Virus record (IMG/VR): IMGVR_UViG_3300048861_000043
Coordinates: 3,178 to 67,177 of that record
Length of the DNA stretch: 64,000 bases
Direction: 5' to 3' (one strand)
DNA from: a virus
Lineage: Duplodnaviria; Caudoviricetes
How positions within the stretch are numbered: position 1 is the first letter of the stretch; each line of letters starts with the position of its first letter. The notes beneath the pieces are model-generated. The model made no database searches, was not told the origin of the DNA, and saw only the letters and a list, made by a program, of their open reading frames with translations. A program made the position numbers and the translations under genes. Positions 1 through 64,000 of this stretch are shown here, in pieces.

Positions 1-969
1 CGTGCCGGCGTTCAGATACCGGCCCGCGACGACATTTACCCCTGCTCGCTGGTTGCCCGGATCGGCACCGTTGCCGTCGACATCCACTTCGACTCCGATC
101 CGCGCAGAAGGAGAGACGCCGCCCGATTCATCCTGAACCTGCAGCACTCCGCCCCACGTCGGCCCGGTAGTCGAAGTAACGGCGTTACCTTGCCCATAAA
201 CTGCGACGTTCTCGCCTGCAGTCGCGGAGTTGTTCATCTGCGACAGGAAGGCCCATTCGAACGTCGTCGGTCCCGCACTGACGTTGTCTATCACTTTAAC
301 CGTGTTGTCGACATTCCCCGGCGTGCCGCCCGTATAGGTAGCATTGCGGATGAAGTAAGTCGACGGACCGTCAACCGGGTTGGTGCTGTTATTCGTCGTG
401 AATGTGTTCCCATCACCCGTTACATTAAAAGGAGATGTGAACGAGGGGGATACCAGAGGCGCATACGTGCCCGCTACCGATGACGCGCTGATAAGGCCGC
501 CGGAGCCCGTAACTGCCGAACCGAGGGCGGCGGCCACGCCCGCGCCAAGTCCGGACACGCCGGTCGAGATGGGCAGGCCCGTACCGTTGGTCAGCGTAAC
601 AGCCGATGGCGCGCCGAGATTGGGCGTTGTGAATACCGGCGACGTCGACAGGGCAATGCCGCCCGAGCCCGTTACCGCATTGCTCAACGCAGTCGCCACC
701 CCCGTTCCGAGGCCGCTCAAGCCCGCCACCGGAAGGCCTGTCGCATTCGTGAGAGCGACTGCCGATGGCACACCGAGATTTGGTGTAACCAGAGTCGGCG
801 AGTTCGAGAGAACAGCCGAGCCCGTACCGGTCGAGCTAGTTGCGCCTGTGCCGCCGTTCGCTGCAGTTAGCGGGTTTTGCAGCGTCAGGCTATTGAACGT
901 CGGCGTCGGGAAGGTCTGGGCAAGCGCCATCACTGGCGCGGCAAGCGCCAGAAGAATGATTTTCTTCAT
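1..969 (-). CDS. Fibre/adhesin-like G/S/T-rich protein with Sec-type signal peptide, 3' end outside window
   Basis: Own translation from ATG 969: MKKIILLALAAPVMALAQTFPTPTF...; open to window edge; ~53-aa internal tandem repeat (PNLG.PSAV.LTN.TGLP...AVTGSGG); absent from ORF track. Confidence 0.8.
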   Translation of the reverse strand, partial: MKKIILLALAAPVMALAQTFPTPTFNSLTLQNPLTAANGGTGATSSTGTGSAVLSNSPTLVTPNLGVPSAVALTNATGLPVAGLSGLGTGVATALSNAVTGSGGIALSTSPVFTTPNLGAPSAVTLTNGTGLPISTGVSGLGAGVAAALGSAVTGSGGLISASSVAGTYAPLVSPSFTSPFNVTGDGNTFTTNNSTNPVDGPSTYFIRNATYTGGTPGNVDNTVKVIDNVSAGPTTFEWAFLSQMNNSATAGENVAVYGQGNAVTSTTGPTWGGVLQVQDESGGVSPSARIGVEVDVDGNGADPGNQRAGVNVVAGRYLNAGT

Positions 970-976
970 TGATTGT

Positions 977-1201
977 CTACGAGAGGGAAATTACGCCTGC
1001 GTTATTCCAGACAACGCCAGCAGTGGTGGGCTCAGTGGTGGACAATGTCGATGCCCATGCGGTCGATGAACCGGAATTGAGGATCGTTGCGAGCTCGGAT
1101 AGCGGCATCGTGCATTTGGCAATCTGGCCGTTTTGTTCCTGGTAGATCGTGATTGTTTCGGCACCGGTCAGGGGCTGCGGAAGGCCGTATATTTCTGTCA
1201 T
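977..1201 (-). CDS. Small tail-associated protein
   Basis: 74 aa in tail operon; ends GVVWNNAGVISLS, a motif shared with the DUF2612 protein. Confidence 0.7.
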   Translation of the reverse strand: MTEIYGLPQPLTGAETITIYQEQNGQIAKCTMPLSELATILNSGSSTAWASTLSTTEPTTAGVVWNNAGVISLS

Positions 1202-1203
1202 TC

Positions 1204-1425
1204 TTATTCCTGAATAGCGACAGTAGTTTTGCTTGCAACCAATTCCCCATCGCTTACCGCCCAGCCATTAGGGTTGGAGAAATGCGCCGACCACTGCTCA
1301 GATGTGACTTCGATAAGATTCGCGTTCGATGGGAGGGATGGATATTCGAGAGCGGACGTGTCATACCAGCCGGTTACAGGGGCAGGTTGTGGCGCGCCCG
1401 GATCAAATTGTGCGAAAAGTGCCAT
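1204..1425 (-). CDS. Tail fibre assembly/chaperone-like protein
   Basis: 73 aa directly after fibre gene; GWYD...LIEVT..QW pattern typical of fibre assembly proteins. Confidence 0.6.
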   Translation of the reverse strand: MALFAQFDPGAPQPAPVTGWYDTSALEYPSLPSNANLIEVTSEQWSAHFSNPNGWAVSDGELVASKTTVAIQE

Positions 1426-2441
1426 TAGTAACCCACTGCCTCATAAAAGATCTGATTGGTAACCGTTGTAGCGTTGCCGATGAGTATCGTGGAAAGCGTG
1501 CCGGGCTGAGACCCGCATGCCTGGCCGGCGCCGGGAGAAGCACCGTAAGAACAGACAGACGACAGAAAAGCGTTCGGGAAAGCAATAGGAATGGTCACAG
1601 ACTGACCGGATCCATTCCCCAGCACTGCACTTCCCCACTGCTTTATGAAAAATCCCGTTGGACTGTTTGGGTCCGGGTATTTCTTGAACCCATTGGCAGT
1701 TAGGGAGCTAGGAAATTGACCTTGGTTGACGGCGTGCCCGCTCTGAAAGCCCGCGCCAACCTGAAGCGCATCGACGACGACATTCGTCCCATTGCCGCGC
1801 AATACCGTCTTGCTACCTTGCGACAGTGTGACGGCCGTGCCGCCGCTGACCACAGCCGATACCGAGAACGCGCCATTGGTCGAGTTGGCAACCGTCCATT
1901 GCTGCGTGATCGCGGGGAAGGTCAAGACGACGTTGCCCGTCAGCGTCCCGGTGAGAGCGATGATCGGCTTCGAGTATTGGGCTGCAGACAACGTGACGTT
2001 GGCGTTGGTGAGCGCAATAAATACCGCGCCCGAGAAGAACATCGGCAACCAGTTAGCGCCGCCGGCATCCGGGTTCGATACATTGTTGTCCGTGAGCGAG
2101 CGCCAGAAGCCCGTACCGTCTGCGCTCTGCAAAATCGCACCATTGGGATAGCCGCCGATGGCCGTTGCGAAAGCCGAGTTGTAGATAGGTTGGCCGCCGA
2201 CCTGTTGCCATTGAACGCCAGCAGAGATCTGATTCAGAATTCCGTTGACGTCTTGGCCCCAGGGGGGTGTACCGCCAGCGGCGACGGGCGAGAAGGTGGC
2301 TGGCGGGAAACCATCGTGAAGTGACGCTGCGCCGGCAGTTATCCCCACCTGAGAATTTGTGGGGATGGCCCTAATAAAACCAGCGCCAGCCGAATTAGCA
2401 AACGGCGCTACGAAGCTAACGGGAGAAGATGAGGCTTGCAT
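1425..2441 (-). CDS. Tail fibre protein
   Basis: N-terminal PFANSAG...GFPP.TF..VAAGG.PP.GQD.NGILN anchor; C-terminal gp53-like IKQWG...FPNAF module; follows baseplate genes. Confidence 0.85.
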   Translation of the reverse strand: MQASSSPVSFVAPFANSAGAGFIRAIPTNSQVGITAGAASLHDGFPPATFSPVAAGGTPPWGQDVNGILNQISAGVQWQQVGGQPIYNSAFATAIGGYPNGAILQSADGTGFWRSLTDNNVSNPDAGGANWLPMFFSGAVFIALTNANVTLSAAQYSKPIIALTGTLTGNVVLTFPAITQQWTVANSTNGAFSVSAVVSGGTAVTLSQGSKTVLRGNGTNVVVDALQVGAGFQSGHAVNQGQFPSSLTANGFKKYPDPNSPTGFFIKQWGSAVLGNGSGQSVTIPIAFPNAFLSSVCSYGASPGAGQACGSQPGTLSTILIGNATTVTNQIFYEAVGY

Positions 2442-2454
2442 AGGTTCTCGATGG

Positions 2455-3309
2455 TCAAGCTATTGATACGACGCCGGAGTTATTCCAAAGCTGTCCGTTA
2501 CTAATTCCAGAAAGGCTTAGAGGGAGATTTGCGCCGCCCAGCGCGAGGAGTTGCGAGGCGCTTGTGGTGGCCAGAAATACGGGCGGCGCAGCCGGATTGG
2601 GCGTGGTCGTTCCGGCTACGCACACGACACCACCATTGCTATAGAGCGCCCCAGCCGAGAGACCGGATGGCGATGTGGGCCAGCCAAAGATTCCCTGTCC
2701 CAACGTGACTACGCCGCCATCGTTCACCAGACCAATCTGGATGATGGTGACCTGAACGCCAGCGGGGCGCGGCAGCACTCCGGATTGAGCGACGATGGCG
2801 AACTGGACCGGGCTCAGTTGGAATTCGAACGTGTACGTCATGGTCATGTCCTGACCATCGGTACACCAGCAATCCCCGGATGACCCGAACAGGGCCATCA
2901 GAATCTGATTGATCGACGGGATAGAGCCGTTCGTAATGTTGGCTGCTGCTTTGGCGAGGATCAGCGTTCGGAATGCGTCATCAGTTAAGGCAAAATTTGA
3001 TGTGGTCGCCCCGCCAGAAAAGAAAGGAGCTTGACCGAATGGCGTTTCAACAGTCGGGTCGCCCGCCTCTTCAAAGCCGAGAAATTGACCGCTTGAGACT
3101 TGGAGGACGCGATTCACGCCCACGATGCGGCCCCACACGTCGAGCCCATAACCAACGGCAGTACTGATATCCCAAACATTGTTTATGAAGGCCTCAATGT
3201 TCGCGCTCGGATTGACCGCATCATTGAAGCTTTCGACCAGGCTAAGGATTACGGGTGAATTAGCGAACTGGCTTAATATGGTGTCCCGGAAATCGAAGGT
3301 ATCAGCCAT
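2455..3309 (-). CDS. DUF2612-like baseplate wedge protein with C-terminal extension
   Basis: TILSQFANSP...WDISTA.GYGLD.WGRIVG...L.D..FR.LI.AKA..NI signature; follows baseplate J. Confidence 0.85.
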   Translation of the reverse strand: MADTFDFRDTILSQFANSPVILSLVESFNDAVNPSANIEAFINNVWDISTAVGYGLDVWGRIVGVNRVLQVSSGQFLGFEEAGDPTVETPFGQAPFFSGGATTSNFALTDDAFRTLILAKAAANITNGSIPSINQILMALFGSSGDCWCTDGQDMTMTYTFEFQLSPVQFAIVAQSGVLPRPAGVQVTIIQIGLVNDGGVVTLGQGIFGWPTSPSGLSAGALYSNGGVVCVAGTTTPNPAAPPVFLATTSASQLLALGGANLPLSLSGISNGQLWNNSGVVSIA

Positions 3310-3310
3310 A

Positions 3311-4729
3311 TCAACTCAATGTCAGAATCACATTTGCCGCGGCGAAAGTCGGCTCCTGATTGATATTCATGGTCACGTCATTCTGGTTCGGAACGACACC
3401 GAACATCGTTTCACTCGTCACTGTTTGCGAAATGCTCACCGTCCACGACGTACCGCTACCAGCCGTGATCTGCGTGCCTGAGACAATGTTGCCCGCAGCA
3501 TCAGAGATGAATTGCCCGATCGCCAGCGCACCTGATGCAACGCTCGAGACTGTCAGCGTGGTCCCTGTTATGGATCCGGTGAATTGCGCAGACGGGTTGT
3601 TAATGCAGCCGATCTGAAGCGAGATGATCTGCGCCCACGGACCCAGCAATGCGATATCGGCATAGAACCGGCTCGCGAAGATTTCGGACCCAATGCGCGG
3701 TACCGTCCCGCCGTCCTGACCAGAAAAGGCTGTGTCAAGTGCTGCCTGAATCTGCGCCAGTGCGGTCGACGGAACAGCCGGACTGTTCTTTAGCGTGATC
3801 GCGAAGAAGATCGGCGTATTAACCGCGGTCTGGAATTTGACCGTGTAGCTCGGCGGCGTCGAATACTGCGGATTCGGGTCCGTGACCGTCACCGATGTGG
3901 TGCCGGTGTAGTTGCAGCCAGGCGGCTTCTTGTTCCATATTGCCTGACCCACTGCCAGTGGCGCGAAGCTACCAGCGACAGCGACATAGAGACTGTTCGC
4001 GTTGAGCGAGACGCCACCGATCGTCGCGGGAGTCGCTAATGGATTGTCGACCACGAAGGCATCGACTACACCCGGCACATTCAGCACGGCGCCAAGGATC
4101 GAGTCCAGCATGCCGACCGAGTTCAGCGCAACGCTTTGCTGCCGGCGAAGCTCGAAAGCAGCGCGGCTTTCAACATCGCGGCCAATGACGCCCGAGATGC
4201 ATGTGACGGAATCCCATCCGGGGATGGCCGAAAAGATCGAGACGCCATTGCTGGCCGGAACCGGAATAGGGCCGGTCGTCAGGCAGGCAAACGGAAGCGT
4301 GATGGCGCCGCCGCTTGCCGGAATCGTGCCCGTGGTAGTGCACGCATAGATGTTGCCGTCAGAATCTTTAATCTGAGCGGTGCCTGCCGGGATCGGTGTG
4401 TTCAGGCCCGAGCAGGAAATCTGCAGCGTCGTTGGCTGGGCAGCCAGTCGCGTCAGAAAGTAGATACGCCCAATTCCGTCCTGCAGGCGACCCGATGCGA
4501 AAGCGGGGTCTACGCCGTTTGCGAGGAAGAGAAATTGCGAATTCGCATCGCCAATGATCGCGGTTTCGCTTTGGGCGAGCTGGCCTTGCGGAGTCGTCAG
4601 AGATGGGTCTAGATTTCCACCAAAGGCGGTGTTGATATCTGTCTGCACGCCCGCCAGGATCGCTGACTCGGCAGGGGCAACGAATCCGGTCGGGCCGAAC
4701 GTCGGGAATGGAACGCTTGTGTTTGCCAT
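3311..4729 (-). CDS. Baseplate J/gp47-like protein
   Basis: TPQGQL...DP..ASGR.QD.IGRIY...GR..ESR..FE.RR motifs; position in baseplate cluster. Confidence 0.85.
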   Translation of the reverse strand: MANTSVPFPTFGPTGFVAPAESAILAGVQTDINTAFGGNLDPSLTTPQGQLAQSETAIIGDANSQFLFLANGVDPAFASGRLQDGIGRIYFLTRLAAQPTTLQISCSGLNTPIPAGTAQIKDSDGNIYACTTTGTIPASGGAITLPFACLTTGPIPVPASNGVSIFSAIPGWDSVTCISGVIGRDVESRAAFELRRQQSVALNSVGMLDSILGAVLNVPGVVDAFVVDNPLATPATIGGVSLNANSLYVAVAGSFAPLAVGQAIWNKKPPGCNYTGTTSVTVTDPNPQYSTPPSYTVKFQTAVNTPIFFAITLKNSPAVPSTALAQIQAALDTAFSGQDGGTVPRIGSEIFASRFYADIALLGPWAQIISLQIGCINNPSAQFTGSITGTTLTVSSVASGALAIGQFISDAAGNIVSGTQITAGSGTSWTVSISQTVTSETMFGVVPNQNDVTMNINQEPTFAAANVILTLS

Positions 4730-4740
4730 GAAGCGGCCAT

Positions 4741-4765
4741 AAAAAAAGCCACCCGTAGGCGGCTT
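4741..4765 (-). terminator. Intrinsic terminator-like hairpin inside late operon
   Basis: Minus strand AAGCCGCC-TACG-GGTGGCTTTTTTT. Confidence 0.65.
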
Positions 4766-4786
4766 GGTTAGCTTGAGTGGTCGCGC

Positions 4787-5137
4787 TTAGAAACTGGCTG
4801 CTGTCACATTGCCGGCGCTGTCGGTTACTTGAACCTGCCCGCGCAAAACGCGGTTCTCGAAGGATGTTATAAACACCTGAGCAGAGACGACGCCCGGCAC
4901 GGTCTCCGCAGCGTCAGCCATTTGGCTCTTGACGTATGCCAGAGTTGGGAGGTGGCCCAATATATTCTGGAAATAGGGTATTCCGAGCGTCGTGTTGTAA
5001 TATGCTTCTCCCGCAAACGTCTTGATGGCCGTCGCAGCCGATTGCGCCAGAGCATAAGGATCTGAAGCAAGAGCTATGTTGCCAAAGGCATCAATCGCCA
5101 AGTCCCACGATTGCGGATCGAGATAGAGGCTATCCAT
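4787..5137 (-). CDS. Baseplate wedge protein (gp25/W-like)
   Basis: 116 aa; WDL..D..GN.A...GE..Y.T..GIPY pattern; lies between spike and J. Confidence 0.7.
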   Translation of the reverse strand: MDSLYLDPQSWDLAIDAFGNIALASDPYALAQSAATAIKTFAGEAYYNTTLGIPYFQNILGHLPTLAYVKSQMADAAETVPGVVSAQVFITSFENRVLRGQVQVTDSAGNVTAASF

Positions 5138-5892
5138 CAGTTCGGCCCTCCGGTATTGCCGCCGCCAGTCTGTACGCCGCCGTGCGTATGCGTATGAACG
5201 CTTGTGCCTTGCGCGGTGACGTCCTGCGTCACATTGAGCGGACCTTGCATCGATGCATTACCGCCCAATGGTCCTTCGCCTTGCGTCATCTGACCATCGA
5301 TCTCGATCGCCGGCGCAGAGTTCGTGATCTCAGTTCCCGCGGTCAAGCCGATCGTTTCGGTGGCCTGCAGGACGATCGTCGGAGCCGACATGCTGATCTT
5401 CGTTGGCGATACGATCGATATGCCGCTCGACGAGAACGCTACATACTGGCTGGGCGTTCCGTTAAGGATCCCACCCATGTACACCGCATCCGCCATCGAG
5501 AACTTGCGCCGGCTGCCGGGATTGGCCTGCGCCTTCGTGGCCTTTACGCTCGAGATATCCCGATCGGCGAAGCCAGCCCATCCAATATCGCCGACTTGCG
5601 GGTCAAGGATGATCGCGTTTGCTCCACCCTGAAGGCGAAAGTAGGGAACATTGAAGATTTCCCCGTGCGGCATGGCATTGCCATACCCGTCTAGCTGATT
5701 CACCATCGGCTGCAGGCTCACGAAGCCAACTGGAGCAACGCCGCCGTCATTCGTGACGCTCAGCACCTTGCAGACCTGCATCGTGCGCACGCGGGCGAGG
5801 ATCGACCAGACCAGGAACGTGTTGGAGTTGAAGTCCGAACCGTTGTCTGTGGCTTCTGCCGTGCCGCGGTATCCGACCTGACTATTGGACAT
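5137..5892 (-). CDS. Baseplate central spike (Gp138/gpV-like)
   Basis: Start re-called at MSNSQ (5892); OB-fold N-terminus (PYFRLQGG...DPQVGD.G...FADRDIS); C-terminal HTHTHGGV metal-binding tip. Confidence 0.9.
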   Translation of the reverse strand: MSNSQVGYRGTAEATDNGSDFNSNTFLVWSILARVRTMQVCKVLSVTNDGGVAPVGFVSLQPMVNQLDGYGNAMPHGEIFNVPYFRLQGGANAIILDPQVGDIGWAGFADRDISSVKATKAQANPGSRRKFSMADAVYMGGILNGTPSQYVAFSSSGISIVSPTKISMSAPTIVLQATETIGLTAGTEITNSAPAIEIDGQMTQGEGPLGGNASMQGPLNVTQDVTAQGTSVHTHTHGGVQTGGGNTGGPN

Positions 5893-6745
5893 CTGCCGGA
5901 ATCCCGAGAATGTGCGTAAACCACTGACCGCCCGGTGTCTCGCTCTCAAGCGAATGGGAAATCTGCGTGGCGATCCACTGACCGCACGCGGCCTGGATGG
6001 AGCTCTGAACCTGAATCTTTCCGCCGATCACGACCGATGGATTGAAGATTGTCGTCAGCATCAGGCCGTTGCTCGAGAATGCCGGATAGCCGACCATTCC
6101 CGTTTCTGGAGATATGAGCGTAACTCCTGAGTTTCGAGTGCCGCCCTTCGGCCAGATGTACAGAACGCCTGTATCGATCGTGAAATTGATGTCAGCCGCA
6201 TCGGCGCATTCTCGAATCTGATTGAGTGCCGTGCCAGGGAAATACGGGTTGGCGAGTTGGACAGAAACGCCGTTGTTCACGAACCCGACGCCGGCCAGCG
6301 TCGCCAGTTGTTGCATGATCGTGCCGACGTCCGCGCTTCCCGGATAACTGGACGCGGCGATCGGCTTCAGAGACGCGGCGAGGCCGCCTATCGCGGAGAT
6401 GTTCAGCGCCGCATCCGGAAGGCGATTGAAGTCGCCCCAAGCCTGCCATATGTTCCCGCTGTAGATCGTCGTCAGTGCTTTGCCCTCATCACCGACCGCG
6501 ACCAGCACTGAGTTCCTGAACAGCACGGACGAGTTGATTGGGCCGATTGCCGTCAACTGGTTGATCATCGACAGCGGCAGACCGTACACCAGCAACTGTA
6601 CCTGAGGCATGGCGTCGCCACCGAACTGCTGGATTTCCGCCCTGACCCGAAGGCCGGTCAATGTCACCGTGTTTGCGCCCGTCTCGCCGAATTGCCCTGT
6701 ACCGAGGCTCACCGTGAGAACAATCTCTTTGCGGGCGAAAGTCAT
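5882..6745 (-). CDS. Baseplate hub protein
   Basis: 287 aa; ISP.TGM.GYP..S.NG motif; precedes spike. Confidence 0.75.
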   Translation of the reverse strand: MTFARKEIVLTVSLGTGQFGETGANTVTLTGLRVRAEIQQFGGDAMPQVQLLVYGLPLSMINQLTAIGPINSSVLFRNSVLVAVGDEGKALTTIYSGNIWQAWGDFNRLPDAALNISAIGGLAASLKPIAASSYPGSADVGTIMQQLATLAGVGFVNNGVSVQLANPYFPGTALNQIRECADAADINFTIDTGVLYIWPKGGTRNSGVTLISPETGMVGYPAFSSNGLMLTTIFNPSVVIGGKIQVQSSIQAACGQWIATQISHSLESETPGGQWFTHILGIPADVQ

Positions 6746-7068
6746 TCGAGGTCGGCAGGCGAGAGGTACAAAAAGAGGTATCGGGTTCCGAGACCAGGGC
6801 TAGATGGATCCAACCCGGTGCTCGGCGGAGTCGTGGTCCCTTGCGTGTCAAAGAAGCAGAGGTCGCCCACAAACCCAAGATACGCGTCGCGAACGATGCG
6901 ATTCAGATTCTGGCAAATCACACCGGTAATGATCGCAACGTTATTCACGAACAAATCGCAGTACAGGTGGTTTTCCGACTTCTGATACAGATTAATCTGT
7001 GTGTTCTGGCCGCCAAGCTGGACCGTCAAGGTCTGCGAGAACGTGTCTTGAATCGGAATGGTCTGCAT
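6742..7068 (-). CDS. Baseplate plug-like protein
   Basis: 108 aa; IP.Q...SQ...V.L.GQ...I.L...YLGF.GDL.F.D; coupled to hub gene. Confidence 0.7.
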   Translation of the reverse strand: MQTIPIQDTFSQTLTVQLGGQNTQINLYQKSENHLYCDLFVNNVAIITGVICQNLNRIVRDAYLGFVGDLCFFDTQGTTTPPSTGLDPSSPGLGTRYLFLYLSPADLE

Positions 7069-7108
7069 TTCTTAACGGTCCAATCGGGCCACAAACATAG
7101 AGGTAACA

Positions 7109-7420
7109 ATGCTTCGCTACGTAATTGCTATTGCCCTTGCGCTGCCCATCGCGGCTCATGCTGAAGTGACCGCAGATCAGCAAAGGATGCACGAATGCGG
7201 AATGGAGGGACTTGTATTTCAGATGGCCGCGACTTTCCGTGATAGCGGATGGTCGGCGCAGTATTCTTACGACTACCTGCGCAAGGCCAAGTACGACGGC
7301 GTCGACGATGCCTTCATCAAGAAGGCCGTCAATCTTGTCTACTTCGACGAACACTTTGCCTATGCGCGCGGTGCAATGCTTGCGCAGCAGGTAATTCAAG
7401 CCTGCTATCAGCCCAGTTAG
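7109..7420 (+). CDS. Moron: secreted/periplasmic protein with signal peptide
   Basis: Antisense to tail operon; GAGG RBS; MLRYVIAIALALPIAAHA signal peptide; two Cys. Confidence 0.8.
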   Translation: MLRYVIAIALALPIAAHAEVTADQQRMHECGMEGLVFQMAATFRDSGWSAQYSYDYLRKAKYDGVDDAFIKKAVNLVYFDEHFAYARGAMLAQQVIQACYQPS

Positions 7421-7439
7421 TCGCGGCCCGTGGAATAAC

Positions 7440-8042
7440 TCACTGCAGGGCAGATACGCTGATCTGCGGAGTCGGAACGGCCGTAGCCTGCACCTGACCG
7501 TCATTGACCGGGTCAGCACCGCTTGGCGCGGCCGTGTTGTTGTTCGAGAACGCCGCAGTCGCGGTGACGCGGACTTCCTCGAGCTGAAGATCAATTGAGA
7601 TCAGGCCAACCCCATTCGTTGACGTCCGGCTGATCGCATAGCTGGTGAAGTTGACGCTCTGGATCAGCGCACCTTCCGGCATCACGATGTTGTACAGGTT
7701 GAGCGACTTCGCCGCCGCCGCAACCTGCACCAGGAACGCGTGTCGCTCGGAGTCGGTGCCACCCTTGGATAGCCGAATCCGCGTATCACTCGGGAGCCCA
7801 ACCTTGTTATAGGACTGGAACGCTCCCTGTTCGACGGGGTAATTCGGAATCTTCCAGTCCCGCCTGAAGTCAAGGCTAATCATCGAATCCGGTTGGAGCG
7901 CGATCGACCCGTCCGGGTTGAACACCCCCCACTTCGGCCCGGCAAACAGGCCGAGAATGATCTCGGCGTCAGCCACAAGCAGAGCGGCCGTATTGACGAC
8001 ATTGACAACCTGGCCCAGAAGTGACGGGATACCGTTTGCCAT
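7440..8042 (-). CDS. Tail tube initiator/baseplate protein
   Basis: YPVEQGAFQSYNKV motif; immediately after tape measure. Confidence 0.75.
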   Translation of the reverse strand: MANGIPSLLGQVVNVVNTAALLVADAEIILGLFAGPKWGVFNPDGSIALQPDSMISLDFRRDWKIPNYPVEQGAFQSYNKVGLPSDTRIRLSKGGTDSERHAFLVQVAAAAKSLNLYNIVMPEGALIQSVNFTSYAISRTSTNGVGLISIDLQLEEVRVTATAAFSNNNTAAPSGADPVNDGQVQATAVPTPQISVSALQ

Positions 8043-9923
8043 TTAACTCAACCCTGTGTTTGCCTGTGGCACCGTGAAGCTGTATTTCGCCATTTCCTTG
8101 CCGAAGTCTCGAGCGAGGGACTGTGCATCGGTCGCCTGTGTCTGGATGGTAATCGGGCCGTTGATGTTCGTCTCGGCAGTCGAGGTCATCTGGGACATAC
8201 GGGATGCGTATGAGCCGGAACTGCGAGCGCCAGCGGACTGCGCCGCTATTGCAGCCGCGTTGGTCGATCCACCGCCCGAGCCGCGCATAAACGACTTAAG
8301 CTTAGATCCATAAAGCGGATCGGTCGCATAGTGGCCGGTAAGCGCATCAGCGTAGGCCATCGGGTCGTTGAGATGCTTGCGCGCTTCCGCATAAGCCGAG
8401 CCGGTCGCCAAAAGCTTGCCATGCGCCTCAAACGCATCGTCCAAGGATGCGTATTTTGCGAATTTTGTGGGAACGCGTTTGCCACTTGCATCCCAATCCA
8501 TGCCCATAACGAAGTCCTGACCGGCGCGTGCATGAATCCCAAATGGATTGTTGCTTCCCTTCGGCATCTGCCTTCCGAACCCACTTTCAAGGCCAAACTG
8601 AGCAAGCGTGACGTCGATCGGAACACCATATTTCGCCTGTGTTCTGATTGCCGCTTGCACTGCCTCCGGACCCGCTTTCTGTCGAAGATCATTTGAGGTG
8701 CCCAGCGCGCCGGCTAGCGCATCGGCAGAATGGGACGCGACCGCCTTAACGAAGTCCATCGCCGGCATGTGAGCCGATGCTGCCAACCAGTCGCCATTCG
8801 CGATGTCCTTCTCGCCCTGGGTCTTATCCGTGTCTGGCAGACCCATTGCCTTCGCAATGCCGAGACCTGCGAGCGCCGCAATCGCGGCCGGCCCCAACGT
8901 ACCGATGATGCCCAATGAGGATCCGAGTCCACCAAGCGCGGCGGCAAGCGAGAGGATTGGACTCACCATCGACAGAATCTTGATTCCGGCAAGCGCGATG
9001 AGTACGTTCTTCCAGCCGCCAACCGAATCAGCAGCCTTATCCGCCCATTGAACAAATTGCTGGATGGATTGAACGGCATCGTCGACCCACTTGGCTATGT
9101 CGGCTTTGTGGTCAGCAACCCAATCGGCCATCTGCTGCAACTTCTTGAGCCACAACTCAAAAGTCGGCATCAACTCCAGAAGGATCGTCATTCCGACGTA
9201 CTGGAGGCGGTCCCTGAAGTCTAGCCATGCGTTCTGAAGTTTGAGAGCTTGCGCGGCCTGTTGTTCGGTGATGGCCGAGTTCTTCTTCTGCGCATCGACG
9301 AGCGCGAGGATGGCTTGCGGGCCTTGCTTGATGAAGTTGAACTCTTCACCGCTGACGCCCATCATCTGGGAGACGAGTTGCGCGCGAGCCGGATCGACCT
9401 TGTACAGGTCCTGGATGATCTTCGCGCGAGCCAGCAGGAAGCTATTGCCGTCCTGCAGGTCGCTAGTCTTTCCGCCGAAACGAAGGAAAGCCTGTATCTG
9501 GTCGCTGACCTTGCCGATCTTGAACCCGGCGATCTGCTGCTGAGAGTCCTGGAGTGCTTGCGTGATTCCTTCGGCGCTACCGCCTGCACGTTCGGCCGCC
9601 CGCTGCCACGCAGAAAGCTCCTGCGTGCTCATCTGCAGATTCTTGGCCATATAGCCAAGATTCACCGCCGAGCCGATCGTGTGCTCGGTGAAGTCCTTCA
9701 AACCCATTCCGGCAGTGAAGATCGCCAGGAGAGCCAGCACCTCATTGCGGACCTTCTTGAACGACTCGGCAGCCCGCTTGTTGGACGCCTCGATTTCCTT
9801 TGCGGCCTTGGCTTCTTCTGCCGTCAGTTTCTTCGTGGCGTCGGATGCCTTGTTCTTGCCGGTGATGAAGCCGGCAACGTCCATGCCGAGTGTCACGACC
9901 AGAGCGTCGACAATATTCGCCAT
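8043..9923 (-). CDS. Tape measure protein with C-terminal GH73 (FlgJ/glucosaminidase-like) domain
   Basis: Helical Ala-rich N-terminus; AQFGLESGFG...NNPFGI...FAKYASL...YATDP.Y catalytic-domain motifs. Confidence 0.9.
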   Translation of the reverse strand: MANIVDALVVTLGMDVAGFITGKNKASDATKKLTAEEAKAAKEIEASNKRAAESFKKVRNEVLALLAIFTAGMGLKDFTEHTIGSAVNLGYMAKNLQMSTQELSAWQRAAERAGGSAEGITQALQDSQQQIAGFKIGKVSDQIQAFLRFGGKTSDLQDGNSFLLARAKIIQDLYKVDPARAQLVSQMMGVSGEEFNFIKQGPQAILALVDAQKKNSAITEQQAAQALKLQNAWLDFRDRLQYVGMTILLELMPTFELWLKKLQQMADWVADHKADIAKWVDDAVQSIQQFVQWADKAADSVGGWKNVLIALAGIKILSMVSPILSLAAALGGLGSSLGIIGTLGPAAIAALAGLGIAKAMGLPDTDKTQGEKDIANGDWLAASAHMPAMDFVKAVASHSADALAGALGTSNDLRQKAGPEAVQAAIRTQAKYGVPIDVTLAQFGLESGFGRQMPKGSNNPFGIHARAGQDFVMGMDWDASGKRVPTKFAKYASLDDAFEAHGKLLATGSAYAEARKHLNDPMAYADALTGHYATDPLYGSKLKSFMRGSGGGSTNAAAIAAQSAGARSSGSYASRMSQMTSTAETNINGPITIQTQATDAQSLARDFGKEMAKYSFTVPQANTGLS

Positions 9924-9925
9924 TC

Positions 9926-10144
9926 TTATTCCTTGCGCTCGCTCATGATGCGGTCGTTGTGCGAATTAATAACGACGATTTCGATCAGGTCGTAAAGATC
10001 CTGACTTCCATACACGGTCTGCAGTTCATGCAGCGTCGCCATATTCCTCGATACGATCAGGCCGATATTCTGCGAGACGTTCGGATAGTCGAGCAGGCCG
10101 TCGACGGTTACGCCGCCTCTTGTTTTTGCGTGGCGGCGCTCGTA
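9926..10144 (-). CDS. C-terminal part of frameshifted tail assembly chaperone (gpT-like)
   Basis: -1 frame open for 73 codons from slippery T TTT TTT (10150-10144) to TAA 9928-9926: YERRHAK...ATLHELQTVYGSQDLYDLIEIV... Confidence 0.8.
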   Translation of the reverse strand, partial: YERRHAKTRGGVTVDGLLDYPNVSQNIGLIVSRNMATLHELQTVYGSQDLYDLIEIVVINSHNDRIMSERKE

Positions 10145-10545
10145 AAAAAAGACATATGTAATTCGAGAACAGCCTTGCGCAACTGAAGCCGCGTCGAGAC
10201 TTCCTCGATGTCATCCTCGATCATGGGGCCAACGCCGCCATAGCCGCGCTTAACCATCGGCTGCTTTGGATCGGGGACGATGGAAATGCACTCCATCATC
10301 TCGTCAAACAAAGGCCGTGCGAGTTCATACGGGACCTTGGTAAGCGACTTGATACCGATCGCTGCAATGCCGGCCAAGCCAGCCGACAGCAGATCATCCG
10401 GCACCTCTACGCCGCAGTTCATCATGACGAAGAGGGCGCGTGTGGCCCATGATTCAGCCTGCGACGCGGACAACTCCGTGACTGTGAACATCTTGCCCTG
10501 GTCACGCCCCGCCGACTCGATGACGATAGTTTTGGTTTTACGCAT
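10108..10545 (-). CDS. Tail assembly chaperone (gpG-like)
   Basis: Lies between tube and tape measure; GRD.GK.F..TE..A..AE.WA.RA motif; in-phase slippery heptamer near 3' end. Confidence 0.85.
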   Translation of the reverse strand: MRKTKTIVIESAGRDQGKMFTVTELSASQAESWATRALFVMMNCGVEVPDDLLSAGLAGIAAIGIKSLTKVPYELARPLFDEMMECISIVPDPKQPMVKRGYGGVGPMIEDDIEEVSTRLQLRKAVLELHMSFFTSAATQKQEAA

Positions 10546-10976
10546 TAGATCGGCACCGCAATAACTGACCCAAAGTGAATTTCAAACTTCCGCGGCTGCA
10601 ACGTCTTCTTTGCATCGGCAAGAGGCTTGTAGTTCTTCATCACGCCAGTGGTCAGCGTGTAGTTCCGGCTGACTGCGGGCTGGTTGATGTTGCCGAAGAA
10701 GAAGAAAGGCGCCTGAGCGGCCTCCTCAGCAGCGTAGACGCTCTCAAAGAACGTGTTGCTCGGGCTATCCGCTTGCAGGGTTACCTCGAGCACCTTGATT
10801 TGAGGGATATAGCCAGCAGACAGCTTCCCATCAACCCCGATCACGACTTCTTTCGTATCGACGTTCGCCATCGAGTACATGTCGTCAGTCGCGAAGCCGG
10901 CGATCTGCTGAGGAACGGTGAAGAAGCTTGTGACGCCCAAAAAAAGTGTGCTGTTCGCGCTGGTGATGTCGGCCAT
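10545..10976 (-). CDS. Tail tube protein
   Basis: 143 aa after sheath; ITSAN...GVDGKLSAG...LQADSPS. Confidence 0.85.
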   Translation of the reverse strand: MADITSANSTLFLGVTSFFTVPQQIAGFATDDMYSMANVDTKEVVIGVDGKLSAGYIPQIKVLEVTLQADSPSNTFFESVYAAEEAAQAPFFFFGNINQPAVSRNYTLTTGVMKNYKPLADAKKTLQPRKFEIHFGSVIAVPI

Positions 10977-12484
10977 TATTGAACCTCGACGCTGCTAACG
11001 TTGATCGATTGAACTGAACCACCCTGGCAATACCAGAACGTGATAGAAGGACTGGTTCGGTTGCCGCGAACCTGCGCTGTCGCCGGAAGGATCTGCAGGT
11101 AGTAACCGGTGGACTGCAGCGTTTGCGCGATGTTGATGCCCGCCGCATTGTTCACTTCCGCTTGCTGCGCAGCCGAAAGCGTGGTACCAGGCGTGATGAG
11201 GCCGAAGTTCAGCATCTGCGTGATCGGATCCTGCATGGCAGACCGGATCAGGCCGTAGCCTGCAGCGTTGTACGGAATCGATTTGACGTTGGTCAGCAAC
11301 TCCATCAGCGCCAACTGGAACTGGCTGTTGAGAAAGATCTGGCCAACATATGCATCGATCCATTTGAACGGGCCAGAGATCGAGCCCGGATAGAAGAAGA
11401 TGAAGTTCTGGTTGGCGGTCGCGTACGCACCGTAGTAGTTGTACCCGTTGGCGATCAGATTCGCTGCCGCCGTCGCATTCGTCACCGTGGCAACGAGGCC
11501 CGATTGCGACTTGAACGCGAGCGTCGCTTCGCCATTCGTTTCGGTGAAGTCGATCGACGCGACGGCACCCGATGCGAACGCAGCGAGACCGTACGGAATG
11601 CTCGGTACATAGATCGGCGTCGCGCCCGAAATTCCGGCCGCGATGATTTTCTGACCCAGCGACGAAGATGCATTCGTTGATTGCGTTGGCGTGATGTCCG
11701 TGTCTTCGGCGAGGTAGGCAAACTCGTTTTGAGTCGTGCCGGCCCATGCCGCGAAGGCGAACTTGAGCGCGTTGCCGCTGCCGGCATCCGGATCGAAGTC
11801 CGTGAAGAACGTCGCCCAGTTGGTTGTCTGCGCCACGATGCCGGCCATGTACGCTGCCGGTGCCGCAGCAGCAGCCGCGCCCTGCGACAGGGTTGCGCCT
11901 GCAGCCTGCGTCAGCAACAGGCCTGCGGCCAGCGTGCCCGTGGCGTAGGTGATCGTGGCCGTAGCACCCGAGGCCGTGCTCGTGAACACGAATGCGCCCG
12001 AAACGCTGTCATACGTGACCGCGAAGGGTGGCGAAGTGAACGCAGACTGGATCATCGAGGCGGCATTCGAAAAACTCGTCGCGGACGACAGATTGATGCT
12101 CGACGACGTGAGGCCAATGCCGGCGAACGTGATCGTCAGCGTGCCGCTGAGCGCCTGAAGCTGTGTGAGCGTCAGGCCCGAGATATTGCCGCCGCGCAGG
12201 TAGCCCGGAACGGCCGCGAGGTTGTACTGAGCGAACAGCATCGCGCCAGGCAGGACGTTGGATCCCTCGAAGCCAGCGAAATAGATCGCTGCCTGTGCAG
12301 CCTGTACCGAAGCCGGACCGAAATACGACGACACGGTCGCTGACGACGGAAAGGAAAGTACCTGACCGGTCGGCACGCGGGTGCTACTGGTCAGGCACAG
12401 GCCGATGAGCTCAAGCGCACTGCCGCCGGCCGAAATGACTGACGGAATGACCGAGACAATGGCACTTGCGGGAATGCTCGCCAT
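10976..12484 (-). CDS. Tail sheath protein (DUF3383 family)
   Basis: SIPAS.IV.V.P.V start; IPYN..GY..I, R..R.SP...FWY..GGSVQ.I end. Confidence 0.9.
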
Positions 12485-12500
12485 GAGGGCTCCAGAAATG

Positions 12501-12524
12501 AAAAAGCCCGCTCAGTGGCGGGCT
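12501..12524 (-). terminator. Intrinsic terminator-like hairpin before sheath gene
   Basis: Minus strand AGCCCGC hairpin plus TTTTT. Confidence 0.6.
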
Positions 12525-12550
12525 CGAAAGAATTAGGTGATGCGGGTTGG

Positions 12551-13276
12551 TTAGGCGGGGAACTGCGCTTGAACTTCTTTGACGCTGGCCTGTAGACCGT
12601 CAGAGAACTGCTGCGGCACGGTGACGACTGGATTGCACTGCATGGCAAGGTCTATGACCCAGCGTTGTTCGTATTGCTGCTCGCCATTGATGAACGGCAT
12701 CTGGTGGGGGTCGTTCGCATACAGTGGGGCGACATCAAACCCTGACGCTGCAAATGCCTGTGCAGCATAGTCATCGAAGAACAGCGATGCGATGGTCTGC
12801 GCGTTGTCGCCCGAGTTCGGGCCGTGTACGTCTAATTGCACCGTCACCTTGAAGGGTGACAGGATGTTTTTCACGCCGGCCGCCATGGTCTGGCTAGCGA
12901 CGGTTTGCACTGGCGAGACGGTGTAAGTGCCGACGCCGCCCGTGCCACTTCCGAATGCCGCGATGGTTGTCCCATTCGCAACACCCGTTCCGAACACTGA
13001 ATTGCCCAGTGCAATCACGCCGAGGCTGACATTGGTTACCGTCAGCGTGGCGCCAGAAATAGAACCGATGAATGCGCAGTCACTGTAGGTGTCTGTGTTC
13101 GTCTCGATACGCTCGCGAAACATCGGCGTCATTTCGACAAAGTCCGGGCCGGCCGGTTCAGCCACCCGATTATCCTGGCCGTCGACTACTTCAATTCCTG
13201 GGGGCAGGATGGCGAGCAAAAATGAGCGCAGCGCTGTGAGCGTCTGGCTTTCTGTGAGAGATAGCGAAATGCCCAT
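12551..13276 (-). CDS. Neck/tail terminator protein with inserted beta-rich accessory domain
   Basis: GQ.NRV..P, VQLDVHG, P.YA.DP.Q.PF.N.EQQYE.RW; ~60-aa insertion FIGSISGATLTV...TYTV. Confidence 0.75.
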   Translation of the reverse strand: MGISLSLTESQTLTALRSFLLAILPPGIEVVDGQDNRVAEPAGPDFVEMTPMFRERIETNTDTYSDCAFIGSISGATLTVTNVSLGVIALGNSVFGTGVANGTTIAAFGSGTGGVGTYTVSPVQTVASQTMAAGVKNILSPFKVTVQLDVHGPNSGDNAQTIASLFFDDYAAQAFAASGFDVAPLYANDPHQMPFINGEQQYEQRWVIDLAMQCNPVVTVPQQFSDGLQASVKEVQAQFPA

Positions 13277-13279
13277 GAT

Positions 13280-13663
13280 TTAGCTGCCATTCTGGAGCGT
13301 GATGCAGACCTTCGACCAACCTCCGGTGCGGTTCCAGTTCTCGAAGAGGAAAACTATCAACCAAACTGTCCCATCGGGGAGTGTGACGAGATCGCCACCT
13401 TCTTTGGTCGATCTAACCACGGCATCCCATGAACCATTGATATACATGGCGTGGCGGATGCCGGTTATGTTCAGCCCGCTTGCCTGCATCAGATCTTGAT
13501 ATTGCAGCGCCTGAATCTGCACGGGCATCGGAATCGCAGGACCGTATGCGGGACTGCGCTTGCCGTCTGAACCAGTCGTATAGCCCTGGGACTGTTGCAT
13601 GTAAGCGGTGACCCAATCATTTACGGCGCCGCAGATCGGACCGGCAATGTTGTTCAGATTCAT
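13280..13663 (-). CDS. Head closure/head-tail adaptor protein
   Basis: Q.Q.L...DL.Q..GLN..G...GGDL......WL.V...E.W. Confidence 0.7.
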   Translation of the reverse strand: MNLNNIAGPICGAVNDWVTAYMQQSQGYTTGSDGKRSPAYGPAIPMPVQIQALQYQDLMQASGLNITGIRHAMYINGSWDAVVRSTKEGGDLVTLPDGTVWLIVFLFENWNRTGGWSKVCITLQNGS

Positions 13664-14268
13664 TTTTGGACTTCCGAGTCGACGCTGTTCAGCATGTGAT
13701 CCGAGTCGACCAAGGGCTTGTCGAAGCCTTTCTTGGCGATGGTCGACTTGGCATTCGCTGGGTCACTGAAGTCTCTGATCGACTCCTGCAACTGCTCTGC
13801 CACATGCTTTCCAAGACGCCCCAAGGCAACCTCCGCGTCATAGTCGGCGGCCCTGATGATCTTTCCGAGTTCTGCCGGCCATTCACCCTTATTCTTCTGG
13901 ATCATGTCGCGGAAGAATGGGCGTGCAGGAATGGTGACCGTATATTCGTCGACGTGGTGCGTCGTGTCGTAGTTCGATCGAGACGCCTTGACAAACTGGC
14001 TCGCCCCCACGCGATTGCCTTCTTCGTCCAGGGAGCCAGCAGCAAAGTTTCCGCTCTTGTCGATCTTGCGATGGATCGTGACGTCATGTGCAGGCACTGT
14101 GACAGTGCCGCCATATTCGTTTGTTGCGGCGATCAGCGCGACTGGCGTTCCATCCGGATAGGTCGCGCCTTCCAGAAAGCCGACATTTACCGTCTTGGCT
14201 TTGCCGACTTTTTCTGCGATCTCTCGCAGTTTGGCCTCGAGCGCCGCACCTCCAGAGAACGCGCCCAT
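13660..14268 (-). CDS. Tail completion/neck protein (HK97 gp10-like)
   Basis: Start re-called at 14268 (ATGA overlap); VGFLEGATYPDG...IP.RPFF...KPL.D...M..S. Confidence 0.75.
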   Translation of the reverse strand: MGAFSGGAALEAKLREIAEKVGKAKTVNVGFLEGATYPDGTPVALIAATNEYGGTVTVPAHDVTIHRKIDKSGNFAAGSLDEEGNRVGASQFVKASRSNYDTTHHVDEYTVTIPARPFFRDMIQKNKGEWPAELGKIIRAADYDAEVALGRLGKHVAEQLQESIRDFSDPANAKSTIAKKGFDKPLVDSDHMLNSVDSEVQK

Positions 14269-14732
14269 CAGAATCTCCTGAAACCACCGCCGTACGGATC
14301 CACGCCGGGGATGCGCCCCGGAACGTAATGCATCGTACGAAACTGAGCGGTTGCTGCCCAGAACGCAGCGCCATATTTGGTTTGCTGGAACCACTGAACT
14401 GTGCCGGGCGGATAGTCGTTTTGCGTTGCAACTGACACGCTGCCTTGGGCGGCGTTACTGATACGGCCGACCAGAGGCGATGAAGGCTGGCCACCGATCG
14501 GCGCATTCAGTGCTGCAATATGTGACGTCACCATATTGAGCATCATCTCGCGCTGGCCACCGGGACTTGCATCCCGGATGAGGCTCGTCGGAGTATTGTC
14601 GCAATACAGCTGCGCTTCGTTGAAGTACATTTGCGCTAGCGATTGGGACACAGAGAATGCCAGTTCGGGATATCGGGTCGACCAGTTGGAGTATGAAAAT
14701 GCAACGACTCCACCGCTAGCGCAAGTCATCAT
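14268..14732 (-). CDS. Head-tail connector (DUF4054-like)
   Basis: RYPE...L..SHIA.L...VGRIS.A..GSVSV...W..QT.YG..FW.AT. Confidence 0.85.
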   Translation of the reverse strand: MMTCASGGVVAFSYSNWSTRYPELAFSVSQSLAQMYFNEAQLYCDNTPTSLIRDASPGGQREMMLNMVTSHIAALNAPIGGQPSSPLVGRISNAAQGSVSVATQNDYPPGTVQWFQQTKYGAAFWAATAQFRTMHYVPGRIPGVDPYGGGFRRF

Positions 14733-15214
14733 ACCGCCTGACGGACCATGTCCGACTTCTGCAAGCCCTTCGGCAGATTGTTCGGGTCAAGACGCTCAAG
14801 ACCCGACTTCTCTTTTTCCTTCTCTTTTGCTTCTGCAATGGTGCTGGCAGTCTCGCCGTGTGCGAACAGCATGCCGTTCACGACGATATCCGACTCCTTG
14901 TTCTGATCGAGCCACTGTTCCCAGAATGCTTTCGGGATGCCGTGCGTGATTGCGAAGCCACCGACGATCTGCTGATGTGCGCCCTTGTTCTGCGCCCAGC
15001 TATTTCCCTGCACGACGAAATGCTTTGCGCCGCGGGCCAGTTCGGCGACCTTGACCTCACGCGAACCACCGCCCATTACCAACTCGTTCTTCGTCACAAA
15101 GGTGAAGAGCTTCAGGGTCAGGTCCATCGGAAGTTTCGATGCGACGCTGACGGTTGCATTCGAGGGGACATCGTTATTTCGTTTGAGGCTGATGGTTGAT
15201 TCTTGCGTTGCCAT
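14729..15214 (-). CDS. Hypothetical virion/head-associated protein
   Basis: 161 aa between capsid and connector; V.V..KLP..L...GG..IT...P..FW..W. Confidence 0.75.
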   Translation of the reverse strand: MATQESTISLKRNNDVPSNATVSVASKLPMDLTLKLFTFVTKNELVMGGGSREVKVAELARGAKHFVVQGNSWAQNKGAHQQIVGGFAITHGIPKAFWEQWLDQNKESDIVVNGMLFAHGETASTIAEAKEKEKEKSGLERLDPNNLPKGLQKSDMVRQAV

Positions 15215-15330
15215 GAGACCGCCTATCAGAATTGACCGAACGAAAGAGGGCGCGCCACCAGGCCGGTACGGTCAGGTCGGCTTTTTCGAGAATGACTCTA
15301 GGGGCGCGCTTTACTGCTACGGCAAGCGGG

Positions 15331-16431
15331 TCAGATGCCGACCATCGTCGAAACGGCGTACGGCTGACGCAGCACGAAACCAGCCGAACCCTGGCTGAAT
15401 TTCTGCTTGAATGCCGACATTTCGCGAACGATCGTACCGGCGCGCAACTTGGTGTTAAACGCGCAGAAGCCGGTTTGCTGACCTTCGGCCTTCGGTGCAT
15501 ACAACTGGACCACTTCGCCGACCGCGTTGCCCTGCGGATTGGAAGCGGTCAATGCGCCGTACTGGATCGCGGTCTTCACGGTCAGTTTCGGGAATGCCTT
15601 CACCAGCAGATCCGCAACCGCCACGTTGAACGTGTTCACTGCCGTCATTGCGCCTTCACGAGCCGGCGACAATGCGAGGATGAATTCCGACTTGGTGTTG
15701 AGCTGACCATTCGACTGATTGATCGACTGAATCACCAGCGCCTGGACGTCGTTGAAGATCTCGTTGGCCGTTGCGTTAATCGATGTGCCATTCATCCACG
15801 AGTTTCCGCCGGCAGCCTTGGGAGCCGGCGTAAGAGCCGCAGTCAGCGAAGGGTCATTCAAGATGCCGTAGTTCTGCAGGCCTTGAACGCCGCGGAAGTA
15901 GGTCAGGTTCGAGAACTTGTTGAGGCCGTCGATGGCGGCTTCTTTCTGCTCGTTCACGAAACCGATCTTTGCCAGGCCCGCGCGTTCGATTTCGAAATCG
16001 CCGTATTCGCAGATCGTCTGGAAAAGGTACGGCTGACGTTCCGGAAAGTTGGTGTTGATGCCAGCCGAACCGTTGTTGCTGTAGTCGCCGTACGTCGAGA
16101 TTTCATACGTCCGTTCGACCACCGGGAAGATCAGCGTCGAATCGACCCACGAGCCCTTTTGCTGCTCGCCGAAGATTTCTGCCGCTTCGTTCTTCGCGGT
16201 CAGGATGTGCAGAATGTCCGGATCGAGATAGAACGAGAGGAACGCCGGAATACCCGACGATGCGACGGTGACGAGTTGCGGCTGGGCGTCGCACGCCATA
16301 TCGAAGTTCTTCTTCCACTCAGGGCGCGTAAAACCCTGGCAGTCGGGGAAGTGAATCCCCCATTCCTTTTCGTGAAACGCCAGCGCTGCCCGTTGATCGG
16401 ACGGCGACATGTCATAAGCCATTTTGGCCAT
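15331..16431 (-). CDS. Major capsid protein (DUF2184 family)
   Basis: Start re-called at 16431; IP..L..Y.DP...GSW...FPV.E..YGDY...YF.GV.GL.NYG.LNDP. Confidence 0.9.
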   Translation of the reverse strand: MAKMAYDMSPSDQRAALAFHEKEWGIHFPDCQGFTRPEWKKNFDMACDAQPQLVTVASSGIPAFLSFYLDPDILHILTAKNEAAEIFGEQQKGSWVDSTLIFPVVERTYEISTYGDYSNNGSAGINTNFPERQPYLFQTICEYGDFEIERAGLAKIGFVNEQKEAAIDGLNKFSNLTYFRGVQGLQNYGILNDPSLTAALTPAPKAAGGNSWMNGTSINATANEIFNDVQALVIQSINQSNGQLNTKSEFILALSPAREGAMTAVNTFNVAVADLLVKAFPKLTVKTAIQYGALTASNPQGNAVGEVVQLYAPKAEGQQTGFCAFNTKLRAGTIVREMSAFKQKFSQGSAGFVLRQPYAVSTMVGI

Positions 16432-16451
16432 GGTTAATTCCTTTGAGCAAT

Positions 16452-16474
16452 AAAAAAGCCGCCCGTAGGCGGCC
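16452..16474 (-). terminator. Intrinsic terminator-like hairpin before capsid gene
   Basis: GGCCGCC-TACG-GGCGGCTTTTTT. Confidence 0.6.
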
Positions 16475-16506
16475 TGATGCATCAGATTGGTGACAGTGCG
16501 CGCGGA

Positions 16507-17406
16507 TTAACCGAGCAACCAGGTGGACATCTTGACGAGTTCGCCAGGTGCGCCGACCGAAAGAGCGACCCACTTGGTTTGCGTACCGGCAGCGACAGTG
16601 ATCGCTTCGGAAGCCACCGTTTGACCGATGCTCACCAGGTACGTACCCGTGCCGCCAGCGCCCGTGAGGAAACCGGTGATGGCCGTGCCAGCAGTTACGC
16701 CGGCGCCGGTGAGTGCATCGCCGAGGCCCAACGTACCGGACGCGACGGCCGAGACGGTCAGGGTGCCGCCCGAAGCGGTAATCGCGGTGCTGGAAACGGT
16801 CTGCGAAGCGCTAACGGTGTAGGTACCCGTGCCGCCCGTACCCGTGCCAAGAGCCGTGATCGTGGTGCCAGCGGTGACACCCGTGCCGCTGATCACTTGA
16901 CCAACGGCCAGAGTGCCGCTCGTAACCGCAGAGACGGTCAGGGTGGTACCGGCGATGGAGCCGGTAACCACGTTTGCAGCGATCGAACCGGTCACGCTAG
17001 CACCGGTCCAGTTCGTACCGAACTGAACCTGGCCCGTGGAGTTGTTAGCGAAGGCGGCCTGACCGATTGCGGACGTGGTGGAACCCGCATTCAGGGCCCA
17101 CACGCCGGCAGCGCTCGTGAGTGTCACGCCCATGCCGGGCGGGATCACCATCGAGTTGTCAGCGAGATACGCCGTGATCAGGGCTTGCTGTTCGCGATGC
17201 ACGAAGCCTGTCGGCGCACCGGCGCCAAAATTGCTGGTCGTGAGGTTCGCTGCGTCAGCCCAGGCGAAGCGGCCAATCGTTACGCCGCTGGGGCCTGCGA
17301 CGAAAGCGCCCGCACCAGCATCCACAAATGCACGAGGATTGCGGTCGCACCAGTCACCGACTACGGCCGGAGCTGCCTGCACATTAACTTGCGTGGGAAA
17401 TCCCAT
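16507..17406 (-). CDS. Capsid decoration/cement protein with two beta-rich accessory repeats
   Basis: GFP..VN...AP.V.GD...[15 protein letters not shown]; tandem [10 protein letters not shown]...[10 protein letters not shown] modules. Confidence 0.8.
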
Positions 17407-17438
17407 TCTCTACTCCTGAATTTTGAAAGGCTGCGCGA

Positions 17439-18869
17439 TTAGTTGAGACGGCCAGCGTTGGGGAACGCCGACGCGAAGTCGACCGGAATGGCGCTGTCCT
17501 GTGCGATGCGGGGCTGAAGCGCGCCCGGCTTCGGTTGTGCTTCGAGCACGGCACGGAATGCGCTCGGATGGATGCCGTCGACCTTCACGCCGAGAGTCTC
17601 GAGTGCGGTGCGATACACGCTTTCCGCACTGTCGAACGCGACCGACAACTTGCCGACGTATGCGTGAGCGACTTCCTTCGCGTCAGCGATGTCATTGAGG
17701 CGCTTGATGGTTGCGGCTTCAGCGGCCTTGACTGCGGTATTGATCGCGGCGTCCATTGCGGGCTTGCTGACCGAGTCATCTTTCTCGGTAGCAGGCTTGC
17801 CGCCAGGGGCATTCGTGCCAGGGGTCGGCGGGGGATTGTCCATAGCGGGCTTCTTCTCTTCGGGTTTGGCTGCGGGCGGGGCTTCTTCTTCCTCGTCACC
17901 AGCCAGTTTCAGGCCGCGCAACTTGGACTCGATAGCGCTCATGTCCTCATCGCTGATCTTGCCTTTCAGCATCGAACAGATATCGTCGACCGGGCTCGCG
18001 TCAACGGCGGGCATGTCGGCCGGCTCGTCGTCAAGACCGACGTCCAGATCGTCGCCGTCGCCACCGTCCAGGCTGTCGAGCAGTTGCATGACGCTGTCGA
18101 GGTCAGCATCCTTCGCCAGCTTCGGCTTGATGGCCGATGCAATCAGCGGTTTCGACACCAGCCAGTTCGCAGCCGTCACGCCGGCCAGGATCGGGTTAAG
18201 GTCCAGCTTCGCGTCAGCAGCGAGTTTCGGCTTTAGAGCGATCAGCGCCCCCTTAGCCAAAGCAGCTTTCCGAGAAAGGGGCTTCTTGATGCTCATGTTT
18301 TGAATCTCCAAGGGTTGTGAATCGCCTACTACTACATCCGGGCCGGCGCGCCCCGCGACTACGAGAGCCACGTGATTTCCATAAATCGAGCGCATAACTC
18401 CGTCATAAGGAGTGCCCTCGTAAGTGCCAGGCGTCATGTCGGCGGTGTATCGATAGCCGCACGACAGTTCCTGCTGTTGCTTTGATTCGATTGCCTCGAT
18501 GCCTTCTGCGTCCCATACCGTCAGGCTGTTGCGCAGATAAGGTGCATCGAATGAGGCTTCTGAGCCGGTCGTTCCAACCGTAATTGACCGTGGATGGTCG
18601 TTTGCCGTCGATGGCTTGTGGATGAGCAGAAGCGGAACGCTATTGAATGTCGGCGCCGCTTTTGCCAGCTCTTCGGGATCGCGCAAAAGGTTGTAGATCT
18701 TCTTCGGATCAAGGCCGAGCGCTTCGGCGTCCGGGATCTCTTCGCCCAGATAGGGGTTGACGATCGCCTTCGAGATATTCGTGACTGCGACGTGCAGACG
18801 GCCATCCTGGTCGGTCGTGCGCACACTGGCACGGTCGAAGGCGAGGCGATCTTGATTGGCTATTGCCAT
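17439..18869 (-). CDS. Capsid maturation protease/scaffold (DUF2213)
   Basis: AFDRASVRT.D.DGRLHV...ISKA.VNPY.G.EIP...ELS.GY...GNHVALV..GRAG; acidic scaffold C-terminus. Confidence 0.9.
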   Translation of the reverse strand: MAIANQDRLAFDRASVRTTDQDGRLHVAVTNISKAIVNPYLGEEIPDAEALGLDPKKIYNLLRDPEELAKAAPTFNSVPLLLIHKPSTANDHPRSITVGTTGSEASFDAPYLRNSLTVWDAEGIEAIESKQQQELSCGYRYTADMTPGTYEGTPYDGVMRSIYGNHVALVVAGRAGPDVVVGDSQPLEIQNMSIKKPLSRKAALAKGALIALKPKLAADAKLDLNPILAGVTAANWLVSKPLIASAIKPKLAKDADLDSVMQLLDSLDGGDGDDLDVGLDDEPADMPAVDASPVDDICSMLKGKISDEDMSAIESKLRGLKLAGDEEEEAPPAAKPEEKKPAMDNPPPTPGTNAPGGKPATEKDDSVSKPAMDAAINTAVKAAEAATIKRLNDIADAKEVAHAYVGKLSVAFDSAESVYRTALETLGVKVDGIHPSAFRAVLEAQPKPGALQPRIAQDSAIPVDFASAFPNAGRLN

Positions 18870-18885
18870 GGCTTTCTATGGGCGT

Positions 18886-18910
18886 AAAAAATCCCCGCAT
18901 ATGGCGGGCT
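18886..18910 (-). terminator. Intrinsic terminator-like hairpin
   Basis: AGCCCGC-CATAT-GCGGGGATTTTTT. Confidence 0.55.
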
Positions 18911-18926
18911 TTGTAGGCGGCGGAGC

Positions 18927-19784
18927 TCAGTCTTCAAGGCCAGGTATCACGCTTTGCGACGTGCACCGGCAATTTGGTAACTGGCCGGGCCAGATGTATT
19001 CGCCGTCGATCAGGCAGCCTTCGGCAACGTCGTACAGCATGCCTTTTCCGCCGTTGTCGCGACCTGCTGCAAGATGCGAGATACGCGGATGCTTGCCGGC
19101 TCCGGAGTGCTTCCAGCGGGCCTGTGTAATCCCGAGTTCGTTCTGGCGCGTCCGGTTGATGACGGCAGTCATCTTGTTGGATTGGTCGCGCGCGATAAAT
19201 GAGGCTCGCTTTTTCGTGATGTCGTACCGCGCAGTCAGATCAGCGGTCAACGCACCCAGATCGCGTCCGGTCTGCATGTGACGCATGACCAGGCCTTCGA
19301 CTTGCGATAGATGCTCCGAGGCGATGCTTTTTATTAGCCCGACATTTTCACCAATCGCGGCCTGCATGGCGTTATTGACGTCGGCGGTAGTCTTGAACTG
19401 AACCGTGAAGCCGGCTTTCTTCAGGATGTCTTTCAGCTGAACTTCGGTAGCGCCAGCAGCCTTGTCCACGAAGTACTTGGCCAGGTCATCTGCGCCCTTA
19501 TCGAACGCCTTCATCCAACGTCGCGACATGCGGTGTATCGCGCGGCGCATTGCGTTGGCAGGGCTACCATCACGGAATGACTCGAAGCCGGCGTCCTGTG
19601 CTAGGCTAGGCGGTGGATTTGCACGGTATTGGGCAGTGATCCACCACACCAGCGACTTGTGCATCGCGTCAATCCAGCGGTCCAACTGTTTTTTATACGC
19701 CGCTTCAATGCCGGCATTGGCTCGCACGGGACGCAGCACAATATCCTTGCCGGTCGGAGATACGAGCTTTCGAGGAGTCGCCAT
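18927..19784 (-). CDS. Head morphogenesis protein (Mu gpF/SPP1 gp7-like)
   Basis: RA..IARDQ..K...W.HS...HPR..H...PGQLPNCRC. Confidence 0.9.
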   Translation of the reverse strand: MATPRKLVSPTGKDIVLRPVRANAGIEAAYKKQLDRWIDAMHKSLVWWITAQYRANPPPSLAQDAGFESFRDGSPANAMRRAIHRMSRRWMKAFDKGADDLAKYFVDKAAGATEVQLKDILKKAGFTVQFKTTADVNNAMQAAIGENVGLIKSIASEHLSQVEGLVMRHMQTGRDLGALTADLTARYDITKKRASFIARDQSNKMTAVINRTRQNELGITQARWKHSGAGKHPRISHLAAGRDNGGKGMLYDVAEGCLIDGEYIWPGQLPNCRCTSQSVIPGLED

Positions 19785-20031
19785 GAAGGAAGGAATCGCT
19801 GTCGATTACGTCGGCTACGACCACGAAGAACCGCAACGGGTCGTCGTGTACGTCGGCGAGAACGATGAGTTTTCCGCCCGGTTCAACCTGTCCGATCTGC
19901 TGGACACTGAACTGGACATGTTCAAGCTGAGGAATGGGCTGACCAATAGCGCCGGCAAGCCGCGGTTCGATGCGATGGAATTGGAACTAACCGAAATGGT
20001 TAGGCGGATCAGGGCGATCAAATATGGCTAG
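19783..20031 (+). CDS. Antisense 82-aa hypothetical protein filling the gap in the head operon
   Basis: GAGGAG RBS before ATG 19783; MKEGIAVDYVGYDHEEPQ...; overlaps both flanking minus-strand genes by 2-3 nt. Confidence 0.6.
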   Translation: MKEGIAVDYVGYDHEEPQRVVVYVGENDEFSARFNLSDLLDTELDMFKLRNGLTNSAGKPRFDAMELELTEMVRRIRAIKYG

Positions 20032-21113
20032 TTGCCAATGCACTGATACGCGATAACGTCCGTCGTAGTGCCGGAGTTAAACGTAACGGTTGATGCAGAC
20101 GTATTCGTGGCGCGAACGGCACTGTTCGTGGATGTGTTCGTCGCCGCGCACACGTAGGAAGTCGTGTTGCTGAACACAGCATTGCCGGTGAAGGTGGCGG
20201 TGGCGTTACCGCCAGCAAGGGTCACAGTGCCCGTCACCACATGCGGAGTCGTTACAGCTACTCCGGCGGCAGAATAGACGTTGAGTGTTCCGCTACCAGC
20301 AATCAGGGCGCCCGAAACAGCCATGCTGCCGGTGTGGGTCCAGCTTCCCGTGCCGCTGTTCGAAAGGATGCCGGTGATTCCAGTGGCGAATCCGCCCTGC
20401 GCCTGCAGAATCGGCGCGCCACCAGTGAACGCGTCATTGGCAAAGCCGGCGATGACAAAATTGCCGCCTGCCCACTGCGAATATGCACTGCGGTTGTTTG
20501 CAGTATTAGTGGAATTGATGTAAGCAAGGGTCGCTTGATTCGCTGCGCCGCCTACAAATGCCTGCACGCTACTCTGCGTCGTCACGTTCAACGGCGTGCT
20601 AGGCGCACCCGCAGCCATGATGCTACCGCCGTTAGCAACGATATTGGGCGCCGTGATGTTAGACGTCGCGCTAAATGGCCCGGTATGCGCCCATGCTCCG
20701 CTGCCGCTATTGGAGGTGATGCCCGTGATTCCGGTTGAGCCACCCGTTACCGAGAACGGAACGACTACCGTGCTATGCGCGTCGTTTGCAAAACGCAGTG
20801 CGGCCGCTCCGTTGAAGAATATCCACTCGGCGGTGCGGTTGTTCACCGATTGCGTCGCATCGAACATCTGCACATCGGCGATGTTCGGCGTCGCGTTCAG
20901 AGCCACACCAGAGTTAGTCGGGCTGGCCGGCTGGGTGTTCGATGTCGAGCTGACATTGCCCTGCACATTCACATTGCCGGTCGTAGTCACGGTGCCCGTG
21001 AATGCAGCCGTGCCGCCCGTGATCTTGACGTTGGCGGGGTTGTAGATCGGACCGCTATATTGAGCGGATGCCAGCGCGGGCAGCAACAGAAAAATAAAGG
21101 CGAGTTTCTGCAT
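20028..21113 (-). CDS. Fibre/adhesin-like G/N/S/T-rich protein with signal peptide and internal duplication
   Basis: Start re-called at 21113 (MQKLAFIFLLLPALASAQ); two ~75-aa repeats (NNR...FANDA...GITGI.SNSG.G.W.HTG). Confidence 0.8.
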   Translation of the reverse strand: MQKLAFIFLLLPALASAQYSGPIYNPANVKITGGTAAFTGTVTTTGNVNVQGNVSSTSNTQPASPTNSGVALNATPNIADVQMFDATQSVNNRTAEWIFFNGAAALRFANDAHSTVVVPFSVTGGSTGITGITSNSGSGAWAHTGPFSATSNITAPNIVANGGSIMAAGAPSTPLNVTTQSSVQAFVGGAANQATLAYINSTNTANNRSAYSQWAGGNFVIAGFANDAFTGGAPILQAQGGFATGITGILSNSGTGSWTHTGSMAVSGALIAGSGTLNVYSAAGVAVTTPHVVTGTVTLAGGNATATFTGNAVFSNTTSYVCAATNTSTNSAVRATNTSASTVTFNSGTTTDVIAYQCIGN

Positions 21114-21114
21114 T

Positions 21115-21564
21115 TTAGTACCCGATGATGGCGAAGGTAGTCGCCGCGGCAGAGCCCAGCCCATTCACCGTGTTCGTCGGGCCGAAGTGCAGGAAGATTG
21201 AGCCGCCAGCGGCAATCGCGAAATCAGTGGCCGTTGCCGCGCGACCAAATGAGATGAACAAGGTGTTGCCATTAGAACTGGTGTTCTGGATGCAGCAGCA
21301 GCCTTTGAGGGCGCCAGCGGCCAGGATCACAGCCGACGTCGTGCCGACCGTACCGGAAGGAGCCGATACGCCAGCTTGCGGAGCATTCTGGACTGTGACC
21401 GTGCTTGCGCCTCCGCCACCACCTCCGGAGACCAGTGTCACTGGAATCGGATTGTTCGCATCTGCAGCCTGCGCGATACCGTTTCCATCCAGCGCCATGG
21501 GGACGACACCCGGCACAGGGCGTGACGGTGTTCCCATAACCGGAAATTCAGCTTGCGATGTCAT
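21115..21564 (-). CDS. Hypothetical virion-associated protein
   Basis: 149 aa coupled to portal; beta-rich C-terminus IQN...N.LFISFG..AT. Confidence 0.7.
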   Translation of the reverse strand: MTSQAEFPVMGTPSRPVPGVVPMALDGNGIAQAADANNPIPVTLVSGGGGGGASTVTVQNAPQAGVSAPSGTVGTTSAVILAAGALKGCCCIQNTSSNGNTLFISFGRAATATDFAIAAGGSIFLHFGPTNTVNGLGSAAATTFAIIGY

Positions 21565-23114
21565 TCGTCATCTTCCGTTGGTTGCTCTTGCTGCCCGCTG
21601 ATCTTCTCTGCCTTTGCCTCTGGGCCTTCTTCAGGTTCGGGCACATCTGGCAAGTCCAAAGTCAGATCCAGTCCGTTGTATGGCGAATCTTCCTGGCTGG
21701 CTACGCGCGCGCGCGCTTCTTCCTGGCTGATAACACCGGCGCCGATCAGTACAGCATCGGTATCAGCGTCCTGCTTACGGGCAGTCGCGAGATCGTTCTC
21801 GCTTTGCGTATGGAGCGGCATCCAGCGAAAGCCGATACTCGGGTCAATCTCGCCATATAGCGACAACTGGATCAGGTTGATGATGCGCGAAACATGGGGT
21901 GTATAGCCTTCCTGCTGCGCGCTGCACCAGTCCTCGAATACGCGAATTTCGCCGTCGCTCGATGCGTTCAGGCCACTCGGGGTAATACCAGTCAGGTAGA
22001 CAAGCGGGATCCCAGTGACCGATGCCATCTGCTCTTGCGCCTGCGCCTGAAGCTTATCCAGCCCGGTGATTGGAGCAGAAATATTGGTGAAATCCTCGGT
22101 CGCCATGTCGATGCCCATGACGCCATGGTTATCGCGGCCGCGATTGAAAATCTGCAGGCGCCGATAGAACTCCTCCGCACCTCCGCCGTTCAGGATGGAG
22201 CTCATATTCGTCTTCAGCACCCACACAGTAAAGGCATGGATGATGTCTGAGACGCTCTGGCGCGTGCGAAGCCAGTTGTCGACATACGGCTTCATCATCT
22301 GTGACAGACTCAGACCCCCAAACTGATAGGCTGGCTTGAGAATGTCAGGGACTTCGCGACTAACAAAGGTCAATAGCCGGCTCGAGTGAATCGTGCGATT
22401 CATCACAAACCACGCTTGCGGTTTGTAGAACCATTGGTCCAACGGATTGGTCGAGTTGTAGATATAGGGATATACCCATATCGGCTCAATAACCTTCAGT
22501 GCCTTGATGCTATTGAGTCCGACCTTTGCCTTGGTCTCGGCAAGGTCAGTCTGTAGTTCGGCCTCGTCGTTGAAATCAACGCCCGTATCGATGTAGATGT
22601 GCGAACGGCCAAATTGGCCGTCCTGCAGGATCGCCTCACGAAACTTGGCCTGAACACCCAGGCGCTTCATCTCGGCATCGATCGCCTTGATCTTGTCCGC
22701 TTTGCTTTTGTCTGTCTTTCCATCTTCTCCGGTGGCCTGCAGTTCAATCCACTTTCGCGTCATCTGCTTCGCGAAAATCTCAGATGGGCGGCGATACTCT
22801 GGGCGTTGAGTCAGTTCGGCGAGGTACGGATACCCCATGAACTGGATGCCCTCATTGAAGATGGCATTGATATGGGCAAAATCTGCGACCGGTTGGAAGG
22901 CGCTGTCCATCGCCATCTTGACGGCTTTGGGCATGACCCCAGGCGCCGGATCAGGCAGTTTGTACGTCTGTACCGGCTTGCCATCAGGCAATTGCATCGT
23001 GGCCAGCGCGCTGTACGATACCTTCATGGCCGGTCGGGAGTCCGAAGCCAGCTTGGGCTCAGATGTGGCGACGCGGGCCGCCATCTGCGCCTGTTTGCGT
23101 TGCTTGCGGGTCAT
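21561..23114 (-). CDS. Portal protein (DUF1073 family)
   Basis: [16 protein letters not shown]...RKWI...[23 protein letters not shown]...GL.ASSDGE; follows TerL. Confidence 0.9.
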
Positions 23115-24688
23115 CGTGTACTGCCCATGCGGGAGAATTGTTGAAGGGCGTCGTCACTGATAACCATCGGTCCAGTGCCGCCCAGCATGTCGGTAATAGC
23201 GTCGACCATCGGATCAATCTGGTCGTCATGCGCGTGCGTGTCGTCGGCCGTGAAGCTTTCGCACTCGGTCACGAAGTCGCTAACCCATGGAGCGTCAAGC
23301 GGGATGCAAACGTTGCCAACATCAATCTGGCTAACAATATCCATGACGCGCGTCAGCTTGTCTTTGGTGCGCTCGATACCCTTGACTGGAATCCCGCCGT
23401 CATTCTTGATTTCCTGTATCAGGCCTGTCCCGCTTGCCTTGTCTTCGACCAGCATCTGACGAAGCGCCGGCGCGTCGGGATCACCGGCACCGATACCTTT
23501 GTGCTTGTTCCAGAAGTCGATGGCTCGGCGCTTCAGTTCGGGCGCTTCCCACTTTCCGCGGATCAGGTCCAGCAGATAAAGGCGGTTGTCTTTGCCGTAG
23601 CCCCAGCACTGAAAGACGCTGTAGTCATTGCGCTCCGCGGTCTTCTGCGCCGTATCCGCGTAGATCTTGCGGAACTTCAGTTGCGGCAACGCGCCATAGC
23701 GAACGAACTTGCCGGACTGGATAATCCCGCCACCCAGCGGGGAAGGGCGCTGCATGTATTGACCGCTGAACACGTAGCGATCGGCTTTCTCAGACGCCAA
23801 CAGATCCTGCAGCGGCTCCTTGTACGGCCAGTAGCTAAACCGTCCGTCTTCATCGCGCTCCGAGCTATCCACCATCGGGCGGATATGCTCAGGCAGATTC
23901 GCAACATACTCATCCGTGATGAGCGCCGGGATCTCGATAAAGGTCCAATCGCCGGGAACCTTACCGGCCTTGATGAAGCCAGTAGGATCTTCCTCAGCCA
24001 AGCGCTGCATGATCAGGACAATCGGCGTGTCCGGATTCGCTCGACGACTCTTGACCGTCGAAATGATCTTCCGGTTTGCCTTGTCGCGATTGGTCTTGCT
24101 GTACGCGTCTTCGACCTTGAGCGGGTCGTCGATCAGGATGGCGCCTTGCCAGCCTTCAGCCATGTGGCCAGCACGAAAGCCTGTGATCTGGCCGCCCAGC
24201 GAGGTAGCGTAGACGCCGCCAGCCTTCTTGCCGTTGTCCTCGACGTTCCAGCGCTTCTTCGAGTCGGCGTCGCCCGCAATCTTGCGCGGCCACAACTCCT
24301 GATACTCGCTCGAGCGCACGACTTCGCGCGCCGTTTCCGAGTTCAGTACCGCGAGGTCATCCGAATACGAGATGTGCAGGAAGCGGGCACGGGCGTTCAG
24401 AGCCAAGCCGCGGGCGATCAGGTTGATCACCACTTCTTCGGTCTTCGAAGACCCGGGCGAAACGTTGAAAACAACGTTCTTTATCTCGCCCTGAATGACC
24501 TTCTCAAGGATGTAGGCAATGTAGACGTGATGCCAGTTGACCCGAAAGTCGATGCCTTGGCGGATCCTGAAGAAGTGTTTCGTGAATTCCAGGTGATCGG
24601 CTTCTAGCTTAAGCCTGAGCCGGCGAAGCTTTTCAGCCTTGATTTGCTCCAGACTGGGCAGCGAGACGTTCGAGGACTTCAAGTTCAT
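23111..24688 (-). CDS. terL: Terminase large subunit
   Basis: Walker A-like SPGSSKT; GQITGFRAG; IDDP Walker B; MQRL coupling motif; RNase H nuclease DTA...NDYSV...HDDQID. Confidence 0.95.
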
Positions 24689-25139
24689 GGTCGGTCAACC
24701 CGGTTAGATCGACCGGAACGGGCTGCGTCTTGATCGGACCACCGTCTCTACCGGTGTGCTCCAGCTTGTGTCTGTTGGTGTAGGCGTCGCCAGTTTCTTT
24801 GGCGACCTGCTCGAGAAGTTGCGCGGTCAATGCAAGGTTGCCTTGCGACTCGGCGCGCTCGATCATTCTCTGAAGCGTGCGGAGGCGAACCGCCCGATGA
24901 GAGATGCCGATCAGGCTGGTGTCCTCCAGGAACGTCTTGCGGGTCTCCGCGAAGATCAGCCGGTATTTCTCGCTAAGCTTCTGGCCGATGCGCTTGTTCG
25001 GGTCATAAGCCTCGCATTGCTGGGGCGAAACATCCAGCCCAAATTCCGCTTTGACCATCTTCGCGGCTTGCGACGGTGTGTCGAAGCAGGCGAGTGCCTG
25101 AACAATGCGTAATTTGACGTTATCGGCTAGAGCAGCCAT
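24633..25139 (-). CDS. terS: Terminase small subunit (DUF2280-like)
   Basis: [13 protein letters not shown]...QQ.E.YDP.K..G..L; [13 protein letters not shown]. Confidence 0.85.
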
Positions 25140-25168
25140 TCCTTACATCCTTCTAACCCGCGTCTAAG

Positions 25169-25831
25169 TCAGGCGGCTTTCAATAAGCAAGTCCCGCACA
25201 TGCGGGCGATGTCAATATTGGCGATCTCGGGCGCCTGATTCGCGGCCCTCACAAGCTTCGCTGTGTTGCTGTCTGGAGAGCCCATGCCGTAGCGTCGAAC
25301 CACCCCAATAAATTCTTCGACGTCGTGCGATTGGATCCCGATCTTCGGCTGGCCGTCCTTCGTAAATGCCGGTGCGCCGAATTCATCCAGCCTGTGCGCG
25401 AGGTGATATAGCTCATGCTCGACCAACGCACAGAACTCAGCGTCTGAGCATTCCCGGCAGTAGTTGGCGTCCAGTGTGATGAGGTATCCCGGCACGCGGC
25501 CGAACCATTCCTCCATCTGCTGTTCCTGCCGACCCTTCTGCCACGCTCCACAGCGGAATGTCACTTCCTCGCACTGGCCGATTACCCGGCGCATCTGGCG
25601 TTTGTTCTCGGGTATGGCCCAGAGGAAAGCCAGGTCCGCGAAGCGCAGATGCTCGTGGTCTTCGTTGTGGAGCGGCGAATCGAGCCGCAGGAAAGTGTCA
25701 GCCACCCAGTCATGCAAGCCATCAGCGGGGACGAAGCGCTTTACCCAATTGCCGTCGTCAAATAGCAAATCTGGAGGCGCAGGCCTGAGCTGCGCAATGT
25801 TTCCGATGTTTTCTTGCTTCTTGCGAGGCAT
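25169..25831 (-). CDS. Phage putative metallopeptidase
   Basis: ALVEHELYH (HExxH) and HDVEEF.GVV.RYG. Confidence 0.85.
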   Translation of the reverse strand: MPRKKQENIGNIAQLRPAPPDLLFDDGNWVKRFVPADGLHDWVADTFLRLDSPLHNEDHEHLRFADLAFLWAIPENKRQMRRVIGQCEEVTFRCGAWQKGRQEQQMEEWFGRVPGYLITLDANYCRECSDAEFCALVEHELYHLAHRLDEFGAPAFTKDGQPKIGIQSHDVEEFIGVVRRYGMGSPDSNTAKLVRAANQAPEIANIDIARMCGTCLLKAA

Positions 25832-25885
25832 TCGTTTCTCTCAGCAGCGCGGCGCATCGGAGGAATTCACTCGCGCATCCTCAAA

Positions 25886-26152
25886 TTAGATAGCCGGATT
25901 CTTTGGCAGCGTCTTTAAAATAGCGTCGAGATCGCTGCAATCGACCTTGCAGTTGAGTGTGACCGTGGATTCCGCGGGCTTGCCCATCCGCACGATCAGC
26001 GATTCGAGATACTTGATCTTCTGCCGGTCGTCCCACCAGCCATCGGCGATTTGCCGAATCTGTCCAGGGTCAAGCGTCACATCCCGGTTTTCGCCAGTGG
26101 CCTGCATTGCCCGACGATGCAGGCTTTGCGGAGTTTCAAGGATGGTGGGCAT
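25886..26152 (-). CDS. Hypothetical protein
   Basis: 88-aa ORF in late-operon orientation with GAG RBS. Confidence 0.6.
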   Translation of the reverse strand: MPTILETPQSLHRRAMQATGENRDVTLDPGQIRQIADGWWDDRQKIKYLESLIVRMGKPAESTVTLNCKVDCSDLDAILKTLPKNPAI

Positions 26153-26205
26153 GATGTCTCTTGATTTGGTGTTCTATACCCTGTCACGCGGTGGAGAGGG
26201 GTAGG

Positions 26206-27426
26206 TTAGGCGCCCATCAGTTCGGATGCTTGTCGCTCATAGAACCGGCCGCCAATCATGGCGTGGTCCCGCAACTCGACGTATTCGAACTGCGTGTGTT
26301 TCTTTTGCGTGTCGACATGGCACAGCATGAAGCCCAGCGCCCACTTCTCGCCGGCACAGTACGTAGCCGCGCGAGCGTGGCCGCATCCAAGCTGGTGCCA
26401 TTCGCTCGAGCCGAACTGCGGCGAATAGAACGGCCACACGATGTGCTTGTGATGATGTCCCGAGAAGCCAGGCACGCCCATATTCCGGCCTTCCGGGAAG
26501 TGATGCGCCAGCAGGCAGTCATACATGACGTGGTAGTTCTTCGCCAGTTCCTGCTTCATGTCGCGCTCACTGAACGCGGCGAGATCCATCCGGGCGATGT
26601 AGTTCACCTGGTAGGCGTCTAGGCCCAGCAGCTTCGGCACCGTGAAGCCGTGCAGGTCGGACAACACAACCTTAAGCGCGGGCGTCGCCTCGCCGAGGTG
26701 GCGAATCAGGCGAGCCTCGTGGTTGCCCTCGATGTAGATGATTTCCGTCTCCGGGCAAGCCGTGCGGATATCCTCGAGGAAGGCATGCAGCCACTTGATG
26801 CGGCCAATCACATCCCATTCGCGCGGGTCGACTCCGTACTTGCCGAACTCGGGCAAATCCAGCGCGTCGCCGTTAATGACAACCTTCTCGGGCTGCACAC
26901 GCTTTGCCGTATCGATGAAACAGCGGCGCCAGAACGGGTCGCACTCGATGTCGTGAATATCCGACGCGACCAGTACCGTCTGGAAGCGCTTCGAGCTAGG
27001 GCGCAGATACGCGTCTTCCCAGCCAGATTTCTCAACGTTCATGCGGCGCTGCACGTCCTTGCTGGCGTGCTTGGCGATTGCCCGCTCGAGACCGTGAGCG
27101 TGGCGAGACAGGACAATGCCTGCCTGGCGCTTGAACTCGTGGAACGTGCCGAAGTGCCTATTCCATGTGGACTCGGAGATTTCCGAATGCACACGGAAGT
27201 AGTTCCGGGATATAACTTTGTCTTCGTCAATCTGCGCGATGCGCTGCAACTCGTTGATGCAGTCTTCGGCCGTCCAGTCTGCCTGGTACTTGCGCTGATT
27301 CTCCGAGAGTGGCACGGCACCGCGGAGTCGTCCGCGCAGCGTGCTTTCCGGCATGCCGATCGCTCTGGCTGCGGCAGATATGGTTCCGTGGTCCTTTACG
27401 GCTTTCAACAAGTCGTTTGCATCCAC
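26206..27426 (-). CDS. Calcineurin-like metallophosphoesterase with N-terminal HTH and homing-endonuclease-associated repeat
   Basis: SDIHD, INGDALD, EGNHE, SGHHH motifs; N-terminal ISAAARAIGMPESTLRGRL HTH. Confidence 0.85.
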   Translation of the reverse strand: MDANDLLKAVKDHGTISAAARAIGMPESTLRGRLRGAVPLSENQRKYQADWTAEDCINELQRIAQIDEDKVISRNYFRVHSEISESTWNRHFGTFHEFKRQAGIVLSRHAHGLERAIAKHASKDVQRRMNVEKSGWEDAYLRPSSKRFQTVLVASDIHDIECDPFWRRCFIDTAKRVQPEKVVINGDALDLPEFGKYGVDPREWDVIGRIKWLHAFLEDIRTACPETEIIYIEGNHEARLIRHLGEATPALKVVLSDLHGFTVPKLLGLDAYQVNYIARMDLAAFSERDMKQELAKNYHVMYDCLLAHHFPEGRNMGVPGFSGHHHKHIVWPFYSPQFGSSEWHQLGCGHARAATYCAGEKWALGFMLCHVDTQKKHTQFEYVELRDHAMIGGRFYERQASELMGA

Positions 27427-27436
27427 GGATTTCCCC

Positions 27437-27646
27437 TTAAGAACTCAGTTTTGGTTTGAATTCGAGACACCAGTCGGTAACGCGCACGACCGGAAAGAAC
27501 GTATCGACATGCTCGCCGCTTGCGTCAAATGCAGGCTTAGGCGGGAAGCGGTGGCAGGTGATGACCTCACCAAAGTCCACGGCTCTACAGTCTTTGCATG
27601 TGCTCGTCGGCTCCTCCACCAGAATGACTTTGGCTTTACGAGGCAT
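27437..27646 (-). CDS. Small Cys-rich hypothetical protein
   Basis: Start re-called after terminator; C..C...CHRFPP...FPVV...DWC.EF. Confidence 0.7.
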   Translation of the reverse strand: MPRKAKVILVEEPTSTCKDCRAVDFGEVITCHRFPPKPAFDASGEHVDTFFPVVRVTDWCLEFKPKLSS

Positions 27647-27662
27647 GGACGGCACCATAGAT

Positions 27663-27691
27663 AAAAAAGCCCGCATCCTTTCAGTGCGGGC
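27663..27691 (-). terminator. Intrinsic terminator
   Basis: GCCCGCA...TGCGGGCTTTTTT. Confidence 0.65.
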
Positions 27692-27725
27692 AGCGACGAA
27701 GGGGATCGTCGAGAGGAGAATTCTG

Positions 27726-28016
27726 TTATGCGGCGTTCTGGCTGAGGCCAGCCGCAGTCATGCATGTGGTGCCACCAAGTCCAGTCGGGCAGTTCGCCTT
27801 GGCGCACACATAGCCCATGACAGGCGAGAGCACAATGCCGCAAGTTGGGCAGCGCTGCTCGCCGATGGTTGGAATCGCCGGCCATGCTGGCCAACTGGGC
27901 AAAGGCTCAGTCGCTGGCTTCGCCTCAATTGGACCGTACCGGCGCCCGGCTTGCTCAAGTTGCGCCACTCGGCGCTCAAGGTCGGCAATCTTATCGGCGG
28001 TCGTCATCACTGACAT
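27726..28016 (-). CDS. Hypothetical protein with zinc-ribbon-like motif
   Basis: Coiled N-terminus then CPTCGI...MGYVC...CP. Confidence 0.65.
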   Translation of the reverse strand: MSVMTTADKIADLERRVAQLEQAGRRYGPIEAKPATEPLPSWPAWPAIPTIGEQRCPTCGIVLSPVMGYVCAKANCPTGLGGTTCMTAAGLSQNAA

Positions 28017-28106
28017 GGCATATCCTGTTTAAGAGAGCTACTGATTTCTCGCCCGCATGGCGCAGTGGCCCGCAATCGCGGCGCGCGGCGATCTATATTC
28101 ACCCTC

Positions 28107-28182
28107 ATGGTGGACGACTGAAACGGCCTGCTTAGATCACCGTTCAAAGCCCGTTAGCAGAACGGGATCAATCGTCCATCAT
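28107..28182. ncRNA. Candidate three-way-junction RNA with kissing loops
   Basis: P1 28107-28117/28172-28182; P2 28122-28126/28140-28144; P3 28150-28155/28161-28166; loops CTGCT and AGCAG are complementary. Confidence 0.5.
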
Positions 28183-28384
28183 AAAGATGCTCAAGGGCGA
28201 CAGAACCGCCCAAATTAATGAATAAAGCCGCTCATGGGCTACAGTATTCGTACCCGCTCAGGCACGAAACGTTGCGTTTTCAACTATTTTTTCTATCACC
28301 GTACCCGATCAGGAACGGCGTTAGGCGCCTCAGCCATCCGTGTCACGCTGCCAAGCCAATTGGCTGACGGCTGAGGCAGGGGGA

Positions 28385-28543
28385 CTAAGGCTTGGGCAAT
28401 TTGTCCAACTGCATCGGCGGATCGATTGTCACGCGCACTAGCTCGCCGTCCGCAGCGAGAGTTAGATGATGGCCTGCCGCAATAGCGTTGGCCATACACG
28501 GAGCGGCAACGCGGAGTTTCTCCTGGATATCATCGGCTGTCAT
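28385..28543 (-). CDS. Small hypothetical protein (52 aa)
   Basis: Own translation MTADDIQEKLRVAAP...; AAGGAG RBS; ATGA coupling. Confidence 0.6.
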   Translation of the reverse strand: MTADDIQEKLRVAAPCMANAIAAGHHLTLAADGELVRVTIDPPMQLDKLPKP

Positions 28544-28644
28544 TGACCATCTCCTTCGATCCTATCTGCCAATTCAATCCAGAATCGGCTGGCCTCCAGA
28601 TTCCACGTGCCCAGCCAAAGCATTAGCGCGGTGTACGGATTCAT
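28540..28644 (-). CDS. Small hypothetical peptide (34 aa)
   Basis: MNPYTALMLWLGTWNLEAS...; coupled on both sides (TGATG, ATGA). Confidence 0.55.
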   Translation of the reverse strand: MNPYTALMLWLGTWNLEASRFWIELADRIEGDGQ

Positions 28645-28883
28645 CAATCTTCCTTGGCGAAAAAGCCTTCGCCGCGCACTTGCCTGTATTGGCCTTCATC
28701 TACCTTGGCGCGCGCTTCGGCAAAGGATTCCCGGTACTGCGGGCAATCGACCATCTCGCCTTCAATCTCCCGGCGAATAGTCGAAGGCTCGGCTACATCA
28801 ATTGCTCTCAGATACCTTCCGTGGCATTCCCGATCCAGCACAATTCGACCGTCAGACTGTTGGGCGAGGAAGTACGTGAGCAT
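28644..28883 (-). CDS. Hypothetical protein
   Basis: GGAG RBS before ATG 28883; MLTYFLAQQSDGRIV... Confidence 0.6.
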   Translation of the reverse strand: MLTYFLAQQSDGRIVLDRECHGRYLRAIDVAEPSTIRREIEGEMVDCPQYRESFAEARAKVDEGQYRQVRGEGFFAKED

Positions 28884-28952
28884 GCTTACTCCAAGAATTC
28901 TGGCCGGCGAACCGGCGAGAGACACATTGCATGTCTGCGGGCAGGTTGCGGC

Positions 28953-29153
28953 TCACGAACGGTCCGCGGCAGGGTGAAACAATTCTTCGGCTCGCTTGCG
29001 CGCCTCGCTCCATTCCTCGCTCGACTTCCGTTTGAGCGTCAAAATAGGGCGTTTGGGAGTTTGCTGAGCTTGCCGCTTCTCGCGCGCTTGCTTGGCTGCA
29101 TAGACGTCCTCGGGATTACCGTAGCAATTCGAGGGAAGGGCAGTTGAGCGCAT
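28953..29153 (-). CDS. Hypothetical basic protein, first ORF after late terminator
   Basis: MRSTALPSNCYGNPEDVY..KQ.RE...RP.LTL; start placed downstream of tR'-like terminator. Confidence 0.55.
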   Translation of the reverse strand: MRSTALPSNCYGNPEDVYAAKQAREKRQAQQTPKRPILTLKRKSSEEWSEARKRAEELFHPAADRS

Positions 29154-29160
29154 GGCGAGC

Positions 29161-29195
29161 AAATGAAAAAGCCCCGCAGCAATCGCTAGCAGGGC
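29161..29195 (-). terminator. tR'-like late terminator
   Basis: GCCCTGC-T-AGC-GATT-GCT-GCGGGGC then TTTTTCATTT, ~25-55 nt after predicted late start. Confidence 0.7.
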
Positions 29196-29223
29196 CTGGA
29201 CGAAGTAATTCAACTTTGACAAA

Positions 29224-29266
29224 ACTATAGCGGTTTTCTCGAAAAGTGTCCGATCTAAAGTGTCCG
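29224..29266 (-). promoter_or_regulatory. pR'-like late promoter with direct repeats (candidate Q-binding element)
   Basis: CGGACA-17bp-TATAGT; AAAGTGTCCG repeated at 29243-29252 and 29257-29266. Confidence 0.6.
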
Positions 29267-29282
29267 GTTTTTGGCGGACACA

Positions 29283-29921
29283 CTACGCGTTCATGAATTG
29301 TCGGCGTGGCAAGATCGGGCCAGTCGGCAGCACACCTTTGGGGTTGGCGGTATAGCCATCGAACCATGGGGCGTTCGACGGCAAAGACAATCGCACGAAT
29401 TGCCGCTTTGTTTCAACCGTCATAGGCAGCGATTCATGCACACACAACCCGTCCAACCAATAGACCGTTCCGGGCGCAAAAATCGTCTCAGAGTCATCGC
29501 GACATTGGACGGCCAGATGATCGCATTCGCCTTCCCATCCAGGGAATCCATCAAAGCTCTGATTCCATGCCCGGCAACCAGCGTGGGAAGACACGGTCAA
29601 CATTCCATTCCCGACAGATCCCCATCCTCCGCCACCACCACCCCATCCTCCGCAGCGCCCCTGATACACGCCATCCACATGTCGCCCACTGCGGCGATGC
29701 GTACTCGCTGGCGCCACGGTCTTTTCATCGATCGTGAGATAGCCGACTTCTCCGTGGTGTTTGCACATGCCAAACATTTCGGACAGAGTACTCGACCAAT
29801 TGACAAGATCATTCGGAACACTTTGCAGGTCACCAATCATGATTGGGAGCATCATCACACGCACACCCGAAAACTGAGGCAACCCGACTTCTCCAGCTTT
29901 GTGAAACGCGCTATCGAACAT
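29283..29921 (-). CDS. 2OG-Fe(II) dioxygenase-like protein
   Basis: HVD...VHES...RQFVRL (HxD/H/R) pattern; GGAGG RBS before 29921. Confidence 0.65.
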   Translation of the reverse strand: MFDSAFHKAGEVGLPQFSGVRVMMLPIMIGDLQSVPNDLVNWSSTLSEMFGMCKHHGEVGYLTIDEKTVAPASTHRRSGRHVDGVYQGRCGGWGGGGGGWGSVGNGMLTVSSHAGCRAWNQSFDGFPGWEGECDHLAVQCRDDSETIFAPGTVYWLDGLCVHESLPMTVETKRQFVRLSLPSNAPWFDGYTANPKGVLPTGPILPRRQFMNA

Positions 29922-29929
29922 CTTCCCTC

Positions 29930-30319
29930 CTAACCGCACAGCATCCGTTGATAGGCCCGGTACGCATCGCGCCGGAATTTCTTCAGCATCTCGTAGAACT
30001 GCGACTTCTCCATGTCTACATGATCCATGATCAGCTTGGCGGGGCGAACGCGGTGCAGGTACATCAGATAGAACGCCTCTTTCGGCTTGCCTTCTGGCAT
30101 CGCGAGAAGTGACAGATTGAAGTAGCTCGCGCTGGCGCTTAGCTCTGCATCTGGCACCTCTCCGCCGGGGAGGTTTTGAAGCCTCACTAAAATGTTCTTT
30201 GGAACCGGAGGCGCGAATAGTCGTCGCGACCTATGCCAAGACGCCCACTTCTCGCACATGGCAAGAATGCGCTCGTCTTCGCTCTGCGCTATTGCCTTAC
30301 CTTCGTTCACCACGTCCAT
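29930..30319 (-). CDS. Late antiterminator, Q-like
   Basis: Last gene of nin region before late promoter; W..W...; C-terminal HTH-like segment; start re-called at 30319. Confidence 0.6.
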   Translation of the reverse strand: MDVVNEGKAIAQSEDERILAMCEKWASWHRSRRLFAPPVPKNILVRLQNLPGGEVPDAELSASASYFNLSLLAMPEGKPKEAFYLMYLHRVRPAKLIMDHVDMEKSQFYEMLKKFRRDAYRAYQRMLCG

Positions 30320-30369
30320 GCGAACCCCGACACAAGATATAGGTAGAGACACGACTTCGAATACCGCTA

Positions 30370-30398
30370 ATTGTATCACTACACGTTTCGCACTACAA
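30370..30398 (-). promoter_or_regulatory. Candidate sigma70 promoter for Q-like gene
   Basis: TTGTAG-17bp-TACAAT in AT-rich intergenic gap; TGTAGTG direct repeat. Confidence 0.45.
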
Positions 30399-30429
30399 AT
30401 GAAAAACGTTGTCAATCAGCAAGTTGCGA

Positions 30430-30654
30430 TCATTCTTCGAACCCGGTTGTGCCCATGAACCTGTACTCGATGCCGCCCACTTCCTCCCGCTCCCAAGGCG
30501 CCTGCACAGGCGGCGTCGGCAAGTCACGCCACTTGCGGTTGTGCTTAGTCGGTGCCACGTAGCGCGGGCGGTGGAGGAGGTAGAGGGCAAAAGTAATAAC
30601 GACGCCAAGAAGTGTTAGAGCACATCCTATAAGCATCCCGACCAGCAGAATCAT
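30430..30654 (-). CDS. Small membrane protein
   Basis: N-terminal hydrophobic helix; coupled to upstream gene. Confidence 0.65.
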   Translation of the reverse strand: MILLVGMLIGCALTLLGVVITFALYLLHRPRYVAPTKHNRKWRDLPTPPVQAPWEREEVGGIEYRFMGTTGFEE

Positions 30655-31304
30655 GCGGCCTCCGTTTGAATATTTTGTATTGCCGGCCTTTCGACTTCAA
30701 TAAGTTTTCCGGCTTTCAACCATTCACTAATTCGTTGCCTGCGCACTCCGAGAACACATGCGGCATCGGCGAGACACATCACTTGGTCGCCTATTCTGAC
30801 GAAACGATTTGTTCTCCGGTTCCTGGCTTGTTCGTGGCTTGTAGCCCAACGGCAGTTACCAGGTCCATAACCTTTTTCGTTGTCTATGCGGTCCACGGTG
30901 TGTTTTTCGCTAGGTGCCTCTCCCATATCACGATAAAAGACATCGAAATTAAGCCAGTCAGGATGGATAGTGATTCCTCTTCCTCCGTACCGGGGATAAG
31001 ACCTTGATCCCGTATCTGTTACCCTCGATACCATAGCCGTCCACGTGGTATACATCTTTGTTCCGGTCATGCCATGGGTAGTGGCGCGCCTCCCAACTTC
31101 TGACGCAGACTCTCTTTGTAGGCAGCCGCATGATCTGGTTGTCCCTCTCCTGAGGTGGTTGCTTTGGATGACCTTCACCTTTCCACAGTCACAGATGCAT
31201 TCCCAATAAGAGGCCCTTGCCTTTCCCTCGATAGATGTGGGTTTGATTACAGATAATCGCCCAAACCTCATGCCCGTCAAATTGAATTTCAGTTTCCCAG
31301 CCAT
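30651..31304 (-). CDS. HNH-type homing endonuclease-like protein
   Basis: LTG.RFGRL.V...W.C.CDCG...SCGC...YGGRGI...F..DMG...DRIDN.KGY.PGNCRWAT..EQ.RN. Confidence 0.85.
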   Translation of the reverse strand: MAGKLKFNLTGMRFGRLSVIKPTSIEGKARASYWECICDCGKVKVIQSNHLRRGTTRSCGCLQRESASEVGRRATTHGMTGTKMYTTWTAMVSRVTDTGSRSYPRYGGRGITIHPDWLNFDVFYRDMGEAPSEKHTVDRIDNEKGYGPGNCRWATSHEQARNRRTNRFVRIGDQVMCLADAACVLGVRRQRISEWLKAGKLIEVERPAIQNIQTEAA

Positions 31305-31426
31305 GCCGACTCCGATAATTCGATGTGCATTGAGAACCCTTCAGACAGGTACAGAGCCGCCAGGATCAGGATGGAGAAGATGCCGAGGAGGTAGCCGATT
31401 AGGAGGCCGGGTAGGAAGGCGGTCAT
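31289..31426 (-). CDS. Small membrane peptide
   Basis: MTAFLPGLLIGYLLGIFSILILAALYL...; ATGA coupling. Confidence 0.55.
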   Translation of the reverse strand: MTAFLPGLLIGYLLGIFSILILAALYLSEGFSMHIELSESAWLGN

Positions 31427-31614
31427 GGTTGTTCCTTCGATATATTCTGCGCGGCCAGATCCATGACATCCTGAAACGTTGCATCGCGCCAGACAGCGAT
31501 CCATGGCTGTGATTCGGGCAGGCGGCCAGCCACGAAACGCCGCCGCCACTCCGACACCTGCAACACCATCTTCTTTCGCCAACCAAGGCGATAACGCGTA
31601 AGGCCGGTTAGCAT
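31423..31614 (-). CDS. Hypothetical protein
   Basis: LTG.TRYR.GWR.K.VLQV...WRDAT..D; coupled. Confidence 0.65.
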   Translation of the reverse strand: MLTGLTRYRLGWRKKMVLQVSEWRRRFVAGRLPESQPWIAVWRDATFQDVMDLAAQNISKEQP

Positions 31615-31811
31615 GCTTTCTCCTTGGCACGATATTCAAAGAACAGTATGTCGCGCGTGAACGGGTGTTTTCCGAACCTCCCGCGACGCTCGATCCACTC
31701 AAAGAACCTGTACTGCCCCTCTGATACCTCACGCGGCCAAATGGCGAAGAAGGGGCGCCATGCGCCTATGCGCTCCTCCGTTTCAGCGCGTGTCGCGAAT
31801 TGTAGTTTCAT
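31608..31811 (-). CDS. Hypothetical protein
   Basis: W..FFA.WP...W.E.IERR; coupled. Confidence 0.65.
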   Translation of the reverse strand: MKLQFATRAETEERIGAWRPFFAIWPREVSEGQYRFFEWIERRGRFGKHPFTRDILFFEYRAKEKAC

Positions 31812-32065
31812 GCTTTCTCCTTGCGGGCGGCGGATGCATGCCTTAACCCACTCTGTACGGCGTCGCGTATTGCATTAGCATACAAATTCATGTTGACTAG
31901 ATGATTGCTGAGAATCGTGTTTTCCTCCCGCAGCGCCCGCAACTCGGCGATAAGGGCGAGCATTCCTTCCGGGTCCATTGCATGCAAAGCGAACGGGATG
32001 CGATCGCCAGGCATTCCACTCGACGCCGCCTTCGCCAGAGTTTCGAGTTCTTCGATGTCGATCAT
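31808..32065 (-). CDS. Ead/Ea22-like hypothetical protein
   Basis: IDIEELE.LAKAA...P...LALIAELR.L. Confidence 0.6.
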   Translation of the reverse strand: MIDIEELETLAKAASSGMPGDRIPFALHAMDPEGMLALIAELRALREENTILSNHLVNMNLYANAIRDAVQSGLRHASAARKEKA

Positions 32066-32505
32066 GCTGCCTCCAATTCTTGTTGTTCAACTCCAGTCTC
32101 CCGCTTCGTTTGCGCGAGCAGATCGGCTTCTGTTCCGTGAATGCTTTCCCACGTCTCCCGGCCGTCATGAATCGCTACACCGTGGCCGCCAGTGCGGTGA
32201 TGCGGCGGGCACAGGCCTAGCACATCCATGTGACTAGCGCGTTGACCGGCGCCCGCGAGAAACCGCACATGATGAATTTCGCACGGCGTCTCGCCGAGAC
32301 CAAGATTGCGACAGGCGATGCAGCCCAACCGCACGACCGCATCCATGTGACGCTTCTCCGCGGCAGTCGCAGCCTTCTTCCGCGATACCCGCCCCTTCGC
32401 CTCCTGGTTGCGCTCGAATTGCTGGCGGTCGGGCAGGGCGAAGGGTTTGGGCTCTTTGCGTTTGAAGGCGGTACGGCGCATTGGGGTTTTGCGGGTTAGG
32501 GTCAT
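32062..32505 (-). CDS. Ref-family (HNH-like) recombination nuclease
   Basis: H...V..LGC.ACR....P.EIHH...G.R.SH...L.LCP.HHR...G..IH...WE..HGTE. Confidence 0.8.
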   Translation of the reverse strand: MTLTRKTPMRRTAFKRKEPKPFALPDRQQFERNQEAKGRVSRKKAATAAEKRHMDAVVRLGCIACRNLGLGETPCEIHHVRFLAGAGQRASHMDVLGLCPPHHRTGGHGVAIHDGRETWESIHGTEADLLAQTKRETGVEQQELEAA

Positions 32506-32633
32506 GCCTCTCTCCATATGTGGTAGAGCGCCCACACTCCAAAGTAAATCCCAGCACCGATTCCAACTGCCGGCGAAACGTGCGGAGAGATATAGACAGC
32601 GGCACAAATGGTGAAAAGTTGGCTGTGTTTCAT
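32502..32633 (-). CDS. Small membrane peptide (43 aa)
   Basis: Own translation MKHSQLFTICAAVYISPH...WREA; ATGA coupling. Confidence 0.55.
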   Translation of the reverse strand: MKHSQLFTICAAVYISPHVSPAVGIGAGIYFGVWALYHIWREA

Positions 32634-32635
32634 GA

Positions 32636-33094
32636 TTAAACAAACCCCATAACGCGTTCAACTACCGCGTCCAGATCCGCCCTCGAATAATTGCGCAGCA
32701 CCTTTTGCAGCAGCACGTTCGCCACCGCCGAATAGACGCGCTCGAATTCCTCGTCGTCCATGTTGGCGAAGCTGATGCTATGGGCCTCGGCGCGGACGTC
32801 GCCATGCAAATTGGCAACGGCGTCATAGAAGCCGGCGGCGATGATGCAATCCTTGCGGAACCGTTCGCGATTCTTCTGGACTGGCATGCCCTTGTGTTCC
32901 GACTCGGGCGGATCGAAAGCATCGAAGCCAATGTCGAGAAGGGCGAAGAACTTGCGGTGAAACTTGCCATTTCGCGGCGCCGACACTTCCGCGCGCACCG
33001 TCGAGCCGACCTTGAATCGCTTGCACTTGTCGGCCTCGCTCTCGCTGATCGGGATCAGGTAGCCTTGGGGCGTCTTGGTGAGCAGGACTTCCAT
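32636..33094 (-). CDS. DUF1367-like (NinB-related) protein
   Basis: PRN.KFHRKFFALL..GF...KN.E.FR......G.Y...SISFA.MD..EF...Y. Confidence 0.85.
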   Translation of the reverse strand: MEVLLTKTPQGYLIPISESEADKCKRFKVGSTVRAEVSAPRNGKFHRKFFALLDIGFDAFDPPESEHKGMPVQKNRERFRKDCIIAAGFYDAVANLHGDVRAEAHSISFANMDDEEFERVYSAVANVLLQKVLRNYSRADLDAVVERVMGFV

Positions 33095-33288
33095 TAGGCC
33101 GTTACTCCCACGAAGAAGCGAATCATCCGGCGAACAAGAGATCGGCGCGGCTCCCATAATTTCGGCTCGCCTTTCTGCATGCACAGGCCGCTGTATTGCG
33201 CCTCCGTTGAGCAGAAGTAGCCTGTCGCTGCGCACCGGTCCCAACCGCGACGATGCGCGCATGTTCTGCAGTTGCGTTCGTCGCTCAT
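33094..33288 (-). CDS. Cys-rich hypothetical protein
   Basis: C..C...C...C...C...WEPR; TAATG coupling. Confidence 0.65.
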   Translation of the reverse strand: MSDERNCRTCAHRRGWDRCAATGYFCSTEAQYSGLCMQKGEPKLWEPRRSLVRRMIRFFVGVTA

Positions 33289-33509
33289 ACCGTCGCCCCC
33301 ATTTCTCTCGCAAACCGAGTTACCCGCCATGCAAACTCTTTAGCGGCTTCTTCACGTCCAATCCGTCGAGCCTCATTCAGCAATTGAGCCACGGCGTGGT
33401 AATCGGAAAATTCGTTGAAATGCACCGCGCGCTCAACATCTCCCACTTTGAATAGGGCGTCGCCGCTGCTGTCGGTTTCGTTACCGAACCATTCAGATTG
33501 GAAGGTCAT
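33285..33509 (-). CDS. Hypothetical protein
   Basis: 74 aa; coupled on both sides. Confidence 0.65.
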   Translation of the reverse strand: MTFQSEWFGNETDSSGDALFKVGDVERAVHFNEFSDYHAVAQLLNEARRIGREEAAKEFAWRVTRFAREMGATV

Positions 33510-34144
33510 TGAGCCTCCGCGTCTGAGCGCATCATCGTTCGGAATGATTCCCTCTCTTTAGAGACCTGAGCATCGGCATCTTTGAATGCTTGATACTCGG
33601 CGAACTTGATCGATTGGTCTGCCGCCCGATTCGACGTCTCAATCCGTCTCGCGTCTTCCTCGCGGGCGACGTGTTCTGTCATCGCCTGGCTGTCTGCGAT
33701 CGTGTAATGCCGCGGACTCTTGTCGGCGTACATCGCCTTGAGGCGTCCGACATGAGGCGTCAGAACGTCCAGCATTTCAAGATAGCCACCGGCCACCATG
33801 CGATCGTCGTTCAGCTTACCGGCGGCCTGAGCGTCGACCAGAATGGCAAGGCAGGCGAGCGCATGGGCGAAATGGGGCAGCCCGCTATCCGCATCGTTGT
33901 CCTGGCCTTCGAACCATTTTGCGAGGTGCCGTTGCGCCGCATCAACATAGATCGATGCGCGCACACCAGCCACTCGCCAATTTGAGCGGCCATATTTGAG
34001 CATGCCGTCTAGTAAGCCAAGCGAGCCAAGTGCCGAGGCAGTGGCTGGCCAGAGGTGGAGCGGCAGCTTGCCTGAGCCGATCGCATCTTTGGGATTCGTA
34101 TCTTTGAGTTGAATCTCGTCGGCCTTTTGCCAATGCTCGCTCAT
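33506..34144 (-). CDS. dATP/dGTP diphosphohydrolase domain protein (DUF5664-like)
   Basis: NPKD..G..K.PLHL.P...G..KYG..NWR...Y..A..RHL..W..G.D.D..SGLPH.AHA.ACL.IL. Confidence 0.85.
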   Translation of the reverse strand: MSEHWQKADEIQLKDTNPKDAIGSGKLPLHLWPATASALGSLGLLDGMLKYGRSNWRVAGVRASIYVDAAQRHLAKWFEGQDNDADSGLPHFAHALACLAILVDAQAAGKLNDDRMVAGGYLEMLDVLTPHVGRLKAMYADKSPRHYTIADSQAMTEHVAREEDARRIETSNRAADQSIKFAEYQAFKDADAQVSKERESFRTMMRSDAEAQ

Positions 34145-34455
34145 ACTTCCTCCGGAATCAGATCGGCCAGGTGAAAAACCTTGAGGCCCATCCTGTCGGC
34201 AGCCATTCGTTCAATCTTTGCCCCGCATGAATCGGTCCAGCCGGGCAACAGGCAGATGGCCGTGCAACCTCTCATTGCGAGAAGATCCGCAGCGATGCAA
34301 TCGAGCCAATCGGCGCTCTCGTCGGGGTTGATCTCAACGGGATTTACAACTTCCCAACGAAGGTTGCGCAGGCGCACGGCGACCCGATTGAACAACGGGA
34401 AGTTGAGGCGCGGTAGTCCCGTCATCGGCCCGCTGATGTAGATTTTTCCCTTCAT
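34141..34455 (-). CDS. DUF4406 (nucleoside 2-deoxyribosyltransferase-like) protein
   Basis: IYISGPMTGLP..NFP.F...NP.E...C..I.LLPGW..S.GA.IE. Confidence 0.9.
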   Translation of the reverse strand: MKGKIYISGPMTGLPRLNFPLFNRVAVRLRNLRWEVVNPVEINPDESADWLDCIAADLLAMRGCTAICLLPGWTDSCGAKIERMAADRMGLKVFHLADLIPEEV

Positions 34456-34826
34456 TCTCTTTCCTCAATAGGTGCACAATGTTCGTAGGAGCTTCCTTTT
34501 TGTCCCGGCTCGTTGCTCCCAGAGCAAGCCAGTTCGTGATTCGTCGCATGCGGACACCGCTTGTTTCCGCAGTTCGGGCAAAGGACCATGCGCGTCCTGA
34601 ATCCGATGTTCGGATCACACGTCGCACACCAGCAGGTAGGCAACTCATATCCACCAATCTCCTCGCTCGCCTGCGTGATTTCCGAGAGAGCGGTGCTGTT
34701 ATTGGCCCGACGCAATATCTCTTGGGCGAAGCGAACCAGTTTGTCCATCGAGCCCACATGAACGCCGTGAGCATTGGCGCACTCATAAAGGTCGGCGGGG
34801 CGGTCGAAGCCGGGTAAGTTGGTCAT
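34452..34826 (-). CDS. Hypothetical protein with Cys-rich C-terminus
   Basis: CWC..C...M.LCP.CGNKRCP.AT.H...C..SNEPGQ.GS.Y. Confidence 0.75.
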   Translation of the reverse strand: MTNLPGFDRPADLYECANAHGVHVGSMDKLVRFAQEILRRANNSTALSEITQASEEIGGYELPTCWCATCDPNIGFRTRMVLCPNCGNKRCPHATNHELACSGSNEPGQKGSSYEHCAPIEERE

Positions 34827-35221
34827 ATAAAGTCCCTCCGACGCGCCGTTCTGCAGCACAAATAATCAAGCGAGGTGTTCAGTTGCTTCGCAAGTTCGAT
34901 CAGCTGCCAGTAGTGCGGTAACTTCTGATCGGCCTCGTAATTCCAGATGCTCCGAGCGCTCACGCGCGCCTGCTGGGCCAGTTCTTCCTGTGACAACTTC
35001 AGGCGCTTGCGCAACTTGGCGAGGCGTTTGCCGAACGTTTCCTGCATCTTCGGTTTGCTCTCTGCATACCGGTGAGGGCGCCGTTTAAGATCGAATAAAC
35101 GGACGCACTCCACACAGCTACGCGTACAGACAAATCTCGGCGCAATGTGCCCGTGTTTGCAGGGCTTGCCAGTCTCGTATCGCTTCAGGCCGGCAGTTAT
35201 GGCTTCGTCTCGAGTCAGCAT
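34823..35221 (-). CDS. XRE-family HTH regulator with N-terminal CxxGH module
   Basis: GLKRY.TG.PCK.GH...C.EC fused to FG.RL..LRK...LSQEELA...W..YE. Confidence 0.85.
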   Translation of the reverse strand: MLTRDEAITAGLKRYETGKPCKHGHIAPRFVCTRSCVECVRLFDLKRRPHRYAESKPKMQETFGKRLAKLRKRLKLSQEELAQQARVSARSIWNYEADQKLPHYWQLIELAKQLNTSLDYLCCRTARRRDFI

Positions 35222-35229
35222 GGTTCCGC

Positions 35230-35688
35230 CTAAAAAGGGATGTCATCGTCCATCTGATCGAAGCCGCCGCCAGCAGGTTGGCGCTGTGCCGCCTGCCCTG
35301 TGGCGCGACCATCTGCCGGGCGCTGGCGCTGCGGCTGACGCTCGCCACCCTCCGATCGCCCACCCAGCATCACCATCTTGTCGGCGATGATCTCGGTCGA
35401 GTAACGATCCGTTCCGTCTTGCGCCTGATATTTGCGCGTACGGATGCGGCCCTCGAGATAGACCTGCGCGCCTTTCTTCAGGTACTCATTGACGATCTCA
35501 GCCAGCTTGCCGAAGAAGGCCACGCGATGCCATTCGGTGACTTCCTTCATTTCGCCAGACGACTTGTCCTTGTAGCGGTCAGTCGTCGCCACGCTGATAT
35601 TTGCCACGGCGTCACCGCTGGGCAGATAGCGGACTTCCGGGTCATTGCCAAGGTTGCCGACGAGGGTCACGCGATTTACGCTTGCCAT
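35230..35688 (-). CDS. ssb: Single-stranded DNA-binding protein
   Basis: [17 protein letters not shown]...TEWHRV..FGKLAE...KKG..VY.EGR.RTRK; DDDIPF tail. Confidence 0.97.
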
Positions 35689-36041
35689 GCTGTTGCTCCT
35701 GATTTGATCATTGCGTTGATTGTTGAGATAACGAGGTTGTCAGCCTTGGGCCACCACGCAAGATCCCGATACATTTCGTCTGTTTTGCGCTCAAGCTCTT
35801 CTTCGCTGATTCCAAGCGCATCGTTCGTGAGATAAAACAGGGATGCAGTAGAGCCGCCGAACATCAATTCCTGCTGGCTCATCTGCTGGAAGGTTCCTGG
35901 CAGTTTGCGGATCTGCGAGCGGATCGTTTCGTGACTCCAGCCGGTTTGCTTCACCAGCGCCGCAATTGACATAGGCCCGTTTTCGCGCATTGCATTGATC
36001 ATCGATGCGACACGCGTACTTTCGTAAGAGCGGGAAAGCAT
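35676..36041 (-). CDS. HTH-containing hypothetical protein
   Basis: wHTH-like N-terminus; WWP.AD C-terminus. Confidence 0.65.
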
Positions 36042-36260
36042 TTAAGCGATCCTCCGCGTGATTCCGGGACGATCCATGAAGCCCGTTCCGGTGCCGCCGA
36101 CCGCCTTTACATGCTCAACTTCGACCTTGGCGGTGTTGATGATGGTCTGAGCGACTTCGGCAATCGCCTTGGCTCGGTCGATCTCCATCGGCTGTTCTTT
36201 GTTGCTTAACCCCTCGAGCGTCGCAAACAGGTGGCGGCGCAATTCGTCAATGTTCTTCAT
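36042..36260 (-). CDS. Hypothetical protein
   Basis: LR.HLF.TLE.L...DRAKAI..VAQ.IIN.AKVE; common partner of the upstream HNH gene. Confidence 0.75.
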   Translation of the reverse strand: MKNIDELRRHLFATLEGLSNKEQPMEIDRAKAIAEVAQTIINTAKVEVEHVKAVGGTGTGFMDRPGITRRIA

Positions 36261-36855
36261 TGATCCTCCTGGTGAGCTTTGCCGTTAGGCGCATTACGTG
36301 TTTCAGTTCGGGCGGGTAGCGGTGGACGCTGTTGGCCGTCATCAGTTCGGCGCGGTTCTGCAAGAACAGGTTTTCAAGCGCGCAATTCTGTTTGTTGCCA
36401 TCTCGGAATCGGAGCGCATAGCCTTCTGGCAAATCCCGACCGGCATCAAGCCAAACCTTGTGATGCAGCAAATCCCAAGCACGCGGCTCTGCGATCTTGA
36501 TTTCGACATAGCCGTCTTTGAGAATCCGGGTAGAGCCGACAGGAACGTGATTCTTGGGCAATCGTCCTTTTCGGAACCGGCCAGCCTCAGACCCTTCCGG
36601 TGAAAAGCCCCTCAAACCCTTGTTCCATGTTTCATGCCCCTTCTTGAAACGCGTAGCGATGCTGCTGTTTTTGTTCAGTCGTCCCGCGGCAGCAGTCAAC
36701 AAATATTCGGGCGTCTTTTTAAGGCCTAGAATATTGGCCATTGCGTACACGCCACGATCAGTGCGCCCCATCTTTGCCGCGAGGGTTGGAGTGTGCGAAA
36801 CCGGATATTCGTGCTCGAGTATTTGAATGTCTTCGGGCGTCCAGGGCTTTTTCAC
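36247..36855 (-). CDS. HNH endonuclease family protein
   Basis: PW..E...F.KG...WNKG...P.GS.R...DGY.E.K...H..VW...F.DGN..NC..ENL. Confidence 0.85.
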   Translation of the reverse strand: MKKPWTPEDIQILEHEYPVSHTPTLAAKMGRTDRGVYAMANILGLKKTPEYLLTAAAGRLNKNSSIATRFKKGHETWNKGLRGFSPEGSEAGRFRKGRLPKNHVPVGSTRILKDGYVEIKIAEPRAWDLLHHKVWLDAGRDLPEGYALRFRDGNKQNCALENLFLQNRAELMTANSVHRYPPELKHVMRLTAKLTRRINEEH

Positions 36856-37289
36856 GCGGCCTCCTTCTCTGCATATTCCTGAACCCGCACCGCAACGTGC
36901 GGAACGGTCCCGTATTGCTTCACGATGGTTGCGGAGACGATCAACTTGTCATCCGAATAAACTATGCCGTTCATCGCGTCGGCGATCGCCTTGCAGACGT
37001 TGTCGAGATCGGGCTTGACCGTTGCCCCAATCAGGCCGCGAACCGCGAGGTCTTGGCGCCTCTTCGACCAGCTAGCCGGAATAGGCATGTTCATCGTCAG
37101 CAGGAGGGCGACAGGGCGCTTCATCGGTGCGGCGCCGGCCATCGCCTCGGCGGCTGCCAGCTTGACCAAGTTCTCGTAGTTCGCCGTCTTCTCAGGCGTG
37201 TAGGTGCTGACGTGCGCCCCCATACGCTTGAACTTCGGACGGCCCTTGCCGACCGGCACCCCAGGGATGGTGAAACAGATGCCGTTCAT
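36852..37289 (-). CDS. rusA: RusA-family Holliday junction resolvase
   Basis: PG.PVGKGRP...YTP.KT..YE...KPD.DN..K...DA.NG..Y.DD. Confidence 0.92.
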   Translation of the reverse strand: MNGICFTIPGVPVGKGRPKFKRMGAHVSTYTPEKTANYENLVKLAAAEAMAGAAPMKRPVALLLTMNMPIPASWSKRRQDLAVRGLIGATVKPDLDNVCKAIADAMNGIVYSDDKLIVSATIVKQYGTVPHVAVRVQEYAEKEAA

Positions 37290-37444
37290 TACTTCGCCTC
37301 CCACTTAGAGCATGTGTGACGTCCGCCGACGAAATGCCACGTCGGAAGGTGAAAGCAATTGCGCAGACCAACCTTGTAGTGCGCGTTGTTGCCGGGCGCC
37401 GTTGTCGCGTGCCGACATGTTCTGCAAATTTTCTCGGTGCTCAT
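37289..37444 (-). CDS. Small Cys-rich protein (51 aa)
   Basis: Own translation MSTEKICRTCRHA...GLRNC...HTC.KW; ATGA/TAATG coupling. Confidence 0.6.
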   Translation of the reverse strand: MSTEKICRTCRHATTAPGNNAHYKVGLRNCFHLPTWHFVGGRHTCSKWEAK

Positions 37445-38181
37445 GCTTCTTTCCCCGTCGCATTGAAGATCGCCTGACGCGCGATATTCAGTTTGTTCAG
37501 CGGCACCTTGCCGGTCTTCTTGTCGTCATTGACAATTGCCCATGCCCAACCGATATTGGCGCCGCCCGGAGTACGCTTGAACGCTGCGGACGCTCCCAAC
37601 TCCTGGAGCTTCTGTGCGCCATACTCGCGGGTTGATTCGGCTGCGCCAGGAGCAACAAGTGCTGGCACGCGCTCCGGAACTGGCAGCACTTCGCCCTCCA
37701 TAACCTTCTTCAGCGCCGACTCAAAGCGGGGTTTGATGCTGGAAAACGACTGGCTGATCATGTCGAATTCGCCCACCTTGACTGCTGCCCAGTAGATCGC
37801 AGGATTGCTCCAGGAGTCTTTGCCATGCTGGCGCTTGCGCATCTGTTCGATGGCTTCGTAGATCGCAGCATCGACGTTGATGGCCGGCTTGCATGCCTTT
37901 AGGAACTCAGTGAGCGACGGCGGCCAGTCGTATGACTTGCGGCATGCCTTCAGGCCGTCCGAGATCATTTGCGGCGTCAGGCCTTCTTCATCGAACGCCT
38001 CCGACCACGATTCGCGCCAGTTCGAAATCGCCTGCTCGCTTGCGAAGGAAGCGCGCCAGCGGTTCGGATAGGAGCCGTCGAAACGGTTGAACAGGTGGTC
38101 CATGAGCGAGATCCCGAGTTTCGGATGCAGATCAAGCCACAGGCTTTGTTTAAACGTCGATGTAGTCGTCGGGGCGTTCAT
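37441..38181 (-). CDS. Replication protein P-like (helicase loader)
   Basis: LF.R..G.YP..W...W..AF....LT..MI..G...CR....WPPSL.EF...C; follows initiator. Confidence 0.75.
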   Translation of the reverse strand: MNAPTTTSTFKQSLWLDLHPKLGISLMDHLFNRFDGSYPNRWRASFASEQAISNWRESWSEAFDEEGLTPQMISDGLKACRKSYDWPPSLTEFLKACKPAINVDAAIYEAIEQMRKRQHGKDSWSNPAIYWAAVKVGEFDMISQSFSSIKPRFESALKKVMEGEVLPVPERVPALVAPGAAESTREYGAQKLQELGASAAFKRTPGGANIGWAWAIVNDDKKTGKVPLNKLNIARQAIFNATGKEA

Positions 38182-39022
38182 GGTCGTTACTCGCTCGGTT
38201 TTTGTTCACGTAGGCGACAGGGTCGAACTTCTGCGCCTTCCCACCGCTCGGAGCCTTAGCCCCGCTTGCCTTCAAATTCGATGCTTCTGCTGCCCAGCGC
38301 TCGATAATCGAAACGATGTAGCCCGCAGCAACGCGCTCATTGGGCTTGGACTTCTTTGCTGCTTCGCAGGCAGCCTTCACCGTCTCCGGCAGAACGCCTT
38401 GTTCTGCAAGGGCGACGATCCTTGGATCGGCAGGGCTTGTATCGATGCTGAACTCCCGCATAACTCGAGTTAGCTGGGCCGCGCGTATCGGGTGCACGTT
38501 CGTGCCACCTACCTCAACCTCACTACGGACGGTGTTAGAACCCATCGAAGTAGAAGACGAAGAAGAAGACGTAGTTGAAGGGGGGGGTTCTTCGTCACCC
38601 GCAAGGGGGGTTTCAAAACCCCCCTTATTCTTAGGAGGACGCCCCCCTTTCTTTCCGTGTTCCGCGCCTTTTGCTCCATGTTCAGAACCGGCCTTTCCAC
38701 CCTCGGCGCGAATGTTTCGAACGTATTCGTCTTTCACCATGCGACGAGAGTAAATCCGCCCTTCGGAGTCCCGACTGAAGACTCCGGCATCTTCCAGTTC
38801 CTGAAGAAGCTTTTTGACGCCCTTTTCAGACTCACCAACAAGGCGCGAGAGTTGAGGTGCGCCCATGGGCTTGCCATTCACCGAGAGCGTCCCGTACGGG
38901 TCGCATTCATGCATGATGCACATCATCTCTGCCCACAAGCCGCGCGAGCACAGGGAGCAGCTTTGCAAGGCTGCATCCTTACGCCAGTCGGCCGGGTAAA
39001 ACTGGAAAGCTGGTCGCTTCAT
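38150..39022 (-). CDS. Replication initiator (O-like)
   Basis: KRPAFQFYP.DW...CS...RG.W..M.C.MH...PYG.L...L.EL...GV....YSRRMV.D. Confidence 0.85.
   Translation of the reverse strand: MKRPAFQFYPADWRKDAALQSCSLCSRGLWAEMMCIMHECDPYGTLSVNGKPMGAPQLSRLVGESEKGVKKLLQELEDAGVFSRDSEGRIYSRRMVKDEYVRNIRAEGGKAGSEHGAKGAEHGKKGGRPPKNKGGFETPLAGDEEPPPSTTSSSSSSTSMGSNTVRSEVEVGGTNVHPIRAAQLTRVMREFSIDTSPADPRIVALAEQGVLPETVKAACEAAKKSKPNERVAAGYIVSIIERWAAEASNLKASGAKAPSGGKAQKFDPVAYVNKNRASNDHERPDDYIDV
38578..38651. repeat. Candidate replication-origin iterons inside initiator gene
   Basis: AAGGGGGG(GG)TT at 38578 and 38603 mirrored by (AAA)CCCCCCTT ending at 38626 and 38649; adjacent purine-rich tract. Confidence 0.45.
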
Positions 39023-39285
39023 TAAAGCCATTCCTCGGGCGTCCGAGCGCCTTTGTCGTGATTGCAATCCGCGCACGCCGGAACGAGGTTTTCGAATCTG
39101 TTCGAACCTCCACGCGAGCGGGGCACTACGTGATCAATTTCCCAATGGCCCTCTAGCGAAACGCTGCAGTAGAAGCAGAAACCGCCAGTCTTAGCCAAGA
39201 CTTCAAGCCGACGTGCAGCGCGACGGGCACGGTTCCGATCAAGCATCCGGCTGTATGCTGAGACTTGGCCTGCCGCAGCATTCAT
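39022..39285 (-). CDS. Small HNH endonuclease
   Basis: C.YC...IDHV.P.SRGGS...NLV.AC..CN..KG; start re-called at 39285. Confidence 0.85.
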   Translation of the reverse strand: MNAAAGQVSAYSRMLDRNRARRAARRLEVLAKTGGFCFYCSVSLEGHWEIDHVVPRSRGGSNRFENLVPACADCNHDKGARTPEEWL

Positions 39286-39449
39286 CACATCGCTCCAATC
39301 AATTCGAGACCACCCAACATCAGGCACAGCGCAAGCAGACTCACGAGCACACAGAACATCGGGACGCCGATATCGTTCGATTCGGTGAGGTCTGCCCTCG
39401 GCGAAAGGAACGAAAGGCACCAGCGGATGCGCTGCAGGGCAGTGGTCAT
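39285..39449 (-). CDS. Small membrane protein (54 aa)
   Basis: Own translation MTTALQRIRWC...MFCVLVSLLALCLMLGG; coupled on both sides. Confidence 0.55.
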   Translation of the reverse strand: MTTALQRIRWCLSFLSPRADLTESNDIGVPMFCVLVSLLALCLMLGGLELIGAM

Positions 39450-39640
39450 GCTGCTTCAGGCCCGCAGTGCATTTCAATGAAGTCGCGCGGATTGATGCGG
39501 AAATGCTCGACTTCGCGCTCGCTCATCCAGGCGCCCTGGACAACGCGATCCTGTTGCGCACCGACATACCGCGTGTAACGCTGCAGTGCGGTATCAATCA
39601 CAACCAGCGCGAGGCGCTTAGGGTCTTTCACGATGCTCAT
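39446..39640 (-). CDS. Hypothetical protein
   Basis: 64 aa; GGAG RBS. Confidence 0.6.
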   Translation of the reverse strand: MSIVKDPKRLALVVIDTALQRYTRYVGAQQDRVVQGAWMSEREVEHFRINPRDFIEMHCGPEAA

Positions 39641-39709
39641 GCTGCTCTCCGTGGCGTTAGTACAACTACTTAGGGTTAGGGGCGCCGACCGGTCCGACCG
39701 GCGCTTACT

Positions 39710-39898
39710 TCAGTGTTGCGGTTCCTGCATGGACTGGAGAATTAGATGGCCTGCCAACGCGAAAGCCACCATCAATTCGTAATCAGTCTCGATCCTTTTT
39801 TCCAACTCCCGCTCCAGCGCGTTTTTGTCATCCCCCACCCGCTTTCGGGCGTCCTCTACAGCCTTGCGGCCGATCTGAAGCGCCTCACCTTCTGTCAT
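39710..39898 (-). CDS. Hypothetical protein
   Basis: 62 aa in early-right operon. Confidence 0.6.
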   Translation of the reverse strand: MTEGEALQIGRKAVEDARKRVGDDKNALERELEKRIETDYELMVAFALAGHLILQSMQEPQH

Positions 39899-39899
39899 T

Positions 39900-40298
39900 T
39901 CATAGGCCCCTCTGTGTCGTGATTACTTCTTCCATCAGTGTCAACATCGCCATACGCGCCAACCACTGTGAAACGGCGCGATTCCCAACTTCCCTTTCGA
40001 ACTCTGAGATGTAGCGCGCCGGCAGATCCTGGCGCGGCTTGCCATGTCGGTCGACAGGCTCCCGGTTGAGCATGTTCGACATGTGCGAGCCCTTGATCTC
40101 GAGCTTCTCAGCGAGCGTTCTTTGCGTCATGCCGCGGAATGCCCGGTGTTCCCACGCGAGGCAAACGGCATCACGGAAAGATGCGCAAGCGGCAATTGCC
40201 TCCTTCGGAAGAAAGCGCGCGGACGAAGGAGTAAATCCGCGCGGATCGGTCTCTAAGGCTTGTGCAGCGGCCTTGTTCGGCGTTTGTTGCGTCTGCAT
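39900..40298 (-). CDS. cII-position HTH transcriptional regulator
   Basis: MTQRTLAE.L.I..SH.SNMLN HTH; directly downstream of cro. Confidence 0.7.
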   Translation of the reverse strand: MQTQQTPNKAAAQALETDPRGFTPSSARFLPKEAIAACASFRDAVCLAWEHRAFRGMTQRTLAEKLEIKGSHMSNMLNREPVDRHGKPRQDLPARYISEFEREVGNRAVSQWLARMAMLTLMEEVITTQRGL

Positions 40299-40412
40299 CG
40301 GTTAGTCCCTGATAGTTAAATACAAAGGCTTTACGACTGGAATTACGAGTTAAGGAAGGAGCCAAATGAAGGGGTCCTAAGACCCCTCACGAAACTAATG
40401 AAAACTAGTCGT

Positions 40413-40748
40413 CTATTTTTTTGTGTCATCCTTATCGACACTGCCGCCCAGCGGCTGAACATCATCGCTAGCCGCGCTGTCATGCATGACACCGTTACCT
40501 TGGAATTCGCTATCCGCGATAGACTGGGCAGAGCTGCGGATGTAGGCCCAATCAACATCGGGTCGCAAGTCCTCAACGCGAACCGCGCCCTTGGATGCCT
40601 TCTCAATTTCGATGGCCATCGACTCATTGCAACGGCGCTGTTTGTAGGCGATCTGCCAGAGATAAGCGGCGGAAGTGCCGACCTGAGCTGCCAGTTGCTC
40701 GCGCTCATCTTTGGTCAGGGCTTTGAAGTAGGTGCGAAAGGTATCCAT
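40413..40748 (-). CDS. cro: Cro/YdaS-like repressor with acidic C-terminal tail
   Basis: LA..VGTS..YL.QIAY..R...A..IE.AS.G.V....LRPD.DW; divergent from cI. Confidence 0.85.
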   Translation of the reverse strand: MDTFRTYFKALTKDEREQLAAQVGTSAAYLWQIAYKQRRCNESMAIEIEKASKGAVRVEDLRPDVDWAYIRSSAQSIADSEFQGNGVMHDSAASDDVQPLGGSVDKDDTKK

Positions 40749-40753
40749 GGCTC

Positions 40754-40851
40754 TAACGATAGCATTTGCTCTCGCATAGCGCAAGCACTTGCTCGCAAAA
40801 CAATAACTTTTGCGATCACAGCAAATGCTAGTTTTCAGTTTTAATACCGTT
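40754..40851. promoter_or_regulatory. oR region: three AGCA-NN-TGCT operators, pR and pRM
   Basis: Operators at 40761, 40784, 40820; TCGCAAAA-N7-TTTTGCGA palindrome 40793-40815; pR TTGCGC-17-TATCGT on minus strand. Confidence 0.75.
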
Positions 40852-41655
40852 ATGGATATCGACGCACACCGCCGAGCGCGGCTTCAGGAACTGGTCGACA
40901 AGGAGGCAGATGGCATCGTCGCGGAATTCGCGCGGCGGCATCCGAACGGTCCGGACGCGACCAGGTTACGGCAAATGCTGAACGCCAACTACCGCGGAGG
41001 AAACGGCTTTAAAGAGGGTGCCGCACGCAAGTTGGAAAAGGCCCTGGGCCTGCCGCGGCTATATTTCGATTTCGGCATCGAGAGCGCGCTTGCGGCCAAC
41101 CACATTTCAGCGCCTGCTGATATATCGAAGAAGAGTCACATTTCGGGCATCATTGAGGATTCATCTGGCGGTTTGAGGCCTACGCTAGGCGAACAAGGTC
41201 TTCCCAATCCAACCCCGGATGAGTACGTGCTAGTTCCCCAATTAAATATTGAGGCCGCCTGTGGCGAGGGCAGGTTTCATGACCACGTAATCGTGGATGG
41301 CGGCAAGACGTTCGCCAAGAGCGAGCTTCGAGACTTGGGTGTGCCAGAATATGCAGCTCGGTTGATATACGCGGCCGGTGGCAGCATGTCTCCTAAGATC
41401 CAGGATGGCCGAGCTGTGCTTATAAACCTTATGGATCGGGAGCCCCGCGACAATAAGATTTATGCCATCTGCATGCCGGATGATGGCCTCGTACTAAAAC
41501 GGCTTATTTGGGATTTTCACCCAGCAGTAGGCCAACAGACATGGATTATCCGAAGCGACAACCCGGATAAGGCAGCGTTCCCGGACAAGCTCCTGCCACC
41601 TGACGACCGTACGATGATCGCCGGCCGCGCCGTTTGGACTGATAGCTTGCTTTAG
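40852..41655 (+). CDS. cI: CI-like repressor with S24 autopeptidase domain
   Basis: N-terminal HTH; EAACG cleavage region; GGSM (Ser) and LKRL (Lys) catalytic motifs. Confidence 0.92.
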   Translation: MDIDAHRRARLQELVDKEADGIVAEFARRHPNGPDATRLRQMLNANYRGGNGFKEGAARKLEKALGLPRLYFDFGIESALAANHISAPADISKKSHISGIIEDSSGGLRPTLGEQGLPNPTPDEYVLVPQLNIEAACGEGRFHDHVIVDGGKTFAKSELRDLGVPEYAARLIYAAGGSMSPKIQDGRAVLINLMDREPRDNKIYAICMPDDGLVLKRLIWDFHPAVGQQTWIIRSDNPDKAAFPDKLLPPDDRTMIAGRAVWTDSLL

Positions 41656-41674
41656 AAAACCAAAAAGTACACAA

Positions 41675-41971
41675 ATGGATCAACCACAGGACAAAGTCCA
41701 CTCACCGAAGAAAGCCGCTTTGTCTATTTATAACGCCGTCCTGGCCTTCGTCGTGCACGCCATCGGTGGTGCCGTCGTCTTCATGGTGTTGGCGGGCCTG
41801 GCGTTTGGCCTGGGACAGTTTGTGCATCACCTTGGAGTCTGGGGAGCGGATCCCATATTGGTTACTTGTCTAGGAGCGCTAGAGTACGTAATCTTCGGTG
41901 CTGACGCTTTGTGCATGCTATTCTTCATCTACAGCGCAGTGCGAGCTGCCTACGCGGAGATAAAGCAATGA
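41675..41971 (+). CDS. cI-cotranscribed membrane protein (2 TM)
   Basis: Two long hydrophobic segments; 19 nt after cI. Confidence 0.75.
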   Translation: MDQPQDKVHSPKKAALSIYNAVLAFVVHAIGGAVVFMVLAGLAFGLGQFVHHLGVWGADPILVTCLGALEYVIFGADALCMLFFIYSAVRAAYAEIKQ

Positions 41972-42159
41972 AAGATTCCCTTAAGGTGATTGTTGAGGCG
42001 GCGAAGGAAACGCCCAGGCTGTATTTTGCTCCGATCATTGGAGCCCTACACGCAGTCTCGAAAGTGCAAGATCAGATGATCCGCACACAGCGCGATAGCG
42101 GATCCGGTGAATTTGGGCGGTTCGTCGTCAAAGATCGTAATCCGCACAAAGAAAAATAA
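41968..42159 (+). CDS. cI-cotranscribed small protein
   Basis: ATGA coupling; MKDSLKVIVEAAKETPRLYFAP... Confidence 0.7.
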   Translation: MKDSLKVIVEAAKETPRLYFAPIIGALHAVSKVQDQMIRTQRDSGSGEFGRFVVKDRNPHKEK

Positions 42160-42166
42160 CACGTCC

Positions 42167-42259
42167 ACGGCGGAAGCCGTCTTGAGTCTGTCGCACTTCG
42201 GTGCGACAGCGGCCCCAGCCGGGGCGTCGAACTGAGCCCAGCCCCGCGCTGGGCTTTTT
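42167..42259 (+). terminator. Three stable hairpins plus intrinsic terminator ending cI operon
   Basis: ACGGC-GGAA-GCCGT; CTGTCGCAC-TTCG-GTGCGACAG; GCCCC-AGCC-GGGGC; AGCCCAGC/GCTGGGCT plus TTTT. Confidence 0.75.
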
Positions 42260-42335
42260 CATATCCCCCCCCTGCTGCTCGCGCGGCATCCTCCCTCACC
42301 GAAAGCAACGATAAAAAAATTTATCGATAAACGAT

Positions 42336-42373
42336 AGCTTTTGCTTGCGTTGCGCGAAAGCGTTTGCTATTGT
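42336..42373 (+). promoter_or_regulatory. oL/pL: two operators and early promoter
   Basis: AGCTTTTGCT 42336 and AGCGTTTGCT 42359 (23-bp spacing as at oR); TTGCGT-17-TATTGT with extended -10 TG. Confidence 0.7.
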
Positions 42374-42431
42374 TCTTCTCAGACGCAGCACAACACCACA
42401 CGCAGCACCAAACGCTAAACCGGAGAGAGTG

Positions 42432-42653
42432 ATGAGCAAGATCAAGGGCTACACGGACAAAGAGATCACAGACCGCGTTCAGGTGATGGATTTCCTTGAA
42501 GCCAATCAAGACGAACTGCAATCGCTCATGAAGCTCAGGGGTATGACTGAGGAACAGCCCGGTTACACGGCTTTCGTAATGAACTTCGTGCGCAACAAAC
42601 TGCGCGACGAGGATCTCCGAAACGAATTCGTGACTCAGCATTGCTTGGCATAA
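42432..42653 (+). CDS. First early-left gene, hypothetical
   Basis: GGAG RBS; MSKIKGYTDKEITDRV... Confidence 0.7.
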   Translation: MSKIKGYTDKEITDRVQVMDFLEANQDELQSLMKLRGMTEEQPGYTAFVMNFVRNKLRDEDLRNEFVTQHCLA

Positions 42654-42699
42654 CAGGTCGAAACCGCCGCAGATCACCGCGGCAACAAGGGGAAGGGAA

Positions 42700-42876
42700 A
42701 TGCGCGAATGGCTTGTGATGATTTACGCGGGTGAATATCACACGAACCCAACGTGGGTGCTTTCGGTAAGCGCTGATAGCAAGGCGATGGCGATATCGAC
42801 GGCAATGTGGCTTTTCAAGGGTTCAGCAGAGTACACGGATTCGATCAATCGGATCGAGGCTGAGGAAGCTATTTAA
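42700..42876 (+). CDS. Small hypothetical protein (58 aa)
   Basis: Own translation MREWLVMIYAGEYH...; AAGGGG RBS. Confidence 0.6.
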   Translation: MREWLVMIYAGEYHTNPTWVLSVSADSKAMAISTAMWLFKGSAEYTDSINRIEAEEAI

Positions 42877-43610
42877 CTGTTCCCACCGCTAAGCCTACGG
42901 GCTTACCAGTGCGAATAGCACCGCAGTAGAAGCAAAACGCGCAATGGCGCACCGATCCGGTGACAGCGGAACGAGTTCTTTAAGATGACCGGAAGGGATA
43001 CCCGTAAGGGAGCGCCCAACGTCCTACCGCTGAAAAGATCGGGACCTATCAAACCGTGGTGGTTCGGCTAGTGATCCACGGTGTGATTGAGCAGTACCCG
43101 CCAGACCGGCCAATAGATGCACGGTCGGTCTGGATGCAGGTTTTCGTGAATGGCGTTGTGCGGCGCGGAGAATCGTAGACGCGCAGGGACATCCTAACCG
43201 ACATTGCGAGCGGAGTAGCCGGAGTTACACGACCGGCCATAGCGCCATTCACGAAGCACTGCAGTTTTGATGGAATCGGAATGCGCAGGCTGATGCGCAG
43301 TTATTCGGGTAACGAACGGGCGATTCAATGCGGCTGGCTGTAAGACAAGGCTCGTAAATAGAAGGTAAGCCAGCATCGCCCGATAAATTCGGTGGACATC
43401 CATATTCCCTCGCATGAGGTGGAGCCTATACCGAACATAGTTCAAGTCGGAGATCAGCACCGGCCCGATTCCCTGAAAGCTGCAACACCAAGCACGCTGA
43501 ATTGTGCCGGTTGGGCCTCCGCACAGAGGTCCCTTACTTATGTGCATGGGATAGACCAACACAGCCGGTACTTCTGAGCGGGGCTTATACGAGTGAATTG
43601 TCAAGTTAGT
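42877..43610 (+). ncRNA. ~730-nt structured non-coding RNA cluster including C4/CI-like antisense RNA units
   Basis: No credible plus-strand ORF; long stems 43143-60/43238-55, 43272-79/43465-72, 43317-24/43375-82; UACG/GUAA/UUCG loops; loop-loop complementarities. Confidence 0.65.
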
Positions 43611-43630
43611 AGTGCTTATCGGAGAAGACT

Positions 43631-43801
43631 ATGGGTGATATGGGTGATTCAGAACCGACCTATGCCGACTACACGGCAAGCGAGATCCGAGAATTTCTGG
43701 ATGCGTGCGACGACATGGGCGAGGGGCTAGATAGTCTGCTGGGAGACGGCGAAATAGCCGTCAACATCATCCGCGATCTTTTGGCCGCGCTGGCCGGCTA
43801 A
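43631..43801 (+). CDS. Small acidic protein (56 aa)
   Basis: GGAG RBS; MGDMGDSEPTYADY... Confidence 0.55.
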   Translation: MGDMGDSEPTYADYTASEIREFLDACDDMGEGLDSLLGDGEIAVNIIRDLLAALAG

Positions 43802-43825
43802 TCTCGCCCCCCCCTAGGAGCCCAC

Positions 43826-43978
43826 CATGCCCGCCCAACGCGCAGTGCACAGAATCATGCAAATAGCAGTAGAGAGATTGCAGCACCTCGGTCTCGTGTA
43901 CAGAGTCGATCGCGTGACGCGCACGGGCAGGGTGCTGGATTCGGAGTTCGTTCTTTTGGACCAAATCACTTGGTGCTG
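43826..43978 (+). CDS. Small hypothetical protein (50 aa)
   Basis: AGGAG RBS; MPAQRAVHRIMQ... Confidence 0.5.
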
Positions 43979-43981
43979 ACT

Positions 43982-44320
43982 ATGGACAAGATAGAAAACG
44001 GCGTCTCGGAAACAAGGCCATTCACCGCAGTGTTTCTGGGCCTCACCGCCGAAGAAGCTAGCGAAATCGTGAATCATCCGAAGTGGTCGGCGGGCTCATG
44101 GAGTCATGCGCTTGATGACCGTGACGCAGCCCGCGCTACCCGCGACGAACTGCGCGCCAGCCGGCCGAAAGCGCTGACGGACGATCAGATTGAAGACGTA
44201 GCGCGCCGTCACGGCACTGGTGGCTGGCAGTCGCTAAATGACATGAAGCGGTTCGCGCGCGCCATCATCGCCGCTACGGAGGCCAAATGCACATCAACAT
44301 CAATCTTGTCTGGGACGTGA
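43982..44320 (+). CDS. Modular hypothetical protein
   Basis: HPKWSAGSWSHA module plus LTD.QI...FARAI module typical of phage early genes. Confidence 0.65.
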   Translation: MDKIENGVSETRPFTAVFLGLTAEEASEIVNHPKWSAGSWSHALDDRDAARATRDELRASRPKALTDDQIEDVARRHGTGGWQSLNDMKRFARAIIAATEAKCTSTSILSGT

Positions 44321-44403
44321 TCATCACCTGGTCCGTCCTTGTAATCGCAGCGCTCGCGTTCAACTACGGCGCGCATCGCAATAAATTGAGGGAGGAAGCA
44401 TGA
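44287..44403 (+). CDS. Single-pass membrane peptide (38 aa)
   Basis: GGAGG RBS; MHININLVWDVIITWSVLVIAALAFNYGAH... Confidence 0.55.
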   Translation: MHININLVWDVIITWSVLVIAALAFNYGAHRNKLREEA

Positions 44404-44522
44404 AGAAGCAACGCGGATTCACGGTCGTCGAGGTTATGGCCGTTTTGGTCGTGCTGACCGTTCTAACTGGCGCCGGCGTGGCGATCTTCACTGCCGTGCA
44501 CTTCATTGGCAAGTTCTGGTGA
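44400..44522 (+). CDS. Minimal type IV prepilin-like peptide (40 aa)
   Basis: GAGGGAGG RBS; MKKQRG/FTVVEVMAVLVVLTVLTGAGVAIFTAVHFIGKFW, a class III signal with G|F and E at +5. Confidence 0.75.
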   Translation: MKKQRGFTVVEVMAVLVVLTVLTGAGVAIFTAVHFIGKFW

Positions 44523-44529
44523 GGTCGAT

Positions 44530-44661
44530 ATGAGCGAAGCATCAGAGAAGTGGCTGGCAGAGTCCTTCGCATGGCTGGATGAGCAGCAGCGGAAGCAGGA
44601 TGCTTTAGACGCCGAGGCTTACGAGCGCTTTCGCCAGAAGGTGTTTGGGCCGCTGGATTGA
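44530..44661 (+). CDS. Small hypothetical protein (43 aa)
   Basis: GAGG RBS; MSEASEKWLAESFAWLDE... Confidence 0.55.
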   Translation: MSEASEKWLAESFAWLDEQQRKQDALDAEAYERFRQKVFGPLD

Positions 44662-44987
44662 TTACTAAGCGACGGCCGCTCTTAGATTCTATAAGCCGCA
44701 GCGGTGAGATGCCGCAACGAACTCAACGCGACACCTGCCGGGCCTGTAGTGGGCGCAAGGAGTGGTGCGACAGCCGGAGAGACGGCTATTAAGTGGACAG
44801 CGCGGATCCCTGAAAGCGCCTTTCCGGGTGGGATGCCCGGAGCCCTGAGTGGTGACGACTTAGCGCCGATTACGCAAGCCGATGCTTCTGCGACACGCGG
44901 GGGCGAACCTGGCCGGGATCGGGACTGCGCGGGGGAGTCGTCACCACTGAGGGCAATCAACCTTCAACCGAATTCAGGAGTCCTACC
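44662..44987 (+). ncRNA. Second structured non-coding region
   Basis: 18/19-bp stem 44842-60/44936-54 enclosing GCA-AGCCGA-TGC hairpin and ATCGG; additional hairpins upstream. Confidence 0.55.
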
Positions 44988-45200
44988 GTGGGCACACATT
45001 TCAACGCCGAGGTCTATCGGCAGATTGCGCCGCAAGATCAAGAAGACGACGAACCCGAATACTCCCCCGAAGAAGATTGGGAAATGGGCTTCAGCGACTG
45101 GAAGCACAACAAGGATGACGATCTGGCGACGGTGGTTAGGCGGTACGCGCGACCGGTCGGTCATGTCGATCTGTGGGACGAACCGAGGAGGGCGGCATGA
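44988..45200 (+). CDS. Acidic hypothetical protein
   Basis: GTG start with AGGAG RBS. Confidence 0.6.
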   Translation: MGTHFNAEVYRQIAPQDQEDDEPEYSPEEDWEMGFSDWKHNKDDDLATVVRRYARPVGHVDLWDEPRRAA

Positions 45201-45442
45201 ACGGATTGCCGAAAGGGCCATGGTCGTCAAGTCTGGATGGACACGGCGCATTTAGTATCGAATCAGCGACTGGCAACCAGATCTGCTTTGTACGCAATGC
45301 CGAGGCTGCCTGCTTGATCGCTGCCGCGCCGGAATTGCTCGCTGCATTGAAAACGGCTGTGGAGGTCATTGGCCATCCCGACGACAGTTTCAGCGTGTAC
45401 ATCGCTAAGTTGATCGCCAAAGCCACCGGGAGCCAATCATGA
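45197..45442 (+). CDS. Hypothetical protein
   Basis: GPW...A.LIAAAPELL.AL...IAKA.G module; ATGA coupling. Confidence 0.75.
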   Translation: MNGLPKGPWSSSLDGHGAFSIESATGNQICFVRNAEAACLIAAAPELLAALKTAVEVIGHPDDSFSVYIAKLIAKATGSQS

Positions 45443-45630
45443 GCGTAACCATTGAATACCACGAAGGCGCGGTGACGTACATATCGGACGCCGGCCGCCA
45501 GAAGAACGAATCCGAGCAACGCGACATCACCGTCGATCAGCAGCGCGCAGAGATCACCATGTTTGCTGCGGCCGGAACGGTCGTGAGTATCGCGGCGCTG
45601 GTTATTACACATTTGTTGGGGAAGTCATGA
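45439..45630 (+). CDS. Small protein with C-terminal TM helix
   Basis: Coupled; hydrophobic C-terminus. Confidence 0.6.
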   Translation: MSVTIEYHEGAVTYISDAGRQKNESEQRDITVDQQRAEITMFAAAGTVVSIAALVITHLLGKS

Positions 45631-45824
45631 GCTTTTCTCGAGATATTCAGCACACGCGATATCGCACGGCCAGAACGCTGGTCGAAGACTTTGGGCCGAA
45701 CGCCAAACTTCACGTCGAGCGCAAGAGCGAGGCTCGCAGCTGGCTCTACGCGATCGGCTCCGGTATCGCAGTGGGCGCTATTTGGTGGCTCATCGTGGCG
45801 CTGCGGGTTGGGGGTGGGGCATGA
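45627..45824 (+). CDS. Small protein with C-terminal TM helix
   Basis: R.L.E.FGP.AKL.V motif plus TM; coupled. Confidence 0.65.
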   Translation: MSFSRDIQHTRYRTARTLVEDFGPNAKLHVERKSEARSWLYAIGSGIAVGAIWWLIVALRVGGGA

Positions 45825-46114
45825 GCGATTTCAAAGCCCCTTGGTCGTGGGACGACAAGGTATGGGAAGAATGCGACCCGATGCAACGCGCGCCGTGGTT
45901 AGTCGATGCTACTGGCAATCCCGTCTTGAAGGGCGAGATCCGTTGCGTGAGCGAGGAACTTGCCCACTTGATTGAGGCTGCGCCGGAGCTATTGGAATGC
46001 CTTCAGGCTACTTTCGACATGATCGGCGAGCGGCTGCTTGATGACGTGTTCGGCTATGAATGGCTTGCAAAGGCGAAGGCGGCGCTGGCAAAGGCGAGGG
46101 AAGAGACAACATGA
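45821..46114 (+). CDS. Hypothetical protein
   Basis: APW...LI.AAPELLE.L...AKAAL.KA module. Confidence 0.7.
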   Translation: MSDFKAPWSWDDKVWEECDPMQRAPWLVDATGNPVLKGEIRCVSEELAHLIEAAPELLECLQATFDMIGERLLDDVFGYEWLAKAKAALAKAREETT

Positions 46115-46302
46115 CCCACTACGACAACGCCATCCACGTAATGGAGAAGCAGGGCGGCTCCTTCGTCCAATCACTCGCCCATTGCTACCTGATGGCCGAT
46201 CCAACCAACAAAGCAAAGCTGCGGGAGGCGTTCGCCGGGTACTTTGATGTCTACGAGGCGCGGTTCGATCAATGGAAACAACAATATAAGGAGGCCGCGT
46301 GA
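46111..46302 (+). CDS. Hypothetical protein
   Basis: M...GGSFV..LA.C...AD..N...L..AF. Confidence 0.75.
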   Translation: MTHYDNAIHVMEKQGGSFVQSLAHCYLMADPTNKAKLREAFAGYFDVYEARFDQWKQQYKEAA

Positions 46303-47486
46303 CAGCGTCCACAGAACTAACGGTTGCCGAGCAGCCGCAACAACTAATCACCATCGAGCCGACGAAGTACGTCGAGTTGGTGTTTGAGCCGTTCGCCAAG
46401 CGCCTAGCTGATGCCAAAGAACTGGCGCGGACGACCACGTATGACGTGAAAACGACTGCGGGCATGGCGACAGCCGTCAAGATCCGCGCGACGTTCCGCG
46501 ACATTCGAGTTGCTAGCGAGAAGGCTCGCAAAGAACGCAAGGCACCTATTCTGGAGATCGGCAAATTGCTTGATAGCCGCCAGAAGGAAATCGAGGCAGA
46601 GATCGAGCCGTTTGAGTCGGAGCCCGACGCGGCGATCAAGGCTGAGGAAAAGCGGAAGGACGACGAGAAGATAGCCAAGGCAGTCGCCGAGTCCGCGCGC
46701 ATCACGAAAATCCGCACGATGGTCGACGAACTCAAGGCGGTTCCTGCGGAATCTGTCGGGCGATCGTCTGCTGATCTGGCGGCGACCATCGAAATCCTCG
46801 AAATGCATGAGGTCACGCTGGCGGAGTTCTTTGAATTCTCTGGCGAGGCTGAGGTTGCAAAGCATGGCTCGCTCGCCAAGCTGCGCGAAATGCTGACCGC
46901 GCAACAGGCCATTGAGGCGGAGCAGGTTCGCCTCGCATCAGAGCGTGAAGCGATTGAACGCCAGCGCGCCGAACTGGCTGAGCAGGAGCGCTTGGCTGCG
47001 GTAGCTCGAGAGGAGCAGGAAGCCAAGGATCGCGCTGAACGTGAGCGCGTTGAGGCTGAGCAGCGGGAAGCGCAAGAGAAGGCCGCCGAAGCAATGCGGG
47101 TGGAGTTGGAGCAGCACGAAGCCAGGATGTGCGCTGAGCGCGCTGAGATTCAGCGGCAGCAGGACGAACTCAACCGCGCTCGTGAGGCTGCGGAGGCCGA
47201 AGCCCGAGCCAAGCGCGAGGCAGAGGAAGCCGCAGCGCGTGTCGAGGCCCAGCGCATTGCAGACGAACGAGCGGAAGAGGCGAGGCGCATCCAAGCTGAG
47301 AAGGACGCCGATGAGGCTGAACGGATTCGGCGAGAGCGCGCCGACTTTCTGAATGTCGGTCCCGGCGATCAGGAAATCATCGCGCTAGTCGCCAAAAGTT
47401 ATGGCGTCCCGTACCAAACCGCATGCAATTGGATTGCGAAGATCGAGTTTGTCGACTTCACGGACGATGAGGAGAAAGCAGCGTGA
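46299..47486 (+). CDS. Long coiled-coil protein upstream of recT (Gam/DUF1351-like N-terminus)
   Basis: EK.RK..KAP.L..GK.LD...KEI; EARQ-rich coiled coil. Confidence 0.75.
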   Translation: MTASTELTVAEQPQQLITIEPTKYVELVFEPFAKRLADAKELARTTTYDVKTTAGMATAVKIRATFRDIRVASEKARKERKAPILEIGKLLDSRQKEIEAEIEPFESEPDAAIKAEEKRKDDEKIAKAVAESARITKIRTMVDELKAVPAESVGRSSADLAATIEILEMHEVTLAEFFEFSGEAEVAKHGSLAKLREMLTAQQAIEAEQVRLASEREAIERQRAELAEQERLAAVAREEQEAKDRAERERVEAEQREAQEKAAEAMRVELEQHEARMCAERAEIQRQQDELNRAREAAEAEARAKREAEEAAARVEAQRIADERAEEARRIQAEKDADEAERIRRERADFLNVGPGDQEIIALVAKSYGVPYQTACNWIAKIEFVDFTDDEEKAA

Positions 47487-48502
47487 GTAACGCAGTCGCA
47501 TTAATCACAGACGAGATTTATGGTGTCCGCGCCAGCTTCGAGGCCGTTAGCGTCGATCGGTCGATTAACTTTGAGCGAGAGGCTGGCTTCGCTATCCAGA
47601 TGATCACGGCGAGCGACTATGCGCTTGGCGTGGCGATGGGTAATAAGCAATCGGTCATTGATGCCGTCACGAACGTGGCCGCTATCGGAATCAGCCTGAA
47701 CCCCGCTAAAAAGCAGGCTTACCTGGTGCCGCGCAAGAACAAGATTTGCCTTGATCTTTCGTACATGGGGTTGATCGATCTGGCGATTCAGGAGGGCGGC
47801 ATCAAGTGGGCGCAGGCGCAGCTGGTCTACGAGAAAGACACGTTCGCACTGAACGGCATGGACAAGATGCCGCTGCACCAGTTCAACCCGTTCGGAAAAG
47901 ACCGCGGCGAAATCGTTGGCGTTTATGTGGTAGTCAAGACGGCTGATGGCGAATACTTGACGCACACGATGACGATTGCTGATGCCTACGCTATACGTGA
48001 CCGGTCAGATTCCTGGAAGAAGCAGCAGCCTGGCAAGCGCGGGCCATGGGAGAGCGATCCGGGCGAGATGATCAAGAAGACATGCGTCAAGCAGGCGTCG
48101 AAGTACTGGCCGAAGACTGATCGCTTGGACAAGGCCATTCACTACCTGAACACGGACGGCGGAGAAGGATTGGCGGAGCCGAGACCGCAAGCGCCAGCAG
48201 GTTGCGCGGCTGACGTGCTGACTGCGTGGTGCAACAAGGCCAAAGAGGCAGCAAGCGAGGCAGTGCTCCAGACAGTGTGGGAAGGCGGGCTGGCGATCAT
48301 CAACGCGAGTGGCGACCGAGCGGCCTACAACACCTTCAAATCGACCGTGAAAAACCGCAAGGACGAACTGACGAAGGTTCCTAGCGATGGAAAGACCATC
48401 GATATGACGCCAGCTACGCCGCAGCGTGAGCCGGGTTCCGACGATGCTGAGTTGCAAGCCGATTTTCAACGGCAGATGGCTAAAGAGGGGGCAACGCAAT
48501 GA
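47483..48502 (+). CDS. recT: RecT-family recombinase
   Basis: [15 protein letters not shown]...L..SY.GL..LA...W.....EM..KT..K.A.KYWP. Confidence 0.92.
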
Positions 48503-49146
48503 TTCCGTACATTTTGTCAGAGCACGCGCAAGGTTCAAATGAATGGAAAGCGGATCGAGCGGGCCGGGCGACCGGCTCCAAGGCTTCGGCGATCCAAGCC
48601 AAAGGGAAAGGCAATGCCGAAGCAGCCACGCGCGCCGACTATCGCGTGCAACTTTCGCTCGAGCGCCTGCTTGGTGAACCATGCGACGATGATTTTACGT
48701 CGCGTGACATTCAGAACGGCATCGAGCGCGAACCATTCGCCCGCATGGCATACGAGACGCGAACCGGTTTGTTCGTGCAGGAAGCCGGGTTTGCCTACTG
48801 GGAAAAGTTGATGGTCGGCTGTAGCGTTGATGGATTCGCGGAGCAGGGTGGCCGGAAGGGTTTCGTTGAGATCAAGTGCCCCAAGAGCAAGACGCATTTG
48901 GAGTATTTGACCGGCAAGCGCTTGCCGCCGACCTATCGGCCCCAGGTGCTTCACAACTTCCTTGTGACCGGCGCCGAGTTCGCAGACTTCATTTCGTTCG
49001 ATCCGAAGATGCCCGAGAAGCTTCAACTGTTTGTCTTCCGCGTCGAGCGCGACGAGGACGAGATCCGAGCATACGAAGCGGAACTTCGCCAGTTCCTGAT
49101 GGAAGTCGAGGCGACGCACAAGCAACTGGCGCTAATGGCCGCCTAA
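48499..49146 (+). CDS. YqaJ/lambda-exonuclease family nuclease
   Basis: QG..EW...R.G..T.S...G.E.EP.AR..YE...G.S.DG...EIKCP...Q. Confidence 0.92.
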   Translation: MIPYILSEHAQGSNEWKADRAGRATGSKASAIQAKGKGNAEAATRADYRVQLSLERLLGEPCDDDFTSRDIQNGIEREPFARMAYETRTGLFVQEAGFAYWEKLMVGCSVDGFAEQGGRKGFVEIKCPKSKTHLEYLTGKRLPPTYRPQVLHNFLVTGAEFADFISFDPKMPEKLQLFVFRVERDEDEIRAYEAELRQFLMEVEATHKQLALMAA

Positions 49147-49164
49147 CCCTCACACGCCCACCCA

Positions 49165-49242
49165 GCATCAGATGAAGCCGAAAGGCGCTGATCTCCGAGT
49201 AAGTCTGGTTGGACGTGCCCCAGCATCAATCGCTGGCGCATC
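49165..49242 (+). promoter_or_regulatory. Candidate antisense-RNA target sites (a/b-type)
   Basis: GCTGATCTCCGA 49187-98 is the reverse complement of 43447-58; GCATCAG 49165-71 and GCGCATC 49236-42 are complementary to 43290-98. Confidence 0.65.
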
Positions 49243-49275
49243 CATCCAAGATGCCCGCGAAGGTTGCGTGTGCTT

Positions 49276-49299
49276 CCCCGGCTTCGGCCGGGGCTTTTT
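49276..49299 (+). terminator. Intrinsic terminator/attenuator before RNA ligase
   Basis: CCCCGGC-TTCG-GCCGGGG-CTTTTT, 14 nt before ATG 49314. Confidence 0.8.
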
Positions 49300-49313
49300 C
49301 CGAGAGAACAAAT

Positions 49314-49898
49314 ATGGATTTCGTTGAATTTCCGAAGATGGCTCGTCTGTCCCGCGAAGTTATCGTGACAGAAAAAATCGATGGCACTAATGCTGCGATC
49401 GTTATCGAGGCTGCAACACCCGGTTCAAAAGCCATCGCGACAGTCGGCGGTTTCGATCTTTTTGCCCAGTCGCGCACGCGCTTTATCACGCAAGAAGCCG
49501 ACAACTTCGGTTTTGCGCTATGGGCAGGCAATAACGCCGAAGAACTGCTGAAGCTCGGCGTTGGCCGTCATTTCGGCGAGTGGTTCGGTTCGGGCATTCA
49601 ACGCACCTACGAGCTGAAGGAAAAGCGCTTCGCGCTATTCAACGTTTCGCGCTGGGATGATCCGGCAGCGCGTCCCGCCTGCTGTCATGTCGTGCCGACG
49701 CTCTGGCGCGGGAATTTCTCGGACCTGAATGCGGATCTGGTGCTGGGCGAGCTTGCATTGTTTGGCAGCCAAGCGGTCCCCAACTTCATGAAGCCCGAAG
49801 GAATCATCGTCTATCACGTCGCTGCCGGGATCGGCTTCAAAAAGACCATCGAAAAAGACGAAATTCCGAAGTCGGTAGCTGAACGTCAGGCCGCCTAA
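49314..49898 (+). CDS. ATP-dependent RNA ligase family (Rnl2-like nucleotidyltransferase)
   Basis: TEKIDGTNA (KxDG), SR.R, GEWFG, FALFN, PEGI..Y, FKK. Confidence 0.85.
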   Translation: MDFVEFPKMARLSREVIVTEKIDGTNAAIVIEAATPGSKAIATVGGFDLFAQSRTRFITQEADNFGFALWAGNNAEELLKLGVGRHFGEWFGSGIQRTYELKEKRFALFNVSRWDDPAARPACCHVVPTLWRGNFSDLNADLVLGELALFGSQAVPNFMKPEGIIVYHVAAGIGFKKTIEKDEIPKSVAERQAA

Positions 49899-49958
49899 TA
49901 CCGCCCCATACGCCGCGCAGTGGCTGCGCGAAGAGATCCCATCATTAGCGAGACGAAC

Positions 49959-50222
49959 ATGCGAATCAATGTCTATAGCCAAGAATTAACTGACGAAGTT
50001 CTGTTGATCGAAAAGGAATCGAATACCGGCCTTGTGTATAGCGCCGTCCAGATCGTACTGCATAGCAGCGACAAACTGCATCACCCTCCGCATGACGACG
50101 ACCGCAGCGCAGTGACGTTCTGGCTGCCGAAGTCGAAGCATCGCCGCGAAGCTCTCGCGCTTGCGTTCGAGAACATGGCAAAGCTTGTGCGCAACGCACG
50201 CGACGAAACGGGGCTGGACTAA
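49959..50222 (+). CDS. Hypothetical protein
   Basis: MRINVYSQELT...DDDRSAVTFWLP. Confidence 0.7.
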   Translation: MRINVYSQELTDEVLLIEKESNTGLVYSAVQIVLHSSDKLHHPPHDDDRSAVTFWLPKSKHRREALALAFENMAKLVRNARDETGLD

Positions 50223-50268
50223 CCCCATCCGCGCCTCGCGCGAATCAATCGAATGAGTGAGGACATCC

Positions 50269-50445
50269 ATGAGCGAGCGCGACTGGCATATCCGCATGGC
50301 CCGCACGTACTTGGCTCAGGCGATGGTCGTGCGCCGTCAGGGCATTCACCACGCATGGCACGCAACGCTGATGTCATGGGTAGCAAAGCGACGCTTGCAA
50401 GCGATGACCTGCAAACCTGATCCGATTCAAGCCGACCTATTCTGA
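50269..50445 (+). CDS. Hypothetical protein
   Basis: GAGG RBS; 58 aa basic, ends Q.DLF. Confidence 0.6.
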   Translation: MSERDWHIRMARTYLAQAMVVRRQGIHHAWHATLMSWVAKRRLQAMTCKPDPIQADLF

Positions 50446-50451
50446 GGACAT

Positions 50452-51267
50452 ATGAACACCACTGATACAGCAGCGCTTTCGCCATGCCCGTTTTGCGGGA
50501 GCGATCTCAATCCTTTGCGCGGCTATTTCACACACGCTGCGAAGGGATGCTATCTGGGAGGCCTACGAATTTCCGAACACGCGGCCAATGACATCGCCGC
50601 ATGGAACCGCCGCGCCACCACTCCGCAGACAGACGGCGCGACTGCCGATGAGATATTGGGACAGGTGCCGTGCGGCTGGATTCGCGGCGTCGAGAGTTAT
50701 GTGCCTGGCGAACGTTCTGAATGGAACGTGGATTTCTCATGGGGAGACGACCAGCCCGATGACGATCATCGATGGGAACCTGTCTACCGCTCGCCAGTCA
50801 TGCGCGCGCGAATTGCGCAGACAGACGGCGCGACTGTGGCCGTGGAGTTGTCCGGCGTGGACGAAGTGCTTTCAGAAGGCGAAGGCTTCTGGCGCGAATG
50901 CTCAGGCTGCTACGAGACCGAAGACGGCCATCCGGTCGGCCACTATCCATACAGCGAAGTTCTCAGGTGCTACCTCGGCAACGGTTGCGCGGAATGCGGT
51001 GGTCTCGGCGCGATTTGGGATAACACTGATTACGAGGCTATGGCTCACGACTTCGAACGCGCTCTCGCCGCTACCCACGCTCCCGCGATGGCAGAGACGC
51101 AAGTGCCGCAGTTCGACGCAAAGCATGTGAGCCTGAAACAGCGCGGTCAGAACATCATTCTCACACTTGAACTCAACGGCGTCGAACCTGCGCCGCGATA
51201 CAAGGTGATACCGGTCAATCCCGGCGTGGTGCGTCGTGCCGCTGCATCTGGCGGAGAGCAGGGATGA
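50452..51267 (+). CDS. Modular protein with Lar-like (CPFCG) N-terminal domain
   Basis: LSPCPFCG...AWNRR; second Zn module C.GC...GC.ECGG.G. Confidence 0.75.
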   Translation: MNTTDTAALSPCPFCGSDLNPLRGYFTHAAKGCYLGGLRISEHAANDIAAWNRRATTPQTDGATADEILGQVPCGWIRGVESYVPGERSEWNVDFSWGDDQPDDDHRWEPVYRSPVMRARIAQTDGATVAVELSGVDEVLSEGEGFWRECSGCYETEDGHPVGHYPYSEVLRCYLGNGCAECGGLGAIWDNTDYEAMAHDFERALAATHAPAMAETQVPQFDAKHVSLKQRGQNIILTLELNGVEPAPRYKVIPVNPGVVRRAAASGGEQG

Positions 51268-52136
51268 GCAAGCCTAAGCTGCTGGTTAGCTTTTCCGGTG
51301 GACGCACGTCCGCTTACATGTCGAAGTTGCTAAAGACCTGCTACGCGGACAAATACGAGTTGCTGTTTGTGTTTGCTAACACAGGACAGGAGCATGAAAA
51401 CACGCTGATCTTTGTAGACCGATGCGACAAGGAATTTGGTCTGAATCTCATATGGGTTGAAGCGGAAGTGGCTTTCGGGGAAAGGAAGTCAACTGGCTTC
51501 CGAAGGGTTACGTTCGAAACAGCCTCGCGCGCGGGCGAACCCTATGAGCAGGTAATTCGTAAGTATGGGATTGCGAATCGCAACTTCCCGCACTGCAACC
51601 GGGAATTGAAACTGCGGCCGATCTATGCATACACAGCCTCAATAGGCTGGAAGCGCGGCACGTTTGAGTGTGCTGTTGGTATCAGGGCCGACGAGCCCAA
51701 GCGGGTGAAGAAAGAAGTCTACCCGCTTGTGCATTGGCATCCAGTAGACAAGCAGGACATCAACGATTGGTGGGACGAACAACCATTCAACCTAGAACTG
51801 GTTGAGCGGCTAGGAAACTGCACATGGTGCTGGAAAAAGTCGGATCGCAAGCATTTCGCTAATATCGACGACTGCCCCGAGATCTACGACTTCCCGCGCC
51901 GAATGGAGTCCATGTACCAACATGCTGGCCCCAGCCAAACCGGAGAAGCGAAGGTTTTCTTTCGGCTCGGCAGGTCCACCGATCAGCTTTTCGCGGCCCG
52001 TCTTAGCGCTGACGGATTCAGAGTTTTACCCGAGGATGCGGACGCAGACGGAGGTTGCTCTGAGAGCTGCGAAGCCTTCGGGGAAGATCAACTAGAGCTC
52101 TTCGAGCGTATGCCATCGCTGGATATAACCCCATGA
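51264..52136 (+). CDS. PAPS-reductase-like PP-loop adenine nucleotide hydrolase
   Basis: [12 protein letters not shown]...FANTG.E...C..ELK..P...GIRADE..R...GNC.WCWKKS. Confidence 0.88.
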
Positions 52137-52822
52137 CCCCCAACAGGCCCGAAGCCGGGAAGATGCAAATGACCGATGAACAAGAGTTGCTGGCAAAGTT
52201 TCTTGAATTCGCGGATGCGGATTACGTGCCGAACAGTCTTTTCGACAGAGCCCGAGCGTTGCTCTCTGCAAGCAAGCCTGCCCCAGCACTGTCTAACTTT
52301 GACTTGGCCAAGATTTGGGCCCAGGCCGATGACACGTCAGACGAGCGTGGAGCTATTGCTTACGCACGCGCTGTTCTGGCAGCAGACAAAGCAGCCATTC
52401 CTGCCGCGCCATCACCTGCGCAGACAGAGCGCGGGGCGTGCGATCGCTATCAAGTGTTGAATGAAGCCGGTGAGGCGTTGCTGGCGGCTGATCATACCGA
52501 GGCCTATGAGGTCGTCTATCGACTCATGCAGGAAGCACACGCCGCACTGCAAGCCGCCCCAGCGGCAGAAACGGTCAAGCCGGTGTATTTCAAGCGCAGC
52601 GAGTTTCGACACGTCAAGCCCAGCGCATGGGTGACGTTCAACATTCGCACTGAGGATGCCGACGATGCGGAGCGTCTGTTGCGTGGCGAATGCATTGCCA
52701 TGTCAGAAGCTACCGGACCGGCCGCAGAACAGCAAACCGATTGTCCGCATGCCGCGCCGTTTCGTTATTGCCAGCAGTGTGCGGTGAGCCCGTGCCCGAT
52801 CGGCCTTGGAGAAAAGAAATAA
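52133..52822 (+). CDS. Modular hypothetical protein
   Basis: Concatenated short modules with repeated linkers; ends CPHAAPF.YC..C....CP.GL. Confidence 0.7.
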
Positions 52823-53757
52823 TGGATCCGAACTTTGACATTGTTCCCACGCTGCGCATGTTCGATGGCGTCATGATGGGCAAAGCCGCAGACGAAATTG
52901 AGCGACTGCGAGCCGAGGTCGCGGCCCTTAAGGCTAAGGCGGCAGATGCGCCGGTGGCGTATGCAGCACAATTCGATCTTGATGTGCTAACGACCAACCA
53001 AGAATCGCACAAAATGCGGCTCCGTCGCTGTTCGCACGGTAGCAGGACGGTCCCGCTCTACGCCGCCCCTCAACCAGCGGCAGAAACGGTCACGCTGACT
53101 CAGCAAGCATTCGATGCGATGCGCGTTGCCCTTGAGGTAATCGCGGTCGGTGACTCGCTCACTCCGACAGCGACTGCCGCGCACGGTCTGGTTGCTTCCG
53201 GCTTCTGGACCGATACGCTGGAGAGCAAAGCGGCGGATGCGCCGGGGATGGCGGAGCCGGTCGGCAAGGCAGTCCCCATGCCGGGCGCATCCGGTTTCAC
53301 GATGGCCGTCTTTGATGCCTCAGAGATTCCGGTTGGGACTGATCTATACGCCGCCCCGCAACCGGTAGCGCAGACTGAGTTTCATATCTGCGGCGAATGC
53401 GACCGGCAATTCAAGACCGGCGAGTCTGCGCAACCTCTGGAGCAGACGCGGGCGCTGACGGTGGATGCGGTTCAACAGAAGGCCATCGATCACGGCTTCA
53501 AGTACTGGCGCGCACCGGATGCGCATGGCGTTACCGCGACCAACGCGCAAGCCGTCGATCTGCTTCAGGACTTGCTAGGCGTCGAGGTCGAGATTGAAGC
53601 ACAGGCGGAACGGGCGCTGACCGAGGTCGGTTTTATCGTTCATGACGATGTTCACGGATGGCATTTCGCACCTACCGTCGCTTGGACGTATCTCGGCAAG
53701 GGGCGTGCGCTATATACCCTGACCGCCGCGCGTCCGGCAAGCGGAGATACAGAGTGA
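52822..53757 (+). CDS. Modular hypothetical protein
   Basis: TAATG start; AADEIERLR module; repeated PLYAAPQP and KAADAP linkers. Confidence 0.7.
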   Translation: MDPNFDIVPTLRMFDGVMMGKAADEIERLRAEVAALKAKAADAPVAYAAQFDLDVLTTNQESHKMRLRRCSHGSRTVPLYAAPQPAAETVTLTQQAFDAMRVALEVIAVGDSLTPTATAAHGLVASGFWTDTLESKAADAPGMAEPVGKAVPMPGASGFTMAVFDASEIPVGTDLYAAPQPVAQTEFHICGECDRQFKTGESAQPLEQTRALTVDAVQQKAIDHGFKYWRAPDAHGVTATNAQAVDLLQDLLGVEVEIEAQAERALTEVGFIVHDDVHGWHFAPTVAWTYLGKGRALYTLTAARPASGDTE

Positions 53758-54224
53758 CTGATAGAACCACTTTTGATCCTGACGCTCTGCGTAAGGAATT
53801 CGCCGACTACTGCACCGATGTTGAGCCGTGTATCAAGGCTAAAGCGCCCAGGTTAAACCAGCTTGAAACTCTAGCGCTGATAGGAATGACGCTGTTTCAG
53901 GCGGCGAAAGAGCTAAAGGCCGAGAAGGTTGATCAAGCAGCGCGTATCGCCGATCTTGAGGCGTCGCTGCAAGCATCCCGCCGCGCGGCGCTGGAGGAAC
54001 TGTTGCAGCATATTCCGACGACCCCTGAACAGATGATCGATTTCATCGGGTCGAACTTCGACAGCATGCAAGCAGACGGATGGACCGACACGCTCCCATC
54101 AAAGCCTACCGGCGATCTCAGCATGGTCCGTTACTCACTAACGGTGCATGACCTGCTTAGCGCGTTCGAGTGGTCGAACTTGGACGCTTCCGCCATACGC
54201 GCTCTTGCTGGAGCCACAGAATGA
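53754..54224 (+). CDS. Modular hypothetical protein
   Basis: GTGA coupling; PEQM..FIG..F module; ends IRALAG. Confidence 0.65.
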   Translation: MTDRTTFDPDALRKEFADYCTDVEPCIKAKAPRLNQLETLALIGMTLFQAAKELKAEKVDQAARIADLEASLQASRRAALEELLQHIPTTPEQMIDFIGSNFDSMQADGWTDTLPSKPTGDLSMVRYSLTVHDLLSAFEWSNLDASAIRALAGATE

Positions 54225-54309
54225 CTGACGGAAAGATTACCGAACTATGGCGCCGCATGAATCAGAAATCCTATGACTTCGCGGCTATGGTCGCAAGGGT
54301 AAAAAGCAA

Positions 54310-54567
54310 ATGAACGAACGCGATCAGTTTGAGGCGCACATCAAAAGCGCAGCCTGGTATCTGGTCCTGTCTGAAGCCGCTAAGGATGATGACGACGGCG
54401 CGAGCATCTTTCGTATGGCGCGCATCGCTGCGAGTGAGGCATGGGACGCATCCCGTCGAACGTCGCTGGATCGCTGCGCCGACATCCTGGCAAATGTATC
54501 GGCGCACGGAGGCGATATGAACGCAGCGATCGGATTGATCCGCGCTCTTGCTGGAACAGAGACGTGA
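54310..54567 (+). CDS. Hypothetical protein
   Basis: MNER..FEA...AW.ASRR...IRALAG. Confidence 0.65.
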   Translation: MNERDQFEAHIKSAAWYLVLSEAAKDDDDGASIFRMARIAASEAWDASRRTSLDRCADILANVSAHGGDMNAAIGLIRALAGTET

Positions 54568-54604
54568 TCAACGGTTATCTGACAATGACAGCTTGGGGTG
54601 GGAA

Positions 54605-55048
54605 ATGGGTGATTTGATTCAGCGGCTGCGCGATCGCGCCAGCAGATTTCGTGGATATGTGGATGGTCGTGGCGCGGCATCGAGCGAACTGGACGAAGCC
54701 GCCGACGCTCTCGAAGCCGCGAATGCCCGCATAGCCGGGTTGGAGGCTGCCCGCATAGCCTACGCCAGCGAGTTCCCGCCAGACGCAGAAGGCTTGCCCG
54801 ATGTTGGGAGTATTCACGCGAATATTCGGGCGATGAAAGTAGCTATGTTGCCCGACTACGAACGCAAGTTCCGGCGCGAAATCACCGAACTCGTAATGCG
54901 CCATATAGACCGCATGGGCGATATCTGCGAGCAGGACCCAGCCGAGCAAATCATTAAAAGTTTCGAAAAACAGTTCGACCCGATCTTTGATGAATATCTG
55001 GCAAAGAAATTTCCGGGCCGCGAGGTGCTGTCCAAGGAGAACACATGA
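54605..55048 (+). CDS. Hypothetical protein
   Basis: DLI.RLR...EAADALE...YASEF...PD.GSIH.NIR. Confidence 0.7.
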   Translation: MGDLIQRLRDRASRFRGYVDGRGAASSELDEAADALEAANARIAGLEAARIAYASEFPPDAEGLPDVGSIHANIRAMKVAMLPDYERKFRREITELVMRHIDRMGDICEQDPAEQIIKSFEKQFDPIFDEYLAKKFPGREVLSKENT

Positions 55049-55344
55049 AACCCTACGCCGTAGTCGTGAGCTTCAATATGATCGTGATGGCGGAAGACGA
55101 TGCCGATGCCTATCACTGTGCGCGTGAGAACGCATCCGAAGCTTGGGGCGATACCTACGATCCGAAATTCGAAGTGTGCGAGGACATGAAGACCGAGGCC
55201 GATCTAAAACGCTACAAGTGGGACGGCCAATGCATCCCCTATGGCGGCGACGGTAACACGCGACTGAGCGACATTCTCGCGGCGGTAGAAGCTGAACCCA
55301 CGCGCGACGACAAGACCATCGACATGTTTGCGGAGCCGCAATGA
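55045..55344 (+). CDS. Acidic hypothetical protein
   Basis: AAGGAG RBS; RD.KT.DMF C-terminus. Confidence 0.7.
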   Translation: MKPYAVVVSFNMIVMAEDDADAYHCARENASEAWGDTYDPKFEVCEDMKTEADLKRYKWDGQCIPYGGDGNTRLSDILAAVEAEPTRDDKTIDMFAEPQ

Positions 55345-55459
55345 CTTACTCGCATGCAAACCAAACCGCCCGCATGATCGACTGGCTATTCGCGCGCTTT
55401 CCGAATCAGCCGGTGAGGTGCGCTTTGATGGTTGGGATTCTTTGTGGGAGGGAGGGGCG

Positions 55460-55648
55460 ATGAAAGCCTATTTGCTCGAAGACGGAATGCTGCATGTGGT
55501 AGCGGAAAGCGCCCTTGAGGCATACGCACTCCGAAAGTGGGGCATCGATAATTTCCCCGTTGGCGCGAACGAATACCGAAACATCATCATCGATCATTCA
55601 TTTGTTTCTCAAGGCGTTCTCGTGAGCAAGAATTGGGAGGTCGCATGA
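55460..55648 (+). CDS. Hypothetical protein
   Basis: GGAGG RBS; MKAYLLEDG.L.V..ES..E.YAL..W. Confidence 0.65.
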   Translation: MKAYLLEDGMLHVVAESALEAYALRKWGIDNFPVGANEYRNIIIDHSFVSQGVLVSKNWEVA

Positions 55649-55806
55649 CCCAATGGAAATGCCACCACGGCTTTACCCTGAGCCAGCAATGCCGCGAATG
55701 CGAAATTCTCATGGCAATCAAGGTGATCAACACATGGAAGCCGGAAGTCGAAGCGGCCGAACGGCGAATCGAAGAACTGACCAAGGAGCAGCCATGCACC
55801 TCCTAA
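55645..55806 (+). CDS. Small Cys/His protein (53 aa)
   Basis: Own translation MTQWKCHHG...C.EC...; ATGA coupling. Confidence 0.55.
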   Translation: MTQWKCHHGFTLSQQCRECEILMAIKVINTWKPEVEAAERRIEELTKEQPCTS

Positions 55807-55946
55807 CCCTATACCTCCTGATCGGCCTCTCCTTCACCCTGATCGAAGCGCAAGGTCGTCGACCATCGTTTGACCTGATATGGCTCTGGCCGCTGGCTTT
55901 GGTGTCGGTTTTTTGTGGAGTGGTTTTGGAAGGAGAGGAACTGTGA
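55794..55946 (+). CDS. Small membrane protein
   Basis: AAGGAG RBS; two hydrophobic segments. Confidence 0.6.
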   Translation: MHLLTLYLLIGLSFTLIEAQGRRPSFDLIWLWPLALVSVFCGVVLEGEEL

Positions 55947-56185
55947 GCTACTTCACGTTGCAATGCGCCGCCTGCGGCAAGACGCAGGCTATGGAAGGAC
56001 CGGCGCCTCAATTCGGCGTGCACATCATGGATGCTTGCGATGTGGCGGGCTGGGGCTATCTGACCGACTATCGACTCGTCATTGTAGTCTGCGATGACGA
56101 ATGCGGCGAGGCCATGCTGACGAAGAAAGGTCAACTCAGGCGACGTAAGCCGGTCGGATTCGTCAAGGAGAAGCGAGCGGCATGA
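55943..56185 (+). CDS. Zinc-finger-like hypothetical protein
   Basis: C..CG...C...C; GTGA coupling. Confidence 0.65.
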   Translation: MSYFTLQCAACGKTQAMEGPAPQFGVHIMDACDVAGWGYLTDYRLVIVVCDDECGEAMLTKKGQLRRRKPVGFVKEKRAA

Positions 56186-56243
56186 TCGAAGCAGCACAAC
56201 GAATTTTAGCCGTCACGCGAGAGGCGTGGCTGGGAGGAATGGA

Positions 56244-56453
56244 ATGAACGAACCGATTGCACAGATTGCGCCCGCTCCGTATGTGACCGTGACGCTAGCT
56301 GCCACAATAACTGGTCTGACCGAGAAGGCGATTCGCAGGAAGATCGAAGAAGGGAAATGGGTTGAGGGCCGGGAATACCGCCGCTCACCAGATGGTGGAA
56401 TTTTCATTTCGCTGAAGGGGTATCAGCAATGGGTAGAACGACTGGCTGCTTGA
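56244..56453 (+). CDS. xis: Excisionase
   Basis: TG.T.KAIRRKI..G.W.EG.EY...PDG....S..GY..WV; precedes int. Confidence 0.85.
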   Translation: MNEPIAQIAPAPYVTVTLAATITGLTEKAIRRKIEEGKWVEGREYRRSPDGGIFISLKGYQQWVERLAA

Positions 56454-56503
56454 TAGAGGGGCGGCGGTCCTCAGGAAAAATGAAAGCGGTAGGGAGATAA
56501 ATT

Positions 56504-57682
56504 ATGGGAAGGACCACGGGCGGCGTAGAAATTCGGGAAAAGTCCATCCGTCTGCACTTCACTGTAGACGGAAGCAGGAAGCGCCCAACACTCATGGTGA
56601 ATGGCAAACCCATGCTTCCCACGCCTGCCAATGTGAAGTACGCCAATCGCCTGATTATCGAGATTTGCGAGCGCATCCGAACGGGAACGTTCAGTTTTGT
56701 CGAATATTTCCCCGCCAGCGGAGGGCCAACCACGTTGACGGTCGAGAGTTGGCTTGCTTCATGGCTCGGAACGCAGCGCGTCGAAGATTCCACTAGGCGC
56801 GGGTACAAGACCGCGATCAGGTTCTGGAATGAAGCCGTCTGTGATGAGGCGCAGAACCGGATCGGGCCGAAGGCGCTGAAGAACCTGAGGCTTACACACA
56901 TCCTGACAGCTATCGCCAATCGGCCAGAATTGAGCGGGAAGACGATCAACAACTACCTAGCCGTTTTGAGGCAGGCCATGGCCCTCGCGGAGACTGAGAA
57001 ACTGATTTCCGCCAACATCTCAATGGAGGTTCCCCGCGCCCGGCACCAGAAGCCGCCGCCCGATCCCTTCGCACGAGACGAAGTTGAGCGGATTATCGGG
57101 GAAACGGCGAGAGCGCATGCGGGGAGCGTTCACAACATGGTCGAATTCTGGTTCTGGACCGGACTGCGAACGTCTGAAATTCTTGGTCTTGACTGGAAAA
57201 ATGTTGACCTCGCCAGCTCAACCGTCCTTATCGCAAACGTCCTGGTTGATGGTAAGGAGAAGGATCGAACCAAGACGTCAGTCGCGCGCACGGTCATGTT
57301 GAACAGCCGCGCCCTGGATGCAATCAGGCGCCAGAGAGAAGTCAGCCTTGTCATTGGAGGGCGGGTCTTCCACGATCCGCGGTATAACGAGCCATGGAAG
57401 AACGAGGACATATTCCTGCGGGCGTACTGGAGCGGAATTCTCAAGCGGCTGGGAATACGATACCGGCGCCCGTACAACATGCGACATAGCTACGCCACGG
57501 CGATGCTGATGGCCGGGATGACGCCAGCCTTTTGCGCCCGCCAACTGGGGCACAGCGTGGAGATGTTTCTCAGCACTTATGCCAAGTGGCTGGACGGATC
57601 GCAGAACGATATGGAGATGGCTCGTCTCGAAGCGTCATTGTCCCCAAACGGTCCCCGAAAGAAAAATTCGACGCGCAAGTAA
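56504..57682 (+). CDS. int: Tyrosine integrase with N-terminal arm-binding domain
   Basis: TGLR.SE, K, Y.MRHSY, QLGH...TY catalytic boxes; SIR..F arm domain. Confidence 0.96.
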   Translation: MGRTTGGVEIREKSIRLHFTVDGSRKRPTLMVNGKPMLPTPANVKYANRLIIEICERIRTGTFSFVEYFPASGGPTTLTVESWLASWLGTQRVEDSTRRGYKTAIRFWNEAVCDEAQNRIGPKALKNLRLTHILTAIANRPELSGKTINNYLAVLRQAMALAETEKLISANISMEVPRARHQKPPPDPFARDEVERIIGETARAHAGSVHNMVEFWFWTGLRTSEILGLDWKNVDLASSTVLIANVLVDGKEKDRTKTSVARTVMLNSRALDAIRRQREVSLVIGGRVFHDPRYNEPWKNEDIFLRAYWSGILKRLGIRYRRPYNMRHSYATAMLMAGMTPAFCARQLGHSVEMFLSTYAKWLDGSQNDMEMARLEASLSPNGPRKKNSTRK

Positions 57683-57850
57683 CTGAAATTTATAGGCAAT
57701 TTTCGAATGAGCGGCGGGTACGTTGCCCATTTCAAGGCGCATTGTACGGGTTTCTAGGGGTTTGTAGGGTATACACTCCATTGATTCGATTGGGATTTTA
57801 CAGATTGCGTGCCCCTATGCATCCCGCCATTGTCCCCGAGATTGTCCCCA
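57638..57850. other. Candidate intact attP
   Basis: Paired arm-type repeats (T/G)GTCCCC 12 bp apart at 57638/57650 and 57830/57842 flanking a non-coding core. Confidence 0.6.
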
Positions 57851-57878
57851 GAAAGCGCGCTTCTGATTTTGTGGGATA

Positions 57879-57894
57879 CTGTACAAATATACAG
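57879..57894. promoter_or_regulatory. lexA box: LexA (SOS) box
   Basis: CTGT-ACAAATAT-ACAG within TACTGT...ACAGT, 12 nt before ATG 57907. Confidence 0.85.
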
Positions 57895-57906
57895 TGCCTT
57901 TCCGCC

Positions 57907-58236
57907 ATGGACACGCTCCCCCAATTCGACCCACCGCAATACGCCGAACTCCGCGAATGGTGGCAAAAGTACCGCGGCAATCCCGACGTCATGCGGCTGA
58001 TTCTTGAGGTCCAGACACAACGCTATGCCCTTGCCGAGATGCGGACAATGGCCGAAGCCATTCATCGGCAAGCTGCCGAGGAGGCGCCAGAATTGCTGCA
58101 CAATGGAAGGATGCTGCCGAAGCTTCACAGGAAGCTCGAGCAGGATCTGAAGCGGGTCGGCAGGGTGTATCCCGAGCACAAGATGAGCAAGTCAGAGGCT
58201 GAGCGGATCAAGGTCCGCGCCAAGGATTATGACTGA
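57907..58236 (+). CDS. SOS-box-controlled hypothetical protein
   Basis: MDTLPQFDPPQYAELREWW...V.RLILEV. Confidence 0.7.
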   Translation: MDTLPQFDPPQYAELREWWQKYRGNPDVMRLILEVQTQRYALAEMRTMAEAIHRQAAEEAPELLHNGRMLPKLHRKLEQDLKRVGRVYPEHKMSKSEAERIKVRAKDYD

Positions 58237-58280
58237 CTAGGCCCACTTCCTGCTGCAAACCTGCACCCACAGGAGGCCCC

Positions 58281-58574
58281 ATGAAACTCGAAAACTTCAA
58301 ATCGCAACTCTCGATGCTGCTGCAGGACCTGCCGATCGGCACGACCGCAGACCTGACGGATTTCGCGGTCGCTTACTGGGGCGGGCGTCATGTGGTCTAC
58401 GCCTTCCTGAGCGAAGACAGGGGCGACCAGATCGACGAGGAGTTTGACCTGGACGACTACCACTGGGCGGAGTGGGAAGCGGAGTTTTCCGCCTGGGCTG
58501 AAGCGCCGAAATTCAGCGAGCGGCCCGAGGTGTTGCAGTGGATCAAGGATGCGCCGCCGCATGAGGCTGGCTAG
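58281..58574 (+). CDS. Acidic hypothetical protein
   Basis: AGGAGG RBS; 97 aa Trp/Asp/Glu-rich. Confidence 0.75.
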   Translation: MKLENFKSQLSMLLQDLPIGTTADLTDFAVAYWGGRHVVYAFLSEDRGDQIDEEFDLDDYHWAEWEAEFSAWAEAPKFSERPEVLQWIKDAPPHEAG

Positions 58575-58583
58575 GAGTCTGTC

Positions 58584-58793
58584 ATGGCCGTGCAGTCGGA
58601 ACTCGTTCAGGCGCTGCTAGTCGCCCGCTACACGCTCGTCATTCACGACGGCATGAAGGTGACCAGCGAGGGCGAGTCGTGGACGCTGGATTTCACGGAG
58701 CAACTGGCGAGGATTGACGCGGCGCTTCAGAGTGCCGGCATAGACACGACCAAGCCAATGGTTGCACCGGTCCGGTGGGCAGACGCCGACTGA
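58584..58793 (+). CDS. Hypothetical protein
   Basis: AGGAG RBS; TGATG coupling to ligase. Confidence 0.75.
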   Translation: MAVQSELVQALLVARYTLVIHDGMKVTSEGESWTLDFTEQLARIDAALQSAGIDTTKPMVAPVRWADAD

Positions 58794-59419
58794 TGGACGC
58801 GTCCGATTTGATGCTAGCGACGCTTTTCAAGCGCCCCTTCTCCGATCCTGAGTGGCTGTACGAAATCAAGTACGACGGCTTTCGCTGCCTCATCCTGAAG
58901 GCCGGTGATCGAGTGGACCTGATCAGCCGGAACGGAAATTCGTTCAACGGCTCGTTTCCCGAGGTCGTCGCCGCGGTCTCCGTCATTCCCGGAGACTTCG
59001 CATGGGACGCTGAACTGACCGTTGATGACGCCAGCGGACGACCATCGTTCGAACGCCTGCAACGACGGGCCGTCACGAGAACAGCGAAGAATGTCAAAGC
59101 CGCGGCCAGGCTCGACCCGGCCAGACTCTATGTCTTCGATGCGCTGTCGATCGACGGCGATGATTTGCGAGGACTACCGCTGACCCAACGAAAGGCGCGC
59201 TTGCGTGACTCGTTCGACGACACGAAGACGACAATCTATGCAAGCGGAATCGAGGAAGTCGGAGAGTGGGTATTTGCGAAGGCGGTAAGTTTGGATCTGG
59301 AAGGGATGGTTGCTAAGCGGCTAGACTCGACTTACCAGCGGGGCCGCTCGCGCGATTGGTTAAAGATAAAATATGCTGGGTACAGCCGGCCGGGTGCCTT
59401 GGGATTTGGAAGGAAATAG
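58793..59419 (+). CDS. Stand-alone ATP-dependent DNA ligase (LigD ligase-like adenylation domain only)
   Basis: W.YE.KYDGFR...SRNG...DAEL...FD.L...L..RK..L...EG.VAKR..S.Y..GRS..WLK.K. Confidence 0.92.
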   Translation: MDASDLMLATLFKRPFSDPEWLYEIKYDGFRCLILKAGDRVDLISRNGNSFNGSFPEVVAAVSVIPGDFAWDAELTVDDASGRPSFERLQRRAVTRTAKNVKAAARLDPARLYVFDALSIDGDDLRGLPLTQRKARLRDSFDDTKTTIYASGIEEVGEWVFAKAVSLDLEGMVAKRLDSTYQRGRSRDWLKIKYAGYSRPGALGFGRK

Positions 59420-59447
59420 ACGCGCCAGCGATGCTGGGCTAAGGAGA

Positions 59448-59612
59448 ATGATGGAACAGAGCGCCTACGACCTGGGTTACAAAGCGGCAGAGGACTTATA
59501 TACCGGCAAAGTCGGATCGGCAGAGTGTCCTTATCCGAACGGATCTGAAGACGCTACCGAATGGTACGCCGGAAATGGCGACTTCTATAGCTTCTTGGAA
59601 TCGGAAGACTGA
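59448..59612 (+). CDS. Rmf/CrpP-fold-like small protein
   Basis: AAGGAG RBS; AYDLGYKAA...ECPYP...W..G pattern. Confidence 0.55.
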   Translation: MMEQSAYDLGYKAAEDLYTGKVGSAECPYPNGSEDATEWYAGNGDFYSFLESED

Positions 59613-59663
59613 CGCGCCGCTAGTGCGCTAAGTGATGTGCGCTCAAGGGCGTGGGAGGCGGGG

Positions 59664-59819
59664 ATGCTTGATATCAACGACAGCAAGTTGCGAATCGCTT
59701 TCAAGCCACTTGGCGACTGCAAGTGGTGGCGTCTTACATGGCGCGGATTCGTGCTTGGGCACTATTCGTCGTTTGCATCGGCGTGCAAGTTTGCTGCCGC
59801 CTATGGGAAGGTCGTTTGA
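59664..59819 (+). CDS. Small hypothetical protein
   Basis: GGAGG RBS; MLDINDSKLRIAF... Confidence 0.5.
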   Translation: MLDINDSKLRIAFKPLGDCKWWRLTWRGFVLGHYSSFASACKFAAAYGKVV

Positions 59820-59895
59820 TTGATCGTCGCCAATGGCGAGAGAAGAGGGGTGCCGCCCAAGGCCTAAGCCTCGGACGGGATACAGCAGCTTGAAA

Positions 59896-60477
59896 CTATG
59901 CCAGCGCCTGAATAACCCGGGCGATAGCGTGATCCTGCACATTGGGAAACGGCAACGCCGGCTTGCCGATATGCGTCAGCAGAGCGGCATGATTCCACCC
60001 GGGCGGAACATCGGGCACGATGTCGAGACCGTTCTTGTAAAGATGGACCGGTACCTTGGCGAGTAGCGTCCTAATCGTCAGATCGGGACTCACGCGCGGC
60101 GGCTCGAAGCCGAACACAGCGGCGGGCGGACTGCCCGCAAGCGTCATATCCATTGCGCACATGATCGCAATCGCGGCACCCAACGAATGACCAACCAGCG
60201 TCACGGGCTGTCCCGAGATAGCCGCCAGCACTGGCCCCGAGATAGCTCGCCACGCATCGAGGAACCCGCGATGCACATCGCCAGCGCCAAGCACGGATAC
60301 GGGCACAACGTCGAAGTCCGCGCCCCAGCCGTCAAGATTTTCCGTACCGGTGAAGGCTATGCAAAGCCCGGCCTCGGTGTGCCGCACGATGGCTTGTGAA
60401 GCGCTGCCATCAACTCCAATATCGGGCGTTGCGGTGTAGGCTTCCTGCGCCAGCAACGCATAGTCGCGCGGCGACAT
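59896..60477 (-). CDS. Class 3 lipase (alpha/beta hydrolase)
   Basis: AF.GT...W..D...VH.GF...VGHSLG...F.PP.V...D.VP.VP...H. Confidence 0.9.
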   Translation of the reverse strand: MSPRDYALLAQEAYTATPDIGVDGSASQAIVRHTEAGLCIAFTGTENLDGWGADFDVVPVSVLGAGDVHRGFLDAWRAISGPVLAAISGQPVTLVGHSLGAAIAIMCAMDMTLAGSPPAAVFGFEPPRVSPDLTIRTLLAKVPVHLYKNGLDIVPDVPPGWNHAALLTHIGKPALPFPNVQDHAIARVIQALA

Positions 60478-60813
60478 TTACTGGCTCGCAGCAACAGGCG
60501 CCGAAGCCGCAGCAGGCGCGGACGCCGCCGGAGCGGTAGCCACAATCGCCTTGTTAATCGCGCAGAACATGCCGTTTGCGCCGGCAGCGATCTGTACGCC
60601 TGGATTTGCGGTTGCAGCGGCAGCCGCACTTGCGAACGCCTCGCCAGCCGGGCAGGCCGCAACGATCGAAGTTGCGACGGTCTGTAATGCGCCAGAGGCT
60701 GCGCCGTTGATCGCTGCGACGTTACCGGCAGCAGTTTGGATTTGCGAGGCGGAACAGGCGCCGAGCGCGATAGACGCGACAAGGCCTGCCGCGAGGCATA
60801 GATTTTTCAGCAC
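60478..60813 (-). CDS. Lipoprotein with Pro/Ala tail
   Basis: GTG start; lipobox ALGA-C; two further Cys; stop codon abuts the lipase start. Confidence 0.8.
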   Translation of the reverse strand: MLKNLCLAAGLVASIALGACSASQIQTAAGNVAAINGAASGALQTVATSIVAACPAGEAFASAAAAATANPGVQIAAGANGMFCAINKAIVATAPAASAPAAASAPVAASQ

Positions 60814-60871
60814 GGGGATACTCCAGAAGGTCGCCGCGAGCGCGGCAGGATAAGGCAGGCTAAGGCAGGGA

Positions 60872-61081
60872 TTAAGCGGTGGGGGCTTGCTTTGCGGCGG
60901 TGCGGGCGGCGATGAAGTTCAGGCCCGCATGTACCGCAGCAGCGAGCAGACCGGTGACGAGCACCGAGACGCTTTCAGGCGCAGGCGAGTGGAACATGGC
61001 CGTGAGCGCCCAGCTAACTGCGGGCTCGAGAGTGGCGGCGCTTACGGTGATGCCGCCGGTGGTTAAGCTGGTTCCGTTCAT
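60872..61081 (-). CDS. Holin-like small membrane protein
   Basis: 69 aa; two hydrophobic segments; basic C-terminus. Confidence 0.55.
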   Translation of the reverse strand: MNGTSLTTGGITVSAATLEPAVSWALTAMFHSPAPESVSVLVTGLLAAAVHAGLNFIAARTAAKQAPTA

Positions 61082-61509
61082 GAGTGCTCCTGTTCGTCTT
61101 CGCTAAAAATGAAATCGTCGCGCTTGATCCGCTGCATTTCCCAGATGGGTAGAGGAATCATGTGGATCCCGTGGCCGGGCCCGCGGTGGTGCTTCTCGCA
61201 GAGAATCCGCATGTTGTATTCGCTGTCGATGAAGTCGGATGGATCCTTGAAGGTCGACCAGTCGAAGCCAGGGTGCAGGACGCGCATCTTGTCCCAGTCG
61301 ATACCGTCGCTGTCAGCCCATTCGGCATGCCAGTGGTGAACCTCGCGCTTGTCCTTCGTGCCGCATACCCAACACGGGGTATCGAGCACAGCGACCAGGT
61401 GATGCTTGGTCTTGCGGAACAGTGCTGATTCGGTACGCGGGGGATGGTCGGGATAGAAAACGCTGAAGTGCAGCGTTTCAGACTGCTCGTGTTCGTGTGC
61501 GATTTTCAT
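61078..61509 (-). CDS. HNH-like Cys/His protein coupled to holin-like gene
   Basis: CWVCG...EVHH...N...LCEKHHR...GIH. Confidence 0.65.
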   Translation of the reverse strand: MKIAHEHEQSETLHFSVFYPDHPPRTESALFRKTKHHLVAVLDTPCWVCGTKDKREVHHWHAEWADSDGIDWDKMRVLHPGFDWSTFKDPSDFIDSEYNMRILCEKHHRGPGHGIHMIPLPIWEMQRIKRDDFIFSEDEQEHS

Positions 61510-61515
61510 AGGCGT

Positions 61516-61539
61516 AAAAAAACCGCCCGAAGGCGGCTT
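61516..61539 (-). terminator. Intrinsic terminator-like hairpin
   Basis: AAGCCGCC-TTCG-GGCGGTTTTTTT. Confidence 0.65.
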
Positions 61540-61557
61540 GTGATGGAGGCGGGAAAG

Positions 61558-61842
61558 CTATCTGACTGAGAGCAGGAACGATCTGACGTCAGTTCGTCCC
61601 GCGCTGGTTGTGATCATTCCCGTGACGGTGTAAGACTGTCCCGACGTGCCGCCCGAAAGCCAGAACACGACGACGCCGCCACTTACTGACGCGGGCGTAG
61701 AAAGAGTGATCCCTGCTGGCACCGTGACATTGGCCGTCGCGATTGTTTCGCCCGAAGCGAGCCAAGCAGTCCAGTCGATTTCGTAATCGAGGACGGCCAG
61801 CGGGTTCTTATTAGGAATTTGATTGAGAAATGGGACCGCCAT
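61558..61842 (-). CDS. Fibre-tail adaptor-like Ig-fold protein
   Basis: K.P..VLDY..DW..WL..GETI...WLSGG..G..Y.VT..ITTS.GR...R. Confidence 0.75.
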   Translation of the reverse strand: MAVPFLNQIPNKNPLAVLDYEIDWTAWLASGETIATANVTVPAGITLSTPASVSGGVVVFWLSGGTSGQSYTVTGMITTSAGRTDVRSFLLSVR

Positions 61843-61863
61843 TACCGCTCCAATGGACGAGTT

Positions 61864-63546
61864 TTAAGCTGCGATTTTCACGACTCGAGTTTCCGGAGCG
61901 ACAGCGAACGTCCGGCTTTCGCCATTCACTGCTAGCAAGCGTGATTCAGGTCGGACGACGAACGCGCGAGATTCAGCAGAAACCCGAAAGACCCGCTTTT
62001 CGGCGGCCACAACGAACGTGATCGGGTCGATGCTAGGCGTGTATATGCGCCCGCTCGCCGCCGATACATTGGCCTGCTGCGTACTTGCCGCAGTGCCTAT
62101 GATTGCGCTACCTACGACGGAGCCGGTCGCGTCGGATATGTCCGGTTGTTGCGAGACATGCGCGGAACCCGATACCGCGACGAGACCGGACGCAGAACCG
62201 CCATTGGCCATTTGAATCGAGGCAGACGATCCGCGGACCGCAATAAAAGCCACGCCAGACGATGCGTTCTTGACCTGCGTCGAAGCGCTTGAACCTGACA
62301 CCGAAACCGCGCCAGTCGCCGCGGAGAGATTCGCAGCCTGAGTGCTGGCCGCACTGCCTTGCGCGATATTGCCGATTGCACCTGACGCGCTCGAGACGTT
62401 CGGCGTTTGCGTGTCGGATGCTGAACCAGAAACCTTGATTGCACCCGAGGCCGCGCTTGCGTTGGCCTGCTGCGTGGAAGCGCAAGCGCCCGAAACCAAC
62501 ACGAGGCCCGACGTCGAGGTCGAATTAGCCGCTTGGATCGACGAACCGAAGCCACTGACGGAGACGGCACCAGATGCGGCGCTCGCGCTCTTTATCTGCG
62601 TTGATGCCGCGGTTCCTGAAACGGAAACCTTCCCGCTTGCGGCGCTGACGTTGGATGCCTGTGTGCTTGCAGCCGAGGCAGAGACGGCTATCGCGCCGGA
62701 TGCTGCAGATGCGTTGGCGCTCTGCGTGCTGGCCGATGATCCCGAAACGGAAGTCGAGCCAGTCGCTGATGATGTGTTAGCCGCCTGAGTCGAAGCACCG
62801 GATCCCGTGATGGACGTAGATGCCGGCGTGTAGGTGATACGGATTTGGCCCAAGCCGCCTGCGCCGCCGTTACCACCGTCGCCGTTACAGCCGCCACCCC
62901 CTGCACCGGGAGAGCCTGCCGCCCCGGCGTTTGTGGTGACCGTGCCGCCGTTACCACCACCACCACCGCCGCCGTTCTGGTTGGATGTGCCTGCACCGCC
63001 AGTGGTCGATCCGCCTGTTCCACCGTTACCGCCCGAGCCGTTGTCACCCTTACCGCCCGCACCGCTGGCCGATGCTGTACCGCTACCGCCGACTGCGCCT
63101 GCGCCTTGTGGGCCGGGTGCGCCTGCGCCGCCGCCACCGGCACCGTTCGAGCCGATAGCGCCACCAGCCGAACCGGCTGTAGCTGTACCCTTCGCGCCCG
63201 TAGTAGTAGCACCTGCGCCACCCGTGCCGGAAGCGGAGCCACCCGTGCCGCCGTTGGCCGCGACCGTACTGGCCGCCTGAGTGGTTGCGCCGAACCACGT
63301 GGCCCCGCCATTGCCGCCGCTGGTGACTGCGCCGACACCTGCCGCACCAATGGCGTACGAGACTGTGCCGCTAAGGCCAGCCACATTGCTAACGGTCGAG
63401 TAGCCGCCAGATCCGCCACCGCCACCGCCTGAGATTGCCGAGCCGCCACCTGCGCCACCACCGCCCCAAACCTCAATCTGGTTCGTCCCGCTCCAATCAG
63501 CCGGGACCGTCCATGTTGACCCCGACGTCAGAATGATCGTGGTCAT
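61864..63546 (-). CDS. Side fibre protein: Gly-rich N-terminal domain, ~12 x 21-aa repeats, ESR-repeat C-terminus
   Basis: TSG..WTVP.DW...IEVWGGGG; VSG.AASTQ.AN.SAASG repeats; (A/P)E(S/T)R.F.V tail. Confidence 0.8.
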   Translation of the reverse strand: MTTIILTSGSTWTVPADWSGTNQIEVWGGGGAGGGSAISGGGGGGSGGYSTVSNVAGLSGTVSYAIGAAGVGAVTSGGNGGATWFGATTQAASTVAANGGTGGSASGTGGAGATTTGAKGTATAGSAGGAIGSNGAGGGGAGAPGPQGAGAVGGSGTASASGAGGKGDNGSGGNGGTGGSTTGGAGTSNQNGGGGGGGNGGTVTTNAGAAGSPGAGGGGCNGDGGNGGAGGLGQIRITYTPASTSITGSGASTQAANTSSATGSTSVSGSSASTQSANASAASGAIAVSASAASTQASNVSAASGKVSVSGTAASTQIKSASAASGAVSVSGFGSSIQAANSTSTSGLVLVSGACASTQQANASAASGAIKVSGSASDTQTPNVSSASGAIGNIAQGSAASTQAANLSAATGAVSVSGSSASTQVKNASSGVAFIAVRGSSASIQMANGGSASGLVAVSGSAHVSQQPDISDATGSVVGSAIIGTAASTQQANVSAASGRIYTPSIDPITFVVAAEKRVFRVSAESRAFVVRPESRLLAVNGESRTFAVAPETRVVKIAA

Positions 63547-63554
63547 GGTTGGGA

Positions 63555-63968
63555 TTAGTTGCCGTTAGTGAGGGTCCAGCCAGAGATGCTTACTTGCTGG
63601 CCCGTTGCGATGCTGGTCGTGCCGGTCAAGTTCAAATCGGCGCCCGAGGTGCCAACCGAGCCGTCGATCAGTGCGGTGCCGCCGGATGTCGTGAGGCGGG
63701 ACCACGTTGCTGCGGTGCCAGCGCCTGCGCCAGCCGTTCCGGTGCCGTTGCCGATCGCACCGACAGTGAGTACGCCCGCCGATGCAGTACCGAAGGTTAC
63801 GGCACACGTATGCGTAGAAAGGGCGACTTGCGACGTAACTGCAACGTCGGGCGATGCGGGCTGAGTGCCGCTGTAGAGCGTGAGGATTGCGGAGGCGCCG
63901 GCTGCGGTACTGATTGCCGCTTGCTGGCTGGTCTTGAGCGCCGCCGAATATTTAAGGTTCGATGCCAT
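63555..63968 (-). CDS. Tail fibre-associated structural protein
   Basis: L.LYSG.QP...GTG...G.ATW.R....G....DGSVG..GADL.L. Confidence 0.75.
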   Translation of the reverse strand: MASNLKYSAALKTSQQAAISTAAGASAILTLYSGTQPASPDVAVTSQVALSTHTCAVTFGTASAGVLTVGAIGNGTGTAGAGAGTAATWSRLTTSGGTALIDGSVGTSGADLNLTGTTSIATGQQVSISGWTLTNGN

Positions 63969-64000
63969 TGATTTCCTTCAGGCGAAAACAGGCTATGGTG

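Follow-up and report, generated by a model that had tools for sequence, protein, structure and literature searches.

What might a stretch of ~750 nt with no conserved ORF be doing in the middle of a phage early operon? The locus that raises this question (42877-43630) lies in a 64,000-nt window, i.e. the whole stretch of DNA analysed here, and makes up most of an IMG/VR virus record that is complete, with 67,177 bp and direct terminal repeats. The initial annotation described a tandem array of structured RNA domains in the early-left leader, released as discrete small RNAs with different loop specificities and akin to the P1 C4 and P4 CI RNAs.

Structural genes occupy the - strand up to ~40.7 kb of the window. 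From 40,810 onward, the + strand carries, in order, a gene for an S24 CI-type repressor, two small ORFs, a strong intrinsic terminator, an operator-like 16-mer and small genes; these are followed by the RNA array, more small genes, RecT, a YqaJ exonuclease, a terminator and an RNA ligase, with an integrase far downstream. This layout is that of an early-left operon of the lambda-PL-like type. Copies of the 16-mer AACGATAGCNTTTGCT are confined to 40755 and 42330, on both sides of the cI operon (0.07 expected by chance), and 31 nt at the terminator of that operon (42235-42265) are 100% identical to the relative L015. The array belongs to this operon, but its description as a leader does not hold: it begins ~500 nt past the predicted PL-like promoter, after two small genes, and is intercistronic (Table 1).

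The two small early genes 5' of the array (73 and 58 aa) have no Pfam or PHROG match. The small ORFs downstream of it belong to no Pfam or PHROG family, and no icd or ant-like gene was recognised among them. In the relatives L014 and L015, the 56-aa gene that follows the array is preceded in each case by its own ORF-poor structured stretch of 640-815 nt. A homologue of the RNA ligase was not found in the relatives G001-G005, so the ligase is not a constant partner of the array.

Table 1. Features of the RNA array and of its surroundings, in window coordinates
Feature	Coordinates	Strand	Remarks
Intrinsic terminator closing the cI operon	42234..42256	+	9-bp stem and T run
Predicted PL-like promoter/operator region	42330..42375	+	16-mer AACGATAGCNTTTGCT; hexamers putative; sequence read directly
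Small early gene, 73 aa, 5' of array	42432-42653	+	start predicted from RBS GGAGAG
Small early gene, 58 aa, 5' of array	42700-42876	+	product 59% identical to an ORF in G002
M1	42877..42985	+	irregular hairpin or multibranch, then conserved run CGCAGUAGAAGCA...UUCUUUAAGA
M3	42988..43056	+	GNRA hairpin and second hairpin; 97% identity in G002, 92% in G005
M4	43101..43133	+	11-bp hairpin; z -3.9 on +, -1.3 on -
Unit A	43139..43262	+	~23-bp closing helix; 5' hairpin GCGCG..CGCGC; 3' hairpin GCCGG-AGUUACACGA-CCGGC
Unit B	43260..43486	+	sRNA-17 family member; model R1 64.2 bits, E 1e-12
Unit B, P1	43261-43279 paired with 43465-43483	+	
Unit B, J1/2	43280-43282	+	AAU
Unit B, P2	43283-43298	+	loop GGCUGA
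Unit B, P2-P3 insert		+	147 nt, variable; conserved CAA at its end
Unit B, P3	43446-43464	+	loop AGAUCAGCA; abuts 3' strand of P1; one U-G pair
Unit C	43504..43571	+	closing stem and two hairpins with complementary loops GCACA/UGUGC; predicted from energy alone
56-aa gene immediately 3' of array	43631..43801	+	proteins 85-89% identical in L014 and L015
Site complementary to unit B P3 hairpin (candidate trans target)	49184..49199	+	12-nt exact (at 49187), 14/15 overall

Coding capacity, folding and exchange of modules

The longest frames within 42877-43630 (two on the - strand, of 136 and 67 aa, and one of 61 aa on the + strand) are not conserved as protein. They resemble relatives over 13-20 residues only, and all of these short similarities fall on conserved RNA cores, whereas the neighbouring genes of 58, 56 and 50 aa do show conservation of their products. 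Gene callers put spurious ORFs over such regions, and gp36 and gp37 of coliphage mEp460 look like examples.

Folded as a whole, the + strand of the region reaches -284.9 kcal/mol (z -4.83, against z -2.26 on the - strand), and when modules are tested singly the + strand does better than the - strand in every one of them. A tandem array of structured RNA domains is thus confirmed, with at least six modules on the + strand, and the hairpins and long-stem units of the initial annotation are present where it had placed them. M1 (42877-42975; z -2.8 on +, -1.4 on -) contains a hairpin (42890-42907) whose pairing is kept in G005 and L015 despite a wholly different sequence. M3 gives no thermodynamic signal (z +0.2); its changes in relatives convert the loop from GUAA to GCAA and, in compensatory fashion, the stem from GUCC/GGAC to GCCC/GGGC. 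M4 is 91-93% identical in G001 and G005, where it lies immediately 5' of their unit B. Unit A is more stable than expected mainly on the + strand (z -4.0, against -1.9 on the - strand). Unit C (43500-43575; z -2.8 on +, -1.4 on -), i.e. the proposed kissing-loop junction at 43506-43569, is predicted on energy only. Support for M3 and unit C is thin.

None of this is covered by the reference collections that we searched. The whole window has no Rfam match at gathering score, and at E<=10 the segment 42500-43900 returns no more than two matches of chance level on the - strand, one to rpsB sRNA (E 0.9) and the other to a CRISPR repeat (E 8.5). Similarly, blastn of 42600-43900 against 50,697 GenBank phage records gave no match. 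ARAGORN detects neither tRNA nor tmRNA in the window, on which ground such an identity was rejected, and the P3 loops are not T-loops. The evidence from RNA libraries is a single 399-nt soil metatranscriptome contig over part of the region (43264-43402), which is not a processed species, possibly reflects DNA carry-over and is uninformative as to ends, strand and level.

We then compared the locus with its relatives. DNA similarity of the window to L014 and L015 is limited to short islands in the gap. The most conserved island, used as a pattern, retrieved seven more viral contigs (including four complete 57-70-kb genomes and a 69-kb provirus) as well as two Paraburkholderia genomes, several soil contigs and many chance matches. 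The conserved islands are the two ends of one unit (unit B) with a variable interior. DNA pattern scans of genome and metagenome collections recovered the full unit in 2 of 12 and 6 of 19 matches, the rest being mostly chance; two of the six are copies of the G004 unit and another is the L015 contig. Searches with flanking products gave one weak locus for a 102-aa frame, 11 loci for a 116-aa protein (none with DNA similarity to the region) and no loci for the 58-aa protein, while a search with the 56-aa alignment gave nothing in genome contigs and nothing new in viral contigs.

The relatives G001-G005, L014, L015, L022, L056 and L059 share modules with the window one by one and in differing order. 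M1, M3 and M4 recur with compensatory changes in G001, G002, G005, L015 and L056, at other positions relative to unit B, and M1 is placed 3' rather than 5' of unit B in L022, G003, G004 and L014. This shuffling of modules kept MAFFT alone from aligning the gaps of the window, L014 and L015 over their full length. Many soil-metagenome contigs pile up on the ends of unit B, join across its insert (43298->43448) or stop at module borders. Because modules are reordered and recombined in relatives and contigs break at their borders, we regard the region as a mosaic of swappable modules rather than one large RNA. A single ornate RNA of ~750 nt, with all domains acting jointly in the manner of GOLLD or ROOL, would suit the size of the region, its phage context and its many GNRA or kissing elements. 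However, the modules occur separately in relatives, with other orders, numbers and combinations, the metagenome contigs are broken at module borders, and no Rfam large-RNA family matches; we consider this reading highly improbable.

The unit B family and its E. coli member

The core layout of unit B is P1, (G)AAU, P2 (GCGCA-loop-UGCGC), an insert, CAA and P3 (GYCGG-loop-CCGGC) set directly on the 3' strand of P1, all of which are found in the window. A covariance model with these elements (R1; P1 of ~18 bp, P2, and P3 abutting P1) was built from 8 relatives, with the window excluded. The R1 search yielded 25 family members, with second copies in several genomes. Its strongest members score 100-140 bits on the forward strand and ~30 on the reverse strand, i.e. 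about 80-110 bits lower. Across the 25 members, 95% of cells are paired and 19 of the 32 pairs have changed on both sides; none of 500 shuffles was as good, and slid controls reached at most 9 pairs and 14 cells, compared with 19 and 78 observed. Covariation is seen in P1, P2 and P3 and in the loop-loop pairing of the two hairpins. P1 is freely variable (GGAAUCGG, GGGAUGGG, GGAACGGG, GAGAGUG and others), the junctions (G)AAU and CAA and both hairpin stems are nearly fixed, and the insert ranges from 37 to 147 nt. The + strand is assigned as the RNA strand because U-G pairs are fixed there, which would be C-A mismatches on the other strand.

The loops of P2 and P3 are complementary over 5 bp and can kiss. 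Three mutually compensating versions of this kissing helix occur in the family (i.e. GCUGA/UCAGC, which is that of the window, GGUGA/UCACC and ACCGA/UCGGU), and three of its five pairs covary. Loops of the same type form 5 bp (4 plus a G-U in L049a) and loops of different types only 2-4. Units that reside together in one genome differ in loop type, and phages of E. coli and of Burkholderia share the commonest loop pair letter for letter. The kiss would draw unit B into a compact, tRNA-like shape. ACCA follows the upper part of P1 in about half of 16 aligned Burkholderia-type units (CUGA in the window), and in four genome-borne members a 7-bp P1 and a 5-bp P3 make up a 12-bp tRNA-like stack.

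Several statements of the initial annotation can be judged from these data. Two units with long closing stems, each with a G(C/U)CGG...CCGGC hairpin abutting the closing stem, are indeed present, and covariation backs unit B. The alternative loop pairs across the unit B family agree with the proposed difference in loop specificities. Loop-loop complementarity, claimed for both units, is likewise found in both; it is backed by covariation in unit B, but the UCGU/ACGA pairing of unit A is not kept in its family.

The unit A family was collected by a second pattern scan and has 12 members. Its closing helix is nearly invariant among the 12 sequences, with wobble changes only (G-C/G-U and U-A/U-G), and the + strand is the one on which U-G pairs are fixed. 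Among the pairs of P2, one covaries, and the interior measures 115-239 nt. The window shares the closing helix (UUUUUCGUGAAUGGCG.../...CGYCAUUCACGAAG), the 5' hairpin (GCGYG..CRCGC) and a 3' hairpin adjoining the closing helix. R1 recognises unit A as a weak match (15.8 bits, E 0.009), which lends support to a paralogous architecture of units A and B and, for these two units, to the suggested array of paralogues. Units A and B also have in common a helix-base motif (GCAG/UUUU ... AAAGCUGC, with (G/A)AAG NNN UGC), and in both the window and L080 they are joined head to tail through a UGCAG/UUUU junction. The GCAG/UUUU helix base is confined to Burkholderia-type phages and is missing from the members in mEp460 and in bacterial genomes. 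A third structured region of the window (44840-44958) scores 5.8 bits with R1, which is not significant.

Copies of unit B always lie 0.5-2 kb downstream of an S24 CI-type repressor gene and in the same orientation as that gene. In a sample of 150 species genomes from the host family, 8 have a match. The unit B family belongs to temperate phages of Beta- and Gammaproteobacteria and is absent from Rfam 15.

Searched against mEp460, R1 finds a match at 30976-31114 (44.7 bits, E 4e-10 in 3.5 kb), in early-left orientation and in the gap downstream of cI. The sequences of P2 and P3 recur exactly, and in the same sense, in the full-length, RACE and Northern oligonucleotides listed for sRNA-17 in the supplement of PMC7719688. 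Since the mEp460 match and these oligonucleotides coincide, sRNA-17 is a unit of the unit B type with a terminator after it. This RNA of 193 nt was detected by Northern blot and RACE in E. coli K1 RS218, which carries an mEp460-like prophage (PMC7719688, Front Microbiol 2020). Its authors reported that it has no Rfam homologue and treated it as an ArcA-controlled trans sRNA of E. coli, with no family or fold described (PMC7719688). A unit of this type thus accumulates as a discrete RNA, at least as shown for the E. coli member, and the release of small RNAs envisaged for the array has a precedent within the unit B family.

The strongest effect of deleting sRNA-17 was a strong derepression of yfdP and yfdR (PMC7719688). 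By our reading of the mEp460 annotation, these would be the genes just downstream of sRNA-17, and the effect fits a role in cis, or loss of the terminator, no less than a role in trans. The mEp460 RNA may also be a terminated leader rather than an excised product.

The same evidence bears on whether the region functions as RNA. A protein gene, decayed or not recognised as such, could be argued from the 136-aa ORF that is open on the - strand, and a DNA element (e.g. a MITE, an origin or single-strand initiation hairpins) from inverted repeats that would fold as DNA too. Yet the ORFs are neither conserved nor matched by any family, the helix changes are wobble or compensatory and strand-specific, operon and orientation are the same for every copy, and a homologue has been detected as RNA (PMC7719688). 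We find such a reading scarcely credible.

Possible roles of the array

The comparisons above establish the folds, the strand, the modularity, the family membership and the homology to sRNA-17. Taking these together, we think it probable, though well short of certain, that units of this + strand mosaic are freed from the early RNA at their closing helices and work via the kissing-loop head. The array, as part of the early-left (PL-type) transcript, is a mosaic of independently folding modules and neither a gene nor one giant RNA. Units A and B are closed multi-helix junctions, each shut by a long helix, and would be cut from the polycistronic early RNA at the base of these ~20-bp helices. RNase III and/or RNase E are suggested as the cutting enzymes because the conserved base motif links units A and B head to tail. 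The products would be stable RNAs of ~120-230 nt with the kissing-loop head as their working part, and they may influence the expression of phage or host genes at an early stage of infection or induction.

The helices might instead be punctuation in cis. RNase III sites in the T7 early region set the relative levels of early cistrons, and the array could do likewise, with helices that serve as RNase III or RNase E processing and stability signals, dense folding that keeps Rho from a long untranslated stretch, and excised pieces that are by-products. Its intercistronic position within the operon, closing helices of ~20-23 bp (nearly invariant in unit A), and the conserved base motif that links the units all accord with this, and the strong response of yfdP and yfdR to loss of sRNA-17 can be reconciled with it. 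However, a simple hairpin for processing has no need of a conserved three-way core or of a covarying kiss; in distant phages it is this core that is conserved, while P1, the supposed cleavage helix, varies freely. In addition, sRNA-17 reaches levels detectable on Northern blots (PMC7719688). We therefore regard a purely cis-acting role as unlikely, though worth keeping in view.

Kinship with the C4 and CI RNAs, as initially proposed, did not hold. At E<=10 the Rfam C4 model (RF01695) matches nowhere in the phage, the array included, yet it finds its positive controls, i.e. P4 CI (74.9 bits) and mEp460 C4 (83.6 bits; gathering score 45 bits). The Rfam c4-a1b1 model was not found in 42500-43900. 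In the reverse direction, R1 gives only noise against P4, including its CI RNA, and against the immunity/put region of HK022, and by this search unit B appears to have no detectable relation to CI or put RNA. The C4 of mEp460 adjoins the antirepressor-like gp41, far from the sRNA-17 unit; since mEp460 has both at separate loci, C4 and sRNA-17 units are distinct things.

A functional parallel could nonetheless be drawn, in which the units are antisense immunity RNAs of the C4/CI type, processed by RNase P, whose loops pair with target sites and block translation or force termination. For unit B, the P3 loop would pair at 49184-49199, before a terminator gating the RNA ligase-to-integrase genes. 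This site lies in the gap between the exonuclease and ligase genes, ~80 nt 5' of the strong terminator at 49276-49293, and a complement of 14/15 on this strand has a rough chance of ~0.02 by our estimate. The P2 loop contains GCUGAU, as does the target site, which recalls a1/b1 in P1. The difference in loop type between co-resident units, the ACCA that about half of the aligned units have behind the upper P1 and the 12-bp stack of the four genome-borne members can be counted on the same side, as can an 8-nt complement in L014 that is similarly placed before a terminator.

Against it stand, besides the silence of RF01695 here and the failure of R1 to find P4 CI, the relatives themselves. Among G001-G005, L014, L015, L022, L049 and L073, no site of at least 13/15 rises above the - strand control. 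Complements of 12 nt are equally frequent on the control strand, with ~0.7 expected per 200-nt unit per strand. The same commonest loop pair from E. coli to Burkholderia phages would be odd for immunity specificity, and an icd or ant-like gene downstream was not recognised. Overall, we rate C4/CI-type antisense immunity as decidedly unlikely. A long-range antisense target as a feature of the family was rejected on the grounds that relatives have no comparable site, and the complement at 49184-49199 may be followed as a lead specific to this window. In L056, a prophage of Paraburkholderia caffeinilytica RL17-332-BIF-A with units A and B, a 13-nt exact complement lies inside a coding region.

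A more speculative idea concerns the kissing pair itself. P3 hairpins of the GGUGA/UCACC type read G-GAUCACCUCC-GG in L082 and L049 and UCACCUCC in G004, L015 and L059, a sequence that we take to be that of the 3' end of 16S rRNA (the anti-Shine-Dalgarno). The kissing pair might accordingly be a programmable address, of which the GGUGA/UCACC version copies the recognition pair of the ribosome, with a Shine-Dalgarno-like P2 loop (GGUGAU). If this were true, the units could mimic the 16S tail in masked form and so capture strong ribosome-binding sites, or could serve as decoys for the ribosome, and arrays with different addresses would reprogramme translation or RNA decay early in infection. Unit B of the window bears another address (GCUGA/UCAGC). 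We give this idea very little credence.

Whatever the role, in temperate phages from E. coli to Paraburkholderia, 0.7-1.3 kb of the early-left operon consists of structured RNA that is in no database. New here are a defined fold for one module, its strong covariation and a tertiary kiss in several compensating versions. Should the units turn out to be excised and to work as regulators or decoys whose loop addresses can be exchanged, phage early regulation would gain a new layer.

Comparison with known systems

Small structured phage RNAs of the C4/CI type come from the transcript of their own operon and have a closing stem and two hairpins, the 3' one stacked on the closing stem, with specificity in the loops. 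Unit B resembles them in this closing stem, its two hairpins and the stacking of the 3' hairpin. However, no homology to C4/CI (RF01695, clan CL00128) is detectable in either direction, the loops of unit B pair with each other whereas both loops of C4/CI pair with external targets, and unit B has a variable insert between its hairpins and no icd/ant cassette.

DicF of the Qin prophage, which is lambdoid, is a small RNA within an immunity-region early operon, freed from a polycistronic transcript by RNase III and RNase E. It is like the array in being an early-operon small RNA of the immunity region, with no sequence relation (Rfam finds nothing). DicF is a short, Hfq-dependent, linear antisense RNA with neither a closed junction nor kissing loops.

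GOLLD and ROOL are, like the array, ornate structured phage RNAs of several hundred nt, sometimes beside tRNAs. The array differs from them in that its modules are independent and shuffled among relatives, and Rfam gives no match.

In architecture only, unit B is close to the three-way junction of the purine riboswitch type, in which P1 closes two hairpins of equal stem length with kissing loops and the whole folds compactly side by side. The junction sequences are unrelated, and unit B is distinguished by the 37-147-nt insert at its junction, by loops that vary in concert and by the lack of an expression platform and of an Rfam match.

The closest known system is sRNA-17 and its mEp460 counterpart. 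The P2 hairpin and the CAAGCCGGAGAUCAGCACCGG hairpin are identical to those of unit B, P3 abuts P1 and the position is the same. By contrast, the P1 sequence is different (GUUGUGGUGA/UCACCACAAC) and is without the GCAG/UUUU base, the insert has 79 nt rather than 147 nt, and a single unit followed by an intrinsic terminator takes the place of the tandem array. A pathogenic E. coli strain thus has an RNA, previously interpreted as a host sRNA, that can now be tied to a phage RNA family.

Loop variants and tRNA-like neighbours of the structured RNAs

Unit B, the sRNA-17-family RNA of the window, has relatives with other loop types. In copies of the GGUGA/UCACC type, the P3 hairpin carries the sequence GGAUCACCUCC or UCACCUCC, which is that of the 16S rRNA 3′ end (anti-Shine–Dalgarno), and the P2 loop is Shine–Dalgarno-like; this resemblance to the 16S tail was spotted post hoc and could be a chance match. 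In unit 1 of two related sequences (G001 and G005), one P3 is replaced by two consecutive CAAG-hairpin elements: (i) the first has GCCAC in its loop, which could form base pairs, one of them a wobble, with GUGGU in the P2 loop; and (ii) the loop of the second, AUCAGAUGAAAACCG, has no partner within the unit.

Hairpins with the canonical T-arm sequence (GGUUCGAxUCC) adjoin unit B copies in sequences from L037 (G003), L079, L082, L091, L092 and L093, and a complete tRNA could not be called around these hairpins. Genuine tRNA genes (Gly and Met) lie on the same strand 650–800 nt downstream in L091 and L092; in L079 unit A, the second long-stem RNA, is abutted by an odd tRNA-like call. Some of these T-arm or tRNA-like elements may have come from att sites, as pieces of tRNAs.

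Features of the loop-variant units, the exonuclease–ligase gap and the mEp460 record
Feature	Coordinates	Remarks
Unit B copies, GGUGA/UCACC type	L082:11168-11387(-); L049:2898-3038(+)	also in G004, L015, L059
Unit 1 of G001 and G005	G001 25240-25421; G005 8526-8721	
Complement of unit B P3 hairpin	window 49184-49199	within exonuclease–ligase gap 49147-49314
Self-pairing hairpin AUCAG...CUGAU, GAAA loop		within exonuclease–ligase gap 49147-49314
Strong terminator	window 49276-49293	within exonuclease–ligase gap 49147-49314
mEp460 stretches with ORFs gp36 and gp37 (annotated + strand) and the isrK, c4-a1b1 and C4 matches	L086 30855-31408 and 33444-33645	gp36 and gp37 within non-coding early-left gap

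Further structured and intergenic segments

A second structured, ORF-poor segment of ∼325 nt (window 44662-44987) lies in the same operon as the RNA array. Its closing helix of 18–19 bp (about 44843-44861 with 44935-44953) surrounds hairpins with complementary loops (CCGAU/AUCGG), and provirus G004 (L024) is 92% identical to window 44667-44771. The unit B model scores 5.8 bits against this segment, which is not significant. The 183-aa ORF listed at 44704-45255 is probably a spurious call, with the true gene start probably being GTG 44988 instead of 44704.

In the exonuclease–ligase gap, AUCAGAUGAA (49168-49177) recurs in the P3b loop of unit 1 in both G001 and G005, and the probable start codon of the RNA ligase is ATG 49314 rather than TTG 49209. 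In the L056 prophage, a 13-nt exact complement to the P3 hairpin of its own unit B is found at 7092-7104, ∼600 nt downstream of the unit, where two ORFs meet or close to that point.

Flanks of the cI operon and the mEp460 record

The 16-mer AACGATAGC(A/T)TTTGCT occurs in two places only (window 40755-40770 and 42330-42345), either side of the cI operon; these are probably OR- and OL-type operators. The listed TTG start (42345) of the first early gene (42345-42653) falls within the operator/promoter region, and the start is probably ATG 42432 (RBS GGAGAG; 73 aa).

In the record of coliphage mEp460 (L086), gp36 and the sRNA-17 unit overlap on opposite strands, and both gp36 and gp37 look like spurious gene calls. 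The same phage has consecutive Rfam matches to isrK, c4-a1b1 and C4, inside or adjoining the antirepressor-like gp41.

What the first reader, a model, noticed from the sequence alone, without database searches (positions are those of the whole stretch)
44400..44522. Phage-encoded 40-aa minimal type IV pilin mimic
Below the ORF-track cutoff but with a strong RBS and ATGA coupling. MKKQRG|FTVVEVMAVLVVLTVL... has the basic leader, Gly|Phe cleavage site, Glu+5 and hydrophobic helix that define prepilin-peptidase substrates, yet no globular head domain (34-aa mature product). Inference: it is processed by PilD/GspO and poisons or caps type IV pilus or type II secretion assembly, or titrates the peptidase, giving early receptor shut-off (superinfection exclusion) or altering host secretion and motility.
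Basis: partly seen in the sequence, partly recalled or inferred. Interest (0 to 1): 0.8.

Follow-up and report, generated by a model that had tools for sequence, protein, structure and literature searches.

The report
Phage-encoded headless mini-pilin peptide family
A real 40-codon early gene of a soil Burkholderia-type phage encodes a pilin signal sequence and core helix with no head, and it belongs to a large, apparently undescribed, phage-borne family that probably interferes with the host's type IV pilus or secretion machinery.

Summary
Window 44400-44522 (+) is a 40-codon ORF with a GGAGG ribosome site and an ATGA overlap with the upstream ORF. It passes the curated cut-offs of Pfam N_methyl and TIGR02532.

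It is a real gene. Close homologues in Burkholderia and Paraburkholderia (pro)phages keep the first 16 residues through many synonymous changes.

A profile search found about 150 clusters of near-40-residue proteins matched end to end. In these, Gly-1, Phe/Tyr+1, Thr+2 and Glu+5 are nearly invariant. The leader varies from 4 to 10 residues, but the predicted mature peptide is exactly 34 residues in 146 of 153. Nearly all end in H-F-x-x-K-F/Y-W followed by the stop codon. That pattern is what cleavage by a prepilin peptidase predicts.

Every context examined is phage DNA, with GC from 0.27 to 0.62. In lambdoid genomes the gene lies between the CI-like repressor and the RecT/exonuclease genes. 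No Pfam, NCBIfam or PHROG model covers the whole peptide, and no paper searched holds the C-terminal motif.

The proposed function, blocking pilus or secretion assembly for early receptor shut-off, remains inference. It is supported by conserved Glu5 and by published precedents: P-FimU, untested 60-residue phage pilin stubs, and the Caulobacter CIP peptide. I class it as a new variant of a known kind.

The parts
44391..44395 (+). Shine-Dalgarno GGAGG, 4 nt upstream of the start codon
   Evidence: Read directly from the sequence.
44400..44522 (+). Mini-prepilin gene, 40 codons plus TGA
   Evidence: ORF list. PF07963 and TIGR02532 score above their cut-offs. Homologues of the same length exist. 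dN/dS is 0-0.18 over codons 1-16 in most pairs.
44400..44417 (+). Predicted leader peptide MKKQRG, ending in the Gly-1 that is invariant in alignment A6 (82 of 82); predicted prepilin-peptidase cleavage site after it
   Evidence: Gly-1 is present in 151 of 153 family members. Leader length varies from 4 to 10 while mature length is fixed. Cleavage itself is inferred, not shown.
44418..44519 (+). Predicted mature 34-residue peptide: F1, T2, E5, a hydrophobic helix, then the C-terminal HFIGKFW
   Evidence: Column statistics. Single helix in the AlphaFold2 model. Mean Kyte-Doolittle hydropathy 1.85.
44499..44519 (+). Family signature H28-F29-x-x-K32-F33-W34 at the very C-terminus
   Evidence: H-F-x-x-K-x-W followed by stop occurs in 154 of 157 sequences. 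F29, K32 and W34 are invariant in 82 of 82 forty-residue members.
44287..44403 (+). Upstream 38-codon single-pass membrane peptide, translationally coupled (ATGA); conserved only in the Burkholderia-type clade
   Evidence: Alignment A4, with F-x-R-G-A after the helix, in 5 close loci. Also seen in L093, L099 and L110. Absent or replaced by other genes elsewhere.
44530..44661 (+). Downstream 43-codon ORF ending in ...RFRxKVFGPLD, a frequent neighbour in the close clade; function unknown
   Evidence: Alignment A5: 5 of 7 loci share it. No Pfam, NCBIfam or PHROG hit.
40810..41655 (+). CI-like repressor with S24 peptidase domain, on the same strand about 2.7 kb upstream; marks the start of the early region
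   Evidence: phrog_4 (E 9e-25) and phrog_6201 CI-like repressor. The same arrangement appears in L071, L075, L076, L079 and L080.
47483..49146 (+). RecT-like annealing protein and RecE/YqaJ-like exonuclease, downstream end of the same early operon
   Evidence: phrog_148 (E 5e-64) and phrog_149/434.

Best explanation
The gene encodes a headless, core-only type IV prepilin made early in phage development. Shown here: it is a real gene under purifying selection. It carries a bona fide class III (prepilin) signal peptide. It belongs to a large family found only in phage contexts, with a fixed 34-residue mature length and an invariant C-terminal H-F-x-x-K-F-W. Inferred: the peptide inserts in the inner membrane with the leader in the cytoplasm. 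The host prepilin peptidase (PilD/GspO type) cuts after Gly-1 and probably N-methylates Phe1. The resulting 3.6-kDa helix then uses the same contacts that real pilins use in the filament core (Phe1, Glu5, aromatic residue 24) to engage pilins or the assembly platform. Having no head, it cannot support further growth. It therefore stalls or destabilises type IV pilus assembly, and possibly pseudopilus or competence-pilus assembly too. The likely benefit to the phage is rapid loss of a surface receptor or of DNA uptake during infection: exclusion of competitors and less loss of progeny on infected cells. Type IVa pili are the more likely target than type II secretion.
For: Real gene: four close homologues are all 40 residues, with 7 synonymous and 0 non-synonymous changes in codons 1-16 between the window and L001. 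Prepilin signal: PF07963 and TIGR02532 score above cut-off, and 68 of 82 members hit N_methyl. Processing signature: Gly-1 in 151/153, F/Y/W+1 in 151/153, Thr+2 in 150, Glu+5 in 150 (Asp in 3). Mature length is 34 in 146/153 while the leader varies from 4 to 10. Glu5 is dispensable for cleavage but needed for methylation and homopolymer assembly (Berry and Pelicic, PMC4471445), so its near-invariance points to assembly-type contacts rather than mere cleavage. An aromatic residue at mature position 24 occurs in 77 of 82, matching the Tyr24 of type IVa major pilins (my own knowledge). N-terminal profile hits favour PpdD-type pilins (40/82) over GspG (2/82). Phage-only contexts: early operon between CI-like repressor and RecT/YqaJ in six lambdoid loci, including a Burkholderia gladioli prophage. 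There are 23 IMG/VR contigs with GC 0.27-0.62. Precedents: phage P-FimU replaces a host minor pilin and blocks phage adsorption, and the same paper notes untested 60-residue phage PilA stubs (PMC12952977). A synthetic 17-residue pilin helix cut PhiCbK susceptibility by 77% (PMC7196804).
Against: There is no experimental or expression evidence for this family, and no RNA run holds the locus. No target was identified. The invariant C-terminal motif has no counterpart in known pilins, so it may bind something unrelated to pili. Pro22 and Gly14, typical of type IVa pilins, are not conserved. The hosts of most members are unknown, so association with pilus-bearing hosts is untested. The family was not found in 401 sampled Burkholderiales species genomes, which prevented a host-level correlation.
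Confidence: 0.4

Rival explanations
1. [quoted passage not shown] The conserved C-terminal H-F-x-x-K-F-W then acts on another inner-membrane or periplasmic target, for example blocking DNA entry of superinfecting phages, inhibiting division, or perturbing the membrane, as other small early phage proteins do.
For: The strongest family-specific conservation is the C-terminal motif, which is not a pilin feature. The position among small early genes between repressor and recombination genes is typical of diverse host-interference genes. There is no linkage to any pilus gene.
Against: A buried Glu5 and Thr2 are costly in a plain anchor, yet nearly invariant. Glu5 is not needed for cleavage (PMC4471445), so its retention needs a pilin-type reason. 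No other class of signal-anchored phage effector is known to me that uses this signal.
Confidence: 0.25
2. Mimic of the inner-membrane pilin pool. The processed helix binds the transmembrane part of a pilin-sensing histidine kinase (PilS-type or PleC-type) and signals that the pilin pool is full. That shuts off pilin transcription or changes surface behaviour, rather than jamming the machine.
For: A 17-residue pilin helix is sufficient to signal through PleC and lowers pilus-phage susceptibility. That paper also cites PilA-PilS intramembrane sensing (PMC7196804). The peptide retains exactly the segment involved.
Against: Such kinases are not universal, whereas the family spans phages of GC 0.27 to 0.62 with one invariant C-terminal motif, which suggests a universally conserved target. 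Transcriptional shut-off is slow for a lytic-cycle gene.
Confidence: 0.15
3. Competitive substrate or inhibitor of the prepilin peptidase. By occupying PilD/GspO it starves all type IV filament systems of mature subunits.
For: It has a perfect leader with Gly-1.
Against: A decoy would need neither Glu5, nor a fixed 34-residue length, nor the C-terminal motif (PMC4471445). A cleaved substrate turns over and is a poor inhibitor unless made in great excess.
Confidence: 0.1
4. Ligand for a periplasmic PDZ protease. The free aromatic C-terminus activates or blocks a DegS/AlgW-type or tail-specific protease and so changes the envelope stress response.
For: The motif always sits at the extreme C-terminus, as PDZ ligands must. 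A truncated PilA ending in F-T-F induces mucoidy through AlgW/AlgU (PMC3684759).
Against: Known activating tails have an aromatic residue at the third-last position and Phe last (my own knowledge), whereas here the tail is K-F-W. Only about 6-10 residues would project beyond the membrane.
Confidence: 0.05

Closest known systems
Type IV prepilins and pseudopilins (class III signal peptide; Pfam PF07963, TIGR02532)
   Same: It has a short basic leader ending in Gly, then Phe1-Thr2-x-x-Glu5 and a hydrophobic helix. It scores above both curated cut-offs. The predicted topology and cleavage site are the same.
   Different: It stops after 34 mature residues, so it has no alpha1-C/beta-sheet head, no Pro22 and no disulphide region. 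It carries a private C-terminal H-F-x-x-K-F-W. It is encoded in phage early operons, not with pilus genes.
P-FimU and P-PilA, phage-encoded full-length pilins (Sztanko et al., Cell Rep 2026, PMC12952977)
   Same: These are phage genes that supply a type IV pilus subunit look-alike. P-FimU is shown to block adsorption of competing phages.
   Different: Those proteins are full-length, fold like the host pilin, are incorporated without loss of pilus function, and are expressed from prophages. The present peptide has no head and sits in a repressed early operon.
Truncated about-60-residue PilA-like proteins of six virulent Pseudomonas phages (noted but untested in PMC12952977, section 17)
   Same: The idea is the same: a phage-encoded pilin N-terminus without a head. 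The authors speculate on incorporation or assembly block.
   Different: That is a different family. PHROG profiles of 59-72 positions match only residues 1-23 to 1-32 of the peptide. The present family is 20 residues shorter, has its own C-terminal motif, and occurs in temperate as well as other phages and in many host GC classes.
[quoted passage not shown]
   Same: These are small phage proteins that remove a pilus receptor and give superinfection exclusion (PMC12826054; PMC8764522 cited).
   Different: There is no pilin-like signal in those proteins (my own knowledge). They bind the ATPase or the platform from the cytoplasmic or membrane side. No sequence relation was seen in the PHROG scans.
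CIP peptide, the 17-residue N-terminal helix of Caulobacter PilA (PMC7196804)
   Same: It is a headless pilin helix that is active by itself in the membrane and lowers pilus function and pilus-phage susceptibility.
   Different: CIP is a fragment of a host type IVc (Flp-type) pilin defined experimentally, not a natural gene product, and it acts through PleC.
Naturally short pilins: Flp/Tad pilins and Geobacter PilA-N
   Same: They are very small mature subunits consisting mostly of the alpha1 helix.
   Different: Flp pilins use a G|xxxxEY motif and a TadV/CpaA peptidase. Both types are about 45-60 residues, are encoded with their machines and form filaments (my own knowledge). The present family has the G|FTxxE type and is phage-borne.

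Membership tests
Class III signal peptide / type IV prepilin N-terminal domain (PF07963, TIGR02532) | Profile score above the curated cut-off | tested here: met
   PF07963 scores 33.6 bits against 21.2. TIGR02532 scores 24.5 bits against 16.3. 68 of 82 family members hit PF07963.
Class III signal peptide / type IV prepilin N-terminal domain (PF07963, TIGR02532) | Hydrophilic leader ending in an invariant Gly, followed by about 21 mainly hydrophobic residues interrupted by Glu5 (definition in PMC4471445) | tested here: met
   The leader is MKKQRG, followed by F1, T2, E5 and a hydrophobic tract to about residue 27. Across the family, Gly-1 is in 151/153 and Glu5 in 150/153.
Class III signal peptide / type IV prepilin N-terminal domain (PF07963, TIGR02532) | Cleavage after Gly-1 and N-methylation by a prepilin peptidase | not testable with these tools
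   The only evidence is indirect: mature length is fixed at 34 while leader length varies. A structure-prediction job with P. aeruginosa PilD gave no answer.
Type IV pilin (structural subunit with pilin fold) | About-50-residue alpha1 helix packed on a beta-sheet globular head | tested here: not met
   There are 34 mature residues, forming a single helix over residues 9-39 in the AlphaFold2 model. No sequence follows Trp34.
Type IV pilin (structural subunit with pilin fold) | Encoded with, or dependent on, a dedicated filament machinery (ATPase, platform, peptidase) | tested here: not met
   No such genes occur in the 67-kb phage genome region or in any of the fetched loci. The neighbours are repressor, recombination and small unknown genes.
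Phage-encoded full-length pilins (P-FimU / P-PilA) | Full-length minor or major pilin fold superposable on the host protein | tested here: not met
   Length and model as above. The description of P-FimU is in PMC12952977.
Truncated 60-residue phage PilA stubs | Sequence similarity over the first 60 residues of PilA | tested here: inconclusive
   Short PHROG families (phrog_10597, 13280, 11263) match only the signal-peptide part, and only 3-20 of 82 members match each. Whether any of these PHROGs is the published family could not be checked.
Flp/Tad (type IVc) pilins | G|xxxxEY processing motif, Pfam Flp_Fap | tested here: not met
   The motif here is G|FTVVE. Flp_Fap was hit weakly (E 0.0076) by 1 of 82 members.

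The most novel reading that the evidence does not exclude
The roughly 40-residue G|FTxxE...HFxxKFW peptides are a previously unrecognised, widespread class of phage-encoded chain-terminating pilins. They would be a universal, host-peptidase-activated inhibitor of type IV filament machines (pili, competence pili, perhaps type II secretion). The invariant C-terminal stub would lock onto a conserved element of the assembly site, giving phages of very different hosts the same fast receptor shut-off.
Probability: 0.3. Interest if true: 0.85.

Novelty: new variant of a known kind. Interest (0 to 1): 0.66.

Why it matters
Type IV pili are major phage receptors, virulence and DNA-uptake organelles. 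The step at which pilins leave the membrane and enter the filament is still poorly understood. A natural 34-residue core-only pilin, kept by many unrelated phages, would be a compact genetic and chemical probe of that step. It would also be a template for peptide inhibitors of piliation. It would add a new mechanism to phage-versus-phage exclusion, one in which the host's own peptidase activates the inhibitor. Finally, the case shows that ORFs below usual gene-calling cut-offs can hide large conserved families.

Tried and rejected
- **tblastn against phage records.** tblastn of the peptide against 50,697 phage records found nothing. This is probably because of the low-complexity filter and the short query.
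- **blastn of larger family contigs.** blastn of three larger family-bearing contigs (L108, L094, L104) against the same records gave no related isolate. No cultured host or receptor could therefore be linked.
- **Genome-collection scan.** The scan with two peptide patterns returned only ordinary full-length pilins starting MKKQRGFT.
- **Burkholderiales species genomes.** A profile search of 401 genomes gave no hit at E<=1e-9. Only 18 candidates per genome were scored, so the family was simply not found in those searched.
- **Structure prediction with the peptidase.** Complex prediction with P. aeruginosa PilD (LEP4_PSEAE) gave no verdict (score 0.01). LEP4_BURPS was not held.
- **Sequencing runs.** The look-up of sequencing runs listed soil metagenomes only and no RNA holder.
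- **Other look-ups.** The ESM Atlas gave only generic N_methyl clusters below 0.9. Rfam gave no hit in 40000-50000. The literature search found no paper holding the C-terminal motif strings.
- **Antisense ORF as the real gene: rejected.** The antisense 70-codon ORF (44360-44572, minus strand) has counterparts in L003 and L004 that share only the mirror image of MKKQRGFT.
- **Lysis function: considered unlikely.** A holin or SAR-type lysis role does not fit, because the gene lies in the early region and not beside lysis genes.
- **PDZ-ligand reading: kept only as a weak rival.**

Full report
**The observation.** The sequence at 44400-44522 (+) is a 40-codon ORF ending in TGA.
- GGAGG lies at 44391-44395, four bases before the ATG.
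- The stop codon of a 38-codon upstream ORF (44287-44403) overlaps the start, giving ATGA.
- Only five sense codons lie upstream in frame, so there is no longer form.
- The product has a six-residue basic leader ending in Gly, then F-T-V-V-E, a hydrophobic tract, and the C-terminus HFIGKFW.
- It scores 33.6 bits on Pfam N_methyl (gathering 21.2) and 24.5 bits on TIGR02532 (cut-off 16.3).
- It is the only such match in the whole 67,177-bp record.
- AlphaFold2 with an 82-row alignment predicts one helix, residues 9-39, at mean pLDDT 92.5.

**Where it lies.** The window is most of an IMG/VR virus record with direct terminal repeats, rated complete.
- Structural genes on the minus strand include terminase, portal, a prohead protease, major head protein, tail sheath, a baseplate wedge and a tail fibre. 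This indicates a contractile-tailed phage.
- On the plus strand, a CI-like repressor with an S24 peptidase domain (40810-41655) is followed by a run of small ORFs. After these come a RecT-like protein (47483-48502), a RecE/YqaJ-like exonuclease and an RNA ligase.
- The mini-prepilin gene sits in that run. This is the position where lambda-type phages keep small host-interference genes (comparison from my own knowledge).
- No promoter-like site lies near the gene, and a terminator-like hairpin lies upstream at 43513-43532. I therefore infer expression with the early lytic transcript rather than from the prophage.
- The stretch occurs in soil metagenome runs only, and no RNA run was listed.

**Is it a gene?** Searches with the peptide and with small alignments found 40-residue homologues in these sources:
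- a Paraburkholderia caledonica contig (65% identity);
- two IMG/VR contigs (58% and 48%);
- several metagenome contigs;
- P. antibiotica, Paraburkholderia sp. BR10872 and Burkholderia gladioli.

Between the window and the P. caledonica copy, the first 16 codons carry seven synonymous and no non-synonymous differences. dN/dS over codons 1-16 is 0-0.18 in five of the six pairs, and 0.13-0.54 over the whole gene where it could be computed. Antisense ORFs of 67-73 codons exist in three loci but share only the mirror of the conserved N-terminus, so the sense frame is the selected one.

**A large family.** A profile of four sequences, scored against 1.84 billion cluster representatives, returned 400 proteins at E<=0.001.
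- The best 150 are almost all 36-45 residues long and match the profile from first to last position.
- In 157 sequences: Gly-1 is present in 151 of the 153 with a recognisable site, Phe/Tyr/Trp+1 in 151, Thr+2 in 150, and Glu+5 in 150 (Asp in 3).
- The predicted mature length is exactly 34 in 146, while leader length ranges mostly from 4 to 10.
- 154 of 157 end in H-F-x-x-K-x-W followed by the stop codon.
- In 82 forty-residue members, Gly-1, Thr2, Phe29, Lys32 and Trp34 are invariant. Glu5 is present in 80, His28 in 81, and position 24 is Tyr, Trp or Phe in 77. The middle of the helix is variable and rich in Ala, Gly, Val and Leu.

Selection that fixes the distance from the Gly to the C-terminus, but not from the Met to the Gly, is what cleavage at G|F predicts. 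This is indirect but strong support for processing.

**Contexts.**
- Six loci from lambdoid (pro)phages show the same placement between an S24-domain repressor and RecT/YqaJ genes (L076 carries both; L080 carries RecT and YqaJ; L071/L072 carry YqaJ only; L075 carries RecT only).
- A further locus, the prophage in a 3.7-Mb B. gladioli contig, has P22_Cro, an S24-domain repressor, NinB, NinG and terminase, with the peptide gene downstream of the repressor but no RecT/YqaJ Pfam hit in the stretch fetched.
- Three other contigs show phage-like arrays of small genes with DnaB-type helicases or a RecA-like gene.
- A strict DNA pattern for G-[FY]-T-x-x-E, 22 codons, then H-F-x-x-K-[FY]-W-stop matched 23 IMG/VR contigs of 5 to 353 kb. 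Their GC content ranges from 0.27 to 0.62. The carriers therefore probably infect very different hosts.
- A four-base start/stop overlap with the preceding gene is common, although that gene differs between clades.
- The small upstream membrane peptide of the window is conserved only in the Burkholderia-type clade, as is the downstream 43-codon ORF. The peptide therefore has no universal partner gene.
- No Pfam, NCBIfam or PHROG model covers the whole peptide, and no paper in the library holds the C-terminal motif.

**What it most likely does.** By the published definition, a class III signal peptide has a hydrophilic leader ending in Gly, followed by about 21 hydrophobic residues interrupted by Glu5. 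The motif alone suffices for membrane insertion. Gly-1 is critical for cleavage. Glu5 is dispensable for cleavage but matters for methylation and for assembly of homopolymers (PMC4471445).

The near-invariance of Glu5 and Thr2 in a peptide with no head therefore suggests that the mature helix still makes pilin-type contacts, either with pilins or with the assembly site. It does not look like a mere anchor or peptidase decoy. The aromatic residue at position 24 recalls Tyr24 of type IVa major pilins (my own knowledge). N-terminal profile hits favour PpdD-type pilins (40 of 82) over the type II major pseudopilin GspG (2 of 82).

I therefore commit to a core-only pilin that enters the assembly pathway of type IV pili and stalls it, at a confidence of about 0.4.

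Published precedents make this reasonable:
- Phage P-FimU proteins replace a host minor pilin and block adsorption of competitors. The same authors note an untested family of 60-residue PilA stubs in virulent Pseudomonas phages and propose incorporation or assembly block (PMC12952977).
- Tip and Aqs1 inhibit PilB (PMC12826054).
- A synthetic 17-residue pilin helix lowered pilus-phage susceptibility by 77% in Caulobacter (PMC7196804).

**Rivals.**
- **Unrelated target.** The invariant C-terminal H-F-x-x-K-F-W is not a pilin feature. It may bind a target unrelated to pili, with the signal peptide borrowed for insertion and trimming (0.25).
- **Pilin-pool mimic.** The helix could mimic the membrane pilin pool sensed by PilS- or PleC-type kinases (0.15). 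The breadth of hosts and the single conserved motif argue for a more universal target.
- **Peptidase decoy.** This (0.1) explains neither Glu5, nor the fixed length, nor the C-terminal motif.
- **PDZ-protease ligand.** This (0.05) is suggested by the strictly terminal aromatic tail and by the truncated PilA that activates AlgW (PMC3684759). However, K-F-W does not fit the known aromatic-x-Phe tails (my own knowledge).

**Limits.**
- No host could be tied to most members.
- No cultured phage carries a detectable copy.
- A sample of 401 Burkholderiales genomes had none.
- The one structure-prediction job with a prepilin peptidase gave no answer.

**Verdict.** The structural interpretation is strongly supported and extended to a large, apparently undescribed phage family. 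The functional interpretation is plausible and testable but unproven. I class it as a new variant of a known kind (phage-encoded pilin look-alikes) and rate the interest at about 0.66.

Noticed in passing
window 43000-43640 (compare L003:4780-5420): The non-coding stretch upstream of the small-gene cluster contains blocks that are almost identical between the window and a phage whose neighbouring proteins are only 50-60% identical, for example about 43135-43270 and 43480-43605. It includes a terminator-like hairpin at 43513-43532. This suggests a structured RNA or regulatory region. Rfam gave no hit.
   Followed up: partly
window 44287-44403: This is a 38-codon single-pass membrane peptide (helix followed by basic residues, motif F-x-R-G-A in relatives). 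It is translationally coupled to the mini-prepilin and co-conserved with it in the Burkholderia-type clade only. Its predicted topology is opposite to that of the mini-prepilin. A possible partner, not tested.
   Followed up: partly
window 44530-44661: This is a 43-codon acidic ORF ending in ...RFRxKVFGPLD. It is conserved directly downstream in five related loci and has no family match.
   Followed up: partly
window 43970-44320: This 116-codon ORF includes a stretch (about 44021-44136) that is 84% identical at DNA level to gp46 of Burkholderia phage Bcep176. That was the only similarity of this region to any deposited phage.
   Followed up: no
L005:1215-1427: Another IMG/VR phage (81-kb contig) encodes a different short prepilin-like protein. 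It has the same MKKQRG|FT start, about 63 mature residues with cysteines, and an acidic tail. Several unrelated short phage prepilin families therefore exist (see also phrog_10597, 13280, 11263).
   Followed up: no
window 45173-45442 and 45782-46114: Two paralogous small ORFs both match phrog_1273 (unknown function) within 1 kb of each other in the early operon.
   Followed up: no
window 8043-9923 (minus strand): This tail protein combines a tape-measure or lytic-tail-protein N-terminal part with an endolysin-like domain (residues 422-586). It is probably a cell-wall-degrading tail component.
   Followed up: no
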